64,000 bases of DNA, from positions 2,240,001 to 2,304,000 of the forward strand of contig OY970223.1 in NCBI GenBank assembly GCA_963714015.1, in the 5' to 3' direction. Shown one piece after another: positions 1-64,000 of this stretch. Positions within the stretch are counted from its first letter, which is position 1. Every line of letters begins with the position of its first letter. The stretch is from Vulcanimicrobiota bacterium (GTDB taxonomy: Bacteria; Vulcanimicrobiota; Vulcanimicrobiia; Vulcanimicrobiales; Vulcanimicrobiaceae). Under the pieces are notes generated by a model. The model searched no databases. It saw only the letters and a program-made list of their open reading frames with translations, and was not told the origin of the DNA. The translations under genes were made by a program, and so were the position numbers.

Positions 1-1400
1 GAATCGACAACAATCTGGTTCTTCCCGAGCATCGTCAAGAACCGCGCGTGATAGTCCTGATTGCGAAGCGCTTGAAATGGCCCTTGTCCGCCGCCCGAAG
101 GGCCGCTCGCGACGACGCCGTACCGCTGGGGAGTAACGCACGTCGAGCCCGCGTCCGTCGTGACCGTTATACCGTTCGGCGTCGACGAACTGCCAATCGT
201 GCAATCCGTGCTCGACGCCGCCTGATATTGCGCGTAGTCGGCGGTAATGAAGTCGTTGTCGCCGTTTCCGGTTTTGTCGTCCCATGACGTCGCCGAGTAA
301 CCGGTAAACGTGAGAGAAGTACTGGGCGAAAAGGACCACACGAGTTTTGCCAGGTCGTTGCGAAGCACGGCGTTACCGGTAACGAAGTAGGTGTCCGCAG
401 CGAGCGTTGCAGACGTCCAATCGTTCCCGCGCGCACCGGTTTGCGCAATAATTTGCGGCTGGAACTGACCGTAGGTGCCGTTCACGCCGTGGATGAGAAC
501 ATAACCGAGTTTGCCGAACGTTCCGCTCGCCTGCGTGGCGAAAAGTTGCGTGCCCTCGTCGCCGTATCCCCAGCGCATGATTCCCTCGGGCTGTTTCGTC
601 GGATCGATTGTTTGAAAGTCAATCGCGCCGCCGACCGCGTCGACGCCGTACAGCCCTGACGCTCCCGATCCGTAAGTGACCTGTGCGCCCTTCAACGCGA
701 ACACGGGCGAGTCGGCCAAATCGAAGCCTCCGGTTCCGCCGCCGATATCCCAGCCGGGATAGACGCCCGCCGGGCCGATAGGATGGCCGTCCAGAAGAAT
801 CTGCGTTTCGCTTGGTTTGAGTCCGCGTATGTCGATGCCGATGTCGTCGCCCCGCGACGAGTCCGCGTCGGCGCGGTTTACGCCTGGAAGCTTCCCGAGA
901 CTCTCAGCCAAGCGGAGTTGGTTCGTCTGCTGCACGACGTTCATGTCGACAGTCTGCTGGATTGTCGTCGTCGTCTGCAGCGTGCCGGCGCCGCCTGCCC
1001 GAATATTTGCGATCGTGCGGAGCGCTCCGCGCGAGACCGCCCGTATCAACGCCACGTTAACTGCGACGGGTCCGCTCAGCACGATGTCCTGCGAACGCCC
1101 ACTCTCATAGCCGGTCGCCTGCACCGAAATGGAGTAGATGCCGTATGGTACGGGACGAAACGCGAAATTACCGTAGGCATTGGAAACTGCCGAAGCAATG
1201 GCTTTCGTGCCCTGCTGTAATTGAAGCTGCGCATTGGCCACCGGAAGGCCGCCGTTTTGGTCGAGGATCACCCCGGTGATTGCCGCAGTCCGCGCCAACG
1301 GGGTTGGCGTCGATTGCGCGACGGCGCAAACCGTTACCGATACCGTGCAAACGATCGTGACGACGATCGAACGGACGAGCTGTTCCCAGTCGAGCCTCAT
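1..1400 (-). CDS. TonB-dependent receptor with carboxypeptidase-regulatory-like N-terminal domain (3' end runs off the window)
   Basis: Not in the ORF track because no stop lies in the window. I translated both ends by hand. ATG at 1400 follows AAGAGG and gives MRLDWEQLVRSIVVTIVC...AITGVILDQNGGLPVANA. The window edge reads LRNQDYHARFLTMLGKNQIVVD in the same frame, matching LGNQDYHARMTTTEGRNLVVLD of the upstream paralog. Confidence 0.85.
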   Translation of the reverse strand, partial: MRLDWEQLVRSIVVTIVCTVSVTVCAVAQSTPTPLARTAAITGVILDQNGGLPVANAQLQLQQGTKAIASAVSNAYGNFAFRPVPYGIYSISVQATGYESGRSQDIVLSGPVAVNVALIRAVSRGALRTIANIRAGGAGTLQTTTTIQQTVDMNVVQQTNQLRLAESLGKLPGVNRADADSSRGDDIGIDIRGLKPSETQILLDGHPIGPAGVYPGWDIGGGTGGFDLADSPVFALKGAQVTYGSGASGLYGVDAVGGAIDFQTIDPTKQPEGIMRWGYGDEGTQLFATQASGTFGKLGYVLIHGVNGTYGQFQPQIIAQTGARGNDWTSATLAADTYFVTGNAVLRNDLAKLVWSFSPSTSLTFTGYSATSWDDKTGNGDNDFITADYAQYQAASSTDCTIGSSSTPNGITVTTDAGSTCVTPQRYGVVASGPSGGGQGPFQALRNQDYHARFLTMLGKNQIVVD

Positions 1401-1445
1401 GATGGTACCTCTTTTCAGGTCCTTCCTCAAGGACGGCGCGTTACT

Positions 1446-4121
1446 CTATACTTTCTGAGATAGGGTGAACAAAAAGGCGCGTGGCGCCAAACCGAATTGC
1501 TCGGTTCCTTGCTGCAAGCCGCTGGTATCGGTGCCGTACGAGTTCTCAGGGATGAATACGCCTAATCCTATTCGGCCGTATATGTCCGAGGCTTCGTTGA
1601 ACAGGTTCGTCACGCCCAGAGTCGCGGCCAGCCCGTTACTCGTAACAGTTTGCGTCAATGCGGCGTTCGCAATGCCGAAAGGCCCGCGATTGAGCGGATT
1701 GTTTCCGGCGAAATGCGTGTAGTCCATATAGTATTCGGTTCGATCCGTGAGCGTCCAATCGAGCGTGGCACCGTACTTTTGCAGTGGGATCCCGACGAGC
1801 TGGCTGCCGTTTATCAAAGTAGGGTTAGACTGCTGCAAAAAGACCGGTGCATCGAAAATAGCCGAAGACTGCACGTCGTAGTACGCTTGCAGAGACATTC
1901 TGTGAAATCGGACGTTGCCGCTCAGCTCGATGCCGCGTGCGCGCTGTTTGGCCAAGTTGACGTTGGTCACGACCACCAAGTTCGAAATCGTCGGCGGAGC
2001 GCTCGGCGGGGAGAAGTTCGGGCAAATCGACTGGATGTGGGCGAAGATCGACGGAAGGTACGTCGAGCCCGCGGCGTTCAAGATGTCCTGGAAGTTCGAG
2101 GCCGGCACGTCTGCTTGGAAGATCGTATTCGTCTCGTTCGTATCGTACAGGACACCTTGCACCGATGCGTTTGCGTTGAAGCGGTGGCCGTAGGAGAATT
2201 CCAGATCGGCGGCTCGCTCCGGCTGCTCGTTCGGCGATTGCGCTTCGCCCACAGAGAAAATCTTACAGTTTCCGGCGCCGATGCCGCCCACTCCGGTGAG
2301 TTGCAGCGCCAGGGGCGCGGGATCCGCCGAAGACTTGCCGCCGGTTAACCGCAGCATGTCAGATCGAGTCGGGCGGAATAGTATGGACAACCGCGGATCG
2401 AACGAGTTGCCCCCGACGTTCGAGCTCTTCATCCATGCATTCAGGAAGAACGAGAGCGGTTGGGACGGCTGATACACCTCGCGAACGAAGAAACTGTTGA
2501 GGCGGTCGAATATCGGCGCATGGCCCAACACCGCAGTGCCGCTGATGTTGTCGCCGTTCGTGTACTGGCGCATCGAGAAGAGGCCGAAGCCGACGTCGTT
2601 TTTGGAAAGCGAGATGTCGTCGCTCAAAAGCGTTCCCATCGAGCGGTAGTCGACGTCCAAGATCGAGAGGGGCCCGTTGACGAACGACTCCGGCCGTTCG
2701 CGGTACTGCGTGTAGTTGTCTAGGTAAGAGTCCAAAACCACTAGGTTGCGGCCTTCGGTGGTCGTCATGCGCGCGTGATAATCTTGATTGCCCAAATGCT
2801 GGTATGCGCCGGGGCCTCCGCCGGCGGGACCGCTCGCATTCGCGGCGTACTGCTGCGGGGTGTAGCACTGCGTACCGGCATCCGTGCTCACGCTCAGGCC
2901 CGGTGAACCCGCACCGGTCGTGCAGTTCGTATTGTGCTGTGCTTGATAAAGTGAGTAGTCGTACGTGACGAAGTCGTTATCGCCCTCACCGGTCTTGTCG
3001 TCCAAAGAATTGGCAGCGTATGCGGTGAAGCTCAAGTTCGTGGCGGGCGAAAATGCGTATTGCACTTTCGCGAGATCGTTGGCAATATTGTAGTTTCCGG
3101 AAACGTAGTACGTAACGCCGCTCAAAGTGGCCGACGTAAAATCGTTACCCCGGATGCCGGTTTGCGGAATGATCGCACCTGGAAAATTCCCGAGCGTGTT
3201 CTCGATGCCGTGGACGAACGCGTAGCTCAGCTTGCCGAGAGTTCCAGTGGCCTGCGCATCGGCAATTTGGGTACCCATGTCGCCGTACGCCATTTTCAGC
3301 AGCCCTTCCGGACGCTGACTGGCTTGGATCGTTTGAAAATCGACGGCACCGCCGACAGCGTCCACTCCGTACAAGCCCGTCGCGCCGGAGCCGTACGTTA
3401 CGAGGGTATTCTGCAGCGCGAAGAGGGGAGCGACCTGATAGTCGAATCCGCCGTTGCCTCCGCCGATCCGCGAAGGGTAGACGCCGATAGGGCCAATCGG
3501 ATGTCCATCCAGCAGCACTTGCGTCTCGCTAGGCTTTAAGCCGCGTATGTCGACTGAGATGTCGTCGCCCACCGCGGAGTCTTGCCCGACTAGATTAACG
3601 CCCGGCAGCTCTGCAAGCCCCTCCGCCGCCCGCAGCTGGCCTACGTTCTGCATCAGTTTCGGATCGATCTGAGTTTGGACGGCCGTGGTCGTTTGCAGAC
3701 CACTCGCGCGCGTAGTCACATGAGCGATGGTCTTTTCTGACGATATATTCGCGGCCTGGAGGCGCGAGATCGTCACCGACACCTGCACCGGCGCACCTCC
3801 GACCACGATATCGTCCGAGCGAGCGGTTTGATATCCCGCTGCACTGACCTGAAGGTTATAAATTCCGGGCGCGACATTCGAGAACGTGAATGCCCCCGAC
3901 GGATCCGAAGTGGCATGCGCCACCGTATGATCTCCCTGGACCAACGCGATGGCCGCCCCCGGAACGGGAAGCGCCGCCCGGAGCTCCAGCACCGTGCCGG
4001 TTATCGTCGCGCCGGTGGCAGCCGGCTGCTGCGCGCGGACGAACGACGGCGTCGTTAAGAAGGCGGCGCAAACGAGAGCGCAGATGATGAACCGTATCTT
4101 GCGTGCGTCGAGTAACTGCAT
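1446..4121 (-). CDS. TonB-dependent outer membrane receptor
   Basis: 891 aa with a signal peptide, carboxypeptidase-regulatory-like domain (ITGTV...VPGA...G.FTFSNVAPGIYNLQVSAAGY), plug motif (IDIRG-like VDIRG...VLLDGHP...LYGVDAVGGAVDFQT) and barrel end GVTNLFN...PRAFLFTL. Confidence 0.88.
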   Translation of the reverse strand: MQLLDARKIRFIICALVCAAFLTTPSFVRAQQPAATGATITGTVLELRAALPVPGAAIALVQGDHTVAHATSDPSGAFTFSNVAPGIYNLQVSAAGYQTARSDDIVVGGAPVQVSVTISRLQAANISSEKTIAHVTTRASGLQTTTAVQTQIDPKLMQNVGQLRAAEGLAELPGVNLVGQDSAVGDDISVDIRGLKPSETQVLLDGHPIGPIGVYPSRIGGGNGGFDYQVAPLFALQNTLVTYGSGATGLYGVDAVGGAVDFQTIQASQRPEGLLKMAYGDMGTQIADAQATGTLGKLSYAFVHGIENTLGNFPGAIIPQTGIRGNDFTSATLSGVTYYVSGNYNIANDLAKVQYAFSPATNLSFTAYAANSLDDKTGEGDNDFVTYDYSLYQAQHNTNCTTGAGSPGLSVSTDAGTQCYTPQQYAANASGPAGGGPGAYQHLGNQDYHARMTTTEGRNLVVLDSYLDNYTQYRERPESFVNGPLSILDVDYRSMGTLLSDDISLSKNDVGFGLFSMRQYTNGDNISGTAVLGHAPIFDRLNSFFVREVYQPSQPLSFFLNAWMKSSNVGGNSFDPRLSILFRPTRSDMLRLTGGKSSADPAPLALQLTGVGGIGAGNCKIFSVGEAQSPNEQPERAADLEFSYGHRFNANASVQGVLYDTNETNTIFQADVPASNFQDILNAAGSTYLPSIFAHIQSICPNFSPPSAPPTISNLVVVTNVNLAKQRARGIELSGNVRFHRMSLQAYYDVQSSAIFDAPVFLQQSNPTLINGSQLVGIPLQKYGATLDWTLTDRTEYYMDYTHFAGNNPLNRGPFGIANAALTQTVTSNGLAATLGVTNLFNEASDIYGRIGLGVFIPENSYGTDTSGLQQGTEQFGLAPRAFLFTLSQKV

Positions 4122-4159
4122 AATGCGGACGCTCCAACTTCAATGTCCCGCCGAACTCA

Positions 4160-4945
4160 TCAGTCGCCGGGAGCGGATGCGACGGAAGCGCCGGTCATAA
4201 GACTGACGGCGCGGTCCATCGTAGTTGTTTTGGGATCCAACGATCCGACCCGGCGACCGTGGCGAAGAACGACGATCCTATCGGCCGCTTCGAAAACGTG
4301 CGGCAGATTGTGGCTGATGAAGATGACCGATATGCCTTTCGCGCAAACGCGCTGCATAAGACCAAGGACCAGTGCCGACTGCGCTACGCCGAGTGCCGCA
4401 GTGGGCTCGTCCATGATGACGACGCGCTTTCCCCACAGAACCGCACGCGCAACGGCGATGGCCTGCCGTTGTCCCCCGGAAAGCGTGTCGACGGTTTGAC
4501 GGATTTTCGAAACTTTGATTCCGAAGTCGTGCAGATGACGTTCCGCTTGCCCGCGCATAGCGGAATCGTCGAAGAAATCGAATCTTCCCAGGAATCCCTT
4601 GCGAACCGGTTCGCGGCCTAAGAATAAGTTTGCCGCCACGTCCAAGTCCGGAGCAAGGGCCAAATCCTGATACACCGTTTCGATTCCCGCACGCTGCGCG
4701 TCGCGCGGGCCGCCGAACGTACGAGCCACGCCGTCGACGAGGACCGCTCCCGTATCGGGCGTGACGGCGCCCGAAAGAATCTTCGTCAGCGTCGATTTTC
4801 CCGCTCCGTTGTCACCGATAAGTGCGACGATCTCTCCGGGATACGCTTCGAAATCGACGTCTTCGAGCGCGACGACCTTGCCGTAGCGCTTCGAGACGCC
4901 TTTCGCTTCGAGGACGGCCGCTCGAACGCCGGCAGCGACGCTCAC
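4160..4945 (-). CDS. sugar ABC transporter ATP-binding protein
   Basis: Walker A GDNGAGKS, signature LSGGQRQ, Walker B VIMDEPT. Confidence 0.95.
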   Translation of the reverse strand: MSVAAGVRAAVLEAKGVSKRYGKVVALEDVDFEAYPGEIVALIGDNGAGKSTLTKILSGAVTPDTGAVLVDGVARTFGGPRDAQRAGIETVYQDLALAPDLDVAANLFLGREPVRKGFLGRFDFFDDSAMRGQAERHLHDFGIKVSKIRQTVDTLSGGQRQAIAVARAVLWGKRVVIMDEPTAALGVAQSALVLGLMQRVCAKGISVIFISHNLPHVFEAADRIVVLRHGRRVGSLDPKTTTMDRAVSLMTGASVASAPGD

Positions 4946-5955
4946 GCGGACGCCGCCAGTCGCTTGCGATGCTGATCGGCAAAGACGAAAGCGATGATCA
5001 GCGCGCCTTCGAGCATGCGCGCAACCTGCGGATCGAAGTTCATCAGGTTCAGTCCGTTCGTCATAATCTGCACGAGCAAGACCCCTAAGAACGTGCCGGC
5101 GATCGTGCCGCGCGCTCCGAAAAGACTGGCGCCGCCCAGAACGGCTGCGGCAATGGCATCCAATTCGAAGCCCGTTCCGGCGTTCGGATCGCCTTGCGAT
5201 TGACGCGCCGTGATCAGCAGACCGCCGAGCGCCGCAAGCACGCCGCTAATCGCGTAGACCGTCAGGATCGTTGCGCCGACGTTGACGCCGGCGCGTCGCG
5301 CACTCTCGCGGTTGCTTCCGACGGCGTAAATATAGCGGCCCCGTCGCGTAAAGTGCAGAAAAATGCCGCAGATCGCGCTCACCCCAAGCAGCACCCAAAA
5401 GAGGTTGGGAATTCCGAACGTGCTGTCCGACGCGAAATTCACGAAGCCAGGCGCGTCGAACGCCACTTGTTGGCCATTGCCGAGAATCTGCGTAAGACCG
5501 CGCAAAACGCCTAACATGCCGAGCGTGACGATGAACGGCGGAAGCGCGCCGCCCAGAATGAGCGCGCCGTTCAGCAAACCCACGGCAAGTCCCGCCGTAA
5601 TCACGATCGGCAAGACGAATGCAACGGGCAGTTGGTTCGAGAGCGACAGCGCAGCCAGTATGCCGCCGAACCCCAAAAGCGATCCCACGGAAAGATCGAT
5701 CCCGGCGGTGATGATGACGAACGTTTCGCCTACGGCGATGATTCCCACCACGGCCATCTGGCGCGCGTTGTTTTCGATATTTTCAACGCTCAGGAATCCC
5801 GGCGCCGCCGCAGCGAAGACGACGAACAGCACGACGATGATGCCGACGAGGCCGAGGCGCAACATCGCCGTCCACACGGCCAAACGCCGATCGTCGCGGG
5901 TTGCCGGCGTGCCGGCACTGCGTTCCGGGGTGACGTTTGCCACACTCGGCGTCAT
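4942..5955 (-). CDS. sugar ABC transporter permease (RbsC family)
   Basis: C-terminal part of track ORF 4942..6600, with GIDLSVGS, GRYIYAVGSN and FELDAIAAAVLGGASLFG. ATG at 5955 overlaps the stop of the binding-protein gene. Confidence 0.9.
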   Translation of the reverse strand: MTPSVANVTPERSAGTPATRDDRRLAVWTAMLRLGLVGIIVVLFVVFAAAAPGFLSVENIENNARQMAVVGIIAVGETFVIITAGIDLSVGSLLGFGGILAALSLSNQLPVAFVLPIVITAGLAVGLLNGALILGGALPPFIVTLGMLGVLRGLTQILGNGQQVAFDAPGFVNFASDSTFGIPNLFWVLLGVSAICGIFLHFTRRGRYIYAVGSNRESARRAGVNVGATILTVYAISGVLAALGGLLITARQSQGDPNAGTGFELDAIAAAVLGGASLFGARGTIAGTFLGVLLVQIMTNGLNLMNFDPQVARMLEGALIIAFVFADQHRKRLAASA

Positions 5956-7021
5956 ACCGGCCGCGAAAAACCCATGTGACGCTTTGCTACGGGATCGAGC
6001 AGACGCTTGAATCTGCGGCGAATCGACGTTCTCCGGCGTCGCCGCGAAGACGCCCGTATCGATATTTTTGGGCACGTCGACGCCTGCTGCCGCCAATACT
6101 CCGTACGCCACACCGCCGTACCCCATTTGATACGGGTCTTGCAGGATGATCCCGTCAACGCTTCCCGATCGCAAAGCGCGCACGAGTTGCGGCGAGGGGT
6201 CGAAGCCTACCAACGAAATTTTTTTCGGATCCGTCCGATTCTCTCGAAACGCCGTGAGGGCGCCTTGCAAGGTGATGAGCGAGTCGGCAAAATAGCCGGC
6301 GAGATTGGGAAAGCGCGTCAGCGTGTCGGCAACGATACTGATGGGCTTTGTCGATTGGTCGCCGCCCGCGTCCTTGTGCGATACGACCTGAATGTTCGGA
6401 TATGCTTTGAGCGCGTCCAGGAAACCGCGATCGCGCAGCGTGAGTGAACCAACGCCGCTCAAGAAGGTCGAATAGGCAATCTGCCCGGCAGCGAGCTCCC
6501 GTTTTCTTGCGGATCGACTCGACGAGCGTGTGGGCCGCCAACATGCCGGCGGCGTGATTGTCCGTGGCCAAGAACGTGTCGTATGCCGTCGTGTTTGCAC
6601 CAGAGTCGATCAGAATGACTTTGATGCCGGCATCGTGGGCTTTTTGAATGGCCGGGACGAGCGCGCTGGCGGCTGTCGGAGCGAGCGCGATGAAACTCGG
6701 CCGCTTAGCGATTGCGTCTTCGACGATCTCAATCTGTCCGTGAATATTTGCCTCGGAGTTCGCGCCCGTGAACTGCAGCGCGTCTAGCCCGAACTGTTTG
6801 GCGGCGCTCTTGCCCCCGGCCAAACACGCCTGCCAGTAATCGGAGTTCGGGGTTTTAACGATAAATGAGAACCGGACCGCGCCCAGCGACGATTTAGCGC
6901 CTTGCGCGCAGTCGGTCAAGAACAGCAGTCCGGCGGCGCCGGCGGACGCCGGAGAAGATGCCGGCGTGAAAAGTCGGGCACGCGACCTCCAGAAAGCAGG
7001 CTTTCTCCCCAACTTCACCAT
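5952..7021 (-). CDS. sugar ABC transporter substrate-binding protein (RbsB family), frameshifted in this sequence
   Basis: Pieces in three frames: IVKTPNSDYWQ...IDSG...LATDNHAAG (6155..7021), RDRGFLDAL...VGFD...QDPYQMGY (4942..6600 frame) and a tail ending at 5952. Shifts near 6497 and 6003. Confidence 0.8.
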
Positions 7022-7033
7022 GTTATTGCGTCA

Positions 7034-7105
7034 TTGTCAATATCATTGCAAAACCGTGCCGTATGCTTTATGCTTGTGCGGAGCCTTATTGAGAATAGTG
7101 CAATA
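7034..7105. promoter_or_regulatory. divergent promoter region with two imperfect palindromes (candidate IclR operators)
   Basis: AT-rich spacer containing TTGTCAATATCATTGCAA and TATTGAGAATAGTGCAATA between the divergent transporter and IclR operons. Confidence 0.4.
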
Positions 7106-7120
7106 GAGGGAACGATTCGC

Positions 7121-7911
7121 CTGAGAAACCCAACGCTGATCAACTCTCTGGCGCGCGGCGTCAGCTATTCTACGCTTGCTGGCGGAGCGCGGCGGTGCTT
7201 TGGGGGTGACCGAGGTCGCCGAGCGCCTGCAAGTCGATCCGAGCACCGCATACCGTCTGCTCAGTACGCTCGAGGGCGATGGTTTCGTACGTCCAGGACC
7301 CGGCGACGAAAAAGTATTCGATTGGATACGGCGTGCTGGAAGTGGCGGCTGGACTACTGCGCGGCATGAGTGTCGTCGACGCCGCAAAGCCGTTCATGAG
7401 CGCGCTCTCGGCGAGTACCGGCGAAAACACGCACGTTGCAGTGCGAGAACCGGCGCGCGGCCGTTTCGGTCGGTTCCGAGTCCGCTTCCGGCATACTGCG
7501 CGTCGAAACAAAGGTCGGATCGGCCGAGCCCCTGCACTGCACGGCAGTGGGGAAGGCGCTGCTCTTCGACTATACGTATGCGCAGCTCGCCGAGCTTTTC
7601 GGCGGCGAGCCGCTGCAGCGTTATACGCCCAAACGATTACGACGCTCGATCTGCTCGATGCGGAACTTGCGCGCGTCCGCCGCCTAGGATATTCCCTGGA
7701 CGATGAGGAGTTGCATCCGGGAGTGCGCTGCATTGCGGCGCCCGTGCGGGATCACTTGGGCCGAGTCGTAGCGGCCTTCGGCATATCCTCGCCGGCGGTG
7801 CGCCTGAGCCGCGCCCGCATTCCGGAACTGGCGGAAGAGATTCGAACCGCCGCCGCGGCAATTTCCGTGCAGCTCGGAAACACAGCGCAGCGGGCGCCGG
7901 CGCTTCCCTGA
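7121..7911 (+). CDS. IclR family transcriptional regulator, several frameshifts, start approximate
   Basis: INSLARG...LGVTEVAERLQVDPSTAYRLLSTL (HTH), PLHCTAVGKALL and GYSLDDEELHPGVRCIAAPV, spread over several frames. Confidence 0.85.
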
Positions 7912-7927
7912 AACGAGGGATGTACGA

Positions 7928-9736
7928 ATGCGAATGACGGGAGGCCAAATCGTCGCGGCGTACCTGATCCGTGAAGGCATGCCGATGCTGTTCGGCGTGC
8001 CCGGGCATGGAATCACCGCACTGCTCGACGCATTCGTCGATCGCCGCGGCGAGATTTCCGTAGTTCAAGCTATCCACGAGCAGGGCGCGGCACATATGGC
8101 CGACGCTTACTATCGCGTGGCCCGCAAACCGTGCGGCGTTTTCACTTCGATCGGCCCGGGCGCGGCCAACACCGCGATGGGCGTCGCAAACGCATACATC
8201 GATTCCATCCCGCTGCTTCTGCTGACGGGTTCCGTGCATACGTACATGCGCGGGCGCGGAGTACTTCAAGAGCTCGAACGAACGCATTGGGCGAATTTTC
8301 CGCGAATGATGGAACCGGTCGTGAAACGTTGGTGGCAGCCGTGCAGTGCGGACCAGCTGCCCAACGTGCTGCACCTGGCTTTCAACGTAATGCTCGAAGG
8401 CCGCCGCGGTCCCGCGTACATCGACATTCCGATGGATGTGCAGGCGGAGTACGCGGACGTTGAGCATCTTCCGAAGCCCGTTTCGCGCAGGGCCAGGGGC
8501 CGCACGCACGGCGATCCCGCAATGGTCGAAGAGGCTGCAAAACTCTTGCTGGCTGCTGAGCGGCCCGTCATCATCGTCGGCGGCGGCTTGTCTGCCTCGC
8601 AAGGTTACAGTGAACTGCGCGAAGTTGCCGAGTTTATCGGTGCGGCGGTGACGGTCACGTGGATGGGTAAAGGGTCCATATCTGAAGATCACGAGCTGTA
8701 TGCATGGCCCTGCGGCGATCTCGGTTCGATCTCCGGGAATACGCTGACGCGTGAGGCCGACGTGATTCTTTCCGTCGGCTGCCGCTTCACCGATCGAACG
8801 GCATCGTCTTTCCGCCGAGGCGCGACGTTTAACATACCGCCGACGAAGCTGATCCAAATCGACCTCGACCCGTATGAAATCGGGAAAAATTACGACGTCG
8901 AAGTGGGAATCGTCGGCGATGCAAAAGCGACGCTAGCCGATCTGGTGAGCGCGCTGCGCGACCTTTCCAAGCCGCGCGACTATCGGAATACGCCGTACTT
9001 CGGCCGCATCGCGGAGTTGAAGACGCAATGGGAATCGGCGCTTGCATCGTCGCGCGAAAGCGACGCCGCCCCGATGACGATTTCGCGCGCTCTGGTCGAG
9101 CTGCGCAAAGTACTGGACCGCGATGCGATCGTCGTTACCGGAGCCGGGAATCCGCAGAGTCAAGTATTCAACGAGTTTCCGGTTTACGGTCCGGGCCAGC
9201 ACATAACGGCGGGCGGCTTCTCCGCCATGGGATTTGAAGTGCCCGGCGCGATCGGCGCGAAACTCGCAGCCCCGGATCGACAAGTCGTCGCCGTGGTCGG
9301 CGACGGAAGCTTCCTGCAGACGGCTCAAGAATTGGCGATGGCCGCGCAGTACGACATTCCGGCGGTATTCCTCGTCATGAACAACTACGGGTGGGAGTGT
9401 ATCAAGAACCTGCAGGTACTGCAGTTCGGGCCGGACCGCGTCATCGCAACGAACTTCAAGAAGCCTGACGGAACGCCGTTCTCAGCCGATCTTGCACTGA
9501 TGTCGAAAGCAATGGGCTGCCACTCCGAGCGCGTCGAGCACCCGGCCGAAGTCGGACCGGCGCTGCGGCGCGCGTTTGCCAGCGGACGCCCTGCGGTCGT
9601 TGAGGCATTGTGCAGCCGCGAGCTGCCCGGCAGCGGTTTAACCTCGACCGGATGGTGGGACGTCACGGTTCCCGCGTACCATCTAGACAAACGCAAAGCC
9701 TATGAGAAGGCCCGTTCGGAGGAGGCGCTCACGTAG
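7928..9736 (+). CDS. thiamine pyrophosphate-dependent enzyme (IolD/acetolactate synthase-like)
   Basis: FGVPGHG, IHEQGAAHMADAY, SIGPGAAN and TPP motif GDGSFLQ...MNN; inositol-gene context. Confidence 0.85.
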   Translation: MRMTGGQIVAAYLIREGMPMLFGVPGHGITALLDAFVDRRGEISVVQAIHEQGAAHMADAYYRVARKPCGVFTSIGPGAANTAMGVANAYIDSIPLLLLTGSVHTYMRGRGVLQELERTHWANFPRMMEPVVKRWWQPCSADQLPNVLHLAFNVMLEGRRGPAYIDIPMDVQAEYADVEHLPKPVSRRARGRTHGDPAMVEEAAKLLLAAERPVIIVGGGLSASQGYSELREVAEFIGAAVTVTWMGKGSISEDHELYAWPCGDLGSISGNTLTREADVILSVGCRFTDRTASSFRRGATFNIPPTKLIQIDLDPYEIGKNYDVEVGIVGDAKATLADLVSALRDLSKPRDYRNTPYFGRIAELKTQWESALASSRESDAAPMTISRALVELRKVLDRDAIVVTGAGNPQSQVFNEFPVYGPGQHITAGGFSAMGFEVPGAIGAKLAAPDRQVVAVVGDGSFLQTAQELAMAAQYDIPAVFLVMNNYGWECIKNLQVLQFGPDRVIATNFKKPDGTPFSADLALMSKAMGCHSERVEHPAEVGPALRRAFASGRPAVVEALCSRELPGSGLTSTGWWDVTVPAYHLDKRKAYEKARSEEALT

Positions 9737-10743
9737 TGGCCAGCGTTCCCGCGACGGCGGTTTTCGGCGCCGGACGAATCGGCAGAGTGCACGCACGAAA
9801 TCTTGCCGTCGAGCACGGCGCGGCTTTCGCCGGTGTGGCCGACGTCGATGAAGATGCAGCGGCGCGGCTCGTCGCCGAGTTAGGCTGCGGCCGCGCGGGA
9901 TCGGTCGAATCCTTTCTGCAGGATCCGGACGTAACCGCAGTTGTGATCGCGACACCGACCGGCACGCACGCAGATCTTATCGAGCGGTGCGCCTCCGCCC
10001 GAAAGCATATTTTCTGTGAAAAGCCGATCTCGCTGGACGTCGATGAGACCAATCGCGCAATCGCCGCCGTACGCCGTGCGGGCGTAACGATGCAAATCGG
10101 CTTTCAGCGGCGGTTCGACCCGAAGTTCGTGCGGGCGCGGCGTGCAGTCGAGTCGAACGAGCTCGGTCCGGTACGTTTCATACGGCTCGTCGGCCGCGAC
10201 CGCGCCCTGCCGCCAATCGAATACATTCGTACGAGCGGCGGTCAGTACAAAGATCAAATGATACACGATTTCGACGCTGCGCGCTGGCTCGCCGGTGAGG
10301 AAGTGGAAGAGGTGGTAGCAGTCGGAAGCGCGCTTGCCGATCGCCGGGTTGCGGATGCGGGCGACGTCGATACTGCCGTGGCTTGCCTGCGTTTCGCTTC
10401 AGGCGCCTTAGCGGTCATCGATGCATCGCGCGAAGCTCCCTACGGTTACGACGCGCGATTGGAGATTCAGGGATCGCGAGGCCTGTTCTTGGACGACGAT
10501 CGGCTGCGTTCGGGAACGGTGATGGACGCGTCATTTCTCACGCCGGACGCCGACTCGTTCGCGGATCGGTTCGGCGAAGCGTACAAGGTCGAACTTCACG
10601 AATTTCTCGCTGCGCTCGAGCGCGGCTCCGCTCCCAAAGCGCGCGGTGAGGACGCGCTCCAGGCGCTTCGCATAGCAATCGCAGCCGATCGCTCGCGGCG
10701 CGAACGGCGAACAGTGCAGCTCGCCGAGATCGAAGGCGCTTAA
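9736..10743 (+). CDS. iolG: inositol 2-dehydrogenase-like Gfo/Idh/MocA oxidoreductase
   Basis: GAGRIG, FCEKP, IGFQRRFDP, SGG...DQMIHDFD, YGYDARLEI. Confidence 0.85.
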   Translation: MASVPATAVFGAGRIGRVHARNLAVEHGAAFAGVADVDEDAAARLVAELGCGRAGSVESFLQDPDVTAVVIATPTGTHADLIERCASARKHIFCEKPISLDVDETNRAIAAVRRAGVTMQIGFQRRFDPKFVRARRAVESNELGPVRFIRLVGRDRALPPIEYIRTSGGQYKDQMIHDFDAARWLAGEEVEEVVAVGSALADRRVADAGDVDTAVACLRFASGALAVIDASREAPYGYDARLEIQGSRGLFLDDDRLRSGTVMDASFLTPDADSFADRFGEAYKVELHEFLAALERGSAPKARGEDALQALRIAIAADRSRRERRTVQLAEIEGA

Positions 10744-10747
10744 GCAC

Positions 10748-11561
10748 GTGAGCAGCCCGCTACTTCTGCGCGGCAGCCCGAACGATTTCGGCGAAGTCGT
10801 GCGAGCGACACCGGGCGGCCCGGATTGGAACTACATCGATTTCCGCGTCCTGCGCATTCCGAAAGGCCAGACGGAGGCTCGAACCACCGATGGCAACGAA
10901 TTGCTCGCCGTGTTCGTCGAGGGAACGGCGGACGTGCATTCGTGCGAAGGCGCATGGAACGCTGTCGGCGAGCGGATATCGCCGTTCGAAGGGCCGCCGC
11001 AAGCGGTGTACCTTCCCCCGGACTCTCGTTATGTCATCAAGGCAATCACCGATTGCGAAATCGCCCTGTGCGCCGCCGTGGCGCGGCGGGCCGCGCCGGC
11101 GACCGAGACTTGTCGCTTTGCGCGACACCGACGCGCGGACGCGAGGAACGGGCGCAGCCGAGCGCACTGTGTACGACTTGCTGATGAGCCCGGACGAAGC
11201 TTCGACGCTCTTCGTCACGGAAGTGTTCACGCCCGCAGGAAACTGGTCGAGCTATCCTCCTCACAAACATGACGTGGACGATCCGCCGCGCGAGTCGGCG
11301 CTCGAGGAACTTTACTATTACCGCGCGTCGCCGCCCGCGGGCTTTGCGTTTCAGCGCATCTACACCGCCGACGGAGAGCTGGACGAGACGATAACGGCGC
11401 ATAATCGCGACGCTGTGCTCGTGCCGCGCGGCTATCACGTCTGCGCGGCCGCTGCGGAATACAGCATCTATTACTTGAACGTTCTCGCCGGTCCAAAGCA
11501 CGTCTATCACATGACCTTCGATCCCGAGCACGAGTGGATCAAGCGGGATTGGGTGTGGTGA
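10748..11561 (+). CDS. iolB: 5-deoxy-glucuronate isomerase, frameshift near 11100
   Basis: N-half has WNYIDF...GERISPFEGPPQAVYLP; C-half has EVFTPAGNWSSYPPHKHD, LEELYYY, VPRGYH and YYLNVLAGP. Confidence 0.88.
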
Positions 11562-11566
11562 GCGCG

Positions 11567-12437
11567 ATGCGCATCGGGACCGCATCGGTTAATTGGGGCT
11601 TCGACCCTTTTTACACCTGGTCGAAGACGCCGTCATTCGAACGGATGCTCGACGAAATGGAACAAGCGGGTTATGAAGGGACGGAGATCAGCTACAATTT
11701 CCCCGACGACGCCGGTGCCCTGAGAGATGAACTCTGCAAGCCGCAATCTCGCTGCCGCCGCAACGTTTCACGCCGTCGACGTACGAGACCCGGAAAATCA
11801 CGACGCAGCGATGGCAAGCAGCATGCGCGTGGCGGAACGGCTGCGAGACGTCGGATCGGACGTCTTGATCCTCTCGGACAAGCCGTCCTCCGGCCGGATA
11901 GCCGTGGCCGGACGCGCAAGCAAATCGGACGAACTCGACGATCGCGGCTGGAGAACGATGACGGACGGCTTGCAGCGAATCGCTGAAAGGCTGCGAGCCG
12001 GCGGCATACACGCGGTTTTTCATCCGCATGCGGGGACGTACGTGGAAACGCGCGACGAAATCGACCGGTTTTGCGAGATGACCGATCCTGCGCTAATCGG
12101 CCTATGCCCCGATACTGGACACTTGGCCTATGCGGGCGCGCGGCCTGAGGACGTCTTCGCGGACTACGCAGATCGCATCGAATACGTCCATCTCAAAGAC
12201 GTCGACGCGGCAAAATTGGCGCGCGTGCGCGAGCAGGGAATAGATTTTGTCCAAGCTGTGCGGCTTGGGATGTTCGTCGAGCTCGGTACGGGCGCGGTGT
12301 CGATCCCTGCGATCGTCGAAGCGCTGCGATCGCGCGAATACTCCGGTTGGATCATCGTCGAGCAGGACGCTCCACCGGAGCCGCTTCGTTCGGCGCTTGC
12401 GAATCGGCGCTACCTTCGCGAGTACTTCGGTCTTTGA
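11567..12437 (+). CDS. iolE: inosose dehydratase-like TIM-barrel sugar isomerase/epimerase, frameshift near 11730
   Basis: IGTASVNWG...GYEGTE, then FHPHAGTYVET, CPDTGH, YVHLKD, ELGTG and GWIIVEQD. Confidence 0.75.
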
Positions 12438-13270
12438 ACGCCGAGTCGCTCGCCCGCATCGGCGACGACATTCGCAGACACGTTCTGCACGCGGTCCATC
12501 ATGCCGGAGCCGGTCACATCGGCGGAGTCTTTTCGGCAGCCGATATGCTGGCCGCGCTCTATTTCGAAATTCTGCGTATCGATCCGGCTCGGCCGGCTTG
12601 GCCCGACCGGGACCGCTTCATTCTCTCCAAAGGACACTGCGCGATCGGATTGTATGCGGCGCTGGCGCTGCGCGGGTATTTTCCGATCGACGAACTGAAC
12701 ACGTTCGACGCGATCGATTCCCGGCTGCAGGGGCATCCGGACATGCGAGCGTTACCGGGCCTCGACATGTCGACCGGGTCGCTCGGGCAAGGCCTTTCAC
12801 CCGGCGTCGGCATGGCGCTAGCCGCGCGGATGACGGGCAAGGATTTCCGCACGTGGGTTATGCTTGGCGACGGCGAGATCCAGGAGGGACAGATTTGGGA
12901 AGCCGCCTTCTGCGCAGCCCGGTACGATCTCGACAACGTAACCGCCATCTTGGATTGGAACGGCCTGCAGCAGTACGGCTGGCCGACCGTTTCCGGATAT
13001 ACGGTAGACGACAGACGTGAGCCGGTCGACAACGCTCGCGATAAATGGGCGGCCTTCGGCTGGAACGTGCTGGAATGCAACGGCCACGACGTTTCCGCAT
13101 TTCTCCAAGCATGCCGAACGGCATGCAGTACGCGCGGACGGCCGTCGATCGTCATAGCGCGCACCGTTAAGGGGAAGGGCGTCACGTTCATGGAGCACGA
13201 CTATACGTGGCATTCCCGGCCTGTCACCCCGGAAGCTCTGGCGCAAGCGCTGACGGAGCTGCAGCGATGA
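12434..13270 (+). CDS. transketolase, N-terminal subunit
   Basis: GHIGG, DRDRFILSKGH, LQGHP, STGSLGQG, GDGEIQEG; TTG start overlaps the upstream TGA. Confidence 0.92.
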   Translation: MNAESLARIGDDIRRHVLHAVHHAGAGHIGGVFSAADMLAALYFEILRIDPARPAWPDRDRFILSKGHCAIGLYAALALRGYFPIDELNTFDAIDSRLQGHPDMRALPGLDMSTGSLGQGLSPGVGMALAARMTGKDFRTWVMLGDGEIQEGQIWEAAFCAARYDLDNVTAILDWNGLQQYGWPTVSGYTVDDRREPVDNARDKWAAFGWNVLECNGHDVSAFLQACRTACSTRGRPSIVIARTVKGKGVTFMEHDYTWHSRPVTPEALAQALTELQR

Positions 13271-14202
13271 CTGCATCTGCGCAGCGAGACGTTTTCGGCG
13301 AGACGCTCGTGCAATTGTGCGACGAGGACCCTCGGGTGGTCGTCCTCGACGGCGATCTGGCAAACTCAACGAAAAGCGACCGCGTTGCGCTGGCACGGCC
13401 GGATCGCTTCGTGATGATCGGCATCGCCGAACAAAACCTGGTAGGCGTGGCGGCCGGCATGGCGACGGTCGGTATGATACCTTGGGTGTGTTCGTTTGCC
13501 GCGTTCTTAGCTTCGCGCGATCTCGACCAGGTTCGCGTGGTGGTCGCTCAACCGCGCTTGAACGTAAAGCTTGCGGCGCATTACAGCGGTATCCTGACGG
13601 GCTACACCGGGAAGACGCACCAGGTCGTCAACGATATCGCGATCATGCGCTCGCTGCCGAACATGACTGTGATCGCTCCCTGCGACGCCGAGGAAGCCCG
13701 TATGGCGATTCGAGCGGCAAACGAATTCGACGGCCCGGTTTATATGCGCTTCACTCGCGATCCGATCGAAACCGTGACGAAGCCCGGAACTCCATTTCGC
13801 ATCGGCGCGGCAGCGCTGCTTCGGGAGGGCACGCAGATAGGGCTGATTAGCACGGGAGCGCAAACCGTGCGGGCGATGCAAGCAGCGCGAGTGCTCGGGC
13901 GGGAAGGCATCGATTGCGCCGTGCTGCACGTGCCGACCCTAAAACCGATCGATGAACAGGCTATCGTCGATTTGGCTTTGAGGATTCCTTTTATCGTAAC
14001 GTGCGAGGAACATTCGATCCTAGGCGGCCTCGGCGGCGCAGTAGCAGAGGTTCTGTCCGAACGGTGCCCGACGCGTATCGCGCGATCCGGTCTGCGCGAC
14101 GTCGACGGCGAGAGCGGGCCGAACGACGCGCTCCTGGCGAAGTATGAGCTGAATGCCGAATCAATTGCGGCGCACGCGCGACGGCTTTTCGCGCTCGCAT
14201 GA
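13267..14202 (+). CDS. transketolase, C-terminal subunit
   Basis: GIAEQNL, GKTHQ, GPVYMR, TLKPID, EEHSILGGLG; ATGA coupling. Confidence 0.92.
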   Translation: MTASAQRDVFGETLVQLCDEDPRVVVLDGDLANSTKSDRVALARPDRFVMIGIAEQNLVGVAAGMATVGMIPWVCSFAAFLASRDLDQVRVVVAQPRLNVKLAAHYSGILTGYTGKTHQVVNDIAIMRSLPNMTVIAPCDAEEARMAIRAANEFDGPVYMRFTRDPIETVTKPGTPFRIGAAALLREGTQIGLISTGAQTVRAMQAARVLGREGIDCAVLHVPTLKPIDEQAIVDLALRIPFIVTCEEHSILGGLGGAVAEVLSERCPTRIARSGLRDVDGESGPNDALLAKYELNAESIAAHARRLFALA

Positions 14203-15269
14203 AGATTGCCGTACTTTCGGGCGACGGCATCGGACCGGAGGTCATCTCACAAGCGGTTCGCGTGCTGCGAGCCGTTAGACCGGACGTTGAATGCGTCGAA
14301 GGATTGGCCGGCGCGGCGGCAATTCGCGCCGGCGAAGAACCGTTGCCGCCCGCGACGCGATCGCTCTGCGACGCCAGCGATGCGATTCTTTTTGGTTCAG
14401 TGGGCGACGCCGAGCTCGACGCTGAGCCCTTTGCTCGGCGCCCTGAAGCCGCGCTCTTTTCACTTCGCCACGACTACAGCCTCTTCGCAAATCTTCGCCC
14501 CGTGCGAACGTATCAAGGTCTCGAACATGCATCGAGCCTGCATTGGCACCTTATCGCGGGCCTCGATCTCATCGTCGTACGCGAGCTCACCGGGGGCATC
14601 TACTTTGGTACGCCGAAGGAAGTCCGCGTCGACGCGCGGGGCAAAGGCTACGCCGTTGATACGATGTCATATACCGAGGGGGAAGTCGACCGAATCGCGC
14701 GCGTTGCGTTCGAACTGGCGATGCGCCGCCGCCGTCACGTTACGTCGGTCGACAAACACAATATCTTGGCCACGTCGCGGCTGTGGCGAGGCGTCGTCGA
14801 GCGCGTCGCCACGGAGTATCCCGCCGTTGAAGTCGAGCATCTCCTGGTCGACAATGCGGCAATGCAAATTATTCGGCGTCCGCGTGACTTCGATGTTATC
14901 GTCACGGAGAACATGTTCGGTGACATCCTTTCGGACGAGGCGGCGATGCTGACGGGATCGATCGGAAATTTGCCGAGCGCGAGCCTCGCGGGGCAAAGCG
15001 ATCGCGTGTTCGGCATGTACGAGCCCATCGGCGGAACCGCACCCGACATCGCGGGCCGCGGTATCGCCAATCCGACGGCGGCCATTTTGTCGGCCGCACT
15101 GTTGCTGCGCTTCAGCGCCGGCGACGAGCCGGCGGCATTGCGGATTGAAAACGCGATCGCCCAATGTTTTCGAGATGGTGTACGAACGGCCGACTTGTGT
15201 TCTAGCGGCCGGGACGCGGTAAGCACGGCGGCGTTTGGGGATGCGGTTTTGGCGCGTCTCGGCCTTTAG
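14199..15269 (+). CDS. leuB: 3-isopropylmalate dehydrogenase
   Basis: GDGIGPEV, RPE..L..LR...LFANLRP, VRELTGGIYFG, SVDKHN, NMFGDILSDEA, GTAPDIAG. Confidence 0.88.
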   Translation: MKIAVLSGDGIGPEVISQAVRVLRAVRPDVECVEGLAGAAAIRAGEEPLPPATRSLCDASDAILFGSVGDAELDAEPFARRPEAALFSLRHDYSLFANLRPVRTYQGLEHASSLHWHLIAGLDLIVVRELTGGIYFGTPKEVRVDARGKGYAVDTMSYTEGEVDRIARVAFELAMRRRRHVTSVDKHNILATSRLWRGVVERVATEYPAVEVEHLLVDNAAMQIIRRPRDFDVIVTENMFGDILSDEAAMLTGSIGNLPSASLAGQSDRVFGMYEPIGGTAPDIAGRGIANPTAAILSAALLLRFSAGDEPAALRIENAIAQCFRDGVRTADLCSSGRDAVSTAAFGDAVLARLGL

Positions 15270-15308
15270 CACTCGTTGCGCCCGTATCTAAGCAAACCCT
15301 TAAGAGTC

Positions 15309-16034
15309 CTATGGCGACCAGCCCGGCGCAGCGTTCGAACTTTGGGAGTATGACGAGCTTCCGAAGGTACTGCCGTTCGTGCATGCCGACGTTTGCGTGT
15401 TTTCGTACGCGACGCGAACTGCCGTGTCGTCCGAGGTGCCTGCAACCGGCGTAGCGCACGGGTTCGGCGTTGCAGGAGGCAAACCGCCGTCGTCGCCTTG
15501 CGCAGCTTGCGCAGTCACGTCGTCAAATGTGCCGTCGCGAGCATCCGCCGCCGCAACGTACGGCGGGGCGCGGAAGGTTCGGAGCGTCACGTCCTCTGCG
15601 CGAGTGAGCAAAGGATTCTTTTGTGCGTCCGTTACCGAGACGGCAATGTGAGCCGTAACGCGTCCTTCCGTTACGTAACCGTTGGTTTCTTCGTTTTGCG
15701 CGCAGTTGGTCGAGGATTGATCGCAACTCGCTGCCGGAGTGGCCGGCGCGATAATCGTGTAAGTGATGTTTTCGCCCGTCATGAAACGGCAAGCCGGATC
15801 CGCGCACGCAAGCGGCAGCGGCGAAATGACGGGCAGCGGCGAGGGAAGGCCACCGTTCTGCATGTCGCTCGAAAGCTCGCGTTCCAGGGTGCGGTTTGCA
15901 ATCTGATAAGCGCCCGCAACGTACGTCGCAGCGGCGCGATAGGTCGCGGCGCGCGTCATCGCGAGTCCCGCGCTGACGAACGACAACGCGATTGCGGCGA
16001 GCAGCGCGACGCAGAACAACGCGTTTAAAAACAC
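15309..16034 (-). CDS. pilin-like/PilX-like exported protein
   Basis: GTG start just after the upstream stop, N-terminal hydrophobic helix and several Cys; directly downstream of a prepilin gene. Confidence 0.5.
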   Translation of the reverse strand: MFLNALFCVALLAAIALSFVSAGLAMTRAATYRAAATYVAGAYQIANRTLERELSSDMQNGGLPSPLPVISPLPLACADPACRFMTGENITYTIIAPATPAASCDQSSTNCAQNEETNGYVTEGRVTAHIAVSVTDAQKNPLLTRAEDVTLRTFRAPPYVAAADARDGTFDDVTAQAAQGDDGGLPPATPNPCATPVAGTSDDTAVRVAYENTQTSACTNGSTFGSSSYSQSSNAAPGWSP

Positions 16035-16035
16035 G

Positions 16036-16521
16036 TCATGGCGCACCGCTCGGCGCTGGAATGGCGGTCGGATCCACAATCTCGGAACCGGGTACCGGTG
16101 CTCGAACGGATACAGCGCCCGACACAGAGACGACCCCACTATCGGATGGATGGCCCGGGTCGGGTGTATAACGCACCTGGACCGAAAGCTGCGCATCGGA
16201 AGCCGTCACGGAGGTCAACGCCGTGGTCACGGTAACAGGCGCGGTGGTTGCAGAACCGTTCGGCAGCGCAATTGGAACCTGCACGTCGGCGATCCCCGAC
16301 GGCGCGTTTCCCGGTGAGCCGTACTTCCAAGCATTCTGCGCGACGCGCAGCGTCTGCTGCGCCAGAAGCTGGGCCGCCGAATGAACCGGCCCGCTTTGAT
16401 GTGCCGTGAACCTTCCGAACGAGCTTATGGCAAAAAGCGCTCCGGCGGCGGCAATTGCCAGCACCGCGCACGAGAGCGCAGCTTCAATTAACGTGAACCC
16501 GGATTGAGCGCGATTCCTCAC
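16036..16521 (-). CDS. prepilin-type N-terminal cleavage/methylation domain protein
   Basis: MRNRAQSG|FTLIEAALSCAVLAIA class III signal; GTG overlaps the acyltransferase TGA. Confidence 0.8.
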   Translation of the reverse strand: MRNRAQSGFTLIEAALSCAVLAIAAAGALFAISSFGRFTAHQSGPVHSAAQLLAQQTLRVAQNAWKYGSPGNAPSGIADVQVPIALPNGSATTAPVTVTTALTSVTASDAQLSVQVRYTPDPGHPSDSGVVSVSGAVSVRAPVPGSEIVDPTAIPAPSGAP

Positions 16522-17681
16522 ATGCCGGGAAGTGCCCGCGAACGCCGAAAGCGGGACGCGAGCCGGCGCCAATTTTGGATAGGCACTCTTAGTAGCGGCC
16601 TTTCGAACGCATAGGTCACCAGCGCAGCCTGCGCAATTGTGACGGAAAACGCAACGACTGTGTACGTGAGCTGCCAATGCGGATCGAGCTTCGGATCCGC
16701 CGATGCGGACGGCGGAACGTGCCATGCGAGGAGCTCGCGGGCGAAGACCTGATGGTAGAGGTATAGGTTGTATGAAATCGCGGCGAAGAAAAGCAATGCC
16801 GGATTGGCAATGACGCGCTGCCAGTACGGAAGCGCCAGCAGCGAACCCAGTCCCATGAGCACGAACGCGCCCGCGACCAAGGTGCGGTTGTGAATGGCCC
16901 AGGCGGTCGACCATTGATCCGCCGTGCGCATCGACCAGAGATTCTCGAGCAGCAACGTAAGCGCAGCAAACCCGGCGACCGCGACGAGCGTTGCCGCGAT
17001 CTGCACCCGGCGATCGGCACCGCGCTCCCGCAAGCGCACGTAAGCGTAAGCGGACAGCATGCCCGCGGCAAACACATCCAGATAACCGGGAAGATTTTCA
17101 ATCATCAATTCGGTAGACGTCGTCCAGCAGCAGGTCTGCGCGTACGAACGCCAAGCCAGGCTTGCCAGAATCATTGCCGCCGCAGTTACGAAGGGCCGGC
17201 GCGAGAAACCGGACCAGATTAGCGGGAAGCAGACGTAGAATTGGACTTCCACGGCAAGCGTCCAGAGCACGCCGTTAATCGAGCCGTATGTCTGCGGCCA
17301 CCACGTGTGAATAAAGAGCAGATGCGAGCCGACGTCACGCAACGCTTGCGCCGGCGAGGTGAAATGGGCGTAACCGATCGCAATGACGACGGCGATGGAA
17401 AGCACGTAGGACGGCACGATCTTCATTGCGCGGCGGAAGGCAAAATCGCCCCATCGCGGCGCGGGCTCGTTGCGGAAGGCTGCTTTGACGAACGGATACG
17501 CGATGACGAATCCGCTGATGAAGAAGAAGAGATCCACCCCAATGAAGCCGGTCTCCGGAATGAACTGGAGCGCCGGAAGCGGCGCAGCCAGCCACGAGAT
17601 CTCCCAAATGTGATACCAAAGGACCAGAAGCACTGCGATGCCCCGCAGCCCGTCGAGCACGCTCAGGCGAGTTTGCGCCAT
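16518..17681 (-). CDS. acyltransferase family 3 (OafA-like membrane O-acyltransferase)
   Basis: LDGLRGIA, GVDLFFFISGF, RRAMKI.P.Y, WTLAVEVQFY, ISYNLYLYH, FERP. Confidence 0.92.
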   Translation of the reverse strand: MAQTRLSVLDGLRGIAVLLVLWYHIWEISWLAAPLPALQFIPETGFIGVDLFFFISGFVIAYPFVKAAFRNEPAPRWGDFAFRRAMKIVPSYVLSIAVVIAIGYAHFTSPAQALRDVGSHLLFIHTWWPQTYGSINGVLWTLAVEVQFYVCFPLIWSGFSRRPFVTAAAMILASLAWRSYAQTCCWTTSTELMIENLPGYLDVFAAGMLSAYAYVRLRERGADRRVQIAATLVAVAGFAALTLLLENLWSMRTADQWSTAWAIHNRTLVAGAFVLMGLGSLLALPYWQRVIANPALLFFAAISYNLYLYHQVFARELLAWHVPPSASADPKLDPHWQLTYTVVAFSVTIAQAALVTYAFERPLLRVPIQNWRRLASRFRRSRALPGM

Positions 17682-17689
17682 CAGGTCTT

Positions 17690-17740
17690 TGTATTAGGAT
17701 GTTGACACAAAAGCGAAGTTTGTATTAACATATTGGTACA
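17690..17740 (+). promoter_or_regulatory. two tandem YtrA/GntR-type operator palindromes overlapping a sigma70 -35 box
   Basis: TGTATTAGGATGTTGACACA (17690-17709) and TGTATTAACATATTGGTACA (17721-17740), 31 nt apart; TTGACA at 17702. Confidence 0.65.
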
Positions 17741-18529
17741 ATGGCTGAAGCACACACGGCTGAATTCCTTCGATGGTTCTACTGCGGCTTTTTCGCCGCG
17801 ATGGGCGCGTTCTTGCTCTGGATGCCTCCTACGGACAATCCTGCAGGCGTACTCCATTACCTCGCGCGCTTCGCGAATCGGGAAACGGCATGCCGCCTGC
17901 GCCGCGTGTGGTGCAAACGCATCCGGAACGAAGACATTGCGCAATCCATAAGGCTTTGCCCGGGGGTTTCAAGCCTCGTCCTGGCCATCGTTACCGGACT
18001 CGATCTGCTGGGCGGAGGGCTGAGCTATGGCCTCCTGATGCTCGTCATCGCAGGATCCGCAACGGCAGGGTTCTTGCAGGTGCGCAACCGGCTCCCCGTA
18101 CGGGTCGCAGTGCTGCAGCCGCGAAAGGCTGCTTCGGTAATTCCGGCGATTTGGTTCGTGCTCGCGGCCCTGCAAGGTTTAGTCGCGCTCGAAGCGCTGC
18201 GCTTTCCGGCAACCGAGACAAAGGCTGCCGCGATATTCGTCTGCTTATCGACCATCGTTTGTGCGACGCTGGCCTGGCGCGTCACGCAAATGCCGGCGTT
18301 GCTCGCGGGTGAGGATTTGCCGATGGAGCAGTACGTCGACGAGCGGCTGAGGCGGCAGAGGGCGGGGAGCATTCTCCTCTACGCATTCGCGCAAACCTTC
18401 GTCTTCCTGAGCTTCGCCCGGTCCGCGTCGTGGAGCGTGAACGCGGCTGCGCTGCTCATGGTCTGCTACTTTGCTTGGTTCCTCTATCAGACGTTTCGCA
18501 AAGCCGGCTTTAACGCGCTGCCGGCATGA
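17741..18529 (+). CDS. multi-pass membrane protein of unknown function (paralog A)
   Basis: Several hydrophobic segments; shares QVRNRLPVRVAVL and LAWRVTQMPALLAGED..EQ..DERLR with the next gene. Confidence 0.8.
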   Translation: MAEAHTAEFLRWFYCGFFAAMGAFLLWMPPTDNPAGVLHYLARFANRETACRLRRVWCKRIRNEDIAQSIRLCPGVSSLVLAIVTGLDLLGGGLSYGLLMLVIAGSATAGFLQVRNRLPVRVAVLQPRKAASVIPAIWFVLAALQGLVALEALRFPATETKAAAIFVCLSTIVCATLAWRVTQMPALLAGEDLPMEQYVDERLRRQRAGSILLYAFAQTFVFLSFARSASWSVNAAALLMVCYFAWFLYQTFRKAGFNALPA

Positions 18530-18577
18530 CGTCATGATTTACGCCGAACTACTCCTCCCTGAAAAGGTCTCGATACG

Positions 18578-19378
18578 ATGAGCAATGCCCAAATAGCGCA
18601 CTACTTGCACTGGTTCTGGACGGCATTCTTCGCCGCTTTCGGAGCGGGAATTCTGGCCGCGTCGCGCGGTGAATTAGGCGCCAAGCGCGCGGCTTGGCTC
18701 CTGCGCTTGCAAGATCCGGCGATCAAACCTCGCGTCCGGGCTGCGCTGGGCAAGCGCAGCGAAATGGAGCAACTTTCGCCGCTGGTCAAGATCGTGCCGG
18801 CAATCGTGAGTTTCATGCTCGCTGCCGTCGCGGCGTTCACATCCATCGAGCCTGCGGTCCTCTACGGTGCTCTGCTTCTCGCTGCGGCTTTTGCCATGGC
18901 CGTTGCCTTCGTTCAACTGCGTAATCGCCAACCTGTAAGGGTTGCGGTGCTGTCCCACCGCGTGCCGACGGCCGTCATTCCGCCGGTGTGGTTTGCCGTT
19001 GCAGCCGTCCAGGCTTTGCTCGCACTCTCGGCGCTCAGCGTTCGCGCCGACGCGTTAGGAGCGCTGTTCGTGTGCGTTTCGACGCTGACATGCGCCGTGC
19101 TGGCGTGGCGCGTAACCGAAATGCCGGCACTCCTTGCCGGTGACGACATCGAAGTGGAGCAGTTCCTGGACGAGCGCCTGCGTTTTCACCGCGCCGCATC
19201 AGTCCTTTATCTCGCGTTGGCGCAGTCGTTCGTATTCATCACTCAGGTCGCGCCGTTTCATCCGCAAGCGCAGCTGCAATACGCCGAGATCGCTTCAGCC
19301 GTACTCTGGGCCGGCTACAGTGTTTGGTTCTTCGTGCGTCTGTTGCGGAAAGTCGACGTTTCTCCGGCCGTCGCATGA
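18578..19378 (+). CDS. multi-pass membrane protein of unknown function (paralog B)
   Basis: QLRNRQPVRVAVL, LAWRVTEMPALLAGDDIEVEQFLDERLR; colinear with paralog A. Confidence 0.8.
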   Translation: MSNAQIAHYLHWFWTAFFAAFGAGILAASRGELGAKRAAWLLRLQDPAIKPRVRAALGKRSEMEQLSPLVKIVPAIVSFMLAAVAAFTSIEPAVLYGALLLAAAFAMAVAFVQLRNRQPVRVAVLSHRVPTAVIPPVWFAVAAVQALLALSALSVRADALGALFVCVSTLTCAVLAWRVTEMPALLAGDDIEVEQFLDERLRFHRAASVLYLALAQSFVFITQVAPFHPQAQLQYAEIASAVLWAGYSVWFFVRLLRKVDVSPAVA

Positions 19379-19749
19379 GCACAGCAATTACGGTCGATCC
19401 GAACATCGAGATCGCGCCGTACCAGCAGATCGAAGAACAGATAGTCGGATCGATCCAGCGCGGCGACTTGCAGCCGGGCGCGATGCTTCCCACCGTCAGG
19501 CAGCTTGCCGACGATCTCAACGTTGCGCCGAATACTGTTGCCCGGGCATACGCGGATCTGCAGAGCGGCGGCTGGATCATCAGTGAGGGCCGGCGCGGTA
19601 CGAGAATCGCCACGCGTTTGCCGGTTGCGGACAAAAAAGTCCGGACGCACGTTCTGCGGGAGACGATCGAAAACGTCGTGGGCTCGCTGCTCGGTCGAGG
19701 CTACTCCGCAGGCGAGATCCTGGCTGAGGCGCGCCGCTTGCTTGGCTGA
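19375..19749 (+). CDS. GntR family regulator, YtrA subfamily (124 aa)
   Basis: PYQQI...LPTVRQLADDLNVAPNTVARAY...GRRGT with a short C-terminal domain; ATGA coupled. Confidence 0.9.
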   Translation: MSTAITVDPNIEIAPYQQIEEQIVGSIQRGDLQPGAMLPTVRQLADDLNVAPNTVARAYADLQSGGWIISEGRRGTRIATRLPVADKKVRTHVLRETIENVVGSLLGRGYSAGEILAEARRLLG

Positions 19750-19919
19750 GGCAAGCGTGGCCGCAATGGCGCGGGCGTTCCGGCGGAAGCCGCAAAAAAG
19801 ATTCTTCCTTATATTTGGGTGCTGTGGAGTACCGGGGGGCGCCGTTTCCGAGCGTGGCGCCGGCGCGCGCCGCATTCCGGGCAGCGAGCAAGCGGTACTT
19901 CACCGCATCGAGCGCGCAT

Positions 19920-19948
19920 TTGACGGGGCTGGAACTCCTTGCTATACT
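19920..19948 (+). promoter_or_regulatory. sigma70-type promoter of the str operon
   Basis: TTGACG-17 nt-TATACT with a TGn extended -10. Confidence 0.8.
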
Positions 19949-20008
19949 CCCGTAGTTCGGTCCCACCGATGGTGTGGCCGACTTTGTGTGTGTGGTTAAG
20001 GAGTAACG

Positions 20009-20449
20009 TTGCCGACCATCAGTCAGCTGGTTCGTAAGGGCCGCGAGAAAGCCGAAAAAAAGGTCAAGACGCCGGCGTTCCGCGTCATTCAGACCGGTCC
20101 CAAGCCGGGGCATCCGGACCTGCCATTGCGTACGTTCGAAGTCGCCGGCAATCCTCAGCGCCGCGGTGTTTGCACGCAAGTCAAGACGGTCACTCCGAAG
20201 AAGCCGAATTCCGCGCTGCGTAAGGTGGCCCGCGTCCGGTTGACCAACGGTGAAGAAGTCACGGCCTACATCCCCGGCATCGGGCATAATCTGCAGGAGC
20301 ACTCCGTGGTGCTGGTGAGGGGCGGCCGCGTCAAGGATCTGCCCGGCGTTCGCTACCACATCATTCGCGGCACGCTGGACACTTCCGGGACCGCGAACCG
20401 CAAGCAAGGCCGCTCCAAGTACGGCGCCAAGCGCTCCGCCAAAAAGTAA
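20009..20449 (+). CDS. rpsL: 30S ribosomal protein S12
   Basis: [37 protein letters not shown] start after AAGGAG. Confidence 0.99.
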
Positions 20450-20460
20450 GGACCGAGACA

Positions 20461-20931
20461 TTGCCACGTAAAGGACCCGCGCCCAAGCGGCAGATTCTGC
20501 CGGATCCGCGCTTCAACTCGAAAGTGCTCTCGCGCTTCATCAACAAGGTCATGCTCCGCGGCAAGAAATCGCTGGCGGAACAGATTACCTATGGAGCGCT
20601 GGACATCGTCACGGAGAAGACGGGCCGCGAGGCGATGGATGTGTTCTCGCAAGCACTCTCCAACGCGATGCCGCTGGTCGAAGTCCGCCCTCGCCGCGTC
20701 GGCGGCGCAACGTACCAAGTGCCGATGGAAGTGCGGCCCGACCGCCGTCAGGCGATGGCGATGCGCTGGTTGATCGGCTTTGCGCGCGCCCGTTCCGGCC
20801 GCTCCATGGAAGAGAAACTCGCCGCCGAACTGATGGACGCCTCGAACAACCAAGGCGCATCGATCAAAAAGCGCGAGGACACCCACAAGATGGCCGAGGC
20901 GAATAAGGCCTTCGCGCATTACCGCTGGTAA
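20461..20931 (+). CDS. rpsG: 30S ribosomal protein S7
   Basis: [29 protein letters not shown]. Confidence 0.99.
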
Positions 20932-20941
20932 CTTTTACATC

Positions 20942-23038
20942 ATGGCTGCAAGAGAATATCCGCTCGAGCGAACGCGCAACATCGGCATCGCCGCCCATAT
21001 CGATGCAGGCAAGACGACCTGCACCGAGCGTATTTTGTTTTACACCGGCCGCACGCACAAAATCGGCGAGGTTCACGACGGCGCCGCTACGATGGACTGG
21101 ATGGTTCAAGAGCAGGAGCGCGGGATCACGATCACGTCCGCTGCGACGGCCTGCACTTGGCGCGACACGCGAATCAACATCATAGATACGCCTGGCCACG
21201 TGGACTTCACCGTCGAGGTGGAGCGTTCGCTGCGCGTACTCGACGGTCTGGTAGCGCTCTTCGACTCGGTTGCGGCGGTGCAGCCCCAGTCCGAGACCGT
21301 TTGGCGTCAGGCAAACAAGTACCGAGTGCCGCGGATCATCTTCGTCAACAAGATGGACCGCATGGGCGCCGACTTCTTCAATGCCGTCGCCAAAATCAAA
21401 GAGCGTCTGGGCGCCAACGCCACACCGATCCAAGTGCCGATCGGTGCCGAAGACAACTTCAAGGGCGTCGTCGACCTGTTCACGATGAAGAAGGTCATCT
21501 ACACGGACGACATCGGTTCGACGACCGAGCAAGAAGACGTCGCCGGTGAGCTGAAAGAGCTCGCGCTCGAGTGGCGTCAGAATCTGGTCGAAAACATCGC
21601 CGAGCAAGATGAAGAGCTGCTCGAGATGTTCTTCGACGGCAAAGATCTGCCGATCGATCGCATGAAGGAAGCGCTGCGCAAGGCGACCATCGCCGGCACG
21701 GTGCTGCCCATGCTGTGCGGTTCTGCTTTCAAGAACAAAGGCGTGCAGCCGCTGCTCGATGCGATCGTCGAGTATCTGCCCTCGCCGCTCGAAGCCAAAC
21801 CGATCGTCGGCAAGGATCCGAAGACGGACGCGGAGATCGCGCGTAATCCCGACGACAAAGAACCGTTTGCGGCGCTGGCTTTCAAGATTGCGACCGACCC
21901 GTACGGGAACTTGACGTATTTCCGAGTATATTCGGGCACGCTCGAAAAGGGCTCGTACGTCTACAACTCGCGTTCGGGCAAGAAAGAACGCGTTGGCCGC
22001 ATTCTGCGAATGCACGCAAACCATCGCGAAGACATCGACGCGATCGGCGCCGGCGACATCGCGGCGGCGGTCGGCATGACGGACACGCGCACCGGCGATA
22101 CGCTGTGCGATGAAAAAAAGGCGATCGTGCTCGAATCGATCACGTTTCCGGAGCCGGTCATCTCCCAGGCGATCGAGCCCAAGACCAAAGGCGATCAGGA
22201 TCATCTCGGCAAGGGCCTGCAGCGCCTCGCGCAAGAGGACCCGACGTTCCGGATGTACACGGACGAAGAGACGCAGCAGACGATCATCGCCGGCATGGGC
22301 GAGTTGCATCTCGAGATCATCCTCGACCGTCTGCGCCGCGAGTTCAAGGTTGAAGCCAACGTCGGCAAACCGCAGGTCGCCTACAAAGAAGCGATCACCA
22401 AGAACGTCGAGAAGCAGGGCAAATTTGTTCGTCAGTCGGGCGGTAAAGGCCAGTACGGCGACATCTGGCTGCGCGTGGGGCCGGGCGAAGCGAATTCGGG
22501 ATTCACGTTCGACTGGAAAATCGTCGGCGGAGCGGTGCCCAAGGAGTACCAGAAGGCCGTTCAGGAAGGCATCCGCGAGGCATCGCAGAGCGGCGTGCTC
22601 GCGGGCTATCCCATCATGGACTTCCATGTCGAGGCCTTCGACGGTTCCTACCACGACGTCGACTCTTCCGAAATGGCGTTCAAGATCGCTGCGTCAATGG
22701 GTTTCAAAGAAGCCAATCGCGCTGCGGGCCCGATTTTGCTCGAGCCGATTATGAAGGTCGAAGTGACGACGCCAAAAGATTACATGGGCGCAATTACCGG
22801 AGACCTGAATCGCCGGCGCGGCATGATTCAGGCAACCGAAGAAGCTCCGGGCGGCGCGCAAGTGATCACGGCGAACGTACCGCTTTCCGAGATGTTCGGT
22901 TACGCGACGGACATGCGTTCGGCAACGCAGGGCCGGGCAACGTACACGATGGAGTTCTCGCATTACGAGAAGGCTCCGAAGTCCGTTGAGGAGGAAATCG
23001 TGGCGAAAGCCGCGGGCAAAAAAACCTCCGCCGCATAA
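20942..23038 (+). CDS. fusA: elongation factor G
   Basis: [31 protein letters not shown]. Confidence 0.99.
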
Positions 23039-23196
23039 GCCGCGCAAGGACGACGATCCCAAAAGGGATCTCAAAGACCTCAGAGATCGCATGGATCCGA
23101 AGTTTCGAAAATACGCCGAGGACCGGAAGAACCCTGAGGACCCTAAAGACCCAATAAACAAAAGATAAGCAAAGCAAAGGATACTGAGAGCGAATC

Positions 23197-24399
<1,203 letters not shown>

Positions 24400-24526
24400 G
24401 TCTTTTCCGCCGATATGTCGTTGCTCAAGGCCTCGTGTAGCAGTCAGTACACTTAGGCCTTGAGCGCCTAATCTCGACGAAAAATACCGTCGTCCTGAGT
24501 AATAAGAAATTCAAGAAAGAAAGTAA

Positions 24527-24835
24527 ATGGCTAAGCAGAAAATTCGCATCCGCCTGAAGGCGTACGATCACAAAGTGCTCGATCAATCGGCGGAGCGTAT
24601 CGTCGAGACGGCGAAGCGCACGGGTGCATTCGTCAGCGGGCCCGTTCCGCTGCCGACCGAAATCAACCGCTTCTGCGTGAATCGTTCGCCGCACGTCGAC
24701 AAGAAGTCGCGCGAACACTTCGAGATGCGCACGCACAAGCGCCTGATCGATATTCTGCAAGCCTCGCCCAAGACGATGGACGCGCTGATGCACCTCGATT
24801 TACCGGCCGGAGTCGACATCGAACTCAAAGCCTAA
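24527..24835 (+). CDS. rpsJ: 30S ribosomal protein S10
   Basis: [31 protein letters not shown]. Confidence 0.99.
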
Positions 24836-24857
24836 CAGCTTAGCCCGATTATTCAAG

Positions 24858-24884
24858 ACCCCGCTGCTTCAGCGGGGTTTTTTT
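24858..24884 (+). terminator. intrinsic terminator after rpsJ
   Basis: ACCCCGCTG-CTT-CAGCGGGGT followed by a T-tract. Confidence 0.9.
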
Positions 24885-24962
24885 CTTTCGCGCCGGAGCA
24901 TGCAGCCGCACGCAGATTGACGAGGACGGAGCCCGCGACGTAAGGCCGAATCCGTTAGCTCT

Positions 24963-26528
24963 ATGCTCGCCATGCTGCTCTTTGCGGCCTTCTCCGGGTT
25001 TTCGACATACCAGCCCATTACGCTCGCTACGCCCGTTCCGCATCCGCCAAAACCGCCATGCCGCGTCACGTTATTCGAGAACCGCGCTTTCTTGGGCGAC
25101 GCGCCGTTCCTCGGACCGTATCTGCCGAAATGTACGGGACCATGGGCACGCGTCGTGCTGCACTTAAATACGCGCATCAAGGGCATGCAGTACGATCGCA
25201 TGGGAGCCCTGTGGCTGAACCGATCGGAGTTGCTGCGATTCACGACTGCCGAGCCGACGAAGCACGGCATAGCGTATTCCGTCCAGAAGGACGTTACGGC
25301 GTACGCGGCCCTGTTTCGAGCGCCCGGGTCCGTCGTGGCGGAACTTGCAAATTACGTCGACAAGCAGGATGACGGCATTTACTATTTGGACGCCTATCTG
25401 GATTTTTATCGGGCGTCTCGAGCGAATCCGGCGCCGATGGGCGCGGACGGCATACTGCCGATCGACAATGAACTGAGCGCCGTTCCCTGGAGCACCGGCG
25501 GTATGCTGACCGACCGGCTTGCGCCGCTGCCGCGAAACATCGTCGCAGCGCAGCTGGATTTATACGCGAGTAATCACGGCTGCGACGAATTCTGGTATAC
25601 GAATGTCCCCGACGCATATGCCGCCAGGCATAAGGCCGACGGTTTGTGCGGCGGCGGAACGTATCGCGAGATCGACGTCGCGATCGACGGCAGACCGGCA
25701 TCGGTCGTCTATCCGTTTCCATACATCTGGACCGGCGGCATCAATCCGCTCTTGTGGCGTCCGCTCTCGGCGATCGATACGCTGAACGTTCCGGCGTACC
25801 GGGTCGATCTCGATCCCTGGGCGGGTGTGCTCTCAGACGGTAAACCGCACACCGTTACCCTCGCGGTGTTCGATAATCGCGGCCTGTGGCCGATGGACGC
25901 GAATCTTCTGCTCTGGCGGGATCGTCGCGCCGCTCGCACCGGCGGAAAGGTCGTCGAAGATACGATTGCTCCAACCCACGTCATCACACGTGACGGCCTC
26001 GACCCTAAGGGAGGGCGGTTCGGTCAGTCGGCGGTCACGAACTGGATCGTGAAAGGGTATGTCGTGACCAGTGCGGGGGCAGTCCGGCACAGTATCCGAG
26101 CGGGGTCGTCGTTCTCGAATCACCAGCGCCTAAATTTTTCAACGGGCGAGCAGGACGCCTCGCAGGACGAGTACTTCACCTTTGCAACGCTCGCACAAAG
26201 TTCGAAAAAAACCGTAAAGAGCGTCTTCTTCGGCGCGTATCAGCTCTCGGCAAACTCCGTATATCCGCCGCTCGCGGCCGGCTCTCCGTTCGCGCTGATC
26301 GTCCGCGCCGGCGTGCAGCAACGCCGAACTCTGGTTGCGCCGGGAAGGGATGGCTGTGACTTCGTCGTCCGAGCGCGGGCGCTACTCCAGCGGCGCAAAG
26401 ACGGCCGCAGGCCCATCCAGCGCGGCGACACGTTCGAGCGCAGCCATTGCTGGGGCGTGCGGAATTCCGTGCGCTGGGCCCGCGCGCACAACGGCGCGAT
26501 CACGTCCGGTAATATAAGCAACATCTAG
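24963..26528 (+). CDS. peptide-N-glycosidase A (PNGase A family), secreted
   Basis: GMQYDR, TTAEP, GCDEFWY, YREIDVAIDG, PFPYIWTGGINPLLWRP. Confidence 0.85.
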   Translation: MLAMLLFAAFSGFSTYQPITLATPVPHPPKPPCRVTLFENRAFLGDAPFLGPYLPKCTGPWARVVLHLNTRIKGMQYDRMGALWLNRSELLRFTTAEPTKHGIAYSVQKDVTAYAALFRAPGSVVAELANYVDKQDDGIYYLDAYLDFYRASRANPAPMGADGILPIDNELSAVPWSTGGMLTDRLAPLPRNIVAAQLDLYASNHGCDEFWYTNVPDAYAARHKADGLCGGGTYREIDVAIDGRPASVVYPFPYIWTGGINPLLWRPLSAIDTLNVPAYRVDLDPWAGVLSDGKPHTVTLAVFDNRGLWPMDANLLLWRDRRAARTGGKVVEDTIAPTHVITRDGLDPKGGRFGQSAVTNWIVKGYVVTSAGAVRHSIRAGSSFSNHQRLNFSTGEQDASQDEYFTFATLAQSSKKTVKSVFFGAYQLSANSVYPPLAAGSPFALIVRAGVQQRRTLVAPGRDGCDFVVRARALLQRRKDGRRPIQRGDTFERSHCWGVRNSVRWARAHNGAITSGNISNI

Positions 26529-26618
26529 CAACTTCCCGGCGTGCGGGCGACTAGGATCGACAGTCAGGACACTGCATGGCGAGGTCGAAGTCCGAGACTT
26601 GCCTGAAAGGGGGCTGCT

Positions 26619-26855
26619 ATGGAAGTAAAACCCACCTACCTTGGAACGATGATTGCCCTGGCGACGGTCGCTTTCGGAATCATTTCGGCGCTTGCGTGGA
26701 ACAAGTTCATCACCGATCTAATCGCGCTCTTCCTCAAGCCGGGGAGCGGCGTATGGGCCGAACTGTTGTACGCCGTAGTCATCACCTTGATCGCCGTTAC
26801 CGTCATTCAAAATCTCGGCAAACTGGCCGAGCGGGGTATCGGGCCGAAGGTCTAG
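26619..26855 (+). CDS. small membrane protein (DUF5654-like)
   Basis: LATVAFG..SALAWN..I...YAVVITLIAV pattern; two hydrophobic segments. Confidence 0.7.
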   Translation: MEVKPTYLGTMIALATVAFGIISALAWNKFITDLIALFLKPGSGVWAELLYAVVITLIAVTVIQNLGKLAERGIGPKV

Positions 26856-26859
26856 GGCC

Positions 26860-29803
26860 TTAGTGTGCGGCCGCAGAGCGCCGTAAGCGTAGTTCCGCGG
26901 CAACGTGGTTGCCGTAGCCGGGAATCCGCTCGACTCGCAGCGATCGCGTCAGCCGCGAGATGATGTAGAGTCCGCGGCCGTTTTCGCTAAAGGGATTCTC
27001 GGGCAGCGACGGATTACGAACGACTCCCCTACCGCGATCCGTTACATGGAGCACGGGATGCGTTCCGCTCCACTGCAGTTGCACGTCTATCGGCCCAGGC
27101 GCGTGGCGCACGACGTTTCCGACCAGTTCACCGAAGACCAGCTCGGCCGCTTCAAAATCGCCGCGGGAGTTGGTCTTTTCGCGAAGGTACGACATGAGTT
27201 CCGTGCGCGCTTCATGCGCCGCCTGCGCGTTTTCGGCATCGAACGACCATTGGTACCCCTCGCCGAAGCGCACGGTAAGAACCGCAGTGTCGTCCTGCGA
27301 TTCGTACGGCAAACACGCATCGCAGAGAAAGCGCGCAGCACTGCGAACGTAGAGAATCGCTTCGGAACCGGCCACCGTGCGAAGACGGCTGGTTCCGAAC
27401 GCCAAATCGCGGGTCGCTTCGGTCAGGCCGTCGGTGTAAAGCATCAGCAGATCGGCGCCCTCCAGCGAGACTTCCTTTGCCGCCTCGTGATCCAAATCGC
27501 GCAGACCGAGCGGGAGACCGTCGGATCGCAGCTCCTCCACGCCGGCGCCTCGTCGCAAAAGCGGCGGCGGATGACCCGCGGCGGCAAAGCGCATCGTTTT
27601 GCGGTCGGGGGAGATAATTCCAAGGAATGCAGTCGCAATTTCGCTCGAGCCGCGCGTGCGCAGCGCGAAGTCGACGGAGTCGAGCAGACGCGCCGGATCC
27701 GTTTCGTAAAGGCACGCCATCCCCATCGCTTGGCGAAGTTTTCCCATCAAACCGGCCGCCCGCAGCCCGCGCCCGGTCACGTCGCCGACGCTCACCGCAA
27801 CCGATCCATCGCGCAGTTTGACGGCGTCGTACCAATCGCCGCCGACATCGGCTTCGCGTGAGCTCGGGCGGTACTCCGATTCAAAGCTCAATCCGGCAAT
27901 GACCGGCAGCATACCCGGTTGCGGAAGAAGCGTCCGCTGCAGCGCGTGCGCGATTCGGCGCTCGCGGTCAAGCGTGCGCGCGTGTTCGATTGCAATCGAC
28001 AGCCGGCGCCCCAGATCTTCGAACACGGGGACGTCTTCAGGGCAGTAGCGGCGATCCGCCCGGCACCAATAGACCTCGAGCGCACCGAACGACTCGCCGC
28101 GCGCGTACAGCGGGATCGTTATGCACGAGGTCGGCCCGAGCGCTTTGAGATCCGCGATGACGTACTCCCAAACGTCGGCGAGCAGTTCCCCGGCTGAAAT
28201 CTCGGCACGCAACCGAGGTCTCTCGCGCGTTAGTTCACGAACAGCGCGCTCCTCGGCTTGCGGGCGCAGAATGCGCTGACCTCGCAGTTGGTGCGCGATC
28301 TGCGCCTTGCGCCGGTCCCGATGCGCCGCTGAAACGGTTCGCAACGCCTCCCCGCCCTCCGCCAGCACGACGAATGCCAAGTCCGCCATCTCCGATACGA
28401 CGAATTCGGTCAGCCGGTCGAACGTGGACTGCAAATCGAACGACTCAAAGATCAATTCACTGGCCCGCGCGATAAAGCGCAGACGCTCAGATCGCCGCCG
28501 TTCTTCGCTATACAGACTTTGCGGTGCCAATAGCGGAAGCCGCTCTTCGCGCCACCATTTCGACGACGGCCAAATCGTCGTTGCTGAAGCTGTGGCCGGA
28601 TTCAGACGAGACGAGCGTGATCGCTCCGAGCGCCCGATTCGCCTCAGTGCCGATCGGCACGATCATGATCGAATGCATTGCCAGGTTTTGCAGAATCGTC
28701 AGATGTTCGGCGTCTGTTGCTGCTCTGCGTACGCTTTCCGGATCGATAGTAGGCATCAGGAGCGAGAGATTCTTGCGAATGGCCTTATCCACGGCTGAAC
28801 CGCGCTCGATAGGATAGCGGCCGCGAAACTGCTCGACGTAACGGATTCGTGCCGGATTACGGTGTGCGATCGAAATCGTTTCGTACCGTCCGTCCTCCTG
28901 CAGCAAAGTGATGAAGCACCAATCAGCGACGCTCGCGATCGCGAGCCGAGCGAGCTCGTTGCAGACCGCTTCAACGTCCAGAAGCGCGGTTAATGCGGCG
29001 GTGGCGTCGAGTGCGAAACGGAGGTTTGCATTCGCGCGCACCTGCTGATCGACGTCGGTCGCCGTCCCAATCCACTTGAGGATCGTTCCGGACTCGTCGC
29101 GGATAGGCACGGAGCGCGCGATGAACCACCGGTACGTTCCGTCGCGGGCGTTGCGAAGCCGGTATTCGATTTCGAACGGTTTGCCGGTTGAAAGGGCGCT
29201 GGACCAGCGGCTCCAGGTAAGATTCAGATCTTGCGGATGCACGACGTGCTTGGTACCCGTTGCCCTCATGCGCTCGACGGTCAGCGCCGTATAGTCCAGC
29301 CACGGCCGGTTAAAGTATTCGATGCTGCCGTCCGGAGCGGCGATCCAAGCAAAGTGCGGCATCGCGTCCGCAAATTCGCGAAAACGATCGCGACTGGCCG
29401 AAAGCTCGGCGACGCGGCTGGTCAACTGCGTGATGTCGGATACGGCGCCCGTAAAGCTTACAGCGCCGATTTCGCTGCCGAGCGGCGCGAGCAAAATGCG
29501 CACGGTCCGTGCAGAGTCCGCCGCGAGTTGCGCGTGAAAATCGCCTGCACCGCCCTCTTCGATGACGGCACACCAAGCCGCTTCCAACCGCGCGCGATCC
29601 GCCGGCAGAATGGCGCGTAGCCATTCGCTGCCCAAACCGTCATTACGGTCGAGTCCGAGGATCTGGAAAAAGCGCGGAGTGGCAAAAATAATCGCGCCGG
29701 TGCAGTCGGCTTGAAAAAGACCGACCGGTGCGCCTAAAGCGACGCGTTCCAATGTGCCCTGTTCAGGCGGCGCGTCCGGTTCTAAAGGACGGCTGTAAGC
29801 CAC
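26860..29803 (-). CDS. PAS-PAS-GAF-GAF-SpoIIE(PP2C)-HATPase signalling protein, frameshift near 28515
   Basis: PAS motifs (YFNRPWLDYT, VHPQD, EYRLR..DGTYRWF), GAF, PP2C motifs VGGDWYD/GDVTG/YTDGL/DDTAVL, RsbW-like ELVGNVVRH...D.G.G...ENGRGL. ORFs 28508..29803 and 26860..28530 join. Confidence 0.85.
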
Positions 29804-29864
29804 TTACTCCTCTCTACCCACTCTGTTGCATGGATACGCCTGCCCGCCCGGCGAAGGGTCGGAC

Positions 29865-30290
29865 ATGCCGATCCCTCTCCTCGAGGTGCGTGAACGAATA
29901 TTTTCGGGCACTCGCCGGCGCATCTTTCAACTTTTGGTGGACATGGGCACGTCCAACGACGTCGTGTGGCCGTTCCCGGCCCAGCCGTTCATGCGATCGC
30001 CCGGTCCGCTGACGCCGGGGAAAACCGAAGAATGGCACAACGGCTTTCACGCGGTTCTCGAGGAGGTCGTTCCGCTGGAGCGGATCGTCTGGCAGATTCG
30101 GAACGACGGTTTTGAAGGTAAACACGGCTTCTATTTGAGCGGCGACCCAAAAAAGACGACGGTTCAGCACCGCATCGAGGCAACGCTGAGCGACACGGAG
30201 GGCCGTCTGCTCTGGCGGCGCCTCGAGGACGCCAACGAACGATCGATGGAGGCTTTGTTCGACAAGATCGCCCGAGTGCTCAAACGCTGA
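29865..30290 (+). CDS. SRPBCC/START-like domain protein
   Basis: 141 aa with EVVPLERIVW and TTVQHRIE strands and a C-terminal helix; TGATG-coupled to the next gene. Confidence 0.55.
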   Translation: MPIPLLEVRERIFSGTRRRIFQLLVDMGTSNDVVWPFPAQPFMRSPGPLTPGKTEEWHNGFHAVLEEVVPLERIVWQIRNDGFEGKHGFYLSGDPKKTTVQHRIEATLSDTEGRLLWRRLEDANERSMEALFDKIARVLKR

Positions 30291-31474
30291 TGGCGACGAT
30301 GGACCAAAAGCGCGCGTCCCTCAATACGTCCGATTTTCTCGACGTTGACGCCCTTTTGACGGAAGAGGAGCGGATGATTCGGGACACGGTGCGAGCGTTC
30401 GTGCGGGATCGCGTTGGGCCCAACGTCGCCCAGTGGTTCGAAGCCGGAACGATTCCACGCGACTTTGGAAGGGAACTGGGGGAGCTCGGATTACTCGGCA
30501 TGCACTTGTCCGGCTACGGCTGTCCGGGCGTCAGTGCCGTGGCATACGGCTTGGCTTGCATGGAACTCGAGGCAGGCGATTCCGGGGTTCGCAGCTTCGC
30601 CTCGGTTCAAGGATCGCTCGCAATGTATGCGATTCACCGCTGGGGCTCCGAAGATCAGAAGCAGCGATGGCTTCCGCGAATGGCCAAGGGTGAGGCGATC
30701 GGATGCTTCGGGTTGACCGAGCCGGATTTCGGCAGCAATCCTGCGGGAATGCGAACCTTCGCCAAGCGCGACGGCGGCGATTGGGTGATCGACGGGACGA
30801 AAATGTGGATCACGAACGGATCCATAGCCGACGTAGCAATCGTCTGGGCTCAGACGGACGAAGGCATTCGCGGCTTTGCCGTGCCGCGTGACTCAAAGGG
30901 ATACTCATCGCATGATATAGAGCGCAAACTTTCGCTGCGCGCTTCGGTAACCTCAGAACTGGTGCTGCAGAATTGCCGGGTTCCGGACGATGCGGCGTTT
31001 CCGGAAGTGCGTGGTTTGCGCGGCCCCCTGGCATGCCTGAACGAGGCGCGCTACGGCATCATCTGGGGCGCCATGGGCGCGGCTCGTTCCTGCTACGAAA
31101 CCGCACTGGCTTACGCGAAGGAGCGGGTGCAATTCGACCGTCCGATCGCCGCCTACCAGCTGACGCAGGAAAAACTCGTCAACATGCTGCTCGAGATAGG
31201 GAAGGGCACGCTGCTTGCATTGCACGTGGGCCGAATGAAAGATCAGCACCGGGCGCGGCCCGAACACGTCAGCTTCGGCAAACTGAACAACGTTCGCGAA
31301 GCGTTGCGGATAACTCGCGAGGCTCGCACCATTTTGGGCGCGAGCGGGGTGACCCTGGAGTATCCGATTATTCGCCACATGAACAACCTCGAATCGGTTC
31401 TCACCTACGAAGGGACGAGCGAGGTCCACACCTTGATCTTGGGTCAAGCGATCACGGGCATGAGCGCGTTCTAA
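30290..31474 (+). CDS. acyl-CoA dehydrogenase (glutaryl-CoA dehydrogenase-like)
   Basis: GCFGLTEPDFGSNP, GTKMWITNG, KLSLRASVT, CLNEARYGI, TYEGT. Confidence 0.93.
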   Translation: MATMDQKRASLNTSDFLDVDALLTEEERMIRDTVRAFVRDRVGPNVAQWFEAGTIPRDFGRELGELGLLGMHLSGYGCPGVSAVAYGLACMELEAGDSGVRSFASVQGSLAMYAIHRWGSEDQKQRWLPRMAKGEAIGCFGLTEPDFGSNPAGMRTFAKRDGGDWVIDGTKMWITNGSIADVAIVWAQTDEGIRGFAVPRDSKGYSSHDIERKLSLRASVTSELVLQNCRVPDDAAFPEVRGLRGPLACLNEARYGIIWGAMGAARSCYETALAYAKERVQFDRPIAAYQLTQEKLVNMLLEIGKGTLLALHVGRMKDQHRARPEHVSFGKLNNVREALRITREARTILGASGVTLEYPIIRHMNNLESVLTYEGTSEVHTLILGQAITGMSAF

Positions 31475-31596
31475 GCAACCTCTAACGTCCCGAGGCCGCC
31501 AGGGGCACGTTTCTGAAACCTGCGGCTCAAATATTTCGTTTCCTAGTCGTCTCTCTCAACGCCGGAACCTACGGCGGGAGAACAAGCGAGGAAACG

Positions 31597-33698
31597 ATGC
31601 CCAATCTCTCCAGCAGAATATTCAGAAATTTGGTCGCCGCAGGGATCAGCACGGCGCTTGCCTTCTCCGGCCTTACGCCGGCGATCGCGCAAGAAGCGCC
31701 CAGCCATTCTCATGCAAGCGGCCGTGCTTCCGCAAGCTCCGGTTCACCGCAGCAGTCGTACCGCGCAACTAGTGCGCCCGAGCGTTCGTACAGCGCACCT
31801 CAGCGTTCGTACAGCGCACCTCAGCGTTCGTACAGCGCACCCGAACGCGCGTACAGCGCCCCCGAGCGTTCGTACAGCGCACCGGAGCGTTCGTACAGCG
31901 CACCTGAGCGTTCGTACAGCGCACCGGAGCGTTCGTACAGCGCCCCCGAGCGTTCGTACAGCGCACCCGAACGCGCGTATAGCGCACCCGAACGCGCGTA
32001 TAGCGCTCCGCAAGCTCCGGCACGATCGTACGATGCGCCCCAACCGCAGCAAAACCCGGTCTATCGGGCGAACACTGCGCCTCCGCGCCCGCAGCGCTCG
32101 TACGAAAGCGCGCAGCCGCAGGTGCATAAGATTGCTCCGGCGCGGCCCGCGCGGTTAGAGAGCCCTCTGCAAACAGAAGTCCATACATACACGACGCCGC
32201 GTGCAGCGGTTCGCACCTACACGGCCCCGCGCGCAGCGGTTCGCACCTACACGGCCCCGCGCGCAGCGGTTCGCACCTACACGGCCCCGCGCGCAGCGGT
32301 TCGCACGTACGCGTCCCCGCGCGCAGCGGTTCGCACGTACGCGGCGCCGCGTGCAGCGGTTCGCACCTACACGACGCCGCGAGCAGCGGTTCGCACCTAC
32401 ACGACGCCGCGTGCAGCGGTTCGCACCTACACGACGCCGCGTGCAGCGGTTCGCACCTACACGGCCCCGCGTGCAGCGGTTCGCACGTACACGGCCCCGC
32501 GAGCTTCATTTATACAGCGCGTTCGGGTGAACACGCCGCAGCGGGTTGTGGTGAAGCCTCGCGTGCAAGCTCGTACGACGCCGTTCGTGCAATACGTTCG
32601 CGTGAATGCGCCGCGGGTGCGCACGGTCCGGGAGTTGCCTTCAGTGTCGTATCGGCCGGCCGTACTTACGGGACGCGTGGTTCGCGTCGTGCGTAACAAC
32701 TATGTCGTGCTGGCTCCTCCGGCCGGACGTGAGGTGTTCGTCCGCTGCATGTGCGGAACGCAGGTTCGTGCGAACCAGTACGTGACGATTCCGGCAAACT
32801 ACAGCAACGGAAGTTACTATGCATCGGCACCGATGCAGTACTATCCGCAGGTGGCGCAGTGGTACCAAAACAACGGCGGCTACTATTCCGGGTATTCTAC
32901 CAGCTATCCGTCTCAGCTATTACGGCGGCGGTTCGCCGTACTACAACAACGCAGGATACTCATATTACGGAAACACGTCTCCCTATTATAACGGCTATCC
33001 GTACGGTAACAGTGCGTATTACGGCAATGCCCCGAATTACGGCAGCACTCCATATTACGGGACCGCGCCGTACTACGGCACCACTCCGTACAGTCCCAGC
33101 GGATATCCGTACTACGACGCGTCGACTGCATATCCGTACTACACTCCGGGCTACTACGGATCCGGCCCTTCGCTCGTCGAAGAGCTCGCCATCGGATTGC
33201 TCCCGGAGCTGATTCCTAATCTTCCTCCGCAGTACGCAGGTCTTCTCGGAGCGCTGACGGGATCGTACGGCGGTTCTGTACAGGGCGGTTCCGTACACGG
33301 GCGGATTGCCGTACACGGGCGGATTGCCGTACACGGGCGGAACCCCGTACTACGGCGGCAACACCGGTTACTATAACAACGGTTACAGCAACACGTCGCC
33401 GTATCCGAGCAACGGCTACAATGCAAGCCCGTATTACGGAAATCAATACTCCGCCGCCCCGTATGCCGGATACAACGCCGGCGGCTTGCAGCTGGCTCAG
33501 CAGCAGGTGCAGGGAGTCGTGCTCGCGCGCGACGGCAATGTGCTGATGGTGCAGAGCGGCCTGACGCCCGTGCTGGTCGATGCAAGTCCGGCTTTCCAAA
33601 ACGGCAACGCGCTCAGCGGGCCGATCGCGGCCGGCCAAGTCGTCCAGGCAATGGGTTACTACAACGGCAGCACGTTCATGGCAACAGCGCTCGAATAA
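31597..33698 (+). CDS. secreted repeat-rich, Tyr/Gly-rich low-complexity protein, frameshifts near 32912 and 33290
   Basis: Signal peptide ending PAIA-Q. Three track ORFs (31597.., 32819.., 33306..) join through one continuous YG-rich tract. Ends in a small beta-rich domain (VQGVVLARDGNVLMV...VQAMGYYNG). Confidence 0.7.
31771..32013 (+). repeat. coding tandem repeat, 21 nt x 11, (S/A)YSAP(E/Q)R
   Basis: GAGCGTTCGTACAGCGCACCN units read directly. Confidence 0.97.
32185..32505 (+). repeat. coding tandem repeat, 30 nt x 10 plus a partial unit, TYT(A/T)PRAAVR
   Basis: ACGGCCCCGCGCGCAGCGGTTCGCACCTAC units read directly. Confidence 0.97.
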
Positions 33699-33849
33699 GC
33701 CGCCGAGACATCCATCGCACCGCAAGGGGCCCTGCGTCGGGCAGCGCAGAGCCCCTTGTCACATTCCGGGAACCTGATTCGATCCCAAAGATGGCGCGAC
33801 CGTGCCCGGCAAAAGTGCTACAATGGTCGTTAAAGCGGAGGTCTTCGCG

Positions 33850-34383
33850 ATGCGCTTTCTCCCATCAATCCTGCTTATTGCGCTCTGTTTCTCGAGCAGC
33901 GGCGTCGCGCTTGCCATAACGGGCTCCGGATCGAACTGCCCCTCGCTTTCCAACCAGCGCAACAAGCAATTGCCGGCGGTTCAACCTATGAACCAGCCCA
34001 CGTATTTGTGTAACAATGCGCAATATGCGACGGACCCGCCCAAACTGGGCGATCTTTCTTCGCAAGGACAGATGCTCAACGCGCAGGTCTGCAACACCAA
34101 CTGCAATTACCGCGCGCTCTTTCCCGACGACCCGGATAGCCCGCTCATTCCGACTCAGTGCGGTCGCGGGCAGAACGTGGATCCTCCGTATGCCATAAAC
34201 GGTAACGCGGCGAGCCAGTCGGCCAACACCGGGCCGCCCGCGCCCTATATGGGCACCGGCGGAAACTGTATGCCGCTGATGATCCCGCAGGCCCCAATCA
34301 ACCTTGAGGACCAAAAGCCGCCTACCGTTAAGCAGAGTAAGCCGAGCGCTTCGCCCGCTCCGAGCCCGCCCCCGGGCTCGTAG
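33850..34383 (+). CDS. secreted Cys/Asn/Pro-rich hypothetical protein
   Basis: Signal peptide MRFLPSILLIALCFSSSGVALA, six Cys in the mature part, GGAGG RBS and an upstream TGCTACAAT extended -10. Confidence 0.7.
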   Translation: MRFLPSILLIALCFSSSGVALAITGSGSNCPSLSNQRNKQLPAVQPMNQPTYLCNNAQYATDPPKLGDLSSQGQMLNAQVCNTNCNYRALFPDDPDSPLIPTQCGRGQNVDPPYAINGNAASQSANTGPPAPYMGTGGNCMPLMIPQAPINLEDQKPPTVKQSKPSASPAPSPPPGS

Positions 34384-34407
34384 CTCCGCGGGTTACGGGC
34401 TCGGTGC

Positions 34408-34436
34408 TTGACGCCCAGCCCCGTCCCTGGTAGTAT
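34408..34436 (+). promoter_or_regulatory. sigma70-type promoter of the rplC-rpsM segment
   Basis: TTGACG-17 nt-TAGTAT with TGn. Confidence 0.8.
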
Positions 34437-34536
34437 GCCGAAGTTGTGGTCCACGCCGGCCGCGCCCTTTTCGCGCGTCCGGCCGAAGAACTTACTAAGT
34501 ACGCGTGGGCCCGTGTACTATTGGACGAGGATAAAC

Positions 34537-35193
34537 ATGAAGAACATCCTTGGCCGCAAGGTTGGGATGACGAGCGTCTTCACCGATGACGGACGGCACG
34601 TGCCGGTCACGGTGATCGAAGCCGGTCCCTGCACGGTGGTCGAGCGCAGAACGAAGGACAAGCACGGCTACGAGGCCGTCGCTTTGGCTTTCGGCGACGT
34701 GAAAAAGTCGCGCGTCTCGCGTGCCCTTGCCGGACATTATAAGAAGAACGACGCCGAACCCAAGCGCTGGGTTCGCGAATTTCGCATCGACATCGAGGGC
34801 GTCGAAGCGGGTCAGACCGTCACGGTCTCGCAATTCGAGCCCGGCGATCGCGTGGACGTCGTCGGAATCTCGAAGGGCCACGGGTTCGCCGGCGGCATCA
34901 AACGCCATAATTTTTCGGGGGGCGGCGCAAGCCACGGATCGATGATTCACCGCCAGCCCGCCTCCAACGGTGACACGAACGCGGGGCGCACCGTCAAAGG
35001 CAGCCGGCGTCCCGGTCACTTCGGCGTCGATCGCACGACGCACCAGAACCTCGAGATCGTAAAGGCGGACGCCGAGCGCAATTTGCTGCTCATCCGCGGT
35101 CCGGTTCCGGGCGCCAAAAATTCACTCGTAATGGTTCGAAAGAGCCGTTCCGCGAGCGCGCGTCATGCTCAGAGGACGGTGGCGAATGCCTAA
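34537..35193 (+). CDS. rplC: 50S ribosomal protein L3
   Basis: ILGRKVGMT, PVTVIEAGP, SKGHGFAG. Confidence 0.98.
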   Translation: MKNILGRKVGMTSVFTDDGRHVPVTVIEAGPCTVVERRTKDKHGYEAVALAFGDVKKSRVSRALAGHYKKNDAEPKRWVREFRIDIEGVEAGQTVTVSQFEPGDRVDVVGISKGHGFAGGIKRHNFSGGGASHGSMIHRQPASNGDTNAGRTVKGSRRPGHFGVDRTTHQNLEIVKADAERNLLLIRGPVPGAKNSLVMVRKSRSASARHAQRTVANA

Positions 35194-35878
35194 CGTGATA
35201 GACGCCACCGGAAAGGTTCTGCGCGAAGAGCAGACACCGGAGATCTTCTCGCAAGAGCATGGGAACAAAACGCACGCGATCTATCGCGCCGTACACCGTG
35301 AACTCGCGAATCCCCGCGCCGGCACCGCTTCTACCAAGAAGCGCGACGAAGTCAGCGGGGGCGGCCGCAAGCCGTGGCGCCAAAAAGGAACCGGACGCGC
35401 CCGCCAAGGGTCGATCCGTTCGCCGCAATGGACGCACGGCGGCGTCGTGTTCGGCCCGCAGCCGCGCACGTACGTGACCGATCTCAACAAAAAGGAGCGG
35501 CGCGCCGCCTTCGTGGCCGCGCTTGCCGATCGTTTCGGCGGCGATGCGGTCACGGTGCTCGAAGCATCGGATTTTGCGATCGAAAAAACCGCCGATTTCG
35601 CCAAGCTTCTGTTCGGCAGCGCGAAAGACGCGAGAAAAGGTCCGTCCACGCTGGTGGTCTTCGGCCGCGACGAGCGCGCGGGCCGGCAGCTGGAGCGCGT
35701 GGGGCGTAATCTTGCCAAAGTCGGCGTCACGCACGCCGGTGCGCTGGACGTGAAAGACGTTTTGCGTTTCAACCGCATCGTCTTCACGGCCGAAGCGTAC
35801 GCGCAAGTCGTCAATTCGCTTACCGGCAAGAAGGCCGCGGCGTCAGAACAGGCTCCGCTTGAAAAGGAGCGCGCTTAA
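35186..35878 (+). CDS. rplD: 50S ribosomal protein L4
   Basis: GGGRKPWRQKGTGRARQGS. Confidence 0.98.
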   Translation: MPNVIDATGKVLREEQTPEIFSQEHGNKTHAIYRAVHRELANPRAGTASTKKRDEVSGGGRKPWRQKGTGRARQGSIRSPQWTHGGVVFGPQPRTYVTDLNKKERRAAFVAALADRFGGDAVTVLEASDFAIEKTADFAKLLFGSAKDARKGPSTLVVFGRDERAGRQLERVGRNLAKVGVTHAGALDVKDVLRFNRIVFTAEAYAQVVNSLTGKKAAASEQAPLEKERA

Positions 35879-35879
35879 A

Positions 35880-36188
35880 ATGGACGCACGGGACGTCATC
35901 GTTTCGCCGCGCATCACCGAGAAATCGATGGCCAATGCGCTCGGTCAGCAGTACAGCTTCGTCGTTCACCCGGATGCGACCAAGACGCAGATCCGTCACG
36001 CCGTCGAAGAGATTTTCGGCGTGAACGTAATCAAAGTCAATACGGTCAACGTCGGCGGTAAGACGAAGACGTTTGCGCGCCGCGGTGCGCGAACCGCGGG
36101 CCGCACCAAGGATTACAAGAAAGCCGTCGTCACCGTCAAGCCCGGTCAGAAGATCGAACTGGGCGGCGTCAACTATTTCGAGCAATAA
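35880..36188 (+). CDS. rplW: 50S ribosomal protein L23
   Basis: PRITEKS, ATKTQI..AVE.IF.V.V.KVNT, KKAVV. Confidence 0.98.
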   Translation: MDARDVIVSPRITEKSMANALGQQYSFVVHPDATKTQIRHAVEEIFGVNVIKVNTVNVGGKTKTFARRGARTAGRTKDYKKAVVTVKPGQKIELGGVNYFEQ

Positions 36189-36192
36189 CGCC

Positions 36193-36243
36193 ATGCATGA
36201 AGCAGTCCGGACGATTATTGCCGTAGCAACGCGGAGACTATGA
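36193..36243 (+). other. candidate bridging mini-ORF (16 aa, [16 protein letters not shown])
   Basis: Starts 4 nt after the rplW stop; its TGA overlaps the rplB start. Confidence 0.35.
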
Positions 36244-37070
36244 TGCCAGTCAAAAAATACAAGCCGACCAGTCCCGGCAGACGCTTCGTGACGACGATGG
36301 ATTTCTCGGACCTGAGCAAGGTCGAGCCGGAGAAATCGCTCATCGAAGTGCGCAAGAAGCACTCGGGCCGTAACTTCAACGGGCACATTACCGTACGCCA
36401 CAAAGGCGGCGGGACGCGCAAGATGTACCGCATCATCGACTTCAAACGGACCAAAGACGCCGTTCCGGCCAAGGTGGCAACGATCGAATACGATCCGAAC
36501 CGCTCGGCTCGCATCGCGCTGGTGAACTATCGCGACGGCGAGAAGCGCTACATCCTCGCGCCGCTCGGTCTGAAGGTCGGCGACGTCGTCGAGTCCGGCG
36601 CCGCGGCCGACATCAAGATCGGCAACTGCCTTCCGATCAAAAACATCCCCGTCGGCACGGTCATTCACAACATCGAACTGCGGCCCGGACAAGGCGGCAA
36701 GCTCGTTCGCAGCGCCGGCGGCTCCGCACAGCTCATGGCCAAGGAAGGCGAATACGCCCAGGTACGTATGCCTTCGGGCGAGGTGCGCAAGGTGCTCGTG
36801 GTGTGCCGCGCGACGATCGGTCAGCTCGGCAACGTCGAGCACGAAAACGAAGTGGTAGGGAAAGCAGGTCGTCAGCGTCATCGCGGAAAGCGGCCGTCCG
36901 TTCGAGGCATTGCGATGAACCCGGTCGATCACCCGCACGGCGGCGGTGAAGCGCGTTCCACGTCCGGACGTCCGCCCACGACGCCTTGGGGCCAGATGAC
37001 GATGGGCAAGAAGACGCGCCGCAACAAGCGCACGCAAAACATGATCGTCCGTAAGAGAGGATCGAAATGA
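36243..37070 (+). CDS. rplB: 50S ribosomal protein L2
   Basis: [33 protein letters not shown]; alternative ATG at 36240. Confidence 0.99.
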
Positions 37071-37147
37071 TTCGAGTTCTGTTAGCCGTATGCGAGCCGC
37101 GCGATTCAGCGCGGCGGGCGCGCAGCTCAGAGTGGAGCGCCTTCTAA
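37067..37147 (+). other. candidate bridging mini-ORF (26 aa)
   Basis: ATGA overlap with the rplB stop; TAA ends 1 nt before the rpsS ATG. Confidence 0.4.
37096..37141 (+). repeat. structured intergenic element, short form (before rpsS)
   Basis: GCCGCGC-GATTCA-GCGCGGC hairpin, then GGCGC-GCA-GCT-CAG-AGT-GGA-GCGCC, 7 nt before ATG. Confidence 0.85.
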
Positions 37148-37148
37148 A

Positions 37149-37424
37149 ATGGGGCGCAGCCTTAAAAAGGGACCGTTCGTCGCGGATCGCTTGATTCAAA
37201 AAATCGAGGGCCTGAACGAGCGCCGTGAAAAGCGTGTCGTGAAAACGTGGAGTCGCGCCTCCACGATCGTGCCGGCCATGGTCGGCCATACAATCGGCGT
37301 GCACAACGGTAAGGCGCACGTTCCGGTATTCGTCACCGAAAATATGGTCGGGCACAAGCTCGGCGAGTTCGCGCCGACCCGGAACTTCCGCGGCCACGGC
37401 GGCGACAAAGCGGCGGTGAAGTAA
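37149..37424 (+). CDS. rpsS: 30S ribosomal protein S19
   Basis: [27 protein letters not shown]. Confidence 0.99.
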
Positions 37425-37933
37425 TGGAGGCCGTCGCGCATCTCAAGTTCGCCCGAATGGGTCCGCGCAAACTGCGCCGGGTTGCCGACGCCATTCGCGG
37501 CAAGAGCGTGAAAGAAGCGCTCGTGCTGCTGCAATTTGCCGGCGTCTTCGCGGCCGAGCCGATGGAAAAACTGCTGCGCAGCGCCGTCGCGAACGCTGAA
37601 AACAATCACGACATGAATGCCGACGCACTTTACGTTGCGCGGGTGACGGTGGACGGCGGGCCGGGCGGACGATTTACCAAACGCCTGGATCCGCGTGCAC
37701 AAGGGCGCGCGGCGTTCAAGCGCAAGCGCCTCGCGCACGTGACGATCGCCGTCGCAGAGCAGGCGCCCGTCAAAAAGCGCAAGCTCCTGGGCGGTGCTTC
37801 GGTTGCGCTCAAGCGCGCGACCACTCGCAAAACTAAAGCGGCGTCGGCGGCGCCGGCCGCCGGCGGCTCGCCTTCGAAGAAGGCCAGAACTTCAAAGAAA
37901 CCTTCTCGCCGGAATAAGGCGGAGGCGATTTAA
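37424..37933 (+). CDS. rplV: 50S ribosomal protein L22 with Lys/Ala-rich C-terminal extension
   Basis: [32 protein letters not shown]. Confidence 0.97.
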
Positions 37934-38829
37934 TGGGACAAAAGATTCATCCGATTGGGTTGCGTCTGGGCATCACGCGCACGTGGGACAGCCGCTGGTT
38001 CGAGAAAAAGCATTATAAGGACTGGCTGCACGAAGACGTCAAGATCCGCAGATACTTCACGCGATGGATGCGTCCGGCGGCCATCTCGAAGATCGAGATC
38101 GAGCGCCGCGCCAATCAAGCGCGCGTGATCGTGAATACGGGCAAGCCCGGCATCATCATCGGCAAGCGCGGCGTCGGCATCGAAGACATTCGCAAGAATC
38201 TCGAGAAGCTGACCGGCAAAGCGGTGCAAGTAAACGTGATGGAGATCAAGCATCCGGAACTGGATGCGCGTCTCGTCGCGCAGAATATCGTCGACCAGCT
38301 CGAAAAGCGCATTGCGTTCCGCCGCGCCATGAAGCAGGCCATCATGCGTACGATGAAGTCGGGCGCGCGCGGGATCAAAGTGCAGGTTTCGGGACGGTTG
38401 GGCGGCGCCGAAATCGCTCGCACCGAGCGCAATGCCGACGGCAAGGTTCCGCTGCACACGCTGCGAGCCGACATCGACTACGCGCACGTCGAAGCTTTCA
38501 CGACCTTCGGACGCATCGGCGTCAAAGTATGGATCTACCGCGGCGAAGTGCTGCCGGATCACGCACGTCAATCCGAGCGCGAAGGACGCCCCGAGCGTCC
38601 GCAATTCCGCGATCGTCGCGATCGCGGCGGACGCAGCCGCCGCGGCGGTCCCGGCACGGGAACTCCGCGTTCGCCGCAGACTGAAGCGCTTTCGCCCGTC
38701 GAAGCGCCCGTCGGCGAAGCGCCGGCCTTTGAGCCGACCGCGCCGCCGGTAGACTCTGCGCCCATTGCCGATGCGGCAGAGGCTCAAACCATCGTACCGC
38801 AATCCGAACCGACCGGAGAACAGGCGTAA
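37933..38829 (+). CDS. rpsC: 30S ribosomal protein S3 with long C-terminal extension
   Basis: [33 protein letters not shown]. Confidence 0.99.
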
Positions 38830-39251
38830 TGCTTACACCAAAACGCGTCAAATGGCGCAAAGTTCACCGTGGACGGATGACCGGCAAAGCCTTGCGCGGC
38901 AGTACCTTGACGTTCGGCGAGTACGGACTTCAAGCGCTCGAGCCGTGCTGGATGACCAACCGCCAGATTGAAGCTGCGCGTATTGCTATGACGCGCCACA
39001 TCAAACGCGGCGGCAAGGTCTGGATCAAGGTGTTTCCGGACAAGTCGGTTACCAAGAAACCCGCTGAGGTGCGCATGGGCGCCGGTAAAGGCAACCCGGA
39101 GTTCTGGGTAGCCGTGGTGCGTCCCGGGCGGGTGCTGTTCGAGCTTTCAGGTGTTGAGCCGGACGTAGCCAAACGCGCGCTTCAACTCGCCGCTTCAAAG
39201 CTGCCGATCGGAACGAAGTTGATTACCCGCGGCGAGGAGGCCCCGGCATGA
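38829..39251 (+). CDS. rplP: 50S ribosomal protein L16
   Basis: [21 protein letters not shown]. Confidence 0.99.
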
Positions 39252-39469
39252 TCTCGAGAGAGTTCAAAGAGCTGCGCAACCTCACCATCGGAGAGCTCCA
39301 GCAAAAGGCGAAAGAGACGAAGGAAGAGCTCTTCAATCTTCGCTTTGCGCTGCGCACCGGGCACCTTTCGGACTTCAGCAAAGTCCGGGCGATGCGGCGC
39401 ACCTACGCACAGATTCAAACCGTCATCTCCGAGAAACGGATCGCTGAGGCTAAGAATGGAGCAGCTTAA
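39248..39469 (+). CDS. rpmC: 50S ribosomal protein L29
   Basis: ELR.L...EL......KEELFNLRF...TG.L; expected position. Confidence 0.96.
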
Positions 39470-39728
39470 TACCGTCCGGCGCCGGGCACGGCGCCTTAAA
39501 CAAGGCCGCGTCGTCTCGGACAAGATGGACAAGACCATCGTCGTCCTTTCCGAGACGCGGGTTCCGCATCCGGTTTACGGCAAGATCGTCCGCAAGTCGG
39601 TAAAGTTCAAAGCGCACGACGAGCAAAACGACGCCAAGATCGGCGACACCGTTCGCATCATGGAATCGCGTCCGATGTCCAAAGACAAGCGCTGGCGCCT
39701 GGTCGAGATCGTGGAGCGTGCCAAATGA
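39456..39728 (+). CDS. rpsQ: 30S ribosomal protein S17
   Basis: [31 protein letters not shown]. Confidence 0.98.
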
Positions 39729-39796
39729 AGACTTTGATTGGGGCGCATCGCGTTATGGGGCGCGCGGAGCTCAGAGCGGAGCGCCTTTTCAAATGA
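39725..39796 (+). other. candidate bridging mini-ORF (23 aa, [23 protein letters not shown])
   Basis: ATGA overlap with the rpsQ stop at its start and with the rplN start at its end. Confidence 0.45.
39761..39785 (+). repeat. structured intergenic element, short form (before rplN)
   Basis: CGCGC-GGA-GCT-CAG-AGC-GGA-GCGCC, 7 nt before ATG. Confidence 0.88.
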
Positions 39797-40170
39797 TTCA
39801 GCAAGAAACGCGTTTAAAGGTGGCTGACAATTCCGGCGCGCGCGAGCTGCTGTGCATTCACGTGAGCGGCGGCAGCCGTCATCCATACGCACACGTGGGC
39901 GATATCATCGTGGGCACGGTCAAGAGCGCTATTCCCGGCGCGGCGGTCAAGAAAGGCCAAGTCGTCAAAGCGGTTATCGTCCGTACGTCCTCGCCGATTC
40001 GCCGGCCGGACGGATCGGTCGTCAAATGCGACGACAACGCCTGCGTGATCATCAAAGGCGAAAAGGACAATTTAGATCCGCGCGGGACGCGCGTCTTCGG
40101 CCCGGTCATGCGCGAATTGCGGGATCGCGGCTTTTTGAAGATCGCCTCGCTCGCGCCCGAGGTACTCTAA
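39793..40170 (+). CDS. rplN: 50S ribosomal protein L14
   Basis: [31 protein letters not shown]. Confidence 0.99.
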
Positions 40171-40173
40171 CAG

Positions 40174-40524
40174 ATGGCGAACATCGTCAGAGGCGACACC
40201 GTCATGATCCGGCGCGGCAAGGAAAAAGGCAAGCGCGGCACGGTCAAGGCCGTATTTCCGAAAGACGGAACGGCGACGGTCGAGGGCCTGAACATCGTCA
40301 AACGGCACACCAAGCAGGGCACGCAGTCGCAAAACATGGGCGGCTCTGCGCAGACCGGCGGCATCATCGAGAAGGAGGCTCCGCTTCCACTCTCCGTGCT
40401 GATGTACGTGTGCGAGAAGTGCAAAGCACCTTCTCGGCTTCGTCATCACGAGACGGCCGAAGGTACGCATCGGGTCTGCGCGCGCTGCGGCGAACCCGCT
40501 CGTCTCTCCGCAAAGGGCGCATGA
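40174..40524 (+). CDS. rplX: 50S ribosomal protein L24
   Basis: GDTV...GKEKGKRG, VEGLNIVKRH, GGIIEKEAP; C-terminal CxxC...CxxC. Confidence 0.98.
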   Translation: MANIVRGDTVMIRRGKEKGKRGTVKAVFPKDGTATVEGLNIVKRHTKQGTQSQNMGGSAQTGGIIEKEAPLPLSVLMYVCEKCKAPSRLRHHETAEGTHRVCARCGEPARLSAKGA

Positions 40525-40652
40525 TGGCAGTATCATTGTGGGCTTCCTCGGGGAGGTTTCAAGTTGCAACAAAGTTCGCGCGCCCTGCGGTAGCGGGGAC
40601 CCCGGCGCTTGCGCTGGGTGGGGCGGAGGTTAGACCGGAGCGCCATGCTTAG
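40521..40652 (+). other. candidate bridging mini-ORF (43 aa)
   Basis: ATGA overlap with the rplX stop; reads through the whole element and stops 8 nt into rplE. Confidence 0.4.
40541..40644 (+). repeat. structured intergenic element, long form (before rplE)
   Basis: CCTCGGGGAGG...CAACAAAG...CGCGCCCTGCGG...variable hairpin...GGGGC-GGA-GGT-TAG-ACC-GGA-GCGCC, directly abutting ATG. Confidence 0.9.
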
Positions 40653-41196
40653 ATTGAAAGAAAAATACGATAAGGAAGTCCGCAAGCAGCTTCAGGAACG
40701 CTTCGGATATAAGAACGCTCACCAGATCCCGAAGCTGGAGAAGGTCGTCATCAACATGAGCGTGGGCGAAGCGATCAGCAACGGCAAGGCACTCGACGCG
40801 GCGGTCTCGGAGCTCCAGGCGATTAGCGGGCAAAAGCCGGTAATCACCAAAGCGAAGAAGTCGATAGCCGCCTTTAAGCTGCGCGAAGGCATGAACATCG
40901 GCACGAAAGTCACGCTCCGCGGCGAGCGCATGTACGTGTTCTTGGACAAGCTCTTCAACATCGTGCTGCCGCGCATCCGCGACTTCCGCGGTCTGCCCCG
41001 CAAATCGTTCGACGGACGCGGCAATTACAATCTGGGTCTTCGCGAGCAGATCGTCTTCCCGGAGATCAACTTCGACAAGGTCGACAAGATGCGCGGGATG
41101 GACATCGTCATCGTAACGTCGGCAAAGAACGACGAAGAAGCGACGGAATTTCTCACGGCAATGGGTTTGCCGCTTCAGAAAACGGGAGCCCGCTAA
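40645..41196 (+). CDS. rplE: 50S ribosomal protein L5
   Basis: [33 protein letters not shown]. Confidence 0.99.
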
Positions 41197-41381
41197 TGGC
41201 GAAAACTTCTCTCATCGAAAAATCCAAGCGCACGCCAAAGTTCAAGGTGCGCGCCCACAACCGGTGCCAGCTGTGCGGACGTCCGCGCAGCGTGTACCGC
41301 CGTTTCGGGCTGTGCCGCATCTGCTTCCGGGAGAACGCCCACAAAGGCAACATCCCGGGCGTGACCAAGGCGTCGTGGTGA
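41196..41381 (+). CDS. rpsN: 30S ribosomal protein S14, short zinc-binding type
   Basis: 61 aa with [17 protein letters not shown] and PGVTKASW. Confidence 0.98.
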
Positions 41382-41388
41382 TCCGGTA

Positions 41389-41790
41389 ATGGCTGTAATT
41401 ACCGATCCTATCGCCGATCTGCTGACGCGCATTCGCAATGCCAATACGGCCAGCCATGAGGTCGTTGAAATTCCTGCGTCGCGCATGAAACAAGCTGTGG
41501 CTCAAATCCTCAAGGACGAGGGCTTCATCAAGGACTTCGAGCGCGTCGACGAGGGGCCGCAAGGCAGGATCAAGATCACTCTCAAGTACGGCCCGGACAA
41601 AGAGAAAGTCATCACCGGTCTGCGGCGCATCTCGCGTCCCGGTCTGCGCGTATATACGAGCAAGACCGAGATACCTCGGGTTTTAGGCGGACTGGGCCTG
41701 GTCATCATGTCCACTTCCAAGGGCATCATGTCGGGCAAACGCGCGAAAAAAGAAGGATGCGGAGGCGAAGTTTTGGCGTATGTGTGGTGA
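41389..41790 (+). CDS. rpsH: 30S ribosomal protein S8
   Basis: [37 protein letters not shown]. Confidence 0.99.
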
Positions 41791-41900
41791 TGAACAAAGC
41801 GACAATCGGGGCGCCCTCGGGGAGGCTTCAAATTACAACGCATCTTCCGCGCCCTGCGGCGGGGGGCCCCATTGGTTGCAATGGGGGGCGCGGAGCTTAG
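41790..41900 (+). other. candidate bridging mini-ORF (36 aa)
   Basis: TGATG overlap with the rpsH stop; its stop codon is the TAG loop of the conserved hairpin. Confidence 0.4.
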
Positions 41901-41911
41901 AGCGGAGCGCC
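41810..41911 (+). repeat. structured intergenic element, long form (before rplF)
   Basis: GGCGCCCTCGGGGAGGCTT...CAAC...CGCGCCCTGCGG...CCCCATTG-GTTG-CAATGGGG-GGCGC-GGA-GCT-TAG-AGC-GGA-GCGCC, 7 nt before ATG. Confidence 0.92.
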
Positions 41912-41918
41912 ACTTAAA

Positions 41919-42467
41919 ATGTCTAGAATTGGAAAGCTTCCCGTAACTGTTCCGAACGGCGTCAATGTGAACGTCGAAGGAGACGAAGTCGCGGTCAAGG
42001 GGCCAAAGGGCGAGTTGCGGCAGCGCGTGCTTTCACACGTCACCGTCGCGGTCGAAGACGGCAAGGTCGTCATCACGCGGAACGGTGAGGCGAAGGAACA
42101 TCGCGCGGCGCACGGTCTGACGCGAACGATCGTCAACAACATGGTCGAAGGCGTCAGCAAGGGCTTCCGCAAGAGCCTGGAGATTCAGGGTGTCGGTTAC
42201 CGAGCCTCAAAGTCCGGCGAGAAGATCAATCTGACGCTGGGGTACTCGCATCCGGTGAGCTACGATCCGCCGAAGGGCATCGCGCTTTCCGTCGAGGGCA
42301 CCAACAAGATCCACGTCGAGGGCATCGACAAGCAGCAAGTCGGACAGGTTGCCGCCGAAATTCGCAATCTGCGTCCGCCCGAGCCGTACAAGGGTAAAGG
42401 CGTGCGCTACGAAGGCGAAGTGGTGCGTAAGAAGCTCGGCAAGGCCGGAAAGGCTGGTAAGAAGTAA
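41919..42467 (+). CDS. rplF: 50S ribosomal protein L6
   Basis: [26 protein letters not shown]. Confidence 0.99.
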
Positions 42468-42832
42468 TGCCGCGTATTTCCAAAGATCTGAGCCGCCGCA
42501 AGCGCCACGAGCGTCTGCGCCGCAAAGTCGTGGGAAGCTCGGAGCGCCCTCGCTTGCTGATCCGCCGTACGCTGCATCACATCTACGCGACGGTCGTCGA
42601 CGACGCTAAGGGGCATACCGTCGTGGCCGCCTCGACGCGCGAGAAGGATCTTACGGACGGTTTGGATTCCACGACGAACGTCGCCGCAGCCGAGAAGATC
42701 GGCGCGGCAATCGCCGCTAAGGCAAAGCAGGCCGGCATCACGCAGGTCGTCTTCGATCGCAGCGGTTTGAAATATCACGGCCGCGTCAAAGCACTCGCCG
42801 ACGCAGCTCGCCAAGCAGGCTTGGAGTTTTAA
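42467..42832 (+). CDS. rplR: 50S ribosomal protein L18
   Basis: RH.RLR.KV.G..ERPRL, VVFDRSG.KYHGRV.ALA. Confidence 0.98.
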
Positions 42833-43344
42833 TGCAGTATCGTGGTGGTCGCGATCGCGACAATTCGGGATTCGAAGAGACAGTCGTCCGAGTGAACCGC
42901 GTCGCCAAAGTGGTCAAGGGCGGTAAGCGCTTCAGCTTCAGCGCTTTGGTCGTTGTCGGCGATCGCAAAGGCAAGGTCGGTTTCGCTATCGGCAAGGCCG
43001 GCGAAGTCCCCGAAGCAATCCGCAAAGCCGTTGAGGCGGCCAAGAAAAACCTCGTCTCCGTGCCGATGGTCGAGAAGACGATCCCGCATCAGGTCAATCA
43101 TTCGATCGGTGCGGCGCGCGTGCTCCTCAAACCCGCGGCGCCCGGTACCGGGGTCATTGCGGGCGGCGCTATGCGCGCGGTGCTGGAGCTCGCGGGCATT
43201 CACGACATTCTGACCAAGTCGCTCGGAACGAACAATCCGATCAACGTCGTCTACGCGACGGTAGAAGCGCTGCGTTCGCTCAAGACGGCGGAGCAAGTTG
43301 CATCGATGCGCGGCAAGAACGTCGGCGAAATCTTCGCGGCATAA
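42832..43344 (+). CDS. rpsE: 30S ribosomal protein S5
   Basis: [30 protein letters not shown]. Confidence 0.99.
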
Positions 43345-43358
43345 GAAAGCACACGAAC

Positions 43359-43961
43359 ATGGCAGAGAAGAAAACGTCCAAAGCCGCAACCTCGCGCAAG
43401 AAGGCTCCGGCGGCAAAGGCGGCAGCAAAGAAGCGAAGCACGGCAAGTGCCGTCACCGCCGCCGCGATTGCGTCCGGGAGCGGCTCGATGTCGCTTGGAA
43501 AGCTCAAACCGGCCGAAGGCAGCTGGCCCAAGCGCACGCGCGTGGGCCGCGGTCACGGTTCCGGAATGGTTAAGACCGGCGGCGAAGGCGGCAAAGGTCA
43601 GACGGTGCGTTCCGGCGGCGGTAAAGGTCCGGCGTTCGAAGGCGGACAGACACCTTGGCAGCGCCGTCTTCCGCATCGTCGCGGCTACTCGCAAAAAGCC
43701 CGCGACATCGGTCATTTCCGGACCGAGCTCGCGGTTGTAAATCTGCATGACCTTGCGGACTGGGACGCCTCGGTCGAAGTGACGCCGCAGACGCTCAAGG
43801 TCGCGAAGAAGATCAAAGCCGTGCGCGACGGCGTGAAGGTCCTCGGCGGTAGCAAGGCGGGGAAGACGCTTCCGAACGGCCTTCGTTTCCGCGACGTTTT
43901 ATTCTCGACCAGCGCAAAGGAAGCACTGCAAGCCGCCGGCGCCACCTTCGATGCTGAATAA
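43359..43961 (+). CDS. rplO: 50S ribosomal protein L15 with 43-aa Lys/Ala-rich N-terminal extension (alternative start 43488)
   Basis: RVGRGHGSG..KTGG.GGKGQ..RSG, FEGGQTP..RRLP, VKVLG. Confidence 0.95.
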   Translation: MAEKKTSKAATSRKKAPAAKAAAKKRSTASAVTAAAIASGSGSMSLGKLKPAEGSWPKRTRVGRGHGSGMVKTGGEGGKGQTVRSGGGKGPAFEGGQTPWQRRLPHRRGYSQKARDIGHFRTELAVVNLHDLADWDASVEVTPQTLKVAKKIKAVRDGVKVLGGSKAGKTLPNGLRFRDVLFSTSAKEALQAAGATFDAE

Positions 43962-45255
43962 TCTTCGCGCAGCTCTGCTCGTACCGGACATCCGCAAGCG
44001 GGTGCTCTTCGTGTTCGGCGCGTTCGCGACGTTCGTCTTTATGATCCACGTGCAGCTGCCGAACATCGATGAAAAAGTTTGGCAGCAGGTGCTCTCGCAG
44101 GGCGCGTTCTTCAACCTGCTCGGCTTTCTGTCGGGCGGCGCACTGCAGAAGCTCTCCATCATTGCGATGGGCATCACCCCGTACATCAACGCGTCGATCA
44201 TCATGCAGCTCATGACGGTGGTGCTGCCGCAACTCGAAGAGATGGCCAAGAAAGGCGGCGAGGAAGGCCGCAAGAAGATCGGTCAGTACACTCGCTGGCT
44301 AACGATTGTGCTCGCTGCACTCCAATCGTTTTTCATGGCCAATCTGATGCGCAACTCCGGCGTGTTCTACGACCGGAGCATCTGGTTTCTGCTCTTCGCG
44401 ATGCTGGCGTTCGTCGCCGGTACGCTGTTCCTGATGTGGCTCGGCGAGCAGGTCACCGACAAGGGCATCGGCAACGGCGTCTCGCTGATCATCTTCATCG
44501 GTATCGTGCTGCGCTATCCGCAGTACGTAGCCCAAACGTTCGCCTCGACCTCCAAAGGCGGCGAGTCCGTTTTCAACATCCTCATTTACGTCCTGATAGC
44601 GATAGGCGTAATCATCTCGATCGTCTTCCTTTATCAAGGGCAGCGCCGCATTCCGGTGCAGCAGGCGCGCCGCGTCGTGGGCCGCAAGATGTTCGCGGGC
44701 CGCTCCACGTATATTCCGTTGCGGCTGAACAACGCGGGCGTCATCTCGATCATCTTCGCAATCTCGCTGCTGCTGCTTCCCCAGCAAGTTCTCTCGTGGG
44801 TCAACAAGGCGCAGAACGGCGGCTCGTCCAGCGGATTCATGGGCGGCCTCTCGACGTTCTTCCAGGTCTACTTCCACCCGCAGTCGGCGCTGTACAACAT
44901 CGTCTATTTCGTGCTGGTCGTCGTCTTCACGTTCTTCTACAGCGCGATCGTCATCAACACCAAAGACATCGCGGACAACCTGAAAAAGAGCGGGTCGTTC
45001 ATCCCGGGAATCCGTCCGGGTCAACCGACGGTCGACTACATCAATCGCATCTTGCTGCGAATCACGACGGCCGCCGCGATCTATCTCGGATTGCTCGCGG
45101 TCGTGCCCAGCATTGCCCAGCAAGGACTCTCCGTTACTACGTTCTACTTGGGTTCAACGTCACTGCTGATCGTGGTCGGCGTGGCGCTGGATACGATCAC
45201 GCAGATCGAGGCGCGCCTGGCGATGCGCGACTACAAGGGATTCATCCGCAGGTAG
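43951..45255 (+). CDS. secY: preprotein translocase subunit SecY
   Basis: GITPYINASIIMQL, WLGEQ.T.KGIGNG.SL, FIPGIRPG, TSLLIVVGV. Confidence 0.99.
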   Translation: MLNNLRAALLVPDIRKRVLFVFGAFATFVFMIHVQLPNIDEKVWQQVLSQGAFFNLLGFLSGGALQKLSIIAMGITPYINASIIMQLMTVVLPQLEEMAKKGGEEGRKKIGQYTRWLTIVLAALQSFFMANLMRNSGVFYDRSIWFLLFAMLAFVAGTLFLMWLGEQVTDKGIGNGVSLIIFIGIVLRYPQYVAQTFASTSKGGESVFNILIYVLIAIGVIISIVFLYQGQRRIPVQQARRVVGRKMFAGRSTYIPLRLNNAGVISIIFAISLLLLPQQVLSWVNKAQNGGSSSGFMGGLSTFFQVYFHPQSALYNIVYFVLVVVFTFFYSAIVINTKDIADNLKKSGSFIPGIRPGQPTVDYINRILLRITTAAAIYLGLLAVVPSIAQQGLSVTTFYLGSTSLLIVVGVALDTITQIEARLAMRDYKGFIRR

Positions 45256-45262
45256 GGGCGTA

Positions 45263-45928
45263 GTGCGGTTGATCTTCATCGGTCCGCCCGGCGCGGGCAA
45301 GGGCACGCAGGCAAAGATTCTGCAAGAGCGCTTCGGCGCCAAGCAGATCTCGACCGGCGACATCTTGCGTGAGAATCGGGAGCAAGGAACGGAGCTCGGC
45401 AAGCTCGCGGCGAGCTTCATGCAGAGCGGCGCGCTGGTTCCGGACGAGGTCATCATCAAGATGATCGAAGCGGAGCTCGACAAGCTCGACGGCGGTTTCA
45501 TCATGGACGGTTTTCCACGAACGGTCGCGCAGGCGGAAGCGTTCGACTGTTTATTGCAGGGCAAGAACCTCGTCCTCGACGGCGTGGTTCACTTCAACGC
45601 GGACCGCGCAACGCTGCTTACGCGTCTGACGGCGCGCTGGACGAACCCGCGCAACGGCCAAACCTACAACACCGTGACCAATCCGCCGCGCGTTTCGGGT
45701 GTGGACGACGAAGACGGCGGCCCGCTCGTGCAGCGTGAGGACGACAAACCGGAAACCGTTACGAAGCGTCTGGACGTGTACGAGGAGCAAACCGCGCCGC
45801 TTGTCTCCTACTATCGCGGGACGGGAAAACTCGTCGAAGTGAACGCGCTTGCGCCGGTTCCTGCGGTCACCGAAGAGATCGTTTCGAAGATCGGTGTGCA
45901 CGCCGCCGGGCGCAACGCGGCGCAATGA
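45263..45928 (+). CDS. adk: adenylate kinase
   Basis: GPPGAGKGTQA, STGDILR, DGFPRT, QREDD. Confidence 0.98.
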   Translation: MRLIFIGPPGAGKGTQAKILQERFGAKQISTGDILRENREQGTELGKLAASFMQSGALVPDEVIIKMIEAELDKLDGGFIMDGFPRTVAQAEAFDCLLQGKNLVLDGVVHFNADRATLLTRLTARWTNPRNGQTYNTVTNPPRVSGVDDEDGGPLVQREDDKPETVTKRLDVYEEQTAPLVSYYRGTGKLVEVNALAPVPAVTEEIVSKIGVHAAGRNAAQ

Positions 45929-46728
45929 TCACGATCAAGTCGGCCCGTGAAATCGAGGTGATGCGGCGCAGCGGAAAGGTCAACGCCAAGGTGCTGGCCG
46001 ATCTGATGCGCGCGGCCAAGCCCGGCATGACGACGCGCGATCTCGACAAGATGGCCGAGCAAGGCATTCGATCGCTGGGCGCTGAGCCGACGTTCAAAGG
46101 TTATCACGGGTATACGTGTTCGATCTGCACGTCGGCGAACGATCAAGTCGTGCACGGAATTCCCGGCGACTACGCTTTGAAGGAAGGCGACCTGCTCTCG
46201 ATCGACATCGGGGCGACGCTCGAGGGCTACGTCAGCGACTCGGCTGTAACGATTCCGATCGGCAAAGTCTCCGAGGACGCTCAGCGGCTGATGCACGTGA
46301 CGCAGGAGTGCTTAATGATTGGAATCGCGCAGATGTATCGGGGCAAGCATTTGGGCGACATCGGCCACGCGGTTCAAAAGCACGCCGAATCGCACGGATA
46401 CGGCGTGGTCCGCGAACTAGTCGGGCACGGCGTCGGAACGAAAATGCACGAGGAGCCGCAAGTCCCGAACTACGGCAAGGCAGGCGGGGGGTTGGAGCTT
46501 CGGTCGGGGCTTGTCCTGGCCATCGAGCCCATGATAACGCAAGGCCACTACGCCGTGGAAACGCTCAAGGACGGCTGGACAGTGGTGACCGCAGATGGTA
46601 AACTCGCAGCGCACTTCGAGCACACCATCGCCATCACCGACGACGGCCCCAAGATTCTTACCTTGCGCGAAATCGGGGAGCATCCCGACGTCGCGAAGTA
46701 CCGGCCAAAGGAAGAGATGGCCGCATGA
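45925..46728 (+). CDS. map: methionine aminopeptidase type I
   Basis: VVHGIP, IDIG...DSA, GHGVG..MHEEP, AIEPM, AHFEHT. Confidence 0.98.
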   Translation: MITIKSAREIEVMRRSGKVNAKVLADLMRAAKPGMTTRDLDKMAEQGIRSLGAEPTFKGYHGYTCSICTSANDQVVHGIPGDYALKEGDLLSIDIGATLEGYVSDSAVTIPIGKVSEDAQRLMHVTQECLMIGIAQMYRGKHLGDIGHAVQKHAESHGYGVVRELVGHGVGTKMHEEPQVPNYGKAGGGLELRSGLVLAIEPMITQGHYAVETLKDGWTVVTADGKLAAHFEHTIAITDDGPKILTLREIGEHPDVAKYRPKEEMAA

Positions 46729-46743
46729 GGTGGTGCTCGATGG

Positions 46744-47007
46744 GGCGCGGAGGCTAGGCCGAAGCGCCGTTAGAAATCGTCCCGGCGCCCCTCGGGGAGG
46801 CTTGGACCGGCAACAAAGCACTAGGGCGCCTGAGGAATCGGGGGCCCCATGAAATGGGGGGCGCGGAGGCTAGGCCGAAGCGCCGCTAGATCGAGCAAAA
46901 TCGTCCCGGCGCCCCTCGGGGAGGCTTGGACGGCAACAAAGCACTAGGGCGCCTGAGGAATCGGGGGCCCCATGAAATGGGGGGCGCGGAGGCTAGGCCG
47001 AAGCGCC
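46744..47007 (+). repeat. tandem array of the structured element (three terminal hairpins, two full long-form units)
   Basis: GGCGC-GGA-GGC-TAG-GCC-GAA-GCGCC at 46744, 46860 and 46983. Long units 46784-46884 and 46908-47007 differ by one base. Confidence 0.95.
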
Positions 47008-47014
47008 GTTAGAT

Positions 47015-47131
47015 ATGAAAGTCAGACCGTCAGTAAAACGAATCTGTGAAAAATGCAAAATCATTCGCCGCGAAGGTAAAGTGCGCGTGATCTGCGAGGT
47101 CAATCCCAAGCACAAGCAAGTGCAGGGTTAG
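47015..47131 (+). CDS. rpmJ: 50S ribosomal protein L36
   Basis: Manual translation [38 protein letters not shown] (below the ORF-track length cutoff). Confidence 0.99.
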
Positions 47132-47185
47132 GCTTATAAACGCTACCCTTCGACCAGCTCAGGATCATAAGGAAGAATTTAAAAA

Positions 47186-47572
47186 ATGGCACGTATAGCC
47201 GGTATCGACCTTCCCCGCGACAAGCGCATCGAGATCGCGCTTACGTACATCTACGGGATCGGTCTGAGGACCTCGCAGAAGCTGCTCGCGCACGCGGGAA
47301 TCAGCCCGGATCTGCGCGTCAAAGAGTTGAGCGAAGATCACGAGAAGAAGCTGCGCGACGCGATCGACGCGGTCGGGATAAAAGTCGAAGGCGATCTGCG
47401 GCGCGAGGTCGGCTCGCACATCAAGCGGCTGATGGATATCGGCTGCTATCGCGGCATTCGGCACCGGCGCGGCCTTCCGGTCCGCGGCCAGCGTACCAAG
47501 ACCAACGCGCGCACGCGGAAGGGCCCGAAGAAAACGGTCGGCAACCGGAAAAAAGCGGCCGCTAAGAAGTAG
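47186..47572 (+). CDS. rpsM: 30S ribosomal protein S13
   Basis: [36 protein letters not shown]. Confidence 0.99.
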
Positions 47573-47597
47573 CATTTTCGACGGAACGGACTTTCGG

Positions 47598-47626
47598 AGC
47601 AGGCTCGATATCGAGCCTGCTTTCTT
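47598..47626 (+). terminator. probable intrinsic terminator after rpsM
   Basis: Perfect 24-bp palindrome AGCAGGCTCGATATCGAGCCTGCT followed by TTCTT. Confidence 0.75.
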
Positions 47627-47769
47627 AATAAGGAACGCAGGGAAGATCTACGAAGATAGCGCGCCGCTTCATGGAACGGTATTCGTCCATGAACGCAGTA
47701 TACGCCGGCGTTCGCAGAGCCGGCAGCGCCGGCCCGGCCGCAAAACGGACACTCTGAACCGCATACGGG

Positions 47770-48621
47770 ATGATTTACGTCGGGACGTGCGGTTATTCGT
47801 ACAAGGACTGGATGGGGCCGTTCTATCCGGGAACCGCCCGCAGGAACGAGATGCTGGCCTTTTATGCCGCTCACTTCCGCGCCGTCGAGATCGACGCGTC
47901 GTTTTACGGCGTTCTCGCCCCACGAATAGTTTCGCGAATGCATGCCGTCACGCCGGACGGCTTCCGGTTCTGTTTCAAGGTTCCGCGCACGCTCACGCAC
48001 GAGCCCGACCTCGTGACCCCGCACGTGCATCCGGATGCAAAAGCGTTTAGCGAAAGCGTGATGCCGCTTCGGCAGGATGGGAAACTGGGTGCCGCGCTGC
48101 TGCAGTTTCCGAACGGCTTCAAACCGGTTGATGATGCCGTTGCGTACATACGGCGTTTGGCGGCAGCTCTCGATCGGTTGCCGCTGGTTGCCGAATTTCG
48201 CAATCGTGAATGGCAGAACGGCCGCACATTGGAAATGCTGGCCGACCTTGGCATCGGCTGGTGCAACGTCGACATGCCGCAGTACGAGTCGCTGATGTTG
48301 CCGGCTTCGGACGTCACGAGCAGCATCGGTTACGTGCGCTTTCACGGACGCAATGCTGCGCAATGGTGGACCGGCAACAACACGACGCGCTACGACTATC
48401 TCTATGCGCCGGATGAACTGGTGCCCTGGAGCGATCGCGTCGCTGAAATCGAAGAGAGCGTCGAGCAAACGTACGCGTTTTTCAATAATCACGCACGCGG
48501 TAACGCCGTTCGCAACGCGGAGATGTTTGCCCAGATTCTGAGCGAGCGTTACGGCGAGGCCGCCGCGGGAATACTTCCGGAACGTGGGGGCGGCCCCATG
48601 CAAAGATCGCTTTTCGACTAA
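47770..48621 (+). CDS. DUF72 family protein
   Basis: YVGTCGYSY.DW.G.FYP, VEIDASFY, KVPR..TH, EFRN..W, YVRFHGRN, YDYLY, FFNNH. Confidence 0.93.
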   Translation: MIYVGTCGYSYKDWMGPFYPGTARRNEMLAFYAAHFRAVEIDASFYGVLAPRIVSRMHAVTPDGFRFCFKVPRTLTHEPDLVTPHVHPDAKAFSESVMPLRQDGKLGAALLQFPNGFKPVDDAVAYIRRLAAALDRLPLVAEFRNREWQNGRTLEMLADLGIGWCNVDMPQYESLMLPASDVTSSIGYVRFHGRNAAQWWTGNNTTRYDYLYAPDELVPWSDRVAEIEESVEQTYAFFNNHARGNAVRNAEMFAQILSERYGEAAAGILPERGGGPMQRSLFD

Positions 48622-50757
48622 CGCGAAGGCTCGAGCACGAGCCGCGACCGGGCGGCGCGCAGAATCGCCGCGCGCGAAAACGGCAACTGCTGCATTACGC
48701 CGCGCACCCATTGGTTGCGCAGATCGTCATAATGCGGTGATGCGCGCTCTCCGGACTCGCCGCCGGGAATGCTTAAGCCGCCGGCATCCCAAGCTCCGGC
48801 TTCCCAGACGGATCGAAAACTCTGCGAAAGGTCGGGCGTCTGCACGCGTATGGTGAATTCGTCACCGTCACCGGGGAGCGGCACCCCGTTCAAAAACGGA
48901 AAGCCGATCGGCCCGAAGGGATGCAGGGCCGGAATGCTTCCGGCCCGCGACCACGGTTGCGGCGTCGCGAACTGAGCGGCAGTGCGCAGCGAATCTAGCG
49001 TCGTTTCCGGCAGATCGTTCGAACGAACGGCATCCAAGGCCGAATAGGGAGAGGGTTCGGAATCTTCCGCGGCAGTGCGCAGCCGGTGCTCCAACGTCGC
49101 TGTCATGGAGCGAGGAAAAAAGGATCCGTTCCAGCGTGAAAGCGCTGCTTGCTGCGTGCTCGATAGGATCCCGGCGTGCCTTCGCGCGTATGCAGCCAAA
49201 CGATGCGCGAATTCCGCATCCGCCGGCGAAACCGCGTCCAGCTGCATCCGTTCGAAATATGCGGCATCGTACGAAGAGCGCGTGCGAAGAAGCTGCGCGA
49301 TGCGGTACGCGCGGTACGGCGGCGCAAACATCGCAGAAAGGCGGTACGGGTATGCCGGCCGGTACATTTTGTTGTTCGCGCTGATCGAGATCAGATCGCG
49401 CGAAGGCCTCGCGTTCGGCAATCGATCGAACGGCACGTCGCCGTACGTCTTGGAAATATCGCTCGCGGGGTGCACGTACCGGCCCCACGCCGGATCGTTC
49501 GCGATCGGTCCCGCCAAATGATACGCGACGCGCCCGTCGGAGGCGGCAAGCAAGAAATTCTGCGGGGGGCCCGCGTACGAGCGCAGCGCCTTCAGAGCAT
49601 GAGCGAGATCGGGCGCGCGGTCCAGCGCCAGCACGGTGGTAAGCGCCGATCGGGAATCGGCGTACGGCGCCCAGCGCACGAGCATCGGGCCTTGCTGCAG
49701 CTGCGGCACGAGTTCGAAATCGCGGCGGGTTCCGCAATAACGCCGCAGGCGATCGCGTGCGAAGCGGACGTGAAAGAGCTCCATGCGGCAGCGCGAGGCG
49801 CGTGCGCCGCCGCGGAACACGCTGAGGGTTGCGGCCATTGCGTTTGTCGCGGCCCAGGCGAGTCGATCGTTGTGTCCGAGCACGACGCCGGGAATACCCG
49901 GAATGGTAACGCCGGCAACGTGAAGGGCAGGCGAATGCATCTCGACCAGATACCAGATTCCCGGTAGTTCCGGTGTAAGGTGCGGATCGTTCGCGATGAG
50001 CGCGTGACCGTCGACACTATGAGCGGCGCCGGCGGCCCAGGCATTGCTCCCGAATGCCACGTCGTAGCGATCGTCGGAGAGCGGAAACAATCGGGCGTAC
50101 TGAGGATGCGTCGTGCTGCGCCAAAGCGCGTCCCGAGCGATCACGTTAGCCGGCGTGTCGCCGACCGATATCGAGATGGCGAGAGCAACCGCAAGCGAGT
50201 CGCGCGGATCCCAAGGGCGCGGCTGGTACATGAGGAGCCGGAATTCGAGTGGACGCGGCTGCGAGCGCATCGCCGCGTTGACGCCGTTGCCGAACGCCGA
50301 CAGTGCGCGCCGATCTTCGGGCCCCAGTGCACGCCATTCACGGTCCACGACGTCGCGCACGTCGTACGCCCGCATCTGCTCGTCGGTGGAAAATTGGATG
50401 GAACCGAGTACTTCGGAGAGCTCGCCCGTACACGTAGCGGCGAAACAGGTCCATTTGGAAGAGACGATCCGACGCTTGAGCAAAACCTTCGGCGAAGAAG
50501 GCCGCGCCTTCACTGTCCGCCTGGATGTACGGAACCCCGCGATCGTCGCGAAGAATCGCTGCCGGCGCTCCGAGCAGCGGAACCCGCAACGTCCCCGTCG
50601 TCTGCGACGTGCGCACTAAGGCGCCTCCCGAGTAGAGTGCGTACGCCGTGCCGCATCCGGCGATAACGACCGCCCAGGCTTGGACGTGCCGCAGTAAGAT
50701 GCGGGCGACTCCGCCGCGAGCCGCGCGCACGGCTTTCTCCTTGTCCGCTAAATCCAT
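48618..50757 (-). CDS. penicillin acylase family (Ntn-hydrolase) protein, frameshift near 50430
   Basis: N-part RDDRGVPYI...GFAQASDRLFQMDL.RR; beta-chain start GSNAW...ALIANDPHL; SANN; GGESG...SPHYDD. Confidence 0.88.
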
Positions 50758-50832
50758 TCCGGCGTCCCCTCGTGCAGTAATTCTATCGCCCCCCGCCTCA
50801 ACCGGTGACGGGGAAGCACCGAATACTGGACT

Positions 50833-53246
50833 ATGGTCTTGCCAGGGCTCGCGAAAGCGCCGCCTCTGCGACTGCTTGAGCGCAAGCGGCTGACGGAGCT
50901 CTTCGAACGCGCCTCGCAGGCCCGGATTGTTCTTTGCGTGGCGCCTCCCGGTCACGGCAAGACGGTCGCGCTGGAGCAATTCCTCGACGCTCGAGGCACC
51001 GAAGCAATACGAATCGTTCCGGACGAGGCGTACGGCGGTCTCTTCTCGTTCGTGCGTTCGCTGGCGAGCGAGCTCTCCCGGGCCCTCGACCGGCCCGAGC
51101 TCTCGTTCTCCGCTGTCTACGACCGGGTCGCCGCGTCCGTTGCGCCGGAGGCCGAACTGGCGCGCTGGCTACGATCGCAGATCCCCTCGCACGAACTCTG
51201 CATCACCATCGACAATCTGGAGCGCGCTGCCGCGGATGGCCGCACCGTCCGGTTTCTAGACTCCATCGTGCGCGAGACGCCTCAGTTCAAATGGCATCTC
51301 CTCTCGCGGACGGCGGGGTCGCTTCCGGTCCCCAACTGGATGGCGGACGGGCTGATGGACTTTCCCATCGACCAGGATGCTCTGGCGTTCGACACGGCCG
51401 AGACCTTGCAGCTTGGAGCGCTTTACGGCAAGGATCTTTCCCCTGAAAATGCGGCCGCGCTCGACTCGCAGCTTGGCGGGTGGGCGCTGGGCCTCTGCTC
51501 GCGTTTTCGCTATGGTTCGCCTTTCGAGGACGTCCGGTACGACCAGCGCAATCCCGCCGAAGCCTACCGCTCGCTGCTGGAACGATGCTATCGAGCCTGC
51601 AGCGATGCCGAATCCGATCTGCTGCTCGACACGGCATTGATGCATCGGCTGCATCCCGCTGCACTGCAAGTGCTCGGCTGGAAAAACGCCGAGCGCAAGC
51701 TGCGGGCGCTCCGGGCGCACTTTCCGCATTTCTTCAACTCGGCATGCGACGTGCTGACCTACGGCGATCTCACACGAGCCTATCTTGTCGACCGCTTGCG
51801 CGATCGAGGGGCCCAGGCTTGTTCTTCTGCGGTAGAACGGTGCGGCGGCGCTCTCGAGCGAGCCGGCCAACCCGGCGAGGCGCTTTCATTATATGTCGAG
51901 CACGCGGCCGCGGGTGCGATCGGCGCGCTCTTGGAACGGCACGGCTTTCCGCTGGTGGACGGAGGTTACGGCGATCTCGTCAACGCCGCGCTGCGAATAT
52001 TGCCCGGAGAGCCCGGAATTGCGCGGCCGGTGACGCTCGCGCTGCGCGGATCGTACGAAGCAAGTCTGGGGCGCAGCGACGTTGCCGAAGCCTGGTTCGT
52101 GCACGCACTCCGTCAGTCCGGCGGCGCGATTCACGACGAAATTACTTACCGCCACGCGTGTGATTTGCTTCGGCGGCAGCGGGTCGGACTGCATCGGATT
52201 CTTTGAGGGCCTGGTGACGCGCGCGCAGGATGCGGAGATGCTGGCGAATGCGCGATCGGCTCTGGCCCAGGCATATTTCTTGGAAGACCGCGTCGACGAG
52301 GCGCGTCGATGCATGCACGAAGCAGTTTCGGGCTTACAAGGGATTTCCAACGAGGAGGTCGTGGCGCGTACGCTGGGACGAGCCGCTTACGTCTGCTTGT
52401 ATTCCGAGGACTTGAAGGCCGCCGAGCATTTTGCACGGCGAGCACTCGATCTCGCCGGACCGGCCCATCAGTACGTGACCGCGATCGGGGCGCTCTCGGT
52501 GCTTTACAGCGTTGCATGCGAGCGCGGAAGAGTAGACGATGCGCTCGAGCATTTGCTTCGTTTGGGAGAGTACAGCACCTACACCGGAAATCTCGATTTT
52601 CAGCTCTACGCGTTGACGGGGAGTTACGAGCTCTACGCGGAGCGCTACGATCTCCAAGGCATCTCGCGCTGCGAGTCCGCGCTCGCCTCGTTCGATCTGC
52701 ATTATGACACGAACACGACCCTCGAGGCGCTGCTGCCGGCTCGCGCCCTGCAATGTGCGTGGCGCGGCGAATTCGACCGTGCGTACGCGCTGCTTGCGCC
52801 GAGCGCCTCGCAACAACGCGGCGCCGATTGGAAGGCCCAGCGGCATGCCGAGCTTGCTCTGTACGCAGCAGCGTCGGAGCGCGATGCCGACGCGTCCTCG
52901 CATTTGGACTCTGCGGAAGAAGCGCTCGGAGAATGCGCGTCCGGGACGCACGCATGGACGCAGACTCACGTTTTGATCGGCCTGGCGTACAGTCTGAAAC
53001 GCAGAACTGCCGAAGCGGAGCGATGCTTTGAAAGTGCACGCAGTTCTACCGCACAATACCAGCGGCTGGCAAAATTCGTCGACGCGGCGCGCGAGCTCCA
53101 TCGCCGCTTGAACGGCGCCGTCAATCATGCCGCGCTCTTTGACGCTTTGCATGAGCTCATACGGCTCGCAGCTCGGGGGCTACTCGAAGATGCTCGAGCA
53201 GATTCCGGCTCCGGACCACCGCAGTCCGGTGAGGCTGGCCGGATGA
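50833..53246 (+). CDS. MalT-like P-loop NTPase/TPR protein without an evident LuxR HTH, frameshifts near 52185 and 53160
   Basis: LLER.RL, Walker A APPGHGKT, IDNLE, LSR, LAFD..E, GWALGL, then helical repeats. The shifted tail LGGYSKMLEQIP...LAG* ends at a TGA overlapping the next ATG. Confidence 0.7.
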
Positions 53247-54205
53247 ACGCGCAACCTTCGCAACCCGGAGCCGTGAGTCGCGACTGCGCGGCGCTCGAAC
53301 GCGTTCGCCGCGAGGCTGCTGCCGAAATTCTGTGCAAGAGCGCAACGCCGGGAGAACGCACCGTCTTGGCCGGCGCCTTCATCGACATGACAATCGATTG
53401 TCTGATCGAGTCCCGCCTGCAAGGTGACTCGGGATTTCTGTCCTCGTGGCTCGATCGCGCCTTTGCCCAGACGCTTCCCGCGCCGCCTTTCGTAATCGTG
53501 CAAGACACGTGTGCCGTACTCGAAGCGATGCTGCTGCGCGAAGGAGTCTTGGACCCTGCGCTTCGTGCCGTGCTGCGATCCGGTGCCGACAAAGCGGCGC
53601 GCCGCCGACGCGCGGAACGCAAAATCGAAGATACGCGCGCGATCGACGAAACGGACGCGCGCATCAACGACCTCATCGCAAAGTTGGAGTCGGCGGACGT
53701 GCTGACCGCCGAACATTGCCGAGCGGTGGCTTCCTGGTGTTCGCGCATAGCGCGACGATTGGGCTTGAACGAGAAAGACGTAACGCTCCTGACGCGCAGC
53801 GGCCTGCTGCACGACATCGGCAAGCTGAAAATACCGAAGGACGTTCTGAATGCGCCGCGCGCGTTGAACGCAGCCGAATGGAGGCTGATTCGCGGCCATG
53901 CCGCGGCCGGAGAGGCTTTGGCCAAAAAGGAACCGCTGCTTCGCGAAACGCTTCCGGCGATTCGAAGCCATCACGAGCGCTTTGACGGCGGCGGCTATCC
54001 GGACGGCCTGCGCGGCGAGGCGATTCCGTTCATCGCTCGAGTCGTCACGGTAGCAGACTGTTTCAATGCCATGATCGGGCGGCGTCCTTACCGCCCGCCG
54101 CTTCCGCCGTCCGTCGCCCTCGAGGAATTGCGCAGAAATCGCGGCCGGCAATTCGACCCCGAAGTGGTTGAGGCCATGGAGGACGTCGTCCTACGCGGCC
54201 GCTAG
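53243..54205 (+). CDS. HD-GYP domain phosphodiesterase
   Basis: TAEHC.AV, LLHDIGK, HHERFDGGGYPDGL.GEAIP..ARV..VAD.FNAM...RPYR. Confidence 0.88.
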   Translation: MNAQPSQPGAVSRDCAALERVRREAAAEILCKSATPGERTVLAGAFIDMTIDCLIESRLQGDSGFLSSWLDRAFAQTLPAPPFVIVQDTCAVLEAMLLREGVLDPALRAVLRSGADKAARRRRAERKIEDTRAIDETDARINDLIAKLESADVLTAEHCRAVASWCSRIARRLGLNEKDVTLLTRSGLLHDIGKLKIPKDVLNAPRALNAAEWRLIRGHAAAGEALAKKEPLLRETLPAIRSHHERFDGGGYPDGLRGEAIPFIARVVTVADCFNAMIGRRPYRPPLPPSVALEELRRNRGRQFDPEVVEAMEDVVLRGR

Positions 54206-54324
54206 CGGTTAAGAAACCGTTAACTAACGTACAAAATCAGGTGATGTTTGTTAAACTTACCCCACGGTCGCTTCCTCGGCAGGCAGTTTAGAGGTGGCGC
54301 GCCCGATCTGTGGGGGACGAGACC

Positions 54325-55578
54325 ATGCGGCTTTCAGCGATATCACTGGTGACTCTGGGCCTCTTGGCCGCCGGCTGTTCCGGCGGCGGAACATTCAACG
54401 CACCGCAAAGCGCTTCCGACCATGCTATCGTCGCGCGCGAGCCGATGCGCTTGCACGCCTTGGCCGTCGCCGTCTGCAGTACGCCGGCTCCGGCGTCCCC
54501 AACCAGCACCACGAGCGTCCAGTCCAGGTGTCCCTCGCAGCAGCGCGTCGATTTGCCGCCTTTGCCGAATTCTCGCGGTTTAACCGCGGCACAGATCCCC
54601 GGCTATGAGCCTTCCGAACTGCGGGCTGCGTATGATTTGCCTTCAAGCGGCGCCGGCGTCGGAAAAACCATCGCGATCGTGATCCCTTACGACAATCCGA
54701 ACGCCCAGTCCGATCTGGCGATTTATCGTGCCATGTTCGGACTGCGTCCGTGTTTATCGCAAACCGGGTGTTTCCACAAGTACGGCCAGAACGGCTCCAG
54801 CGCTCTTCCCGCCGGCAACCAGACGTGGGGCGCCGAGATGTCGATCGATCTCGACATGGTTTCGGCAATCTGCCCCAACTGCAACATCGACGTCGTCGAA
54901 GCCAACAGCAACGATCCCAGTAATCTGCTGCAAGCGATGGTAACCGCCTCGAGCAACCTTCACGCTTCGGTCGTCAGCAATAGCTGGGTCACGCCGGAAT
55001 ACGCGGGCGAGCGCGGCGCCGCCGTTCAGCTCGCCAAACTTTCGGCAACGGTCGTCGCCGCGGCGGGCGATGAAGGCTACGGTCCGGCGTGGCCCGCGGC
55101 CGCTGCCACCGTCGTTGCCGTCGGCGGCACAACACTGATGCCGAATTCGAGCGCACGCGGCTATACGGAGTCGGTGTGGAGCGGAACCGGCGGCGGATGC
55201 AGCGCGTACATCGCCAAGCCCGCGTGGCAGCACGATGCAGGCTGCGCAAACCGCACCATCAACGACGTAGCGGCGGTTGCCGATCCGAACCCGGGCGTTG
55301 CAGTTTACGATACGTACTTACCCGCGCGCTACGGCGGATGGCTCGTCTTCGGCGGCACCAGCGTGGCTACGCCGATCGTCGCTGCGGCGATCGCGCTTTC
55401 GTCGACTTCGACGGCGGTCAGCGGATCGTTCATTTCACAACACTCGGCATTGCTCAATCCGATAACGGAAGGTGCGGACGGGACGTGCGCGCCCTCACAC
55501 GCGTACCTTTGCACGGCCGTTCGAGGATACAGCGGGCCTGCGGGTTACGGCTCGCCAAACGGGGTCGGCGCACTCTAA
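54325..55578 (+). CDS. sedolisin-like (S53/S8) serine peptidase, lipoprotein
   Basis: Lipobox LAAGC, EMSID (ExxxD), AAAGDEG, VAVGGT, GGTSVATP, GYGSPNG. Confidence 0.85.
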   Translation: MRLSAISLVTLGLLAAGCSGGGTFNAPQSASDHAIVAREPMRLHALAVAVCSTPAPASPTSTTSVQSRCPSQQRVDLPPLPNSRGLTAAQIPGYEPSELRAAYDLPSSGAGVGKTIAIVIPYDNPNAQSDLAIYRAMFGLRPCLSQTGCFHKYGQNGSSALPAGNQTWGAEMSIDLDMVSAICPNCNIDVVEANSNDPSNLLQAMVTASSNLHASVVSNSWVTPEYAGERGAAVQLAKLSATVVAAAGDEGYGPAWPAAAATVVAVGGTTLMPNSSARGYTESVWSGTGGGCSAYIAKPAWQHDAGCANRTINDVAAVADPNPGVAVYDTYLPARYGGWLVFGGTSVATPIVAAAIALSSTSTAVSGSFISQHSALLNPITEGADGTCAPSHAYLCTAVRGYSGPAGYGSPNGVGAL

Positions 55579-55595
55579 TCTCGTAATGACCGCGC

Positions 55596-56324
55596 ATGGA
55601 CGCGGTCATAACCGCCGGCGGACGCGTCGACGGCCCGCTCGCCGAAGCGATGCAAACTCCGATCAAAGCGTTGGCTCGCATCGGCGGCGTCACGATGCTG
55701 GATAGCACGATAAATGCGGTGCGCGGCATCGGCATCGAACGCATCGCAGTCGTCGGCGGCAGCGAGATACGCTCGCACGTGAATGGCGGCGTGCGCGTCG
55801 TCGGCGAAGCGGAAAGCGGCTCGGAGAACCTGCGTAGAGCGCTGCGCGCGTGGGAAAACACGTCGCCTCTGCTTTATCTTACCAGCGACATGCCGTTCGT
55901 GAGCGCCGCCGCACTCAGATCGTTCATCGACGCCGCGCCTTCCGGAGCATTGGCGCTGCCCCTCACCGAATATGCCGAGTTCCAGCGGCGATTCCCGGGC
56001 GCTCCGCCGTTCGGCATAACGCTTGCGGGCGAGCGGGTCGTAAACGGCGGCGCTTTTGTGATCCCGGCAGCGGGCGCGAATGCGATCGAACGGCTTGCTT
56101 CCGACTTTTTCAACGCCCGAAAAAGCCGGGTGCGCATGGCACGGCTCGCCGGAGCGGGTCTCCTGCTGCGTTTTTTGTTCCGGCGTTTGAGCGTGGCGAC
56201 ACTCGAATCGCGAGCCCGCGCTTTGCTGGGGTTTGCTGCGGTCGCGGTTCGCGGCGCGCCGCCCGAGCTGGCTTACGACGTCGACGTTTTGGAGGAGTAT
56301 CAGTATGCGCTCACGCGAGCCTAA
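55596..56324 (+). CDS. nucleotidyltransferase (MobA-like NTP transferase)
   Basis: AVITAGG...KAL..IGG..ML, TSDMPF, YDVD. Confidence 0.8.
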   Translation: MDAVITAGGRVDGPLAEAMQTPIKALARIGGVTMLDSTINAVRGIGIERIAVVGGSEIRSHVNGGVRVVGEAESGSENLRRALRAWENTSPLLYLTSDMPFVSAAALRSFIDAAPSGALALPLTEYAEFQRRFPGAPPFGITLAGERVVNGGAFVIPAAGANAIERLASDFFNARKSRVRMARLAGAGLLLRFLFRRLSVATLESRARALLGFAAVAVRGAPPELAYDVDVLEEYQYALTRA

Positions 56325-57516
56325 CGCCGCGCTGCTGGGACTGTTCTGGTTCGGAATTCAAGCCGTTTGGGGAGCACTGCTCGCAATCTCTCTGCAGGTG
56401 CGCGCCACGCAGCTCGCGCCGCATGATGCGCTGCGGCTTTACGGTCTGCTGGCGGGTGCAGGCGCAGCTCTTGCCGCGGTGACGCAGATCGCAGCCGGAA
56501 TGTTTTCGGACCTGCGACGCACGCACGGCAGCCGCCGGACGGAATTTTACGTAACGGGCGCGCTCGTTGCCTGCGCCGGCTTATTCTGGTTTTACCTAGC
56601 CCCTTCCATCGCGCAGCTCGTCGCGTCGCTCTTGCTCGTGCAACTCGCCATGAACGTGGCGATTGGACCGTATCAAGCGGTCATTCCCGACTTTGTGCGC
56701 GACGAAGATCTGGGGACGGCTTCATCTTGGATGGCAGCACTGCAGAGTTTGGGCAATGCTGCAGGCGCGATCGCGGCGTTCGCGATATCTCAGGCGCGAT
56801 TCGTCGCGGCCGCGCTTGCAGCAATGCTGCTTTGCACGTGCGCTGCGACCGTGCGCCATGTCCGCCATTTGACGCCGCTGCAAGTCACAAGCGAGCCGCT
56901 TCGCCTCTCGCGCGCGTTCGTCGATCTCTTTATCTCTCGAGCGTTCGTGTATCTGGGCTTTTACACGCTGCTGGGCTATCTTTTCTTCTACGTCGCCGCA
57001 ACGATCGGCGGCAGCGCGAAAGAAATGACGGGATTCGTGGTCCTGGTCGTCACGTTGACCGGTGCGATCGGCGCATGGCTGAGCGCTGCACCAGCCAATC
57101 GCATGGATCGGCGCGCAGTCGCAACGGCGGGCGGCGCCGGGTTCATAACGGCGCTTGCCGCATTCCTGATTTCGCATTCGGCCGTATCGATTTTTGCCAG
57201 CGCGGCGATTGCCGGCGGAGTCTGGGGAGTGTTCCTGACCGCGGATTGGGCGCTGGGATGTGCGTTCTTACCACGTTTTGCATTGGCCACCGCAATGGGT
57301 ATATGGAACCTTGCGCTGCTGATCCCGCAAATTGCCGCACCGCTGATCGCAACGGCGATATTGTCAGGGCTGGGAATCATGCAAAAAAGCAGCGCCCCCA
57401 GAATCGCATTCGTTCTGGCGGCGGTAGAAGTGCTCGCCGGAATCGCCTGGATCTGGCGCTTGCCTGCCTCGTCGCGCCCCGCGGTTGAGTCCGCATTTGG
57501 TGGGAATACTCCCTAA
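56305..57516 (+). CDS. MFS transporter
   Basis: Many hydrophobic helices, G..SD..R...SRR, MNVA.GPYQA.IPD, DWAL. Confidence 0.88.
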   Translation: MRSREPNAALLGLFWFGIQAVWGALLAISLQVRATQLAPHDALRLYGLLAGAGAALAAVTQIAAGMFSDLRRTHGSRRTEFYVTGALVACAGLFWFYLAPSIAQLVASLLLVQLAMNVAIGPYQAVIPDFVRDEDLGTASSWMAALQSLGNAAGAIAAFAISQARFVAAALAAMLLCTCAATVRHVRHLTPLQVTSEPLRLSRAFVDLFISRAFVYLGFYTLLGYLFFYVAATIGGSAKEMTGFVVLVVTLTGAIGAWLSAAPANRMDRRAVATAGGAGFITALAAFLISHSAVSIFASAAIAGGVWGVFLTADWALGCAFLPRFALATAMGIWNLALLIPQIAAPLIATAILSGLGIMQKSSAPRIAFVLAAVEVLAGIAWIWRLPASSRPAVESAFGGNTP

Positions 57517-57643
57517 GGCTGTCGGGCAGGTGGAACTTCAAGGCCACCCTTGCCCGTTAAAGCAGTATGGAGACCGGGCGCCAGCGTGCCTTTGTGCTCA
57601 AAGCAAGTGCGACGGTTTCTAAACTCGAGTTTAGGAGGCAATT

Positions 57644-59156
57644 TTGAAACGACTGAGCACCGGAGTCCTGACTTCGCTCGTTATAGCAAGTCTGGGGCTT
57701 ACTGCGGTCGCCGCTCCGTCGGGCCATGCATCACCGGGCAACATTGGATCCAAAGTGATCGCACAGGCCACGCCGTCAGCATCGCCTGCAGCGTCGACAG
57801 CTCCGGCTGCGACGCCGATGGCGTCGCCGTCGGCAGGAACTGCGACGCCCTCGGCCGGGACTGCGACACCATCGGCCGGTACTGCAACGCCGATGGCTTC
57901 GCCGGCCGCTCCCGCGGGCGGAACGGCACCTTCCACTCCGGCGAACATGCCGCCGATGCAATTCGGATCTCCACCTTCGGGTGAGATTCCGATTCTCTTC
58001 AACGACCACCACGTTTACTCGAAACCGGACGTCCTAAAACAAGGACGCGTTCTTTCTGCGCTCGTTCGCGGCGGAACGATTCTCGTGCCGTTGCGCTCGA
58101 TGTTCGAGCAAATGGGCGCGACGGTTTCTTACGATCCGGGAAGCAAAACGGTCGATGTGACCAAGCCGGGTTCCGACGTAAAAGTTACCGTCGGAAGCCC
58201 GCAAGTAACGATTAACGGCGAAACGCGTCCGCTGGACGTGCCGCCGATGATGTATCACGGTCAGATCCTCGTTCCGGTTCGTGTGATCTCCGAGGGCATG
58301 GGAGCGTACGTGCAATGGGTGCCCGATAAGCGCCTTGTCGTCGTGCGTTATCTGCCGCCCACGCCGCCGCCGCCGCCCGCTCCGCCGCCGCCGCCGTCAA
58401 GTGCTGCGCCGGCCGCGACGCCGGCTCCGGCTCCCAAGAAAGTAACGAACGAAGTGTTCGTCGCCGGCGATTACCTGCTCGGACCGAAGGTGTACAACGA
58501 GTTCGATCCGGGCGTCAAACAGCCGAATGATTCATCTTATGCAGCGCGCGGCGCGTTCGAGTTCAACGCGTTGAGTCTGCCGTGGATGGTCGAAGGCGAG
58601 TATCGCCAGTGGGGCTATCAGCATAACGCAACCGTCATACCGACGATTCCGGGAAGCTGCGCCGTCAACGGCGTTCCCGCAGGCGAACCGGGCTGCGTCA
58701 CCATCATTGGTGGAGGCGGCCAGACGTGGGTTGCGCCGTTCAGTCCGAAGGACAATGACGTCGATGGACGTCTGGGTCTGAAGGTTCTGGATCCGCGCGT
58801 CTACATCGGCGTGAGCTATCTGGGACGGTGGACCAACTACGGTTACCCGCGCCAGAGCGGCGTAGGCTTCGGGCTGGAGAAACTGCCCGACCTCGACCGT
58901 CCGCTCTCGATCTACGGCAGCGCGTACTACTACCCGCAGGTCAAGGGTACGTGCGACACGGGCGTATGCCCGACTGGTCCGTTCTCGCTCGAATACCGCA
59001 TCTTCCGGTACGAGATCGGCGCGGACTACAGTATCCCCGGCACCCCGGTCTTCGTTGAAGGAGGCTGGATTGGCGACAACGGCAAGAACAAGACTGAACG
59101 CGCCTTCCGACTTCTCGCACAACGCAGGATACGTCGGTATCGGCATACACTTCTAG
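57644..59156 (+). CDS. exported protein with copper-amine-oxidase N-terminal (stalk) domain and probable C-terminal beta-barrel, frameshift near 59095
   Basis: AGGAGG RBS with TTG start, signal peptide, LVPLR..FE.MGATV.YD and LVPVRVISE.MGA.V.W. The shifted tail NAPSDFSHNAGYVGIGIHF* ends just before the terminator. Confidence 0.8.
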
Positions 59157-59167
59157 GAATCCGTCCT

Positions 59168-59209
59168 AATAGAAAAAGGCCCTCGGGGTTCCGAGGGTCT
59201 TTTTCTATT
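59168..59209 (+). terminator. intrinsic terminator, bidirectional type
   Basis: AATAGAAAAAGGCCCTCGG-GGTT-CCGAGGGTCTTTTTCTATT. Confidence 0.92.
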
Positions 59210-59340
59210 GCGGACGGTTCCTACGGTTGGATGGGGCCCCCACGTACCTACCATCGCGGCGAATCCGATGCCGAGCAACCGTCGCTGTAGGGTGAGCAAG
59301 CGTGAAGAGGCCTGGAGGCGGCGGCGCGCGACTCGGCGGC

Positions 59341-59369
59341 TTGACCGTAAACGGCAGGTCCGGTAGAAT
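59341..59369 (+). promoter_or_regulatory. sigma70-type promoter of rpsK-rpsD-rpoA-rplQ
   Basis: TTGACC-17 nt-TAGAAT. Confidence 0.8.
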
Positions 59370-59543
59370 AGCCTCTTGGTGCCGGACCATCTCTCCCGGC
59401 CCTGCTTCGGGGTGCTTAGCCCACTGCCGAAGCCGGACGCGTTCGCCGCGCGCTCGGGATCAGATCGCACAATGCCCACGGCATCGTTGCGGTCGAGGCG
59501 ACGACACCGCGATCGTTTCGCGGATAGGAAAAGCACGGAGTCA

Positions 59544-59940
59544 ATGGCAGCTGAAAAAGCAGGCGAAGTCGCGCAAGAAGCGTGAGTTCAAGAATGTTCA
59601 ATCGGGCGTCGCGCACATTCATGCGTCGTTCAACAACACCGTCGTGACGATCTCCGACAATCTCGGAAACGTCATCGCGTGGGCATCCGCCGGGAACCTG
59701 GGATTCAAGGGTTCCAAGAAGTCGACACCGTTCGCGGCGCAGATGGCTGCCGAGGCGGTCGCGCGCAAGGCGATGGAGCACGGCATGAAGTCGACCGAGG
59801 TTTTGGTTAAGGGTCCGGGCGCCGGACGCGAAGCCGCAATCCGTTCACTGCAAGCCGCCGGGCTGGAGATCACGCTCATCAAAGACGTGACGCCGATTCC
59901 GCACAACGGCTGCCGGCCGCCCAAGCGGCGCCGCGTCTAA
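59544..59940 (+). CDS. rpsK: 30S ribosomal protein S11, apparent 1-nt insertion near 59553
   Basis: [39 protein letters not shown]. The ATG with GGAG RBS is one base out of frame with the gene body. Confidence 0.97.
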
Positions 59941-59966
59941 CGAAAGCGCAAGAGAGAGTTTAACAG

Positions 59967-60623
59967 ATGTCGAGATATACCGGACCCGTGTGCCGCCTAT
60001 GCCGCCGCGAAACCGCGGCGAGCAAGACCGGCGAAAAGATCAAGTTGTTTCTCAAGGGCGATCGCTGCCTTTCGAAAAAATGCGCCGTCGAGCGCCGCGG
60101 CACCGCGCCGGGTCAGAAGACGCAGGGCAAGCAGCGTCAGAAGGTCAGCGAGTACGGACGCCAGCTGCGCGAGAAGCAGAAGATGCGCCGCTACTACGGC
60201 GTTCACGAAACGCAATTCGAAAACTACTTCCGCGAAGCCGCGCGCGTTCCGGGTCAGACCGGCCGCACTTTCCTGCAACTTCTGGAGCGGCGGTTGGACA
60301 ACGTCGTTTACCGTTTGAATTTGGCGAACAGCCGCGCGCAGGCGCGCCAGCTGGTTACCCATCGCCATTTTCGCGTGAACGGGAAGCTGGTCAACATTCC
60401 GTCGTACATCGTCAAGGCGGGCGACGTCATCACGATCGGCGAGCGCAGCAAAAAGTCGCCGGTTTTCGAAGCGAACTTCGAAGTCGCGAAGAATCGGCGC
60501 GCGCCCGAATGGCTGGACTGGAGTGAGACGGATCAGAGCGCTAAGGTGCTCCAGGTCCCCAGCCGCGAACAAATCGACACCCCCGTCGACGAACAACTGA
60601 TCGTCGAATACTACTCGAGATAA
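59967..60623 (+). CDS. rpsD: 30S ribosomal protein S4
   Basis: [39 protein letters not shown]. Confidence 0.99.
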
Positions 60624-60719
60624 TGTAACCACGAGAAGCCGCTGCTAGGCGTGGGATCGCTTGTAACTGGGTTACGGCGGATAACGTAAGCAGCAACAAA
60701 GGAAGCCCAAAGTAAAACC

Positions 60720-61643
60720 ATGACCGTATTGGACACACCCCAAGGCGCCGGCATTGAGGTTCGCGAGCGCCACGACAACTACGCGAAGTTCGTCATCGAG
60801 CCGCTGGAACGCGGTTTCGGCATAACGCTCGGAAATGCGCTGCGGCGCATCCTGCTCAGCTCGATTCCGGGCGCGGCCGTCACTTACATGAAGATCGACG
60901 GCGTGCTGCACGAGTTCTCGACCATCCCGGGCATCGTGGAAGACACGATTGCTCTAATGCTCAACCTCAAGGGTCTCCCCGTCAAGCTGAATACCGACGA
61001 ACCCAAGGTGCTCACGCTCAACGCATCGGGTCCGAAAGACGTTACGGCCGCAGACATCACGCCGGACGCCGACGTCGAGGTTCTCGATCCGAACTACCAT
61101 CTCGCGACGCTCTCCGCCAAAACGGCGAAGCTCTCGATGGAGATCGGCATCGAAAAAGGACGCGGGTACGTTACCGCAGACCGCCAGCGCAACGTCGAGC
61201 ACATGATTGGCCTGATCCCGCTCGATTCGATCTTCTCGCCGATTCGCAAGTGTAACTTTACCGTCGACGACACGCGCGTCGGCCAAAACGTCGACTTCGA
61301 TCGCCTGACTATCGAGATCGAAACCAACGGTTCCGTTACGCCGGACGAAGCGCTCTCTACGGCCGCGATCATCATGCAAGAGCAGCTCGACTTGTTCGTC
61401 AACTTTACGAACGAAGAGAAGCCGCTCCCGCAGGCGCCGGCCAGCGAGTGGGACATCCCGGTCGAAACGCTCAATCTCTCCGTGCGTTCGTTCAATTGCC
61501 TCAAGCGCGCAGGCATTTCGAAGGTCTCGGAGCTGCTCGACATGACCGAAGACGAGATCATCAAGATGCGCAACTTCGGTAAGAAGTCGCTGGACGAGAT
61601 CAAACAGGTATTAGAAGAAAGGGGACTCTCGCTCCGCCAGTAA
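60720..61643 (+). CDS. rpoA: RNA polymerase alpha subunit
   Basis: EPLERGFG.TLGNALRRILLSS, LSVRSFNCLKRAGI, RNFGKKSLDEI. Confidence 0.99.
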   Translation: MTVLDTPQGAGIEVRERHDNYAKFVIEPLERGFGITLGNALRRILLSSIPGAAVTYMKIDGVLHEFSTIPGIVEDTIALMLNLKGLPVKLNTDEPKVLTLNASGPKDVTAADITPDADVEVLDPNYHLATLSAKTAKLSMEIGIEKGRGYVTADRQRNVEHMIGLIPLDSIFSPIRKCNFTVDDTRVGQNVDFDRLTIEIETNGSVTPDEALSTAAIIMQEQLDLFVNFTNEEKPLPQAPASEWDIPVETLNLSVRSFNCLKRAGISKVSELLDMTEDEIIKMRNFGKKSLDEIKQVLEERGLSLRQ

Positions 61644-61684
61644 TCGTCGCCCTTTGAACGATTATTGGTAGACGGGAAATACAT

Positions 61685-62038
61685 ATGCCGCATCAGATAG
61701 CATATAAGAGGCTCTCGCGCACGGATGGCCACCGCAAGGCGCTTCTGCGCAATCTGGCTACGTCGTTTTTCAAGCACGAAAAGATCGAGACGACGTCGAC
61801 GAAGGCCAAAGAGGTCAGCAAGGTCGTCGAGCGGTTAATCACCACAGCTGCGCGCGGAGATCTGCATTCGCGCCGTCTGGTGGCCGAGTATCTCACCGAA
61901 CCGGCGGTCGTAAAGAAGCTCGTCGAACAGATCGCCCCGGCGCTGAAAGATCGCAGTGGAGGCTACACGCGCATCACGAAGACGCGCGTTCGTTCGGGCG
62001 ATTCGGCCGAGCTGTCCATCATCGAGCTCGTTCGCTAG
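61685..62038 (+). CDS. rplQ: 50S ribosomal protein L17
   Basis: L.R...HRKALLRNLA, I.TT..KAKE, GGYTRI.K. Confidence 0.98.
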   Translation: MPHQIAYKRLSRTDGHRKALLRNLATSFFKHEKIETTSTKAKEVSKVVERLITTAARGDLHSRRLVAEYLTEPAVVKKLVEQIAPALKDRSGGYTRITKTRVRSGDSAELSIIELVR

Positions 62039-62077
62039 CGAACGCGCTCGAGGCCCGGAAATGCGTATAAGGGGCGC

Positions 62078-63086
62078 GTGCTAGTGCAGTACGCGTCCCT
62101 TTTGCGTCGTCTCATCGGGGGAGGAAACCTCACCGGGGACGAGGCGGCCGCCATGATCGGCGAGATTATGGACGGTGCCTTTACCTCCGCCCAGGCCGCC
62201 GGTCTGCTGACGGCGCTTGCAATGAAGGGTGAGGCTATCGACGAGGTTGTGGGCGCCGCTCGCGCGATGCGCGACCGCAGCCTGCATGTCGAACACAGCC
62301 TGCCGATGGTAGTGGACGTCGTCGGGACCGGCGGCGACAACGCAAATACGATCAACATCTCGACGATGACGGCGCTCGTCGTTGCCGCCGGCGGCGTGGC
62401 CGTTGCTAAGCATGGCAACCGGGCAGCCTCGAGCGCGTGCGGAAGCGCGGACGTGTTGGAGGCGGCCGGCATGACGATCGACGTCGAGCCCGAGCGAGCC
62501 GCACACATGCTTCATGAATCCGGCTTCACCTTCATGTTCGCGCCGCGCTACCACCCGGCGATGAAAAACGTCGCGCCGGTGCGCCGCGAGCTGGGTGTCC
62601 GCACGATCTTCAATGTCCTCGGGCCTTTGACGAATCCGGCACGCGCCACGCATCAAGTCGTCGGTGTCGCGCAGGAGGCTCACATCGAACTGATGGGCGA
62701 GGTGCTGCGCGGGTTGGGTGTGCGCGGCGGCGCAATCGTGCACGCTTCGAGCGGTATCGACGAGGTCAGCGGCGAAGGGCCGACGACCGTGTACACGTTC
62801 GGCGAGGGCGAGAGTAAACGCTGGACCCTCGATCCTGCACGCTTTGGAATTCACGCAAACCTCGATGCACTGCGCGGAGGTTCGGTTGAAGCGTGCAAGG
62901 ACGCTTTCGAGAGCATCCTTTCCGGCGAGCATTCACCGCGGTCGGACGTCATTGCACTCAATGCCGGACTCGTTTTCTCCACTTGCGGCAAAACGCGGGA
63001 CCTCGAGGAGGGTCTGGAATTGGCGCGCACGCTTCTGAAAGAGGGCCGCGCCGCGGCGCTGTTCGAGCGCGCGAAACACCTTTCAC

Positions 63087-63094
<8 letters not shown>
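62078..63094 (+). CDS. trpD: anthranilate phosphoribosyltransferase
   Basis: GTGGD..NT.NIST, AKHGNRAASS..GSAD, YHPAMK, RTIFN.LGPL.NPA. Confidence 0.97.
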
Positions 63095-63883
<789 letters not shown>

Positions 63884-63887
<4 letters not shown>

Positions 63888-64000
63888 GGACGCGGATCAA
63901 ATTCTGCGGCTGCACCTCCGTCGCCGACGTCATGCTCGCGGTGGAAACCGGAGCCGACGCAGTCGGTCTGATCTTCGCGCCTTCGCCGCGCCGCATCAGC
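63884..64000 (+). CDS. trpF: phosphoribosylanthranilate isomerase (5' part, truncated by the window)
   Basis: GTG overlaps the trpC stop; [11 protein letters not shown]...[17 protein letters not shown]. Confidence 0.93.

Follow-up and report, generated by a model that had tools for sequence, protein, structure and literature searches.

The DNA analysed here, referred to as the window, is a stretch of 64,000 nucleotides that includes a ribosomal-protein operon. In what follows the genome that holds the window (3.56 Mb) is G000 and its relatives carry other G numbers; the window locus is WIN and the loci of relatives carry L numbers, L033 being the locus of G007. Six mini-ORFs had been placed between rplW and rpmJ by an earlier note on this DNA, and all were re-derived at the same coordinates, none with an internal stop. 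They are listed together with the repeat units, for which the method of detection is given in brackets.

36193..36243, + strand: mini-ORF, 16 aa, rplW-rplB; no hairpin in the spacer
37067..37147, + strand: mini-ORF, 26 aa, rplB-rpsS; ATGA on the rplB stop, TAA 1 nt before the rpsS ATG (37149)
37095..37149, + strand: truncated repeat unit, model positions 74-128 (nhmmer; genome 2277095-2277149); terminal hairpin 37117-37141
39725..39796, + strand: mini-ORF, 23 aa, rpsQ-rplN; ATGA at both ends
39754..39793, + strand: truncated repeat unit (nhmmer and motif pattern); terminal hairpin 39761-39785
40521..40652, + strand: mini-ORF, 43 aa, rplX-rplE; ATGA on the rplX stop, TAG ending 7 nt inside rplE
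40529..40649, + strand: full repeat unit (nhmmer, motif pattern and covariance model); terminal hairpin 40620-40644
41780..41917, + strand: alternative bridge ORF, 45 aa, rpsH-rplF; start inside the last rpsH codons, TAA 1 nt before the rplF ATG (41919)
41790..41900, + strand: mini-ORF, 36 aa, rpsH-rplF; TGATG on the rpsH stop
41797..41918, + strand: full repeat unit (nhmmer, motif pattern and covariance model); terminal hairpin 41887-41911
46725..46757, + strand: mini-ORF, 10 aa, after map; ATGA on the map stop
46742..47013, + strand: array of one hairpin-only and two full units (nhmmer and motif pattern)

As had been claimed, an ATG overlaps the upstream stop in all five element-bearing spacers, as ATGA in four and as TGATG at rpsH-rplF. 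The sixth mini-ORF was said to bridge rplW and rplB without a hairpin, and it does: its TGA overlaps the rplB ATG at 36243, while its own ATG lies 5 nt past the rplW TAA without overlap, and related ORFs bridging these genes in L032 and L043 have an ATGCAT motif in common. Three of the five element spacers hold a complete bridge under strict criteria. A fourth, rpsH-rplF, is completely bridged by 41780..41917, which was absent from the earlier note and whose entry codon is also used in L031, L036, L037 and L047. At rplX-rplE, the rplE ATG at 40645 adjoins the stem of the hairpin. The map-rpmJ spacer fails, as its ORF ends 258 nt before the rpmJ ATG (47015) and cannot relay to that gene; the array in this spacer, with hairpins at 46744-46768, 46860-46884 and 46983-47007, occupies the position of infA in relatives. 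The last two mini-ORFs had also been described as stopping exactly on a TAG in the hairpin loop. These positions are exact (41898-41900, 18 nt before the rplF ATG, and 46755-46757, on the first loop of the array), but the loop is not conserved, reading mostly TGG in G015 and CAG in G013, and a functional stop in the loop was therefore rejected.

The operon hairpins are the 3' end of a structured repeat of about 125 nt, which is found genome-wide rather than being specific to the operon. An nhmmer search of G000 located 43 units in 26 arrays of one to five units. When searched with a covariance model, 50 of 71 further genomes from the same Eremiobacterota family proved to carry the repeat, as against none of 79 genomes from 20 other families. 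Within the window the hairpin motif occurs seven times, always on the + strand and always in the ribosomal-protein operon, where 0.01 occurrences would be expected. Each unit ends in the order hairpin, A/T-rich tail of 5-8 nt and the ATG or GTG of the gene; the last hairpin ends at most 2 nt from a same-strand start codon in 20 of the 26 arrays of G000, and in G009 and G015 a long ORF begins 5-8 nt after 23 of the 30 terminal hairpins. The genes that follow the arrays are of mixed function (GyrB, ATP synthase alpha/beta family, RF-1, LpxA-like, a kinase, FliH and ribosomal proteins). For many arrays there is no close upstream gene partner, and coupling cannot therefore be the role of the repeat at those sites. 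No match to Rfam 15 was obtained at the gathering score in the window, ribosomal-protein leaders included, and no such element is apparent from the titles and abstract openings of the literature on Eremiobacterota intergenic repeats. A search of sequencing runs with the locus gave no RNA run and a sole match, a soil DNA run sharing 0.16 of the words.

The unit folds into three covarying helices. Pairing holds in 96.1% of pair cells across 42 units, and 60 cells show double changes, compared with 18.5 ± 2.9 in shuffles, none of 500 of which reached 60; slid controls gave at most 11. The energies of single-sequence folds are no different from those of shuffles (z from +0.22 to -1.41), a measure that is uninformative in such GC-rich sequence, so the case for structure rests on the covariation. 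A CYCGGGGAG motif is nearly invariant among units. Separately, a terminator scan flagged none of the seven window hairpins, whose tails have at most four T, and intrinsic termination was set aside.

In relatives that lack the element, the stop and start codons at these operon sites overlap or nearly abut. Within the genus, none of the five sites is occupied in G002, and G001 has the element at two, plus a single remnant. The rpsH-rplF site holds one unit in G000, two units preceded by a half hairpin in G007, a remnant in G001 and nothing in G002. The empty rpsQ-rplN sites (L031, L032 and L035) have a single [A/G]TGA, and the filled site is flanked by ATGA left and right. Among six genomes compared, the gyrB array is present only in G000, the five relatives being empty, and the position of the old ATG is retained at its left edge. 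Where it can be traced, at rpsQ-rplN and gyrB, the entry ATG is, as read from these filled and empty sequences, the displaced original start, a caveat raised by the earlier note and upheld at both sites. This would be the origin of a relay rather than an alternative to one.

The repeat thus described is family-specific, structured and MIRU-like, and appears to insert at start codons. A fixed target-site duplication was not established in these comparisons; ATG or ATGA, in some cases with a few further bases, is common to the two flanks, and the left ATGA stands at a varying distance of 3 to 9 nt from the conserved 5' motif of the element. An origin from IS200/IS605 or RAYT elements was considered and rejected, the Y1 transposase domain PF01797 having no match in G000, G009, G013 or G015; in family f1 it was found only in G016 (one match), a genome without the element.

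The frequency of stop/start overlap was compared with a background taken from a crude gene set, namely TGA-ending ORFs without a coupled neighbour. An overlapping ATG is present at 254 of 1120 such ORFs (22.7%), a null which is generous since relatives show that the sites were coupled junctions before insertion, and five out of five would arise from it with a probability of about 6e-4; this and the other P values are nominal, as copies share descent, criteria were post hoc and genes beyond the operon were called only crudely. Under the strict test, 8 of 13 element-bearing operon spacers have complete bridges against 1.96 expected from dinucleotide shuffles. This superseded a first, lenient test (32/54 against 16.5 expected) in which the nulls of short spacers reached 1.0; for short spacers such as rpsQ-rplN, 55-71% of the shuffles are bridged, and these spacers therefore carry no statistical weight. 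Over three genomes, bridges were found at 14 of 37 junctions with strict and 25 with moderate criteria (3.6 and 5.7 expected), leaving 12 unbridged even under the latter. In 16 of 22 cases the open frame includes the entry codon (7.3 expected; nominal binomial P of 1.8e-4), and part of this match could come from the length of the element and not from site-by-site selection.

The earlier note had proposed to check whether start overlap and stop position, rather than the peptides, persist in relatives, and the outcome is in its favour. All seven rplB-rpsS spacers of at least 18 nt among 21 genomes are bridged, with the architecture of 37067..37147 recurring in L031, L033, L034, L036, L037 and L045 besides WIN, and these seven bridges differ in length and stop codon; the peptides are not conserved as a set. 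A difference of 48 nt separates the rplB-rpsS elements of WIN and L031 and keeps the frame, and remnants of 29-41 nt in L034, L031 and L036 continue to form bridges. In each of the four long rpsQ-rplN spacers NTGA is present at either end. The infA-rpmJ element spacers of relatives are bridged in only two of five. Overall, the stop lies on or beside the start at 37 of 39 junctions, and a TAA or TAG is present in the tail at 13 of 15 starts that are not NTGA compared with 10 of 24 that are (nominal Fisher P of 0.008). Translation would restart on ATGA after a 128-nt unit at the kinase array, and the second codon of gyrB is AGT in G000, giving GTGA, and TCA in G001.

The reading that we consider probable, on balance, is that these are MIRU-like repeats at start codons whose mini-ORFs relay ribosomes between coupled genes. 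From the observed anatomy, distribution, covariation, empty and filled sites, bridge enrichment and frame matching we infer translation of the mini-ORFs, re-initiation, a selective benefit and the way in which the element moves. At a coupled junction the displaced start stays on or beside the upstream stop and opens a frame through the element; this frame usually closes either at an ATGA or GTGA, where the start is regenerated, or by a TAA or TAG in the tail, 0-2 nt short of that start. A ribosome ending the upstream gene may then re-initiate on the mini-ORF, unwind the hairpins as it translates, terminate at the real start and re-initiate there, and by such a relay a structured insertion would leave translational coupling unbroken. 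The proposal of the earlier note that ribosomes are relayed across the spacers agrees with the bridges and with a frame match above expectation; it does not extend to map-rpmJ, nor to most infA-rpmJ spacers.

It is possible, but in our view unlikely, that the mini-ORFs are a by-product of insertion geometry, being either untranslated or translated without consequence, while the downstream genes initiate from the GGAG in the hairpin arm and the A/U-rich tail. Insertion at an old start would by itself yield the entry ATG seen at rpsQ-rplN and gyrB, and a GGAG stands 11 nt upstream of the ATG in most window copies, with CCTCC present at the 16S 3' end; however, this spacing exceeds the 6-10 nt of native starts in the operon, and in many units the SD-like GGAG of the hairpin 3' arm is replaced by GAAG or GCAG, which fits re-initiation better than independent initiation. 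The unbridged map-rpmJ spacer, the arrays before genes that have no upstream partner, and an rpmJ with its own AGGAA before the ATG in L031 and L039 all suit a by-product. It would not account for a frame match well above one third, for tail stops that correlate with the fourth base of the start, or for deletion remnants that still bridge.

A more speculative reading, which we regard as improbable, takes the repeat beyond a tolerated insertion to a portable translation-initiation cassette with its own RNA fold, in which the helices and CYCGGGGAG, a motif containing a GGAGG-like stretch complementary to the CCUCC of 16S, would recruit or park ribosomes or a regulator. Were it true, one mobile element would provide post-transcriptional control of about two dozen unrelated genes per genome, among them gyrB, an ATP synthase alpha/beta-family gene, the RF-1 gene and genes of ribosomal proteins. 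It is likewise improbable that the element is mainly a cis-acting RNA module to which the ORFs are incidental. Such a module could bind a protein or the ribosome, serve in processing or stabilisation, or act as a weak terminator that a ribosome reads through, and it would define a co-regulated gene set. Strict orientation to genes at a fixed distance from the start is in keeping with this, as are the covarying helices and near-invariant motif, which point to constraint on the single strand, but the structure could equally serve mobility, the window has no Rfam match, its hairpins went unflagged as terminators, and the genes are functionally mixed with a presence that varies within the genus, which would be unusual for a regulon. 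Chance is highly improbable and was already disfavoured by the overlap in all five spacers: ATGA and TGATG come easily at TGA stops, as the background and the shuffled short spacers show, and GC-rich spacers are poor in stop codons, but the enrichment over dinucleotide shuffles in three genomes and the recurrence of the architecture in relatives with other lengths and stop codons both argue against it.

Such repeats account for the otherwise odd long spacers of a tightly coupled ribosomal-protein operon, and the spacers lend themselves as naturally occurring systems in which to test termination-reinitiation across stable RNA structure. Caution is advised in annotation, as gene callers will miss the mini-ORFs or mis-assign the adjoining starts. 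The repeat may also serve as a marker of variable copy number to distinguish Eremiobacterota populations.

Several known systems share parts of this arrangement. REP/BIME elements, REPINs with RAYT transposases and IS200/IS605-derived elements are likewise short GC-rich hairpin repeats in intergenic DNA, REP elements typically being found at gene ends. The present copies differ in that they lie at gene starts, are direct tandem repeats in one orientation without inverted pairs, and occur without a Y1 transposase in G000, G009, G013 and G015. Rickettsia palindromic elements insert in frame inside protein genes, and are comparable as mobile palindromic repeats tolerated by keeping a reading frame open, whereas the copies described here lie between genes, as separate mini-ORFs. 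In synthetic bicistronic designs a short leader ORF delivers the ribosome to the downstream gene. There, as would hold here, termination of the short ORF on the gene's start codon keeps upstream RNA structure from blocking initiation; the present case, however, is natural, repeated and mobile-looking, and its structured part is inside the leader ORF.

Such designs are mentioned beside mycobacterial MIRUs (PMC12548453), which insert at start codons and have an internal ORF coupled at -4, and which appear to be the closest known system in architecture, as a functional class. As MIRUs are outlined in that source, both are dispersed, apparently mobile repeats of varying tandem copy number, co-oriented with genes and placed on start codons, and in both an ATGA (-4) overlap couples an internal ORF to the gene that follows. 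The present repeat differs in belonging to another phylum, Eremiobacterota, in having a longer unit (about 125 nt) with three covarying helices, in an exit by ATGA or by a TAA or TAG in a short tail, and in the many copies that precede genes without a close upstream partner. The MIRU principle, whereby a mobile repeat survives in operons via its own coupled mini-ORF, would thus be extended to an uncultivated phylum and, beyond that principle, to an element which also has a conserved fold.

The hairpin motif occurs seven times in the window, against 0.01 copies expected, and all seven lie on the + strand within the S10/spc ribosomal-protein operon, of which the region from rplW to rpmJ was studied. 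Gene identities were assigned by translating the window's ORFs and matching them to relatives with tblastn. Across the 3.56 Mb genome (G000) the motif was found 33 times with at most two mismatches, and a profile built from 15 copies detected 43 units in 26 arrays of one to five tandem units (period ~110-131 nt; full unit ~125 nt).

When 42 distinct units, taken from several genomes, were aligned, three helices and a small hairpin emerged, with 96.1% of pair cells paired. Double-change cells numbered 60, compared with 18.5 +/- 2.9 in shuffles (0 of 500 reached 60) and at most 11 in slid controls. The terminal hairpin comprises a 5-bp GGCGC/GCGCC stem, a 3x3 internal loop (G-N-A opposite G-N-A) and a covarying 3-bp upper stem (GC:CG 24:16; CG:UA 30:9). 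Single-sequence folding energies did not differ from those of shuffles (z +0.22 to -1.41), so the evidence for structure is the covariation. Rfam returned no matches for the element. A reading of the hairpins as intrinsic terminators can be set aside, as the terminator scan did not flag them.

The units are placed at gene starts. The final unit stops no more than 2 nt from the start codon (ATG or GTG) of a long ORF on its own strand in 20 of the 26 G000 arrays, and three further arrays end 8-17 nt 5' of such an ORF. In two relatives, G009 and G015, a long ORF begins 5-8 nt after 23 of 30 terminal hairpins and 21-23 nt after three more, and four hairpins have no such ORF. Eleven downstream genes in G000 form a functionally mixed set by Pfam name: LpxA-like acyltransferase, T2SS protein F, WYL/HTH regulator, NifU_N, RF-1, GyrB, PASTA Ser/Thr kinase, class V aminotransferase, ATP synthase alpha/beta family, FliH and one without a match. 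Three G000 loci are described individually.

G000:C1:798965-799523 (+): five-unit array upstream of an mreB-like ORF; the first four units are a ~110-nt form without terminal hairpin (model positions ~5-102), stops occur in all frames, and the start lies 10 nt past the array with its own GGAG in front.
G000:C1:2740120-2740284: full unit (-) head to head with a hairpin-only unit (+), adjoining an apparent tRNA gene 3' end; among the few copies away from protein starts.
G000:C1:1950500-1950691 (+): the element's 5' 30 nt (ACGAATCTCCCCGGCGCCCTCGGGGAGTGA) in three tandem copies, then a full unit; the downstream ORF presumably resembles fliG, judging from its N-terminus.

An earlier note had proposed that re-initiating ribosomes may be carried across the spacers by mini-ORFs, melting the hairpins and keeping translational coupling intact. 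All six of its mini-ORFs were re-derived by script, and none contains an internal stop.

36193-36243 (+): rplW-rplB; starts 5 nt past TAA; its stop and the rplB start overlap as TGATG.
37067-37147 (+): rplB-rpsS; ATGA on the rplB stop.
39725-39796 (+): rpsQ-rplN; ATGA on the rpsQ stop.
40521-40652 (+): rplX-rplE; ATGA on the rplX stop.
41790-41900 (+): rpsH-rplF; TGATG on the rpsH stop; ends on the hairpin loop TAG.
46725-46757 (+): map-rpmJ; ATGA on the map stop; ends on the hairpin loop TAG.

An ATG thus overlaps the upstream stop at all five element spacers, as had been claimed. Among TGA stops without a coupled neighbour, 254 of 1120 (22.7%; a crude ORF set chosen for length and high GC3) carry such an ATG, giving ~6e-4 for five of five; this null is generous, since the operon junctions were already coupled before the insertions.

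Several other features of the operon were seen. The rplE product begins MLR in G000 and MNR in G001 and G002 (window 40645-40653); its ATG abuts the hairpin stem in G000, where the usual tail sequence (CTTAGA) is now codons 2-3. Between rpsE and rplO, rpmD (L30) is absent, leaving a 14-nt gap, and the rplO ORF (200 aa) has a Lys/Ala-rich N-terminal extension (43345-43961). Long C-terminal extensions rich in Ala/Pro/Lys/Arg are present in rplV (169 aa) and rpsC (298 aa; 37424-38829). Most relatives have infA between map and rpmJ; in G000 it is missing there, with a repeat array instead (46729-47014), and an IF-1 homologue, 57% identical, is encoded elsewhere (C1:2604412-2604681 (-), locus L206).

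Bridges, mini-ORFs that open at the upstream stop and close on or beside the downstream start, were counted under a strict rule: an entry codon (ATG or GTG) that overlaps the upstream stop or adjoins it, a single ORF, and its stop within -6 to +10 nt of the downstream start's first base. All P values are nominal, as copies and genomes are related and criteria were picked after the data had been seen. In operon spacers of 30-300 nt from the window and 20 relatives, with 1000 dinucleotide shuffles per spacer, 8 of 13 element spacers were completely bridged against 1.96 expected (nominal 3e-7), and 10 of 41 other spacers against 4.18 (nominal 2e-4); short spacers have no power in this test, rpsQ-rplN being bridged in 55-71% of shuffles. 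In G000, G009 and G015, element-to-start junctions were scored where a long ORF lies upstream on the same strand (called by a crude ORF rule outside the operon): 14 of 37 were bridged against 3.6 expected, rising to 25 against 5.7 under a moderate rule (entry -10 to +9 nt, restarts permitted). As a control for an open frame inherited by the element family, 22 spacers of up to 250 nt with an entry codon were examined, and in 16 that codon lay in the frame open to the stop at the start, compared with 7.3 if random (nominal binomial 1.8e-4). A stop lies on or beside the start at 37 of 39 junctions. TAA or TAG occurs in the tail at 13 of 15 non-NTGA starts versus 10 of 24 NTGA starts (nominal Fisher 0.008); rplE, one of the two non-NTGA exceptions, has TAG directly after its ATG.

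Bridging is also maintained across relatives. All seven rplB-rpsS spacers of at least 18 nt (the window, L031, L033, L034, L036, L037 and L045) are bridged, with entry on TGA, TAA or TAG, lengths of 18-164 nt, and a stop that overlaps the start codon, abuts it or falls 1 nt short of it; the 48-nt difference between the elements of the window and L031 is in frame. NTGA is found at both ends of all four long rpsQ-rplN spacers. At rpsH-rplF, an ATG within conserved Tyr-Val-Trp codons opens the bridge in the window, L031, L036, L037 and L047, where spacers range from 30 to 141 nt, yet are bridged. In G000, three-unit arrays are each crossed by one ORF (129 and 112 codons), the kinase array has an ATGA restart after a 128-nt unit, and gyrB codon 2 is AGT, creating a GTGA exit (TCA in G001).

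The proposal was supported in part: bridge enrichment and frame match favour it, and the unbridged map-rpmJ spacer of G000 and other failures do not. Bridges span only two of five infA-rpmJ element spacers in relatives (in L031 and L039 the rpmJ ATG is preceded by an AGGAA of its own), the rpsE-rplO and rpmJ-rpsM spacers of the window and relatives are hardly ever bridged, and 12 of the 37 junctions are unbridged even by the moderate rule. In L195 (G015) the loop is TGG, not TAG, so that the downstream gene's frame is open through the whole element, and the gene could gain a 39-aa N-terminal extension from an ATG on the upstream stop, without a separate mini-ORF.

Every operon junction was tabulated in 20 relatives, and where G000 is filled, element-free relatives have overlapping or near-abutting junctions.

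Junctions empty of the element in relatives
rplB-rpsS: mostly TAATG
rpsQ-rplN: (A/G)TGA
rplX-rplE and rpsH-rplF: 0-6 nt between the genes in most relatives

Of the congeners of G000, G002 lacks the element at all five sites, and G001 carries it at rplB-rpsS and ahead of rpmJ and has a 30-nt remnant at rpsH-rplF. The empty rpsQ-rplN site has one CAA(A/G)TGA copy; when filled, ATGA flanks the insert on both sides. The three-unit gyrB array is absent from G001, G002, G007, G009 and G015, and these five genomes have the gyrB ATG 0-11 nt past the upstream stop; in G000 an ATG 7 nt past that stop opens a mini-ORF, and gyrB itself begins at GTG after the array. At these two sites, where it can be traced, the entry ATG is thus the displaced original start, bearing out the earlier note's caveat that some could be coupled starts left behind by insertion.

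The canonical CCTCC is present at the 16S 3' end. In most window copies the GGAG of the hairpin 3' arm lies 11 nt before the ATG, compared with 6-10 nt at the operon's native starts, and many units have GAAG or GCAG in its place. The tail, TTTTAAA-ATG or TTTTCAA-ATGA, resembles native coupled junctions such as rplD-rplW (TAAAATG). Together, these sequence features favour termination-reinitiation for the downstream starts: a ribosome would translate through the hairpins, opening them, then terminate and reinitiate at the downstream start. Such a relay leaves the conserved fold unaccounted for, and the fold may serve mobility or an RNA-level role. A Y1 transposase was absent from the element-rich genomes.

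A covariance model of the unit matched 50 of 71 further genomes within the family (with candidates capped at 23 per genome, copy numbers are minima) and none of 79 drawn from 20 other families in the phylum. An exact-pattern search found the motif in 11 of 24 same-family genomes, a tally including the unpublished G023. Public records with the motif have titles naming Candidatus Baltobacteraceae, Elarobacter, Lustribacter, Vulcanimicrobiaceae, Eremiobacterota and WPS-2. Some matches also came from high-GC genomes outside the phylum, which we take to be chance, the pattern being degenerate. In L038 (G008) a different GC-rich repeat, unlike the element, fills infA-rpmJ and rpmJ-rpsM, and neither spacer is bridged.

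The element can now be placed among MIRU-like repeats, as a new variant that is structured and specific to its family, with putative translation of its mini-ORFs. A review (PMC12548453) describes MIRUs as apparently mobile and as inserting at start codons, with an internal ORF in -4 coupling, an arrangement that likely keeps the effect on expression small. The present family fits this description in function, but differs in phylum and unit length and has a covarying fold and two kinds of exit.

Follow-up and report, generated by a model that had tools for sequence, protein, structure and literature searches.

Why should one small hairpin recur at the starts of neighbouring ribosomal protein genes, and does it regulate them? 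The question is raised by a stretch of 64,000 nucleotides from a Vulcanimicrobiota bacterium (contig OY970223.1), here called the window, in which a first-pass annotation had described seven covarying 25-nt hairpins. A search with the pattern GGCGCGGANNNYAGNNNGRAGCGCC, allowing at most 2 mismatches, found all seven on the + strand (the P4 entries of Table 1) and no copies in the rest of the window; shuffled sequences gave an expectation of 0.04, and 0 of 100 shuffles reached 7. The inner stem variants read directly from the matches (GCT/AGT, GCT/AGC, GGT/ACC and GGC/GCC) are those first described. The spacing held as well, with exactly 7 nt between the end of the hairpin and the ATG of rpsS, rplN, rplF and rpmJ, and with the hairpin directly adjoining the ATG of rplE. 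Placement at gene starts stands for these five genes, but not for the hairpins at 46744 and 46860, which lie inside a tandem array whose last copy is 5' to rpmJ.

The hairpin is real, but it is not a unit in itself. It makes up helix P4, the 3' one, in a larger GC-rich repeat that measures about 120 nt (about 115-135 nt) and also has a closing helix (P1), a further hairpin (P3) and a U/A-rich tail. At its 3' end the P4 arm CGGAGCGCC is followed by the tail of 6-7 nt and then by ATG, often as ATGA. The repeat is full-length 5' to rplE, rplF and rpmJ and shortened, by 5' truncation or internal deletion, 5' to rpsS and rplN. P1, P3 and P4 covary strongly. When 76 copies taken from other genomes were scored, pairing was seen in 96.8% of cells, as against 37-61% in slid controls, and two-sided changes were counted in 161 cells versus 43.9 (sd 7.4) in shuffles, none of the 500 shuffles being as high. 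Within P4 there is an internal loop, G.A/N.N/A.G, whose G and A were present, on either side, in no fewer than 98 of 99 copies. The GGAG of the 3' arm lies 10-11 nt from the ATG, a long distance, and GAAG, GCAG or GUAG stands in its place in some 30% of copies. Folding energy of the element is not better than that of shuffles (z = -0.52). The Rfam comparison yielded no match to any family at gathering score over the whole 64 kb, and none at E values up to 1 in 36900-47200. An intrinsic terminator or attenuator was considered and rejected: 11 terminator-like sites occur in 36900-47200, none coinciding with P4, and the tail has just 3-4 T, then A.

Table 1. Copies of the repeat in the window, with flanking codons and bridging open frames
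Feature	Coordinates	Strand	Details
rplB-rpsS copy, 5'-truncated	37071..37148	+	nhmmer model positions 67-123
rplB-rpsS copy, parts		+	P3-like hairpin; P4 37117-37141; tail TTCTAAA 37142-37148
rplB-rpsS flanks		+	rplB stop TGA 37068-37070, reads as ATGA 37067-37070; rpsS ATG 37149
rplB-rpsS bridging frame, 26 codons	37067..37147	+	ATG overlaps rplB stop (ATGA); TAA 37145-37147, 1 nt before rpsS ATG
rpsQ-rplN copy, internally deleted	39729..39792	+	5' linker and GGGGCGC fused to P4 39761-39785; tail TTTTCAA
rpsQ-rplN flanks		+	ATGA 39725-39728 (rpsQ stop); ATGA 39793-39796 (rplN start, ATG 39793)
rpsQ-rplN bridging frame, 23 codons	39725..39796	+	ATGA at rpsQ stop to TGA overlapping rplN ATG
rplX-rplE copy, full-length	40525..40644	+	no tail; rplE ATG 40645
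rplX-rplE copy, helices		+	P1 ~40540-40543 with 40582-40585; P3 40600-40619; P4 40620-40644
rplX stop	40522..40524	+	reads as ATGA 40521-40524
rplX-rplE bridging frame, 43 codons	40521..40652	+	ATG overlaps rplX stop; TAG 40650-40652, 5 nt into rplE
rpsH-rplF copy, full-length	41791..41918	+	rpsH stop 41788-41790; rplF ATG 41919
rpsH-rplF copy, parts		+	P1 41810-41814 with 41849-41853; conserved CCCTCGGGGAGG 41815-41826; P3 41867-41886
rpsH-rplF copy, 3' end		+	P4 41887-41911; tail ACTTAAA
rpsH-rplF bridging frame, 45 codons	41780..41917	+	TAA 1 nt before rplF ATG
rpsH-rplF second frame	41790..41900	+	ATG 41790 to TAG in P4 loop, 41898-41900
map-rpmJ tandem array	46729..47014	+	map stop 46726-46728 (as ATGA 46725-46728); rpmJ ATG 47015 (as ATGA)
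map-rpmJ array, solo P4	46744..46768	+	
map-rpmJ array, full copy	46777..46890	+	P4 46860-46884
map-rpmJ array, full copy	46901..47014	+	P4 46983-47007

When the 3.56 Mb genome was searched, 44 matches were obtained with nhmmer and 46 with a covariance model (CM), at about 27 loci holding 1-5 copies each. Most copies are intercistronic and co-oriented with their neighbours; adjacent tandem copies are almost identical, copy number varies, and the arrays are direct, with an inverted pair at one locus only (2740118/2740253). The last copy adjoins the start codon of a long ORF at 20 of the 27 loci, and a start lies within 15 nt at 4 more, so that 24 of 27 loci have a co-oriented start codon no more than 15 nt away. 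Relatives show this too, and in 13 other genomes a start was located 5-8 nt after P4 for 47 of 74 copies. Instead of hundreds of copies in both orientations without fixed spacing, which had been named as the mark of an ordinary dispersed repeat, the genome holds 44-46, with co-orientation and a fixed spacing to start codons. The genes served include gyrB, atpA, mreB, lpxA, prfA, nuoN, fliG, fliH, flbD, a NifU-like gene, a PASTA kinase and others, about 22 of the roughly 27 loci being 5' to non-ribosomal genes. In relatives the targets are dozens of unrelated genes, the majority metabolic and others housekeeping.

Of the genomes sampled across the phylum, 43 of 71 in one family (f1; names in the source records include Baltobacteraceae and Eremiobacterota) had the element, as against 0 of 79 spread over 20 other families; in a smaller sample the counts were 17 of 24 genomes for f1, 0 of 5 for a second family (f2) and 0 of 11 for a third (f3). 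Occupancy of individual junctions is variable. Among 26 genomes, only the genome studied here (G000) has an insert between rplX and rplE. Its rpsQ-rplN insert is bounded by ATGA on both sides, and the site is empty in the same-genus genomes G001 and G002, which read ...aaGTGAt... with the rpsQ stop and rplN start overlapping. At rplF there is one copy in G000 versus two full and one partial in G007. The infA-rpmJ junction carries the element in at least 6 genomes of several genera, and at atpH-atpA it is present, complete or as a remnant, in each of the 5 genomes. The atpA remnants keep GGAGCGCC, 7 nt and ATGA, and three differing insert lengths are all in frame, from a 5' ATG to a TGA overlapping the atpA start; in G001 and G002 the remnant is still at the gene though P4 has decayed. 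Decayed copies in general retain just GGAGCGCC, the tail and the ATG, and at lpxA the native GTG has been replaced by the element, which supplies an ATG. Copies are more alike within a genome (61.5% identity) than between genomes (51.8%), and in G015 the nearest neighbour of every one of 21 copies comes from the same genome. From these comparisons the element appears to come, go and decay on a genus-level time scale. The first-pass annotation had offered a REP/MITE-like dispersed repeat as its second choice, and this has fared well, given the 44-46 copies, tandem amplification, restriction to one family and occupancy that differs among close relatives. Its proposed link to translation is likewise upheld: co-orientation and the 6-7 nt spacing to the start codon extend through the genome and the family, and decayed copies preserve the GGAG-bearing 3' arm and spacer.

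A further property concerns reading frames that cross the element; their statistics overstate independence because the copies are related. In 60 of 63 full-length terminal copies a crossing frame is open through the body and has its stop at -6 to +9 relative to the gene start; the body is open in 70 of 81 frames that have such a stop, versus 36 of 108 that do not. Typically the frame ends at the gene start, often as ATGA, or with UAA 0-1 nt before the AUG, and the base at +4 is A at 48 of 68 starts. Where a single copy lies between two cistrons, the frame tends to start where the upstream gene stops, with an ATGA or TTGA overlap. A complete bridge from the upstream stop was found at 14 of 25 loci in G000, comprising 12 of 16 single-copy loci and 2 of 9 tandem arrays. 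The upstream stop is ATGA at 9 of 25 loci, compared with a background of 298/2353 (binomial p = 0.0025); ATGA is on both flanks at about 6 loci, lpxA, sufU and prfA not being among them. About half of all frames are open by chance (170/306 sense, 166/306 antisense, 141/306 shuffled), and the crossing frame has neither a conserved start-codon position nor a conserved peptide.

Taken together, we think it probable that the element is a non-coding, family-restricted dispersed repeat resembling the interspersed repetitive units of mycobacteria (MIRUs), associated with start codons, which supplies a ribosome-binding context and preserves translational coupling. Sense-oriented, such a repeat would lie with a stop codon or a 5' UTR on one side and the following start codon on the other, multiply locally to give tandem arrays, and lend its 3' end to the downstream gene as a translation initiation region. 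The GGAG in P4 would be the Shine-Dalgarno sequence, the crossing frame would be translated, and transcription presumably passes through the element, as its position in operons suggests. Where the frame runs from upstream stop to downstream start, ribosomes leaving the upstream gene could melt the helices and re-initiate, and coupling would thereby be kept despite a structured 120-nt insert. P1, P3 and P4 may be retained for propagation or RNA stability. No transposase could be tied to the element, and no reverse transcriptase was found for it.

According to the review PMC12548453, which cites and summarises Supply et al. 1997, MIRUs are apparently mobile, have start codons as their insertion sites and contain an ORF whose coupling to the gene has a spacing of -4. 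They share with the present element a short, non-coding, intergenic, dispersed nature, co-orientation with flanking genes, frequent tandem arrangement with variable copy number, a position at start codons, apparently with an ORF stop overlapping the gene start at -4 (ATGA), and a presumed preservation of coupling by which insertion is tolerated. The likeness is one of organisation, in another phylum, Eremiobacterota according to the names that homologues carry, and the element is not classed as a member of the mycobacterial family itself. The present element differs in its three conserved helices with strong covariation and conserved purine internal loop, in a crossing frame fixed neither in start nor in peptide, and in its own GGAG and spacer, which replace the native ribosome-binding site. 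Its unit is also longer, MIRUs being 40-100 bp in length. Bicistronic designs and short leader ORF coupling cassettes, which PMC12548453 mentions, offer a second parallel, in that a short upstream ORF ending at the gene start delivers ribosomes and neutralises inhibitory structure; those cassettes are engineered, whereas the present arrangement would be natural and repeat-borne.

Some observations sit less comfortably with a MIRU-like repeat. Simple read-through by ribosomes leaves the conserved helices and the G.A/N.N/A.G loop unexplained, the GGAG is far from the ATG and often substituted, and tandem arrays are seldom bridged while chance alone opens about half of the frames. The conserved structure would be accounted for by a cis-regulatory RNA module, in which all tagged genes would be co-regulated at translation by a protein or ligand bound to the P4 loop or to CCCNNGGGGAR within P1, the repeat being a mobile operator that builds a post-transcriptional regulon. 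Covariation together with conserved unpaired purines, the fixed spacing, partial sequestration of GGAG by P4, an excess of G.U over A.C pairs (34 versus 17) consistent with folding of the sense strand, and occupancy of the atpA and infA-rpmJ junctions in several genera all speak for it. We nevertheless consider it unlikely: the targets lack functional coherence, tandem copies are near-identical and variable in number, the same junctions are empty in close relatives, atpA in G001 and G002 is served by a remnant with a decayed P4, Rfam gives no match, and shuffles fold as well. Assignment to the riboswitches or protein-binding leader regulons was rejected; the structure is conserved, but targets are unrelated and positions polymorphic between close relatives.

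A combined form, a mobile "translation cassette", would be a structured RNA module that moves to start codons, comes with a Shine-Dalgarno sequence, a spacer and a start codon of its own, and is also an operator for a trans-acting factor recognising the P4 loop or CCCNNGGGGAR; it seems improbable to us. Were it true, 25-45 unrelated operons per genome, among them ribosomal, ATP synthase, gyrase, cell-shape and flagellar operons, would belong to one post-transcriptional regulon that is rewired at each move. Similarly doubtful is an mRNA processing or stability element, whose hairpins would be cleavage sites for RNase III/E/J or protective caps, segmenting polycistronic transcripts and stabilising the downstream cistron. 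REP elements of enteric bacteria have a comparable role, and the copies here are largely intercistronic, co-oriented and provided with stable GC-rich hairpins immediately 5' to the start codon; this explanation, however, does not account for a spacing of exactly 6-7 nt, for an ATGA at each end or for the frame kept in remnants.

Mobility as single-stranded DNA must also be weighed. A DNA hairpin of REP/REPIN-like or IS200/IS605-derived (PATE) type, moved by a Y1 HUH transposase (RAYT/TnpA), would offer its hairpins to the enzyme as recognition sites and could owe its start-codon position to a tetranucleotide target such as ATGA. The subterminal hairpins with compensatory changes, the right one 6-7 nt from the element end, the ATGA on both flanks at several loci and the strict orientation would fit, and like REP/BIME and REPIN sequences the element contains GC-rich imperfect palindromes, is dispersed and lineage-specific, and would be transcribed with neighbouring genes. 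We regard this origin as very unlikely, as PF01797 (Y1_Tnp) was found in none of the 18 genomes that bear the element, the single-contig G000 among them, and only in G016, which lacks the element, and in five f3 genomes; moreover, inverted pairs are absent but for one locus, and copies are 5' to start codons in fixed orientation, whereas REP sequences are mostly 3' to genes. Membership in the REP/RAYT class was rejected on the same points and on size, the unit being a multi-helix one of ~120 nt in direct arrays and not a palindrome of 20-40 nt. MITEs (Correia/NEMIS, ERIC, RUP) are alike in being non-autonomous, about 100-150 nt long, subject to lineage-specific bursts and able to alter expression of adjacent genes; the present element differs in its strictly sense orientation next to start codons and in that reading of the consensus showed no convincing terminal inverted repeats, only GGCGC being shared in inverted form between its ends, with ATGA flanking it at only a subset of loci. 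The main proposal of the first-pass annotation, an autoregulatory leader specific to ribosomal proteins with several operator sites per operon, drew on the five of seven window copies 5' to such genes, but it has almost no chance of being correct, and the distribution across the genome refutes it: the hairpin is the end of a repeat 5' to the starts of many unrelated genes, and therefore not a ribosomal protein regulator, no Rfam r-leader matches it, and the rRNA operon region has no copy.

If the MIRU-like reading is right, the MIRU strategy, by which a selfish repeat survives in compact, overlap-rich operons through exact placement at start codons with ribosome flow maintained, would not be confined to mycobacteria and would have emerged, in a version whose RNA or DNA helices are conserved, in an uncultivated soil phylum. 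The arrangement would be a natural test bed for the tolerance of translational coupling to a structured 120-nt spacer. Annotation of Eremiobacterota would be at risk of errors in start codons and operon boundaries, of spurious small ORFs and of contig breaks at arrays, and the arrays could be used as VNTR-like markers for strain tracking. Within the window, a TTG is found at 40654, 9 nt downstream of the rplE ATG. The map-rpmJ array sits where relatives have infA; this gene is absent from its usual place, and the element may drive gene loss.

A motif search of the window returned exactly the seven + strand hairpin copies described in the first-pass annotation and none elsewhere, with 0.04 expected from shuffled sequence; that observation stands. 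The sequence around every copy also bears out the variants read in the inner stem, the gap of 7 nt between hairpin and ATG at rpsS, rplN, rplF and rpmJ, and the absence of any gap before the ATG of rplE. Placement at a gene start holds for these five genes but not for the other two hairpins, which lie inside a tandem array ending at rpmJ. The rplE ATG adjoins its hairpin without a spacer, and a TTG 9 nt downstream is closer to the family's usual spacing; the N-terminus reads MNRLKEKY in relatives and MLRLKEKY in this genome, where the true rplE start is uncertain. An alignment of the sequence flanking every good hairpin match across the genome (a single contig of 3,562,638 bp, 60.9% G+C, in which the window spans 2240001-2304000) showed that the 25-nt hairpin, which had been taken for the element itself, is real but only the last helix, P4, of a longer repeat unit of about 115-135 nt. 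From its 5' end, the unit consists of a short linker, frequently ending AATCT; GGCGC(C), the 5' strand of helix P1; CCCNNGGGGAR, which hardly varies; about 22 nt of variable sequence; GCGCC, which forms the 3' strand of P1; A/CTGAGG, separated by a short spacer from GGGGG; hairpin P3 (CCCCNN...NNGGGG); hairpin P4; a tail of 6-7 nt, TTTYAAA; and, where a copy is the last at its locus, ATG. At fliG, several tandem repeats of just the 5' module (ATCTCCCCGGCGCCCTCGGGGAGTGAACGA, a hairpin of 7 bp) precede the full copy, and a similar partial 5' duplication lies upstream of the gene for a NifU-like protein.

Both P3 and P4 were recovered by RNAalifold. A covariance model was derived from 24 copies of this genome and fitted to 76 copies of 13 other genomes. 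In the resulting alignment, which is model-fitted and hence biased toward the structure, P1, P3 and P4 together paired in 96.8% of cells, and slid controls in just 37-61%. Changes on both sides of a pair occurred in 161 cells versus 43.9 (sd 7.4) after shuffling, with none of 500 shuffles as high; on these counts the helices stand up well. Even given the fitted alignment, P1 alternates as a whole between a GGCGCC/GGCGCC and a GAGCCC/GGGCUC form. The 3x3 internal loop of P4 reads 5'-GNA/5'-GNA, with G and A conserved on each side in no fewer than 98 of 99 copies and the middle base free. Pairs of the G.U kind exceed A.C pairs in the helices (34 versus 17), which hints mildly at folding of the sense strand. 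Folding energy alone was uninformative on structure, since the rplF copy, at -52.9 kcal/mol, had a z of -0.52 against shuffles. A further 5' hairpin, CUCCCCG/CGGGGAG, which occurs by itself as tandem repeats at fliG, was not accepted as a helix of the unit in general; only 61.8% of its cells pair and none shows a double change. No known Rfam family was matched, either at the gathering cutoff or at E values up to 1.

Copies in this genome number 44 by nhmmer and 46 by the covariance model, and occupy about 27 loci in arrays of one to five; three of these loci are weak partial matches. At 20 of the 27 loci the last copy abuts the start codon of a long ORF; another four loci have a start within 15 nt. 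The downstream genes, named by Pfam or by plain reading, encode GyrB, AtpA, MreB, LpxA, RF1, NuoN, FliG, FliH, FlbD, a NifU-like protein, a PASTA kinase, a T2SS-F protein, a GNAT protein, a WYL regulator, a class V aminotransferase, a DUF1246/1297 protein and others, as well as ribosomal proteins S19, L14, L5, L6 and L36. The rRNA operon of this genome contains no copy, and a promoter and terminator scan found neither a + strand promoter-like site nor a terminator-like site inside an element. In relatives, a start lies 5-8 nt after P4 in 47 of 74 copies, and the genes served are again unrelated, among them those for PolA exonuclease, AlaRS, transketolase, ThiG, DnaJ, shikimate kinase, a FabZ-like protein, AtpA, S19 and L6. 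The hairpin had been proposed to control ribosomal-protein operons; since the same element precedes many unrelated genes here and in relatives, it is not specific to such operons, and that reading does not stand. The fallback offered beside it, that of a dispersed repeat linked to the starts of translation, comes close to the mark.

L6 homologues carry names that put the host in Eremiobacterota/Baltobacteraceae. Among the relatives sampled, a model match was found in 17 of 24 genomes of the host's own family (a count that includes G010, G021 and G023, flagged as unpublished), in none of five from the second family of the order and in none of 11 from the third family of the class. An even sample of the phylum gave 43 of 71 genomes in the same family and 0 of 79 in 20 other families. 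Copies per genome vary between 1 and about 46. When 185,579 species genomes were scanned with a pattern, 70 stretches came up, 63 of which pass the covariance model; these carry Eremiobacterota-type titles, or Binatia or Acidoferrum titles on genomes whose L14, L6 or AtpA is 74-94% identical to that of this genome. Presence outside the phylum was rejected, the seven matches in other phyla being singletons that fail the model. Many element copies are found under the record titles Candidatus Binatia and Candidatus Acidoferrum (compared loci L217, L228, L234, L270 and others, genome G041; L232, L242, L247, genomes G042 and G043), with AtpA 81%, L14 90-94% and L6 74% identical to those of this genome. 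With proteins this close, the genomes are relatives under doubtful labels; either the labels look wrong or the bins are mixed. Copies are 61.5% identical within a genome versus 51.8% between genomes, and in relative G015 the nearest neighbor of all 21 copies lies in the same genome, a likeness that points to either lineage bursts or homogenization.

Single junctions were compared across genomes. Between rplX and rplE, this genome alone has an insert, the genes being 2-17 nt apart in the other 25 genomes. Element sequence is recognizable between rpsH and rplF in this genome, in G017 and in the unpublished G010; G007 has two full copies and one partial, the same-genus G001 a remnant of 30 nt and G018 a 3' piece only, and the junction is empty (0-17 nt) in G002, also of the genus, and in most others. 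The rpsQ and rplN genes overlap as ...AAGTGAT... in G001 and G002; here, ...AAATGA is followed by an internally deleted copy of 64 nt and then by ATGAT..., with the upstream stop and the downstream start both kept. A copy or remnant separates atpH from atpA in all five genomes examined, and each of these inserts opens with ATGAAC, 1-8 nt past the atpH stop. Their lengths differ among this genome, G001 and G002, yet the ATGAAC frame ends at a TGA overlapping the atpA ATG; the remnants are scarcely more than GGAGCGCC, seven bases and ATGA. The native GAGGAG and GTG of lpxA are seen in relatives; in this genome the element stands in place of the GTG and supplies an ATG. The infA-rpmJ junction holds the element in G001, G009, G014, G015 and G017, and also in G011, where infA is missing from this junction; the element lies upstream of a native AGGAA or directly on the ATG. 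In this genome infA, present in most relatives, is missing between map and rpmJ, where a repeat array is found. The spc-linked infA could have been deleted through recombination of flanking repeat copies; elsewhere in the genome is a divergent infA-like ORF, 56% identical to infA of G001. In the array at mreB, four inner units lack P4, breaking inside its 5' arm and rejoining at the next P1, and the last copy does not touch the start, a native AGGAG following it. Tandem arrays come from local duplication between short GC-rich repeats within the unit, as seen at mreB.

Coordinates of features associated with the repeat element (window, positions in the window; G000:C1, positions on the contig of this genome)
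Feature	Reference	Coordinates	Strand
Stop/start overlaps in the S10/spc operon	window	37424, 37933, 38829, 39248, 41196, 42467, 42832	
rplE start region	window	40645-40656	
Downstream TTG of rplE	window	40654	
Repeat array between map and rpmJ	window	46729-47014	
Inner hairpins of that array	window	46744, 46860	+
mreB array	G000:C1	798972-799525	
Partial 5' duplication, NifU-like gene	G000:C1	about 1539735-1539790	
Tandem 5' modules, fliG	G000:C1	about 1950480-1950570	
infA-like ORF	G000:C1	2604412-2604681	-
Inverted pair: full copy, solo P4	G000:C1	2740118-2740286	-, +
Copies with internal start of crossing ORF		161002, 2759946	

Operons of this genome are rich in 1-nt and 4-nt stop/start overlaps. 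Genes of the S10/spc operon are joined nearly throughout by 1-nt (TAATG/TGATG) or 4-nt (ATGA) overlaps, and the most frequent stop context across the genome is ATGA, with 298 of 2353 long ORFs (12.7%). A structured insert of 120 nt would disrupt the coupling of overlapping genes. In counts that rest on related copies, and hence on non-independent observations, a frame is open through the body of the element and stops at -6 to +9 of the start in 60 of 63 full-length terminal copies, mostly at the TGA of ATGA or at a TAA 0-1 nt ahead of the ATG. Of 81 frames with a start-proximal stop, 70 are open, versus 36 of 108 without one; chance openness is about half (170/306 sense and 166/306 antisense frames). 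A occupies the +4 position in 48 of 68 starts. On the 5' side, a start codon within -12 to +15 of the upstream stop, with a frame reaching the downstream start, occurs at 14 of the 25 loci that have an identifiable co-oriented upstream ORF; this bridge is complete at 12 of 16 single-copy loci versus just 2 of 9 arrays. The upstream stop is ATGA at 9 of the 25, against the genomic background (p = 0.0025). Neither start nor peptide of the crossing frame is conserved. An internal start (GGAGG, 7 nt, GUG/AUG) is found in few copies only and is not general, and a conserved peptide was rejected because P3 loops differ in length by non-multiples of 3 and inner-stem covariation alters residues. The 7-nt tail puts the TAG of the P4 loop in the gene's own frame, at -21, and thus all three frames can have stops within about 25 nt of the start. 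From these sequence comparisons we favor a three-part mechanism, in which the element would provide ribosome-binding context for the downstream gene, the crossing frame would keep translational coupling across the insert, and the helices would be retained because they serve propagation of the element itself or stability of the RNA.

Mycobacterial interspersed repetitive units (MIRUs) are covered in a review of translational coupling (PMC12548453), which cites Supply et al. 1997 and describes them as apparently mobile, as inserting at start codons and as carrying an ORF that is coupled to the gene at a spacing of -4. As far as the description in that review goes, the present element would work as MIRUs do, but it is longer, has conserved helices and belongs to another phylum; the likeness being one of description, we do not call it a MIRU. 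A weak check of the Eremiobacterota repeat literature, by titles and the openings of abstracts, found no such element, and novelty is unproven. As to means of spread, genes for DDE proteins (PF01609, PF00665) and tyrosine recombinases are present in this genome, and no link between these genes and the element was found. An origin of the REP/RAYT or IS200/605 type is disfavored, Y1_Tnp being found in 0 of 18 element-bearing genomes, as is a retro-element origin of the 5'-truncated copies, this genome being without RVT_1. The sole inverted pair, a full copy back to back with a solo P4, adjoins a tRNA T-arm-like sequence, and neither member is at a start codon. The rpsH-rplF junctions of the second family of the order (loci L064, L065, L068 and L070) and the rpsQ-rplN junction of L152 are without the element and show another recurring motif, ...GAGTGGGGAGC..., 4-7 nt upstream of ATG in inserts of 42-101 nt, which may represent a second, unrelated family of start-proximal repeats.

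Follow-up and report, generated by a model that had tools for sequence, protein, structure and literature searches.

A lineage-specific interspersed repeat with a three-helix fold at stop/start junctions of Baltobacteraceae operons

Copies of the element in the window

The window, which is the whole stretch of 64,000 nucleotides that was analysed, carries a repeated unit of about 120 nt between the genes rplX and rplE, rpsH and rplF, and map and rpmJ, and shortened forms of the unit lie before rpsS, before rplN and within the map-rpmJ junction. The unit occurs singly or in tandem arrays at stop/start junctions, in the direction of transcription. It is described here by three helices backed by covariation: P1, formed by a block at the 5' end and a GCGCC block in the middle, P2, the variable hairpin, and P3, the terminal hairpin.

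The long copy before rplE (40525..40644, + strand) fills the space between the rplX stop codon (40522-40524) and the rplE start codon (40645-40647), and is matched at 40532-40655, with 98.9 bits, by R1, one of two covariance models (R1 and R2) used to search relatives. Its P2 pairs approximately 40601-40607 with 40612-40618, followed by P3 at 40620-40644. An open frame of 43 codons (40521..40652, + strand) spans the copy; in translation, its ATG overlaps the rplX stop codon (ATGA) and its TAG ends 5 nt past the ATG of rplE. The long copy before rplF (41791..41918, + strand), between the rpsH stop codon (41788-41790) and the rplF start (41919), is matched by R1 at 41801-41922 (113.9 bits) and contains P1 (41808-41814 with 41849-41855), P2 (41867-41874 with 41879-41886) and P3 (41887-41911), in the last of which the inner stem has 3 bp, the loop reads TAG and the internal loop is GGA/GGA. 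It is likewise spanned by an open frame, of 45 codons (41780..41917, + strand), whose ATG lies 8 nt before the rpsH stop codon and whose TAA ends 1 nt before the rplF ATG.

From the map stop codon to the rpmJ start (47015), the junction is occupied by a tandem array (46729..47014, + strand), made up of one short unit (46729-46774; P3 46744-46768) followed by two long ones, repeating every 123 nt, which R1 matches at 46775-46895 (80.0 bits) and 46899-47018 (88.3 bits). The frame of the last unit before rpmJ is open and has a TAG 2 nt before the ATG, with no start codon at its 5' end. Two other short copies were found, both on the + strand. The one between rplB and rpsS (37071..37148; P3 37117-37141; rpsS start 37149) is degenerate and aligns as a deleted version of a full copy at the same junction in L050, and the one between rpsQ and rplN (39729..39792; P3 39761-39785; rplN start 39793) is a deletion derivative of a full copy at the same junction in L051. 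All short forms in the window keep only the 3' part of the unit.

The four long copies described in an earlier note on this DNA were all recovered by R1, with scores of 80.0-113.9 bits, and the ordered blocks, the G-run and the variable-stem pairings which it quoted, including GCCGCGC/GCGCGGC in the rpsS copy, can be read directly in the window sequence. The terminal-hairpin pattern, allowing at most 3 mismatches, has 5 matches in the window versus none in 100 shuffles. The motif CCTCGGGGAGG is present exactly in the 4 long copies and with one mismatch at 63001; shuffled sequences contain a mean of 1.4 matches, and 1 of 100 reached 5. The whole window has no Rfam family match at the gathering score, and a search of 36900-47300 with E-values up to 10 returned chance-level matches only, none of which overlaps a copy. 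Sequencing-run matches to window positions 40300-42100 were small-share soil and rock metagenome contigs only, with no RNA set listed, and a search of the literature on repeats in Eremiobacterota found nothing relevant among the papers listed.

Fold of the element

The element strand folds into three helices, which are maintained by compensatory changes. In alignment A3, P1, P2 and P3 together are paired in 89.0% of cases compared with 78.6% after shuffling, and their covariation is 0.271 compared with 0.111, a value reached by none of 500 shuffles; these and the other shuffle and permutation statistics given here overstate the independence of the copies, because the copies are related by descent. 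Six of the eight P1 pairs change on both sides, in an alignment built with a model from which P1 was absent. The independent alignment A4 gives similar values, with 91.3% paired (79.2% shuffled), a covariation of 0.297 (0.112 shuffled), and again 6/8 P1 pairs changed on both sides. An all-against-all covariation scan revealed no helices or pseudoknots beyond P1-P3, and the folding energies of single sequences are no better than those of shuffles (z from -1.6 to +1.0). The mini-hairpin CCTC-GGG-GAGG, which had been listed among the conserved blocks, is weak, with 66.9% paired.

P3 is the most conserved part of the unit and the part that short forms retain. Its purine internal loop usually reads GGAG, and about 113 of 120 P3 hairpins retain one GGAG or more. 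P1 has a compensated variant, found in 14 of 20 sampled copies of one relative (G015) and rare in both the genome of the window (G000) and another relative (G009).

A long-range pairing of GCGCCC(C/T) with GGGGCGC, the 5' arm of the terminal hairpin, had been proposed to free the Shine-Dalgarno arm in the manner of a switch. This complementarity is present in the window copies, but it stems from near-invariant GC blocks and not from a maintained pairing. Counted as the GCGCC block of the middle against the 5' arm of P3 plus the 5' block against the 3' arm of P3, the switch pairing is found in 82.9% of cells in A3, compared with 82.7% in shuffles (150/500 reach the observed value), and in 78.8% compared with 79.0% in A4; none of its 7 pairs in A3 or 12 pairs in A4 changes on both sides. 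Changes in the middle block are matched in the P1 partner, but not in the terminal arm: column 67 of A4 is unpaired with column 110 in 22/43 copies, and the pair 13-67 is kept in 39/43.

Distribution, position, gain and loss

Using nhmmer with E below 1e-9, we found about 35 long copies at about 25 loci of the 3.56-Mb genome. R1 has hits in 25 of 61 relatives, their number ranging from 0 to 47 per genome; among these relatives are 23/36 genomes of f1 (the Baltobacteraceae, Candidatus Eremiobacterota), 0/5 of f2 and 1/19 of f3. With R2 the family was detected in 49 of 71 sampled Baltobacteraceae genomes, and in none of the 79 genomes that represent 20 further families of its phylum. The element is a dispersed family specific to one lineage of uncultured soil bacteria, the Baltobacteraceae.

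The position of the copies relative to genes is narrowly defined. An open reading frame of at least 35 codons starts between -6 and +2 nt from the end of the match at 21/25 loci of G000, and the N-terminal fragments downstream match Pfam in 13 of 18 cases, including GyrB, AtpA, MreB, PrfA, NifU, FliG and FlbD; these downstream genes are functionally mixed and have no common function. All 34 matches in the ribosomal-protein operons of relatives are on the operon strand, and a single antisense copy was observed, in G009. One copy lies inside a tRNA cluster, a setting in which translation plays no part. The downstream start codon is 7-8 nt past P3 in about 80% of copies, within an A/T-rich tail. 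Among 41 terminal copies of G009 and G015, the start codon is within the tail in 33, and in 6 a separate Shine-Dalgarno sequence is followed by a start codon 1-36 nt further on. The genome has a canonical 16S rRNA 3' end, and genome-wide GGAG is over-represented 4-11 nt ahead of start codons; in P3, the GGAG on the 3' side is 11-12 nt away from the ATG, at the far limit of this spacing. A function of P3 as a terminator was considered and rejected, the T-run after it being only 3-4 nt long and absent in the rplE, rplF and rpmJ copies.

Orthologous junctions vary between filled and empty from one genome to another. Between rplX and rplE there are 120 nt in G000 and 2-24 nt in 12 relatives, iscS-iscU measures 167 nt versus 6-50 nt in 5 relatives, and the space between rpsH and rplF is 2 nt long in L049 and holds a remnant of 30 nt in L050; which operon junctions are filled differs from genome to genome. 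Empty sites have overlapping stop and start codons (TAATG, GTGA), and at filled sites the left junction often retains ATGA, TGATG or TAAATG, with AAATG(A) closing the tail. At iscS-iscU a few bases are replaced, not duplicated, and no clear target-site duplication could be defined at the compared junctions; a duplication of 13-15 nt, hinted at by L056 and the antisense copy of G009, failed across sites. The earlier suggestion of a non-autonomous mobile element is borne out in substance by these filled and empty orthologous sites and by genome-specific P1 variants, but the mechanism proposed with it is not. The family spreads and decays, the short forms being remnants that have lost their 5' part and retain P3 with the tail.

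Translation through the element and alternative readings

An open frame that spans the element and ends at a stop codon between -6 and +2 of the start codon is found in 70 of 76 copies. Of the frames that have this tail stop, 76 are open and 10 closed, compared with 55 open and 87 closed among those that lack it, and in the copies with exactly one open and one tail-stop frame, the two are the same frame in 20/20. A frame running through the whole element to a stop only a few bases from the start codon is present in 71/80 copies, compared with 49.8 ± 3.2 when the tails are permuted, and none of 5000 permutations reaches 71 (with the same reservation about shared descent). At the other end, the start codon of the spanning frame lies within 8 nt of the upstream stop codon in 11 of 13 junction copies. 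Relative to P1, the open/tail-stop frame is distributed as 31/25/20 over the three frames, and in frames fixed to P3 the depletion of stop codons is only mild, with 38 and 32 in two frames where about 50 ± 7 would be expected, and 86 in the remaining one. A conserved peptide was rejected, because the open frame differs between copies.

From stop-codon patterns only, we therefore infer that the element is probably translated and that expression of the next gene is thereby preserved. It is on the match of frames in 71/80 copies, against 49.8 ± 3.2, that we read the family as a lineage-specific, non-autonomous interspersed repeat resembling the MIRUs (mycobacterial interspersed repetitive units; Supply et al. 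1997), which probably acts as a translated coupling cassette. Ribosomes finishing the upstream gene would continue through the element, melting its helices, terminate beside the new start codon and re-initiate there, with P3 and the tail serving as the ribosome-binding region. Insertion would consequently cost the host little; the MIRUs of mycobacteria are proposed to act in this way.

Tandem arrangement is common among the MIRUs of mycobacteria as well. The passages on MIRUs in PMC12548453 and PMC3184786 describe repeats of 40-100 nt, with tetranucleotide direct repeats reported, whose internal ORF overlaps the flanking genes (ATGA, -4 spacing), with coupled translation. As far as these passages go, both families consist of short repeats at tens of loci, intergenic within operons, co-oriented with the genes and inserted at start codons, with filled and empty sites between relatives, internal GC-rich inverted repeats and no known transposase. 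The data obtained here agree with this description in the gene-co-oriented position (34/34 on the operon strand and 21/25 G000 loci, with the one antisense copy of G009), in the ends of the open frame, which abut the flanking genes (71/80 at the 3' and 11/13 at the 5' end, the last rpmJ unit being a counter-example), and in the filled and empty sites with insertion at the start codon. In contrast, our element belongs to an unrelated phylum and is likened to MIRUs by description, not by sequence; it is longer, about 120 nt versus 40-100, has a three-helix fold backed by covariation, and builds a start codon and a GGAG-bearing hairpin into its 3' end.

A different, and fairly unlikely, explanation is that the family is a start-codon-homing mobile element of a new kind, in which the three-helix strand, be it RNA or single-stranded DNA, guides the element precisely into stop/start junctions by means of a host enzyme or one that is still unrecognised. 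Such an element would have no need of a Y1/RAYT transposase, a reverse transcriptase, IS110 or TnpB, and would pay its way by rebuilding translational coupling. Targeted and strand-specific insertion is suggested, over random insertion followed by selection, because of the 7-8-nt precision, the sense bias and the lineage-specific compensated P1 variants.

Known CsrA sites carry GGA in apical loops. That P3, with its two GGA/GGAG motifs, is a site for a global RNA-binding regulator such as CsrA, making the copies the signal of a regulon, is quite unlikely, although it would be compatible with translation through the element. A csrA gene is present in G000, two flagellar genes (fliG and flbD) carry copies, and both the conservation of P3, which outlasts the rest of the unit in short forms, and its nearly constant GGAG would fit such a role; however, the GGA motifs are in an internal and not an apical loop, the downstream genes are of mixed function, and the rapid gain and loss between close relatives suits a selfish repeat better.

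REPs are single palindromes of 20-40 nt, found mostly downstream of genes. Like REPs and BIMEs, the element has GC-rich hairpins with compensatory changes, many copies per genome and putative transcription within mRNAs, and a derivative of a classical DNA transposon would account for the filled and empty sites, whether as a MITE bounded by terminal inverted repeats or as a REP-like palindrome that a Y1 transposase of RAYT/IS200 type mobilises. The ends, GGCGC...GCGCC, moreover resemble short inverted repeats in many copies (84% paired), and had been read as imperfect terminal inverted repeats in the earlier note. They do not behave as such, however: in neither A3 nor A4 do the 5' block and the 3' arm pair more often than in shuffles, compensated change is absent from A4, and A3 has just a single changed cell in each of 2 pairs. 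The pairing is also broken where the 5' block differs. Nor does a RAYT/TnpA gene, which the earlier note suggested looking for, accompany the element. Y1_Tnp (PF01797) is without a match in G000; the only one of 36 f1 genomes that has it is G016, which lacks the element, and in f3 it is found in 11/19 genomes and the element in 1/19; G000 likewise has no match to RVT_1 (reverse transcriptase), IS110 or TnpB. Together with a sense bias and a fixed distance to the start codon that are atypical of MITEs and REPs, this makes an origin of that kind decidedly unlikely.

We consider it very improbable that the element is a promoter cassette. The 5' flank of several copies has a -10-like sequence about 7 nt before P1 (CATAAT, TACAAT, GACAAT), and the ribosome-binding site and the ATG belong to the unit; yet relatives do not preserve this motif as a -10 box, many copies are within operons, where a promoter is unneeded, and a sigma-70 consensus scan of the + strand, which is crude and whose consensus may not fit this phylum, detected no promoter-like site at any window copy. 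In this the element would differ from Neisseria REP2 and the Borrelia IR, which are described with a promoter (PMC3184786), and to which it is otherwise similar in having no terminal inverted repeats. The passages on those repeats in the same source do not describe them as translated through or as replacing stop/start overlaps within operons.

Least probable of all is a two-state regulatory RNA resembling a riboswitch or protein-sensing leader, in which the middle GCGCC block would alternately pair with the 5' arm of the terminal hairpin and free or hide the Shine-Dalgarno arm: the blocks are complementary in the window copies, and the minimum-free-energy folds of some copies, such as the rplF copy and L004, choose the long-range pairing, but this pairing lacks covariation in both alignments, which by the criterion of the earlier note itself counts against a switch, and the downstream genes share no function. 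The ribosomal-protein leaders and riboswitches of Rfam do resemble the element in having a conserved 5'-leader fold that includes the Shine-Dalgarno region; the element differs from them in lacking an Rfam match and a conserved alternative pairing, and in preceding unrelated genes, in arrays and with a presence that varies between relatives at orthologous junctions.

The reading as a translated, MIRU-like repeat bears on more than this lineage. Translated repeats associated with start codons have so far been described for mycobacteria, as MIRUs, and an independent family that behaves alike, in a phylum without cultured members, points to a general strategy by which selfish DNA could inhabit operons cheaply, through the rebuilding of translational coupling. 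With many copies in dozens of genomes, a fold backed by covariation and stop codons that track the open frame, the family is useful for the study of coupling by termination and re-initiation, of the tolerance of structured RNA near start codons, and of movement with no recognisable transposase. For the annotation of Eremiobacterota, the 120-nt inserts alter the length of intergenic regions, the calling of start codons and a few codons at the ends of neighbouring genes.

Gain and loss of copies at gene junctions

The S10-spc-alpha ribosomal-protein gene cluster of the window, on the + strand, carries one long copy of the element between rplX and rplE (40525-40644, +), another between rpsH and rplF (41791-41918, +) and two tandem long units before rpmJ (46775-47014, +). 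These are the four long copies described in the earlier note; each scores 80-114 bits with the covariance model R1, and the sequence blocks, G-run, variable stem and terminal hairpin are all legible in them. Three further copies, upstream of rpsS, upstream of rplN and as the first unit of the rpmJ array, consist of the 3' part only. The terminal-hairpin pattern gives five matches in the window, and none in any of 100 shuffles. Two other tandem arrays, of about 10 copies with a 21-nt period (31729-32031) and about 11 copies with a 30-nt period (32114-32564), are probably repeats within a coding region, and an 18-nt unit (CCGTACACGGGCGGATTG) is present three times in tandem at 33291-33358.

After placing the ribosomal-protein genes, we measured the gene junctions at 57 Eremiobacterota loci, and found expansions of 100-130 nt at junctions that differ from genome to genome, with all 34 model matches on the operon strand. 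The rplX-rplE junction is 120 nt long in the window and 2-24 nt in the 12 relatives read. The rpsH-rplF junction is filled in the window, with other copies in L093, L094 and G007; it measures 2 nt at locus L049 and holds a 30-nt remnant, made of the 5' flank and tail, at L050. At the rpsS and rplN sites L050 and L051 have full copies, of which the short forms in the window align as internally deleted versions, while in other relatives the sites are empty and stop and start overlap (TAATG, GTGA). The iscS-iscU junction is 167 nt in the source genome, G000, and 6-50 nt in G001, G002, G007, G009 and G013. The lpxA site is filled in G000, empty in G001, G002 and G007, and occupied in G009 by an antisense copy (L142:1900-2048; G009:C122:13066-13213) that has a duplicate of the lpxA start region and an 8-bp inverted repeat (CCACCCAG/CTGGGTGG) on its flanks; this arrangement may be an inversion, or an insertion duplicating 13 nt of target. 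In G015, 14 of the 20 sampled copies, at different loci, have a common compensated variant of helix P1 (the 5' block with the middle GCGCC block), AGCCC/GGGCU or GGCCC/GGGCC, and P1 in G009 and G000 is mostly GGCGC/GCGCC. Such sharing suggests that copies amplified within lineages or evolved in concert.

These junctions demonstrate turnover between genomes: orthologous presence is not fixed, and the filled and empty sites, together with the lineage variants of P1, therefore support duplicative spread and loss. The proposal in the earlier note that the element is mobile is thus correct in substance, but the mechanism it names is not supported. G000 has no match to Y1_Tnp (RAYT/IS200), RVT_1, the IS110 DEDD transposase or the TnpB zinc-ribbon domain, and among relatives Y1_Tnp is found in one of 36 genomes of the Baltobacteraceae (family f1), which itself is without the element, and in 11 of 19 genomes of family f3, where the element is nearly absent. 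No target-site duplication was clearly definable at the compared junctions. These fit insertion directly 3' of ATG(A), with the element bringing a new ATG(A), unlike iscS-iscU, where a few bases are replaced.

At this iscS-iscU locus (L010, G000:C1:1539609-1539780) the full copy is preceded by three tandem repeats of its 5' flank, a 21-nt unit ending GGCGCC, and the last codon and stop of the upstream gene are unlike those of relatives. The apparent rpsC-rplP spacing varies from -76 to ~500 nt among relatives (L049-L105), probably because the C-terminal extension of RpsC varies, and not intergenic DNA.

A three-helix fold supported by covariation

RNAalifold, applied to 20 G000 copies, recovered two hairpins that both carry compensatory changes, P2 (variable) and P3 (terminal), and a side-by-side reading of 87 copies from many genomes revealed P1 as a third helix, with pairs such as GGCGC/GCGCC, UAGCGCGC/GCGCGCUA, ACGAGCCC/GGGCUCGU, GUGUGCGC/GCGCACAC, CGAACGC/GCGUUCG and CAGGCCCC/GGGGCCUG. 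In the copy alignment A3 the three helices are 89.0% paired (78.6% shuffled) and score 0.271 for covariation (0.111 shuffled), which none of 500 shuffles reached, and the signal collapses once the helix partners are slid by 1-3 columns. Six of the eight P1 pairs vary on both sides in A3, although its model had no P1. In A4, which is an independent set (43 copies, G009 and G015) but was aligned to a model already containing P1, pairing is 91.3% (79.2% shuffled) and covariation 0.297 (0.112 shuffled). An all-against-all covariation scan found no helix beyond P1-P3. Since the folding energies of single sequences do not improve on shuffled controls (z from -1.6 to +1.0), the fold rests on covariation, not stability.

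In P3 an outer stem of 5 bp (GGCGC/GCGCC) is followed by a purine internal loop (3x3), a covarying inner stem of 3 bp and a 3-nt loop, which is TAG in 48 and TGG in 26 of 126 copies. The strands of the internal loop are GCAG/GGAG in 40 copies, GGAG/GGAG in 36, GGAG/GAAG in 18 and GGAG/GCAG in 9, and at least one GGAG is retained in P3 of ~113/120 copies. The three helices could serve the insertion process, mRNA processing or stability, or protein binding. G000 has a csrA homologue (G000:C1:2836360-2836515, L197; 87.6 bits, inside a 325-aa open frame), but nothing ties csrA to the element.

The two-state switch suggested earlier would join the middle block to the 5' arm of P3, and the 5' block to its 3' arm. 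It is refuted by covariation, the very measure by which it was to be judged: neither alignment shows any, with 82.9% of cells paired in A3 (82.7% shuffled; the observed value is reached in 150 of 500 shuffles) and 78.8% in A4 (79.0% shuffled), and with 0/7 and 0/12 pairs, respectively, altered on both sides. Copies with a divergent middle block maintain P1 and lose the switch pairing. The proposed terminal inverted repeats are the outer half of the same structure and likewise fail to covary. The mini-hairpin CCTC-GGG-GAGG has just 66.9% of cells paired, the conserved part at its position being CCC-NN-GGG(G)A. The observation behind the switch is confirmed and the reading is not supported; the complementarity arises because several GCGCC/GGCGC blocks are near-invariant.

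Start codons and the open frame through the element

At 21 of 25 G000 loci an ORF of 35 codons or more starts -6 to +2 nt from the end of the match, which places the start codon inside the A/T-rich tail (typically GCGCC-TTTYAAA-ATG). The genes that follow are genuine and functionally unrelated: 13 of 18 N-terminal fragments in G000 match Pfam families, which include LpxA-like hexapeptide transferase, GyrB, biotin carrier domain, AtpA, MreB, HTH regulator, NifU, FliG, FlbD, Ser/Thr kinase, PrfA, DUF1246 and, once and weakly, DivIVA. Among 41 terminal copies in G009 and G015, the tail contains the start codon in 33; in six it lies 1-36 nt farther downstream and has a Shine-Dalgarno sequence of its own, and the last two are an antisense copy and an ambiguous one. 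The 3' end of the 16S rRNA is canonical and GGAG is enriched genome-wide 4-11 nt upstream of start codons; in the 3' arm of P3 the motif stands 11-12 nt before the ATG, at the far limit of this range. A crude sigma-70 consensus scan gave no promoter-like site on the + strand at the copies in the window.

Left junctions usually retain the former stop/start overlap (ATGA, TGATG, TAAATG), and the tail usually has a stop (TAA, TAG, or the TGA of ATGA) a few bases from the new ATG. An open frame that spans the body and ends at this tail stop is present in 70 of 76 distinct terminal copies, which are related by descent, as are those in the following counts. Of the frames that have a tail stop, 76 are open and 10 closed, against 55 open and 87 closed for frames without, and where a copy has a single open frame and a single tail-stop frame these coincide (20/20). 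Frame and stop agree in 71 of 80 cases, compared with 49.8 ± 3.2 when tails are permuted (0/5000 permutations reach 71), and in 25/25 copies with a single open frame. The spanning frame is distributed 31/25/20 across the three frames relative to P1, and is therefore not a single frame inherited from a common ancestor. Frames fixed to P3 have 38 and 32 stops, a mild depletion relative to the ~50 ± 7 expected, and the third has 86. At the 5' end, a start codon of the spanning frame, often within ATGA or TAAATG, lies at most 8 nt from the upstream stop in 11 of 13 junction copies situated 11-27 nt downstream of that stop.

In the rplE copy the ORF has 43 codons (40521-40652, +), its ATG overlapping the rplX stop and its TAG just beyond the rplE ATG; that of the rplF copy has 45 codons (41780-41917, +) and ends 1 nt short of the rplF ATG. 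In the last rpmJ unit (+) the open frame ends 2 nt short of the ATG, and its 5' end is without a start codon. The reading of the element as translated is weakened by the mildness of the stop depletion in frames fixed to P3, by the common descent of the copies and by one copy that sits within a tRNA cluster.

The tRNA cluster at L015:190-657 (G000:C1:2739907-2740374) has tRNA-Ser, a full copy, tRNA-Arg and tRNA-Met on one strand; tRNA-Ser also adjoins an isolated terminal hairpin, which is on the other strand. At the nuoM-nuoN junction of G000 (L018) the open frame of the element appears continuous with the upstream membrane-protein frame; if so, the upstream protein would gain an element-encoded C-terminal extension of ~40 residues.

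Distribution of the family and a proposed coupling role

G000 (3.56 Mb, one contig, 60.9% G+C) has ~35 long copies at ~25 loci, as determined with nhmmer, many of them in tandem arrays of 2-5 units with a period of 108-131 nt. The covariance model R1 matches the element in 25 of 61 relatives (f1, 23/36; f2, a further family, 0/5; f3, 1/19), with 0-47 matches per genome. The broader model R2 matches it in 49 of 71 f1 genomes and in none of 79 that represent 20 other families of the phylum. Four genomes marked as unpublished (G021, G023, G046, G047) contribute 4 of the 87 A3 rows and part of the tallies, and another, G010, enters A2 only; the conclusions are independent of all of them. No Rfam family matches the element, and full-text literature searches found no description of Eremiobacterota repeats of this type. 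In more distant relatives (L038-L042 and L094) extra hairpins of the GGGGTCCCC type separate the gene from P2, P3 and the tail, an arrangement that looks like a composite or related subfamily. The rpsQ-rplN junction of another Eremiobacterota genome (L062) has a different tandem repeat of ~45 nt, both units of which end with an element-like tail (TTTCAAATC / TTTAGATC-ATG), and which may be a second family of the same habit.

By description, the closest known kind is the mycobacterial MIRU. In the passages of a 2011 review that describe them (PMC3184786), MIRUs are 40-100 bp repeats, 40-50 in number, intergenic within polycistrons, with ORFs that overlap the adjacent genes, tetranucleotide direct repeats, GC-rich internal inverted repeats, and both empty and filled sites. 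The same passages describe the Neisseria REP2 and Borrelia IR repeats as having a built-in ribosome-binding site and ATG, no terminal repeats, and promoters (PMC3184786); the element resembles them in the first two respects, and the consensus scan of its window copies gave no promoter-like site.

The comparisons establish the fold, the location of the copies, their turnover among genomes and the link between open frame and tail stop. We infer that the unit is transcribed together with its flanking genes, and that ribosomes finishing the upstream gene would begin the spanning ORF, unwind P1-P3 while translating it, terminate beside the new ATG and re-initiate there, aided by the P3 GGAG and by the A/T-rich tail. 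Such coupling would explain why P3 and the tail are retained in the short forms, why insertions are tolerated in highly expressed operons, and why the sequence of the element peptide is unconserved. On these sequence comparisons, we would best describe the element as a new MIRU analogue, specific to its lineage: a structured and putatively translated coupling cassette at start codons.
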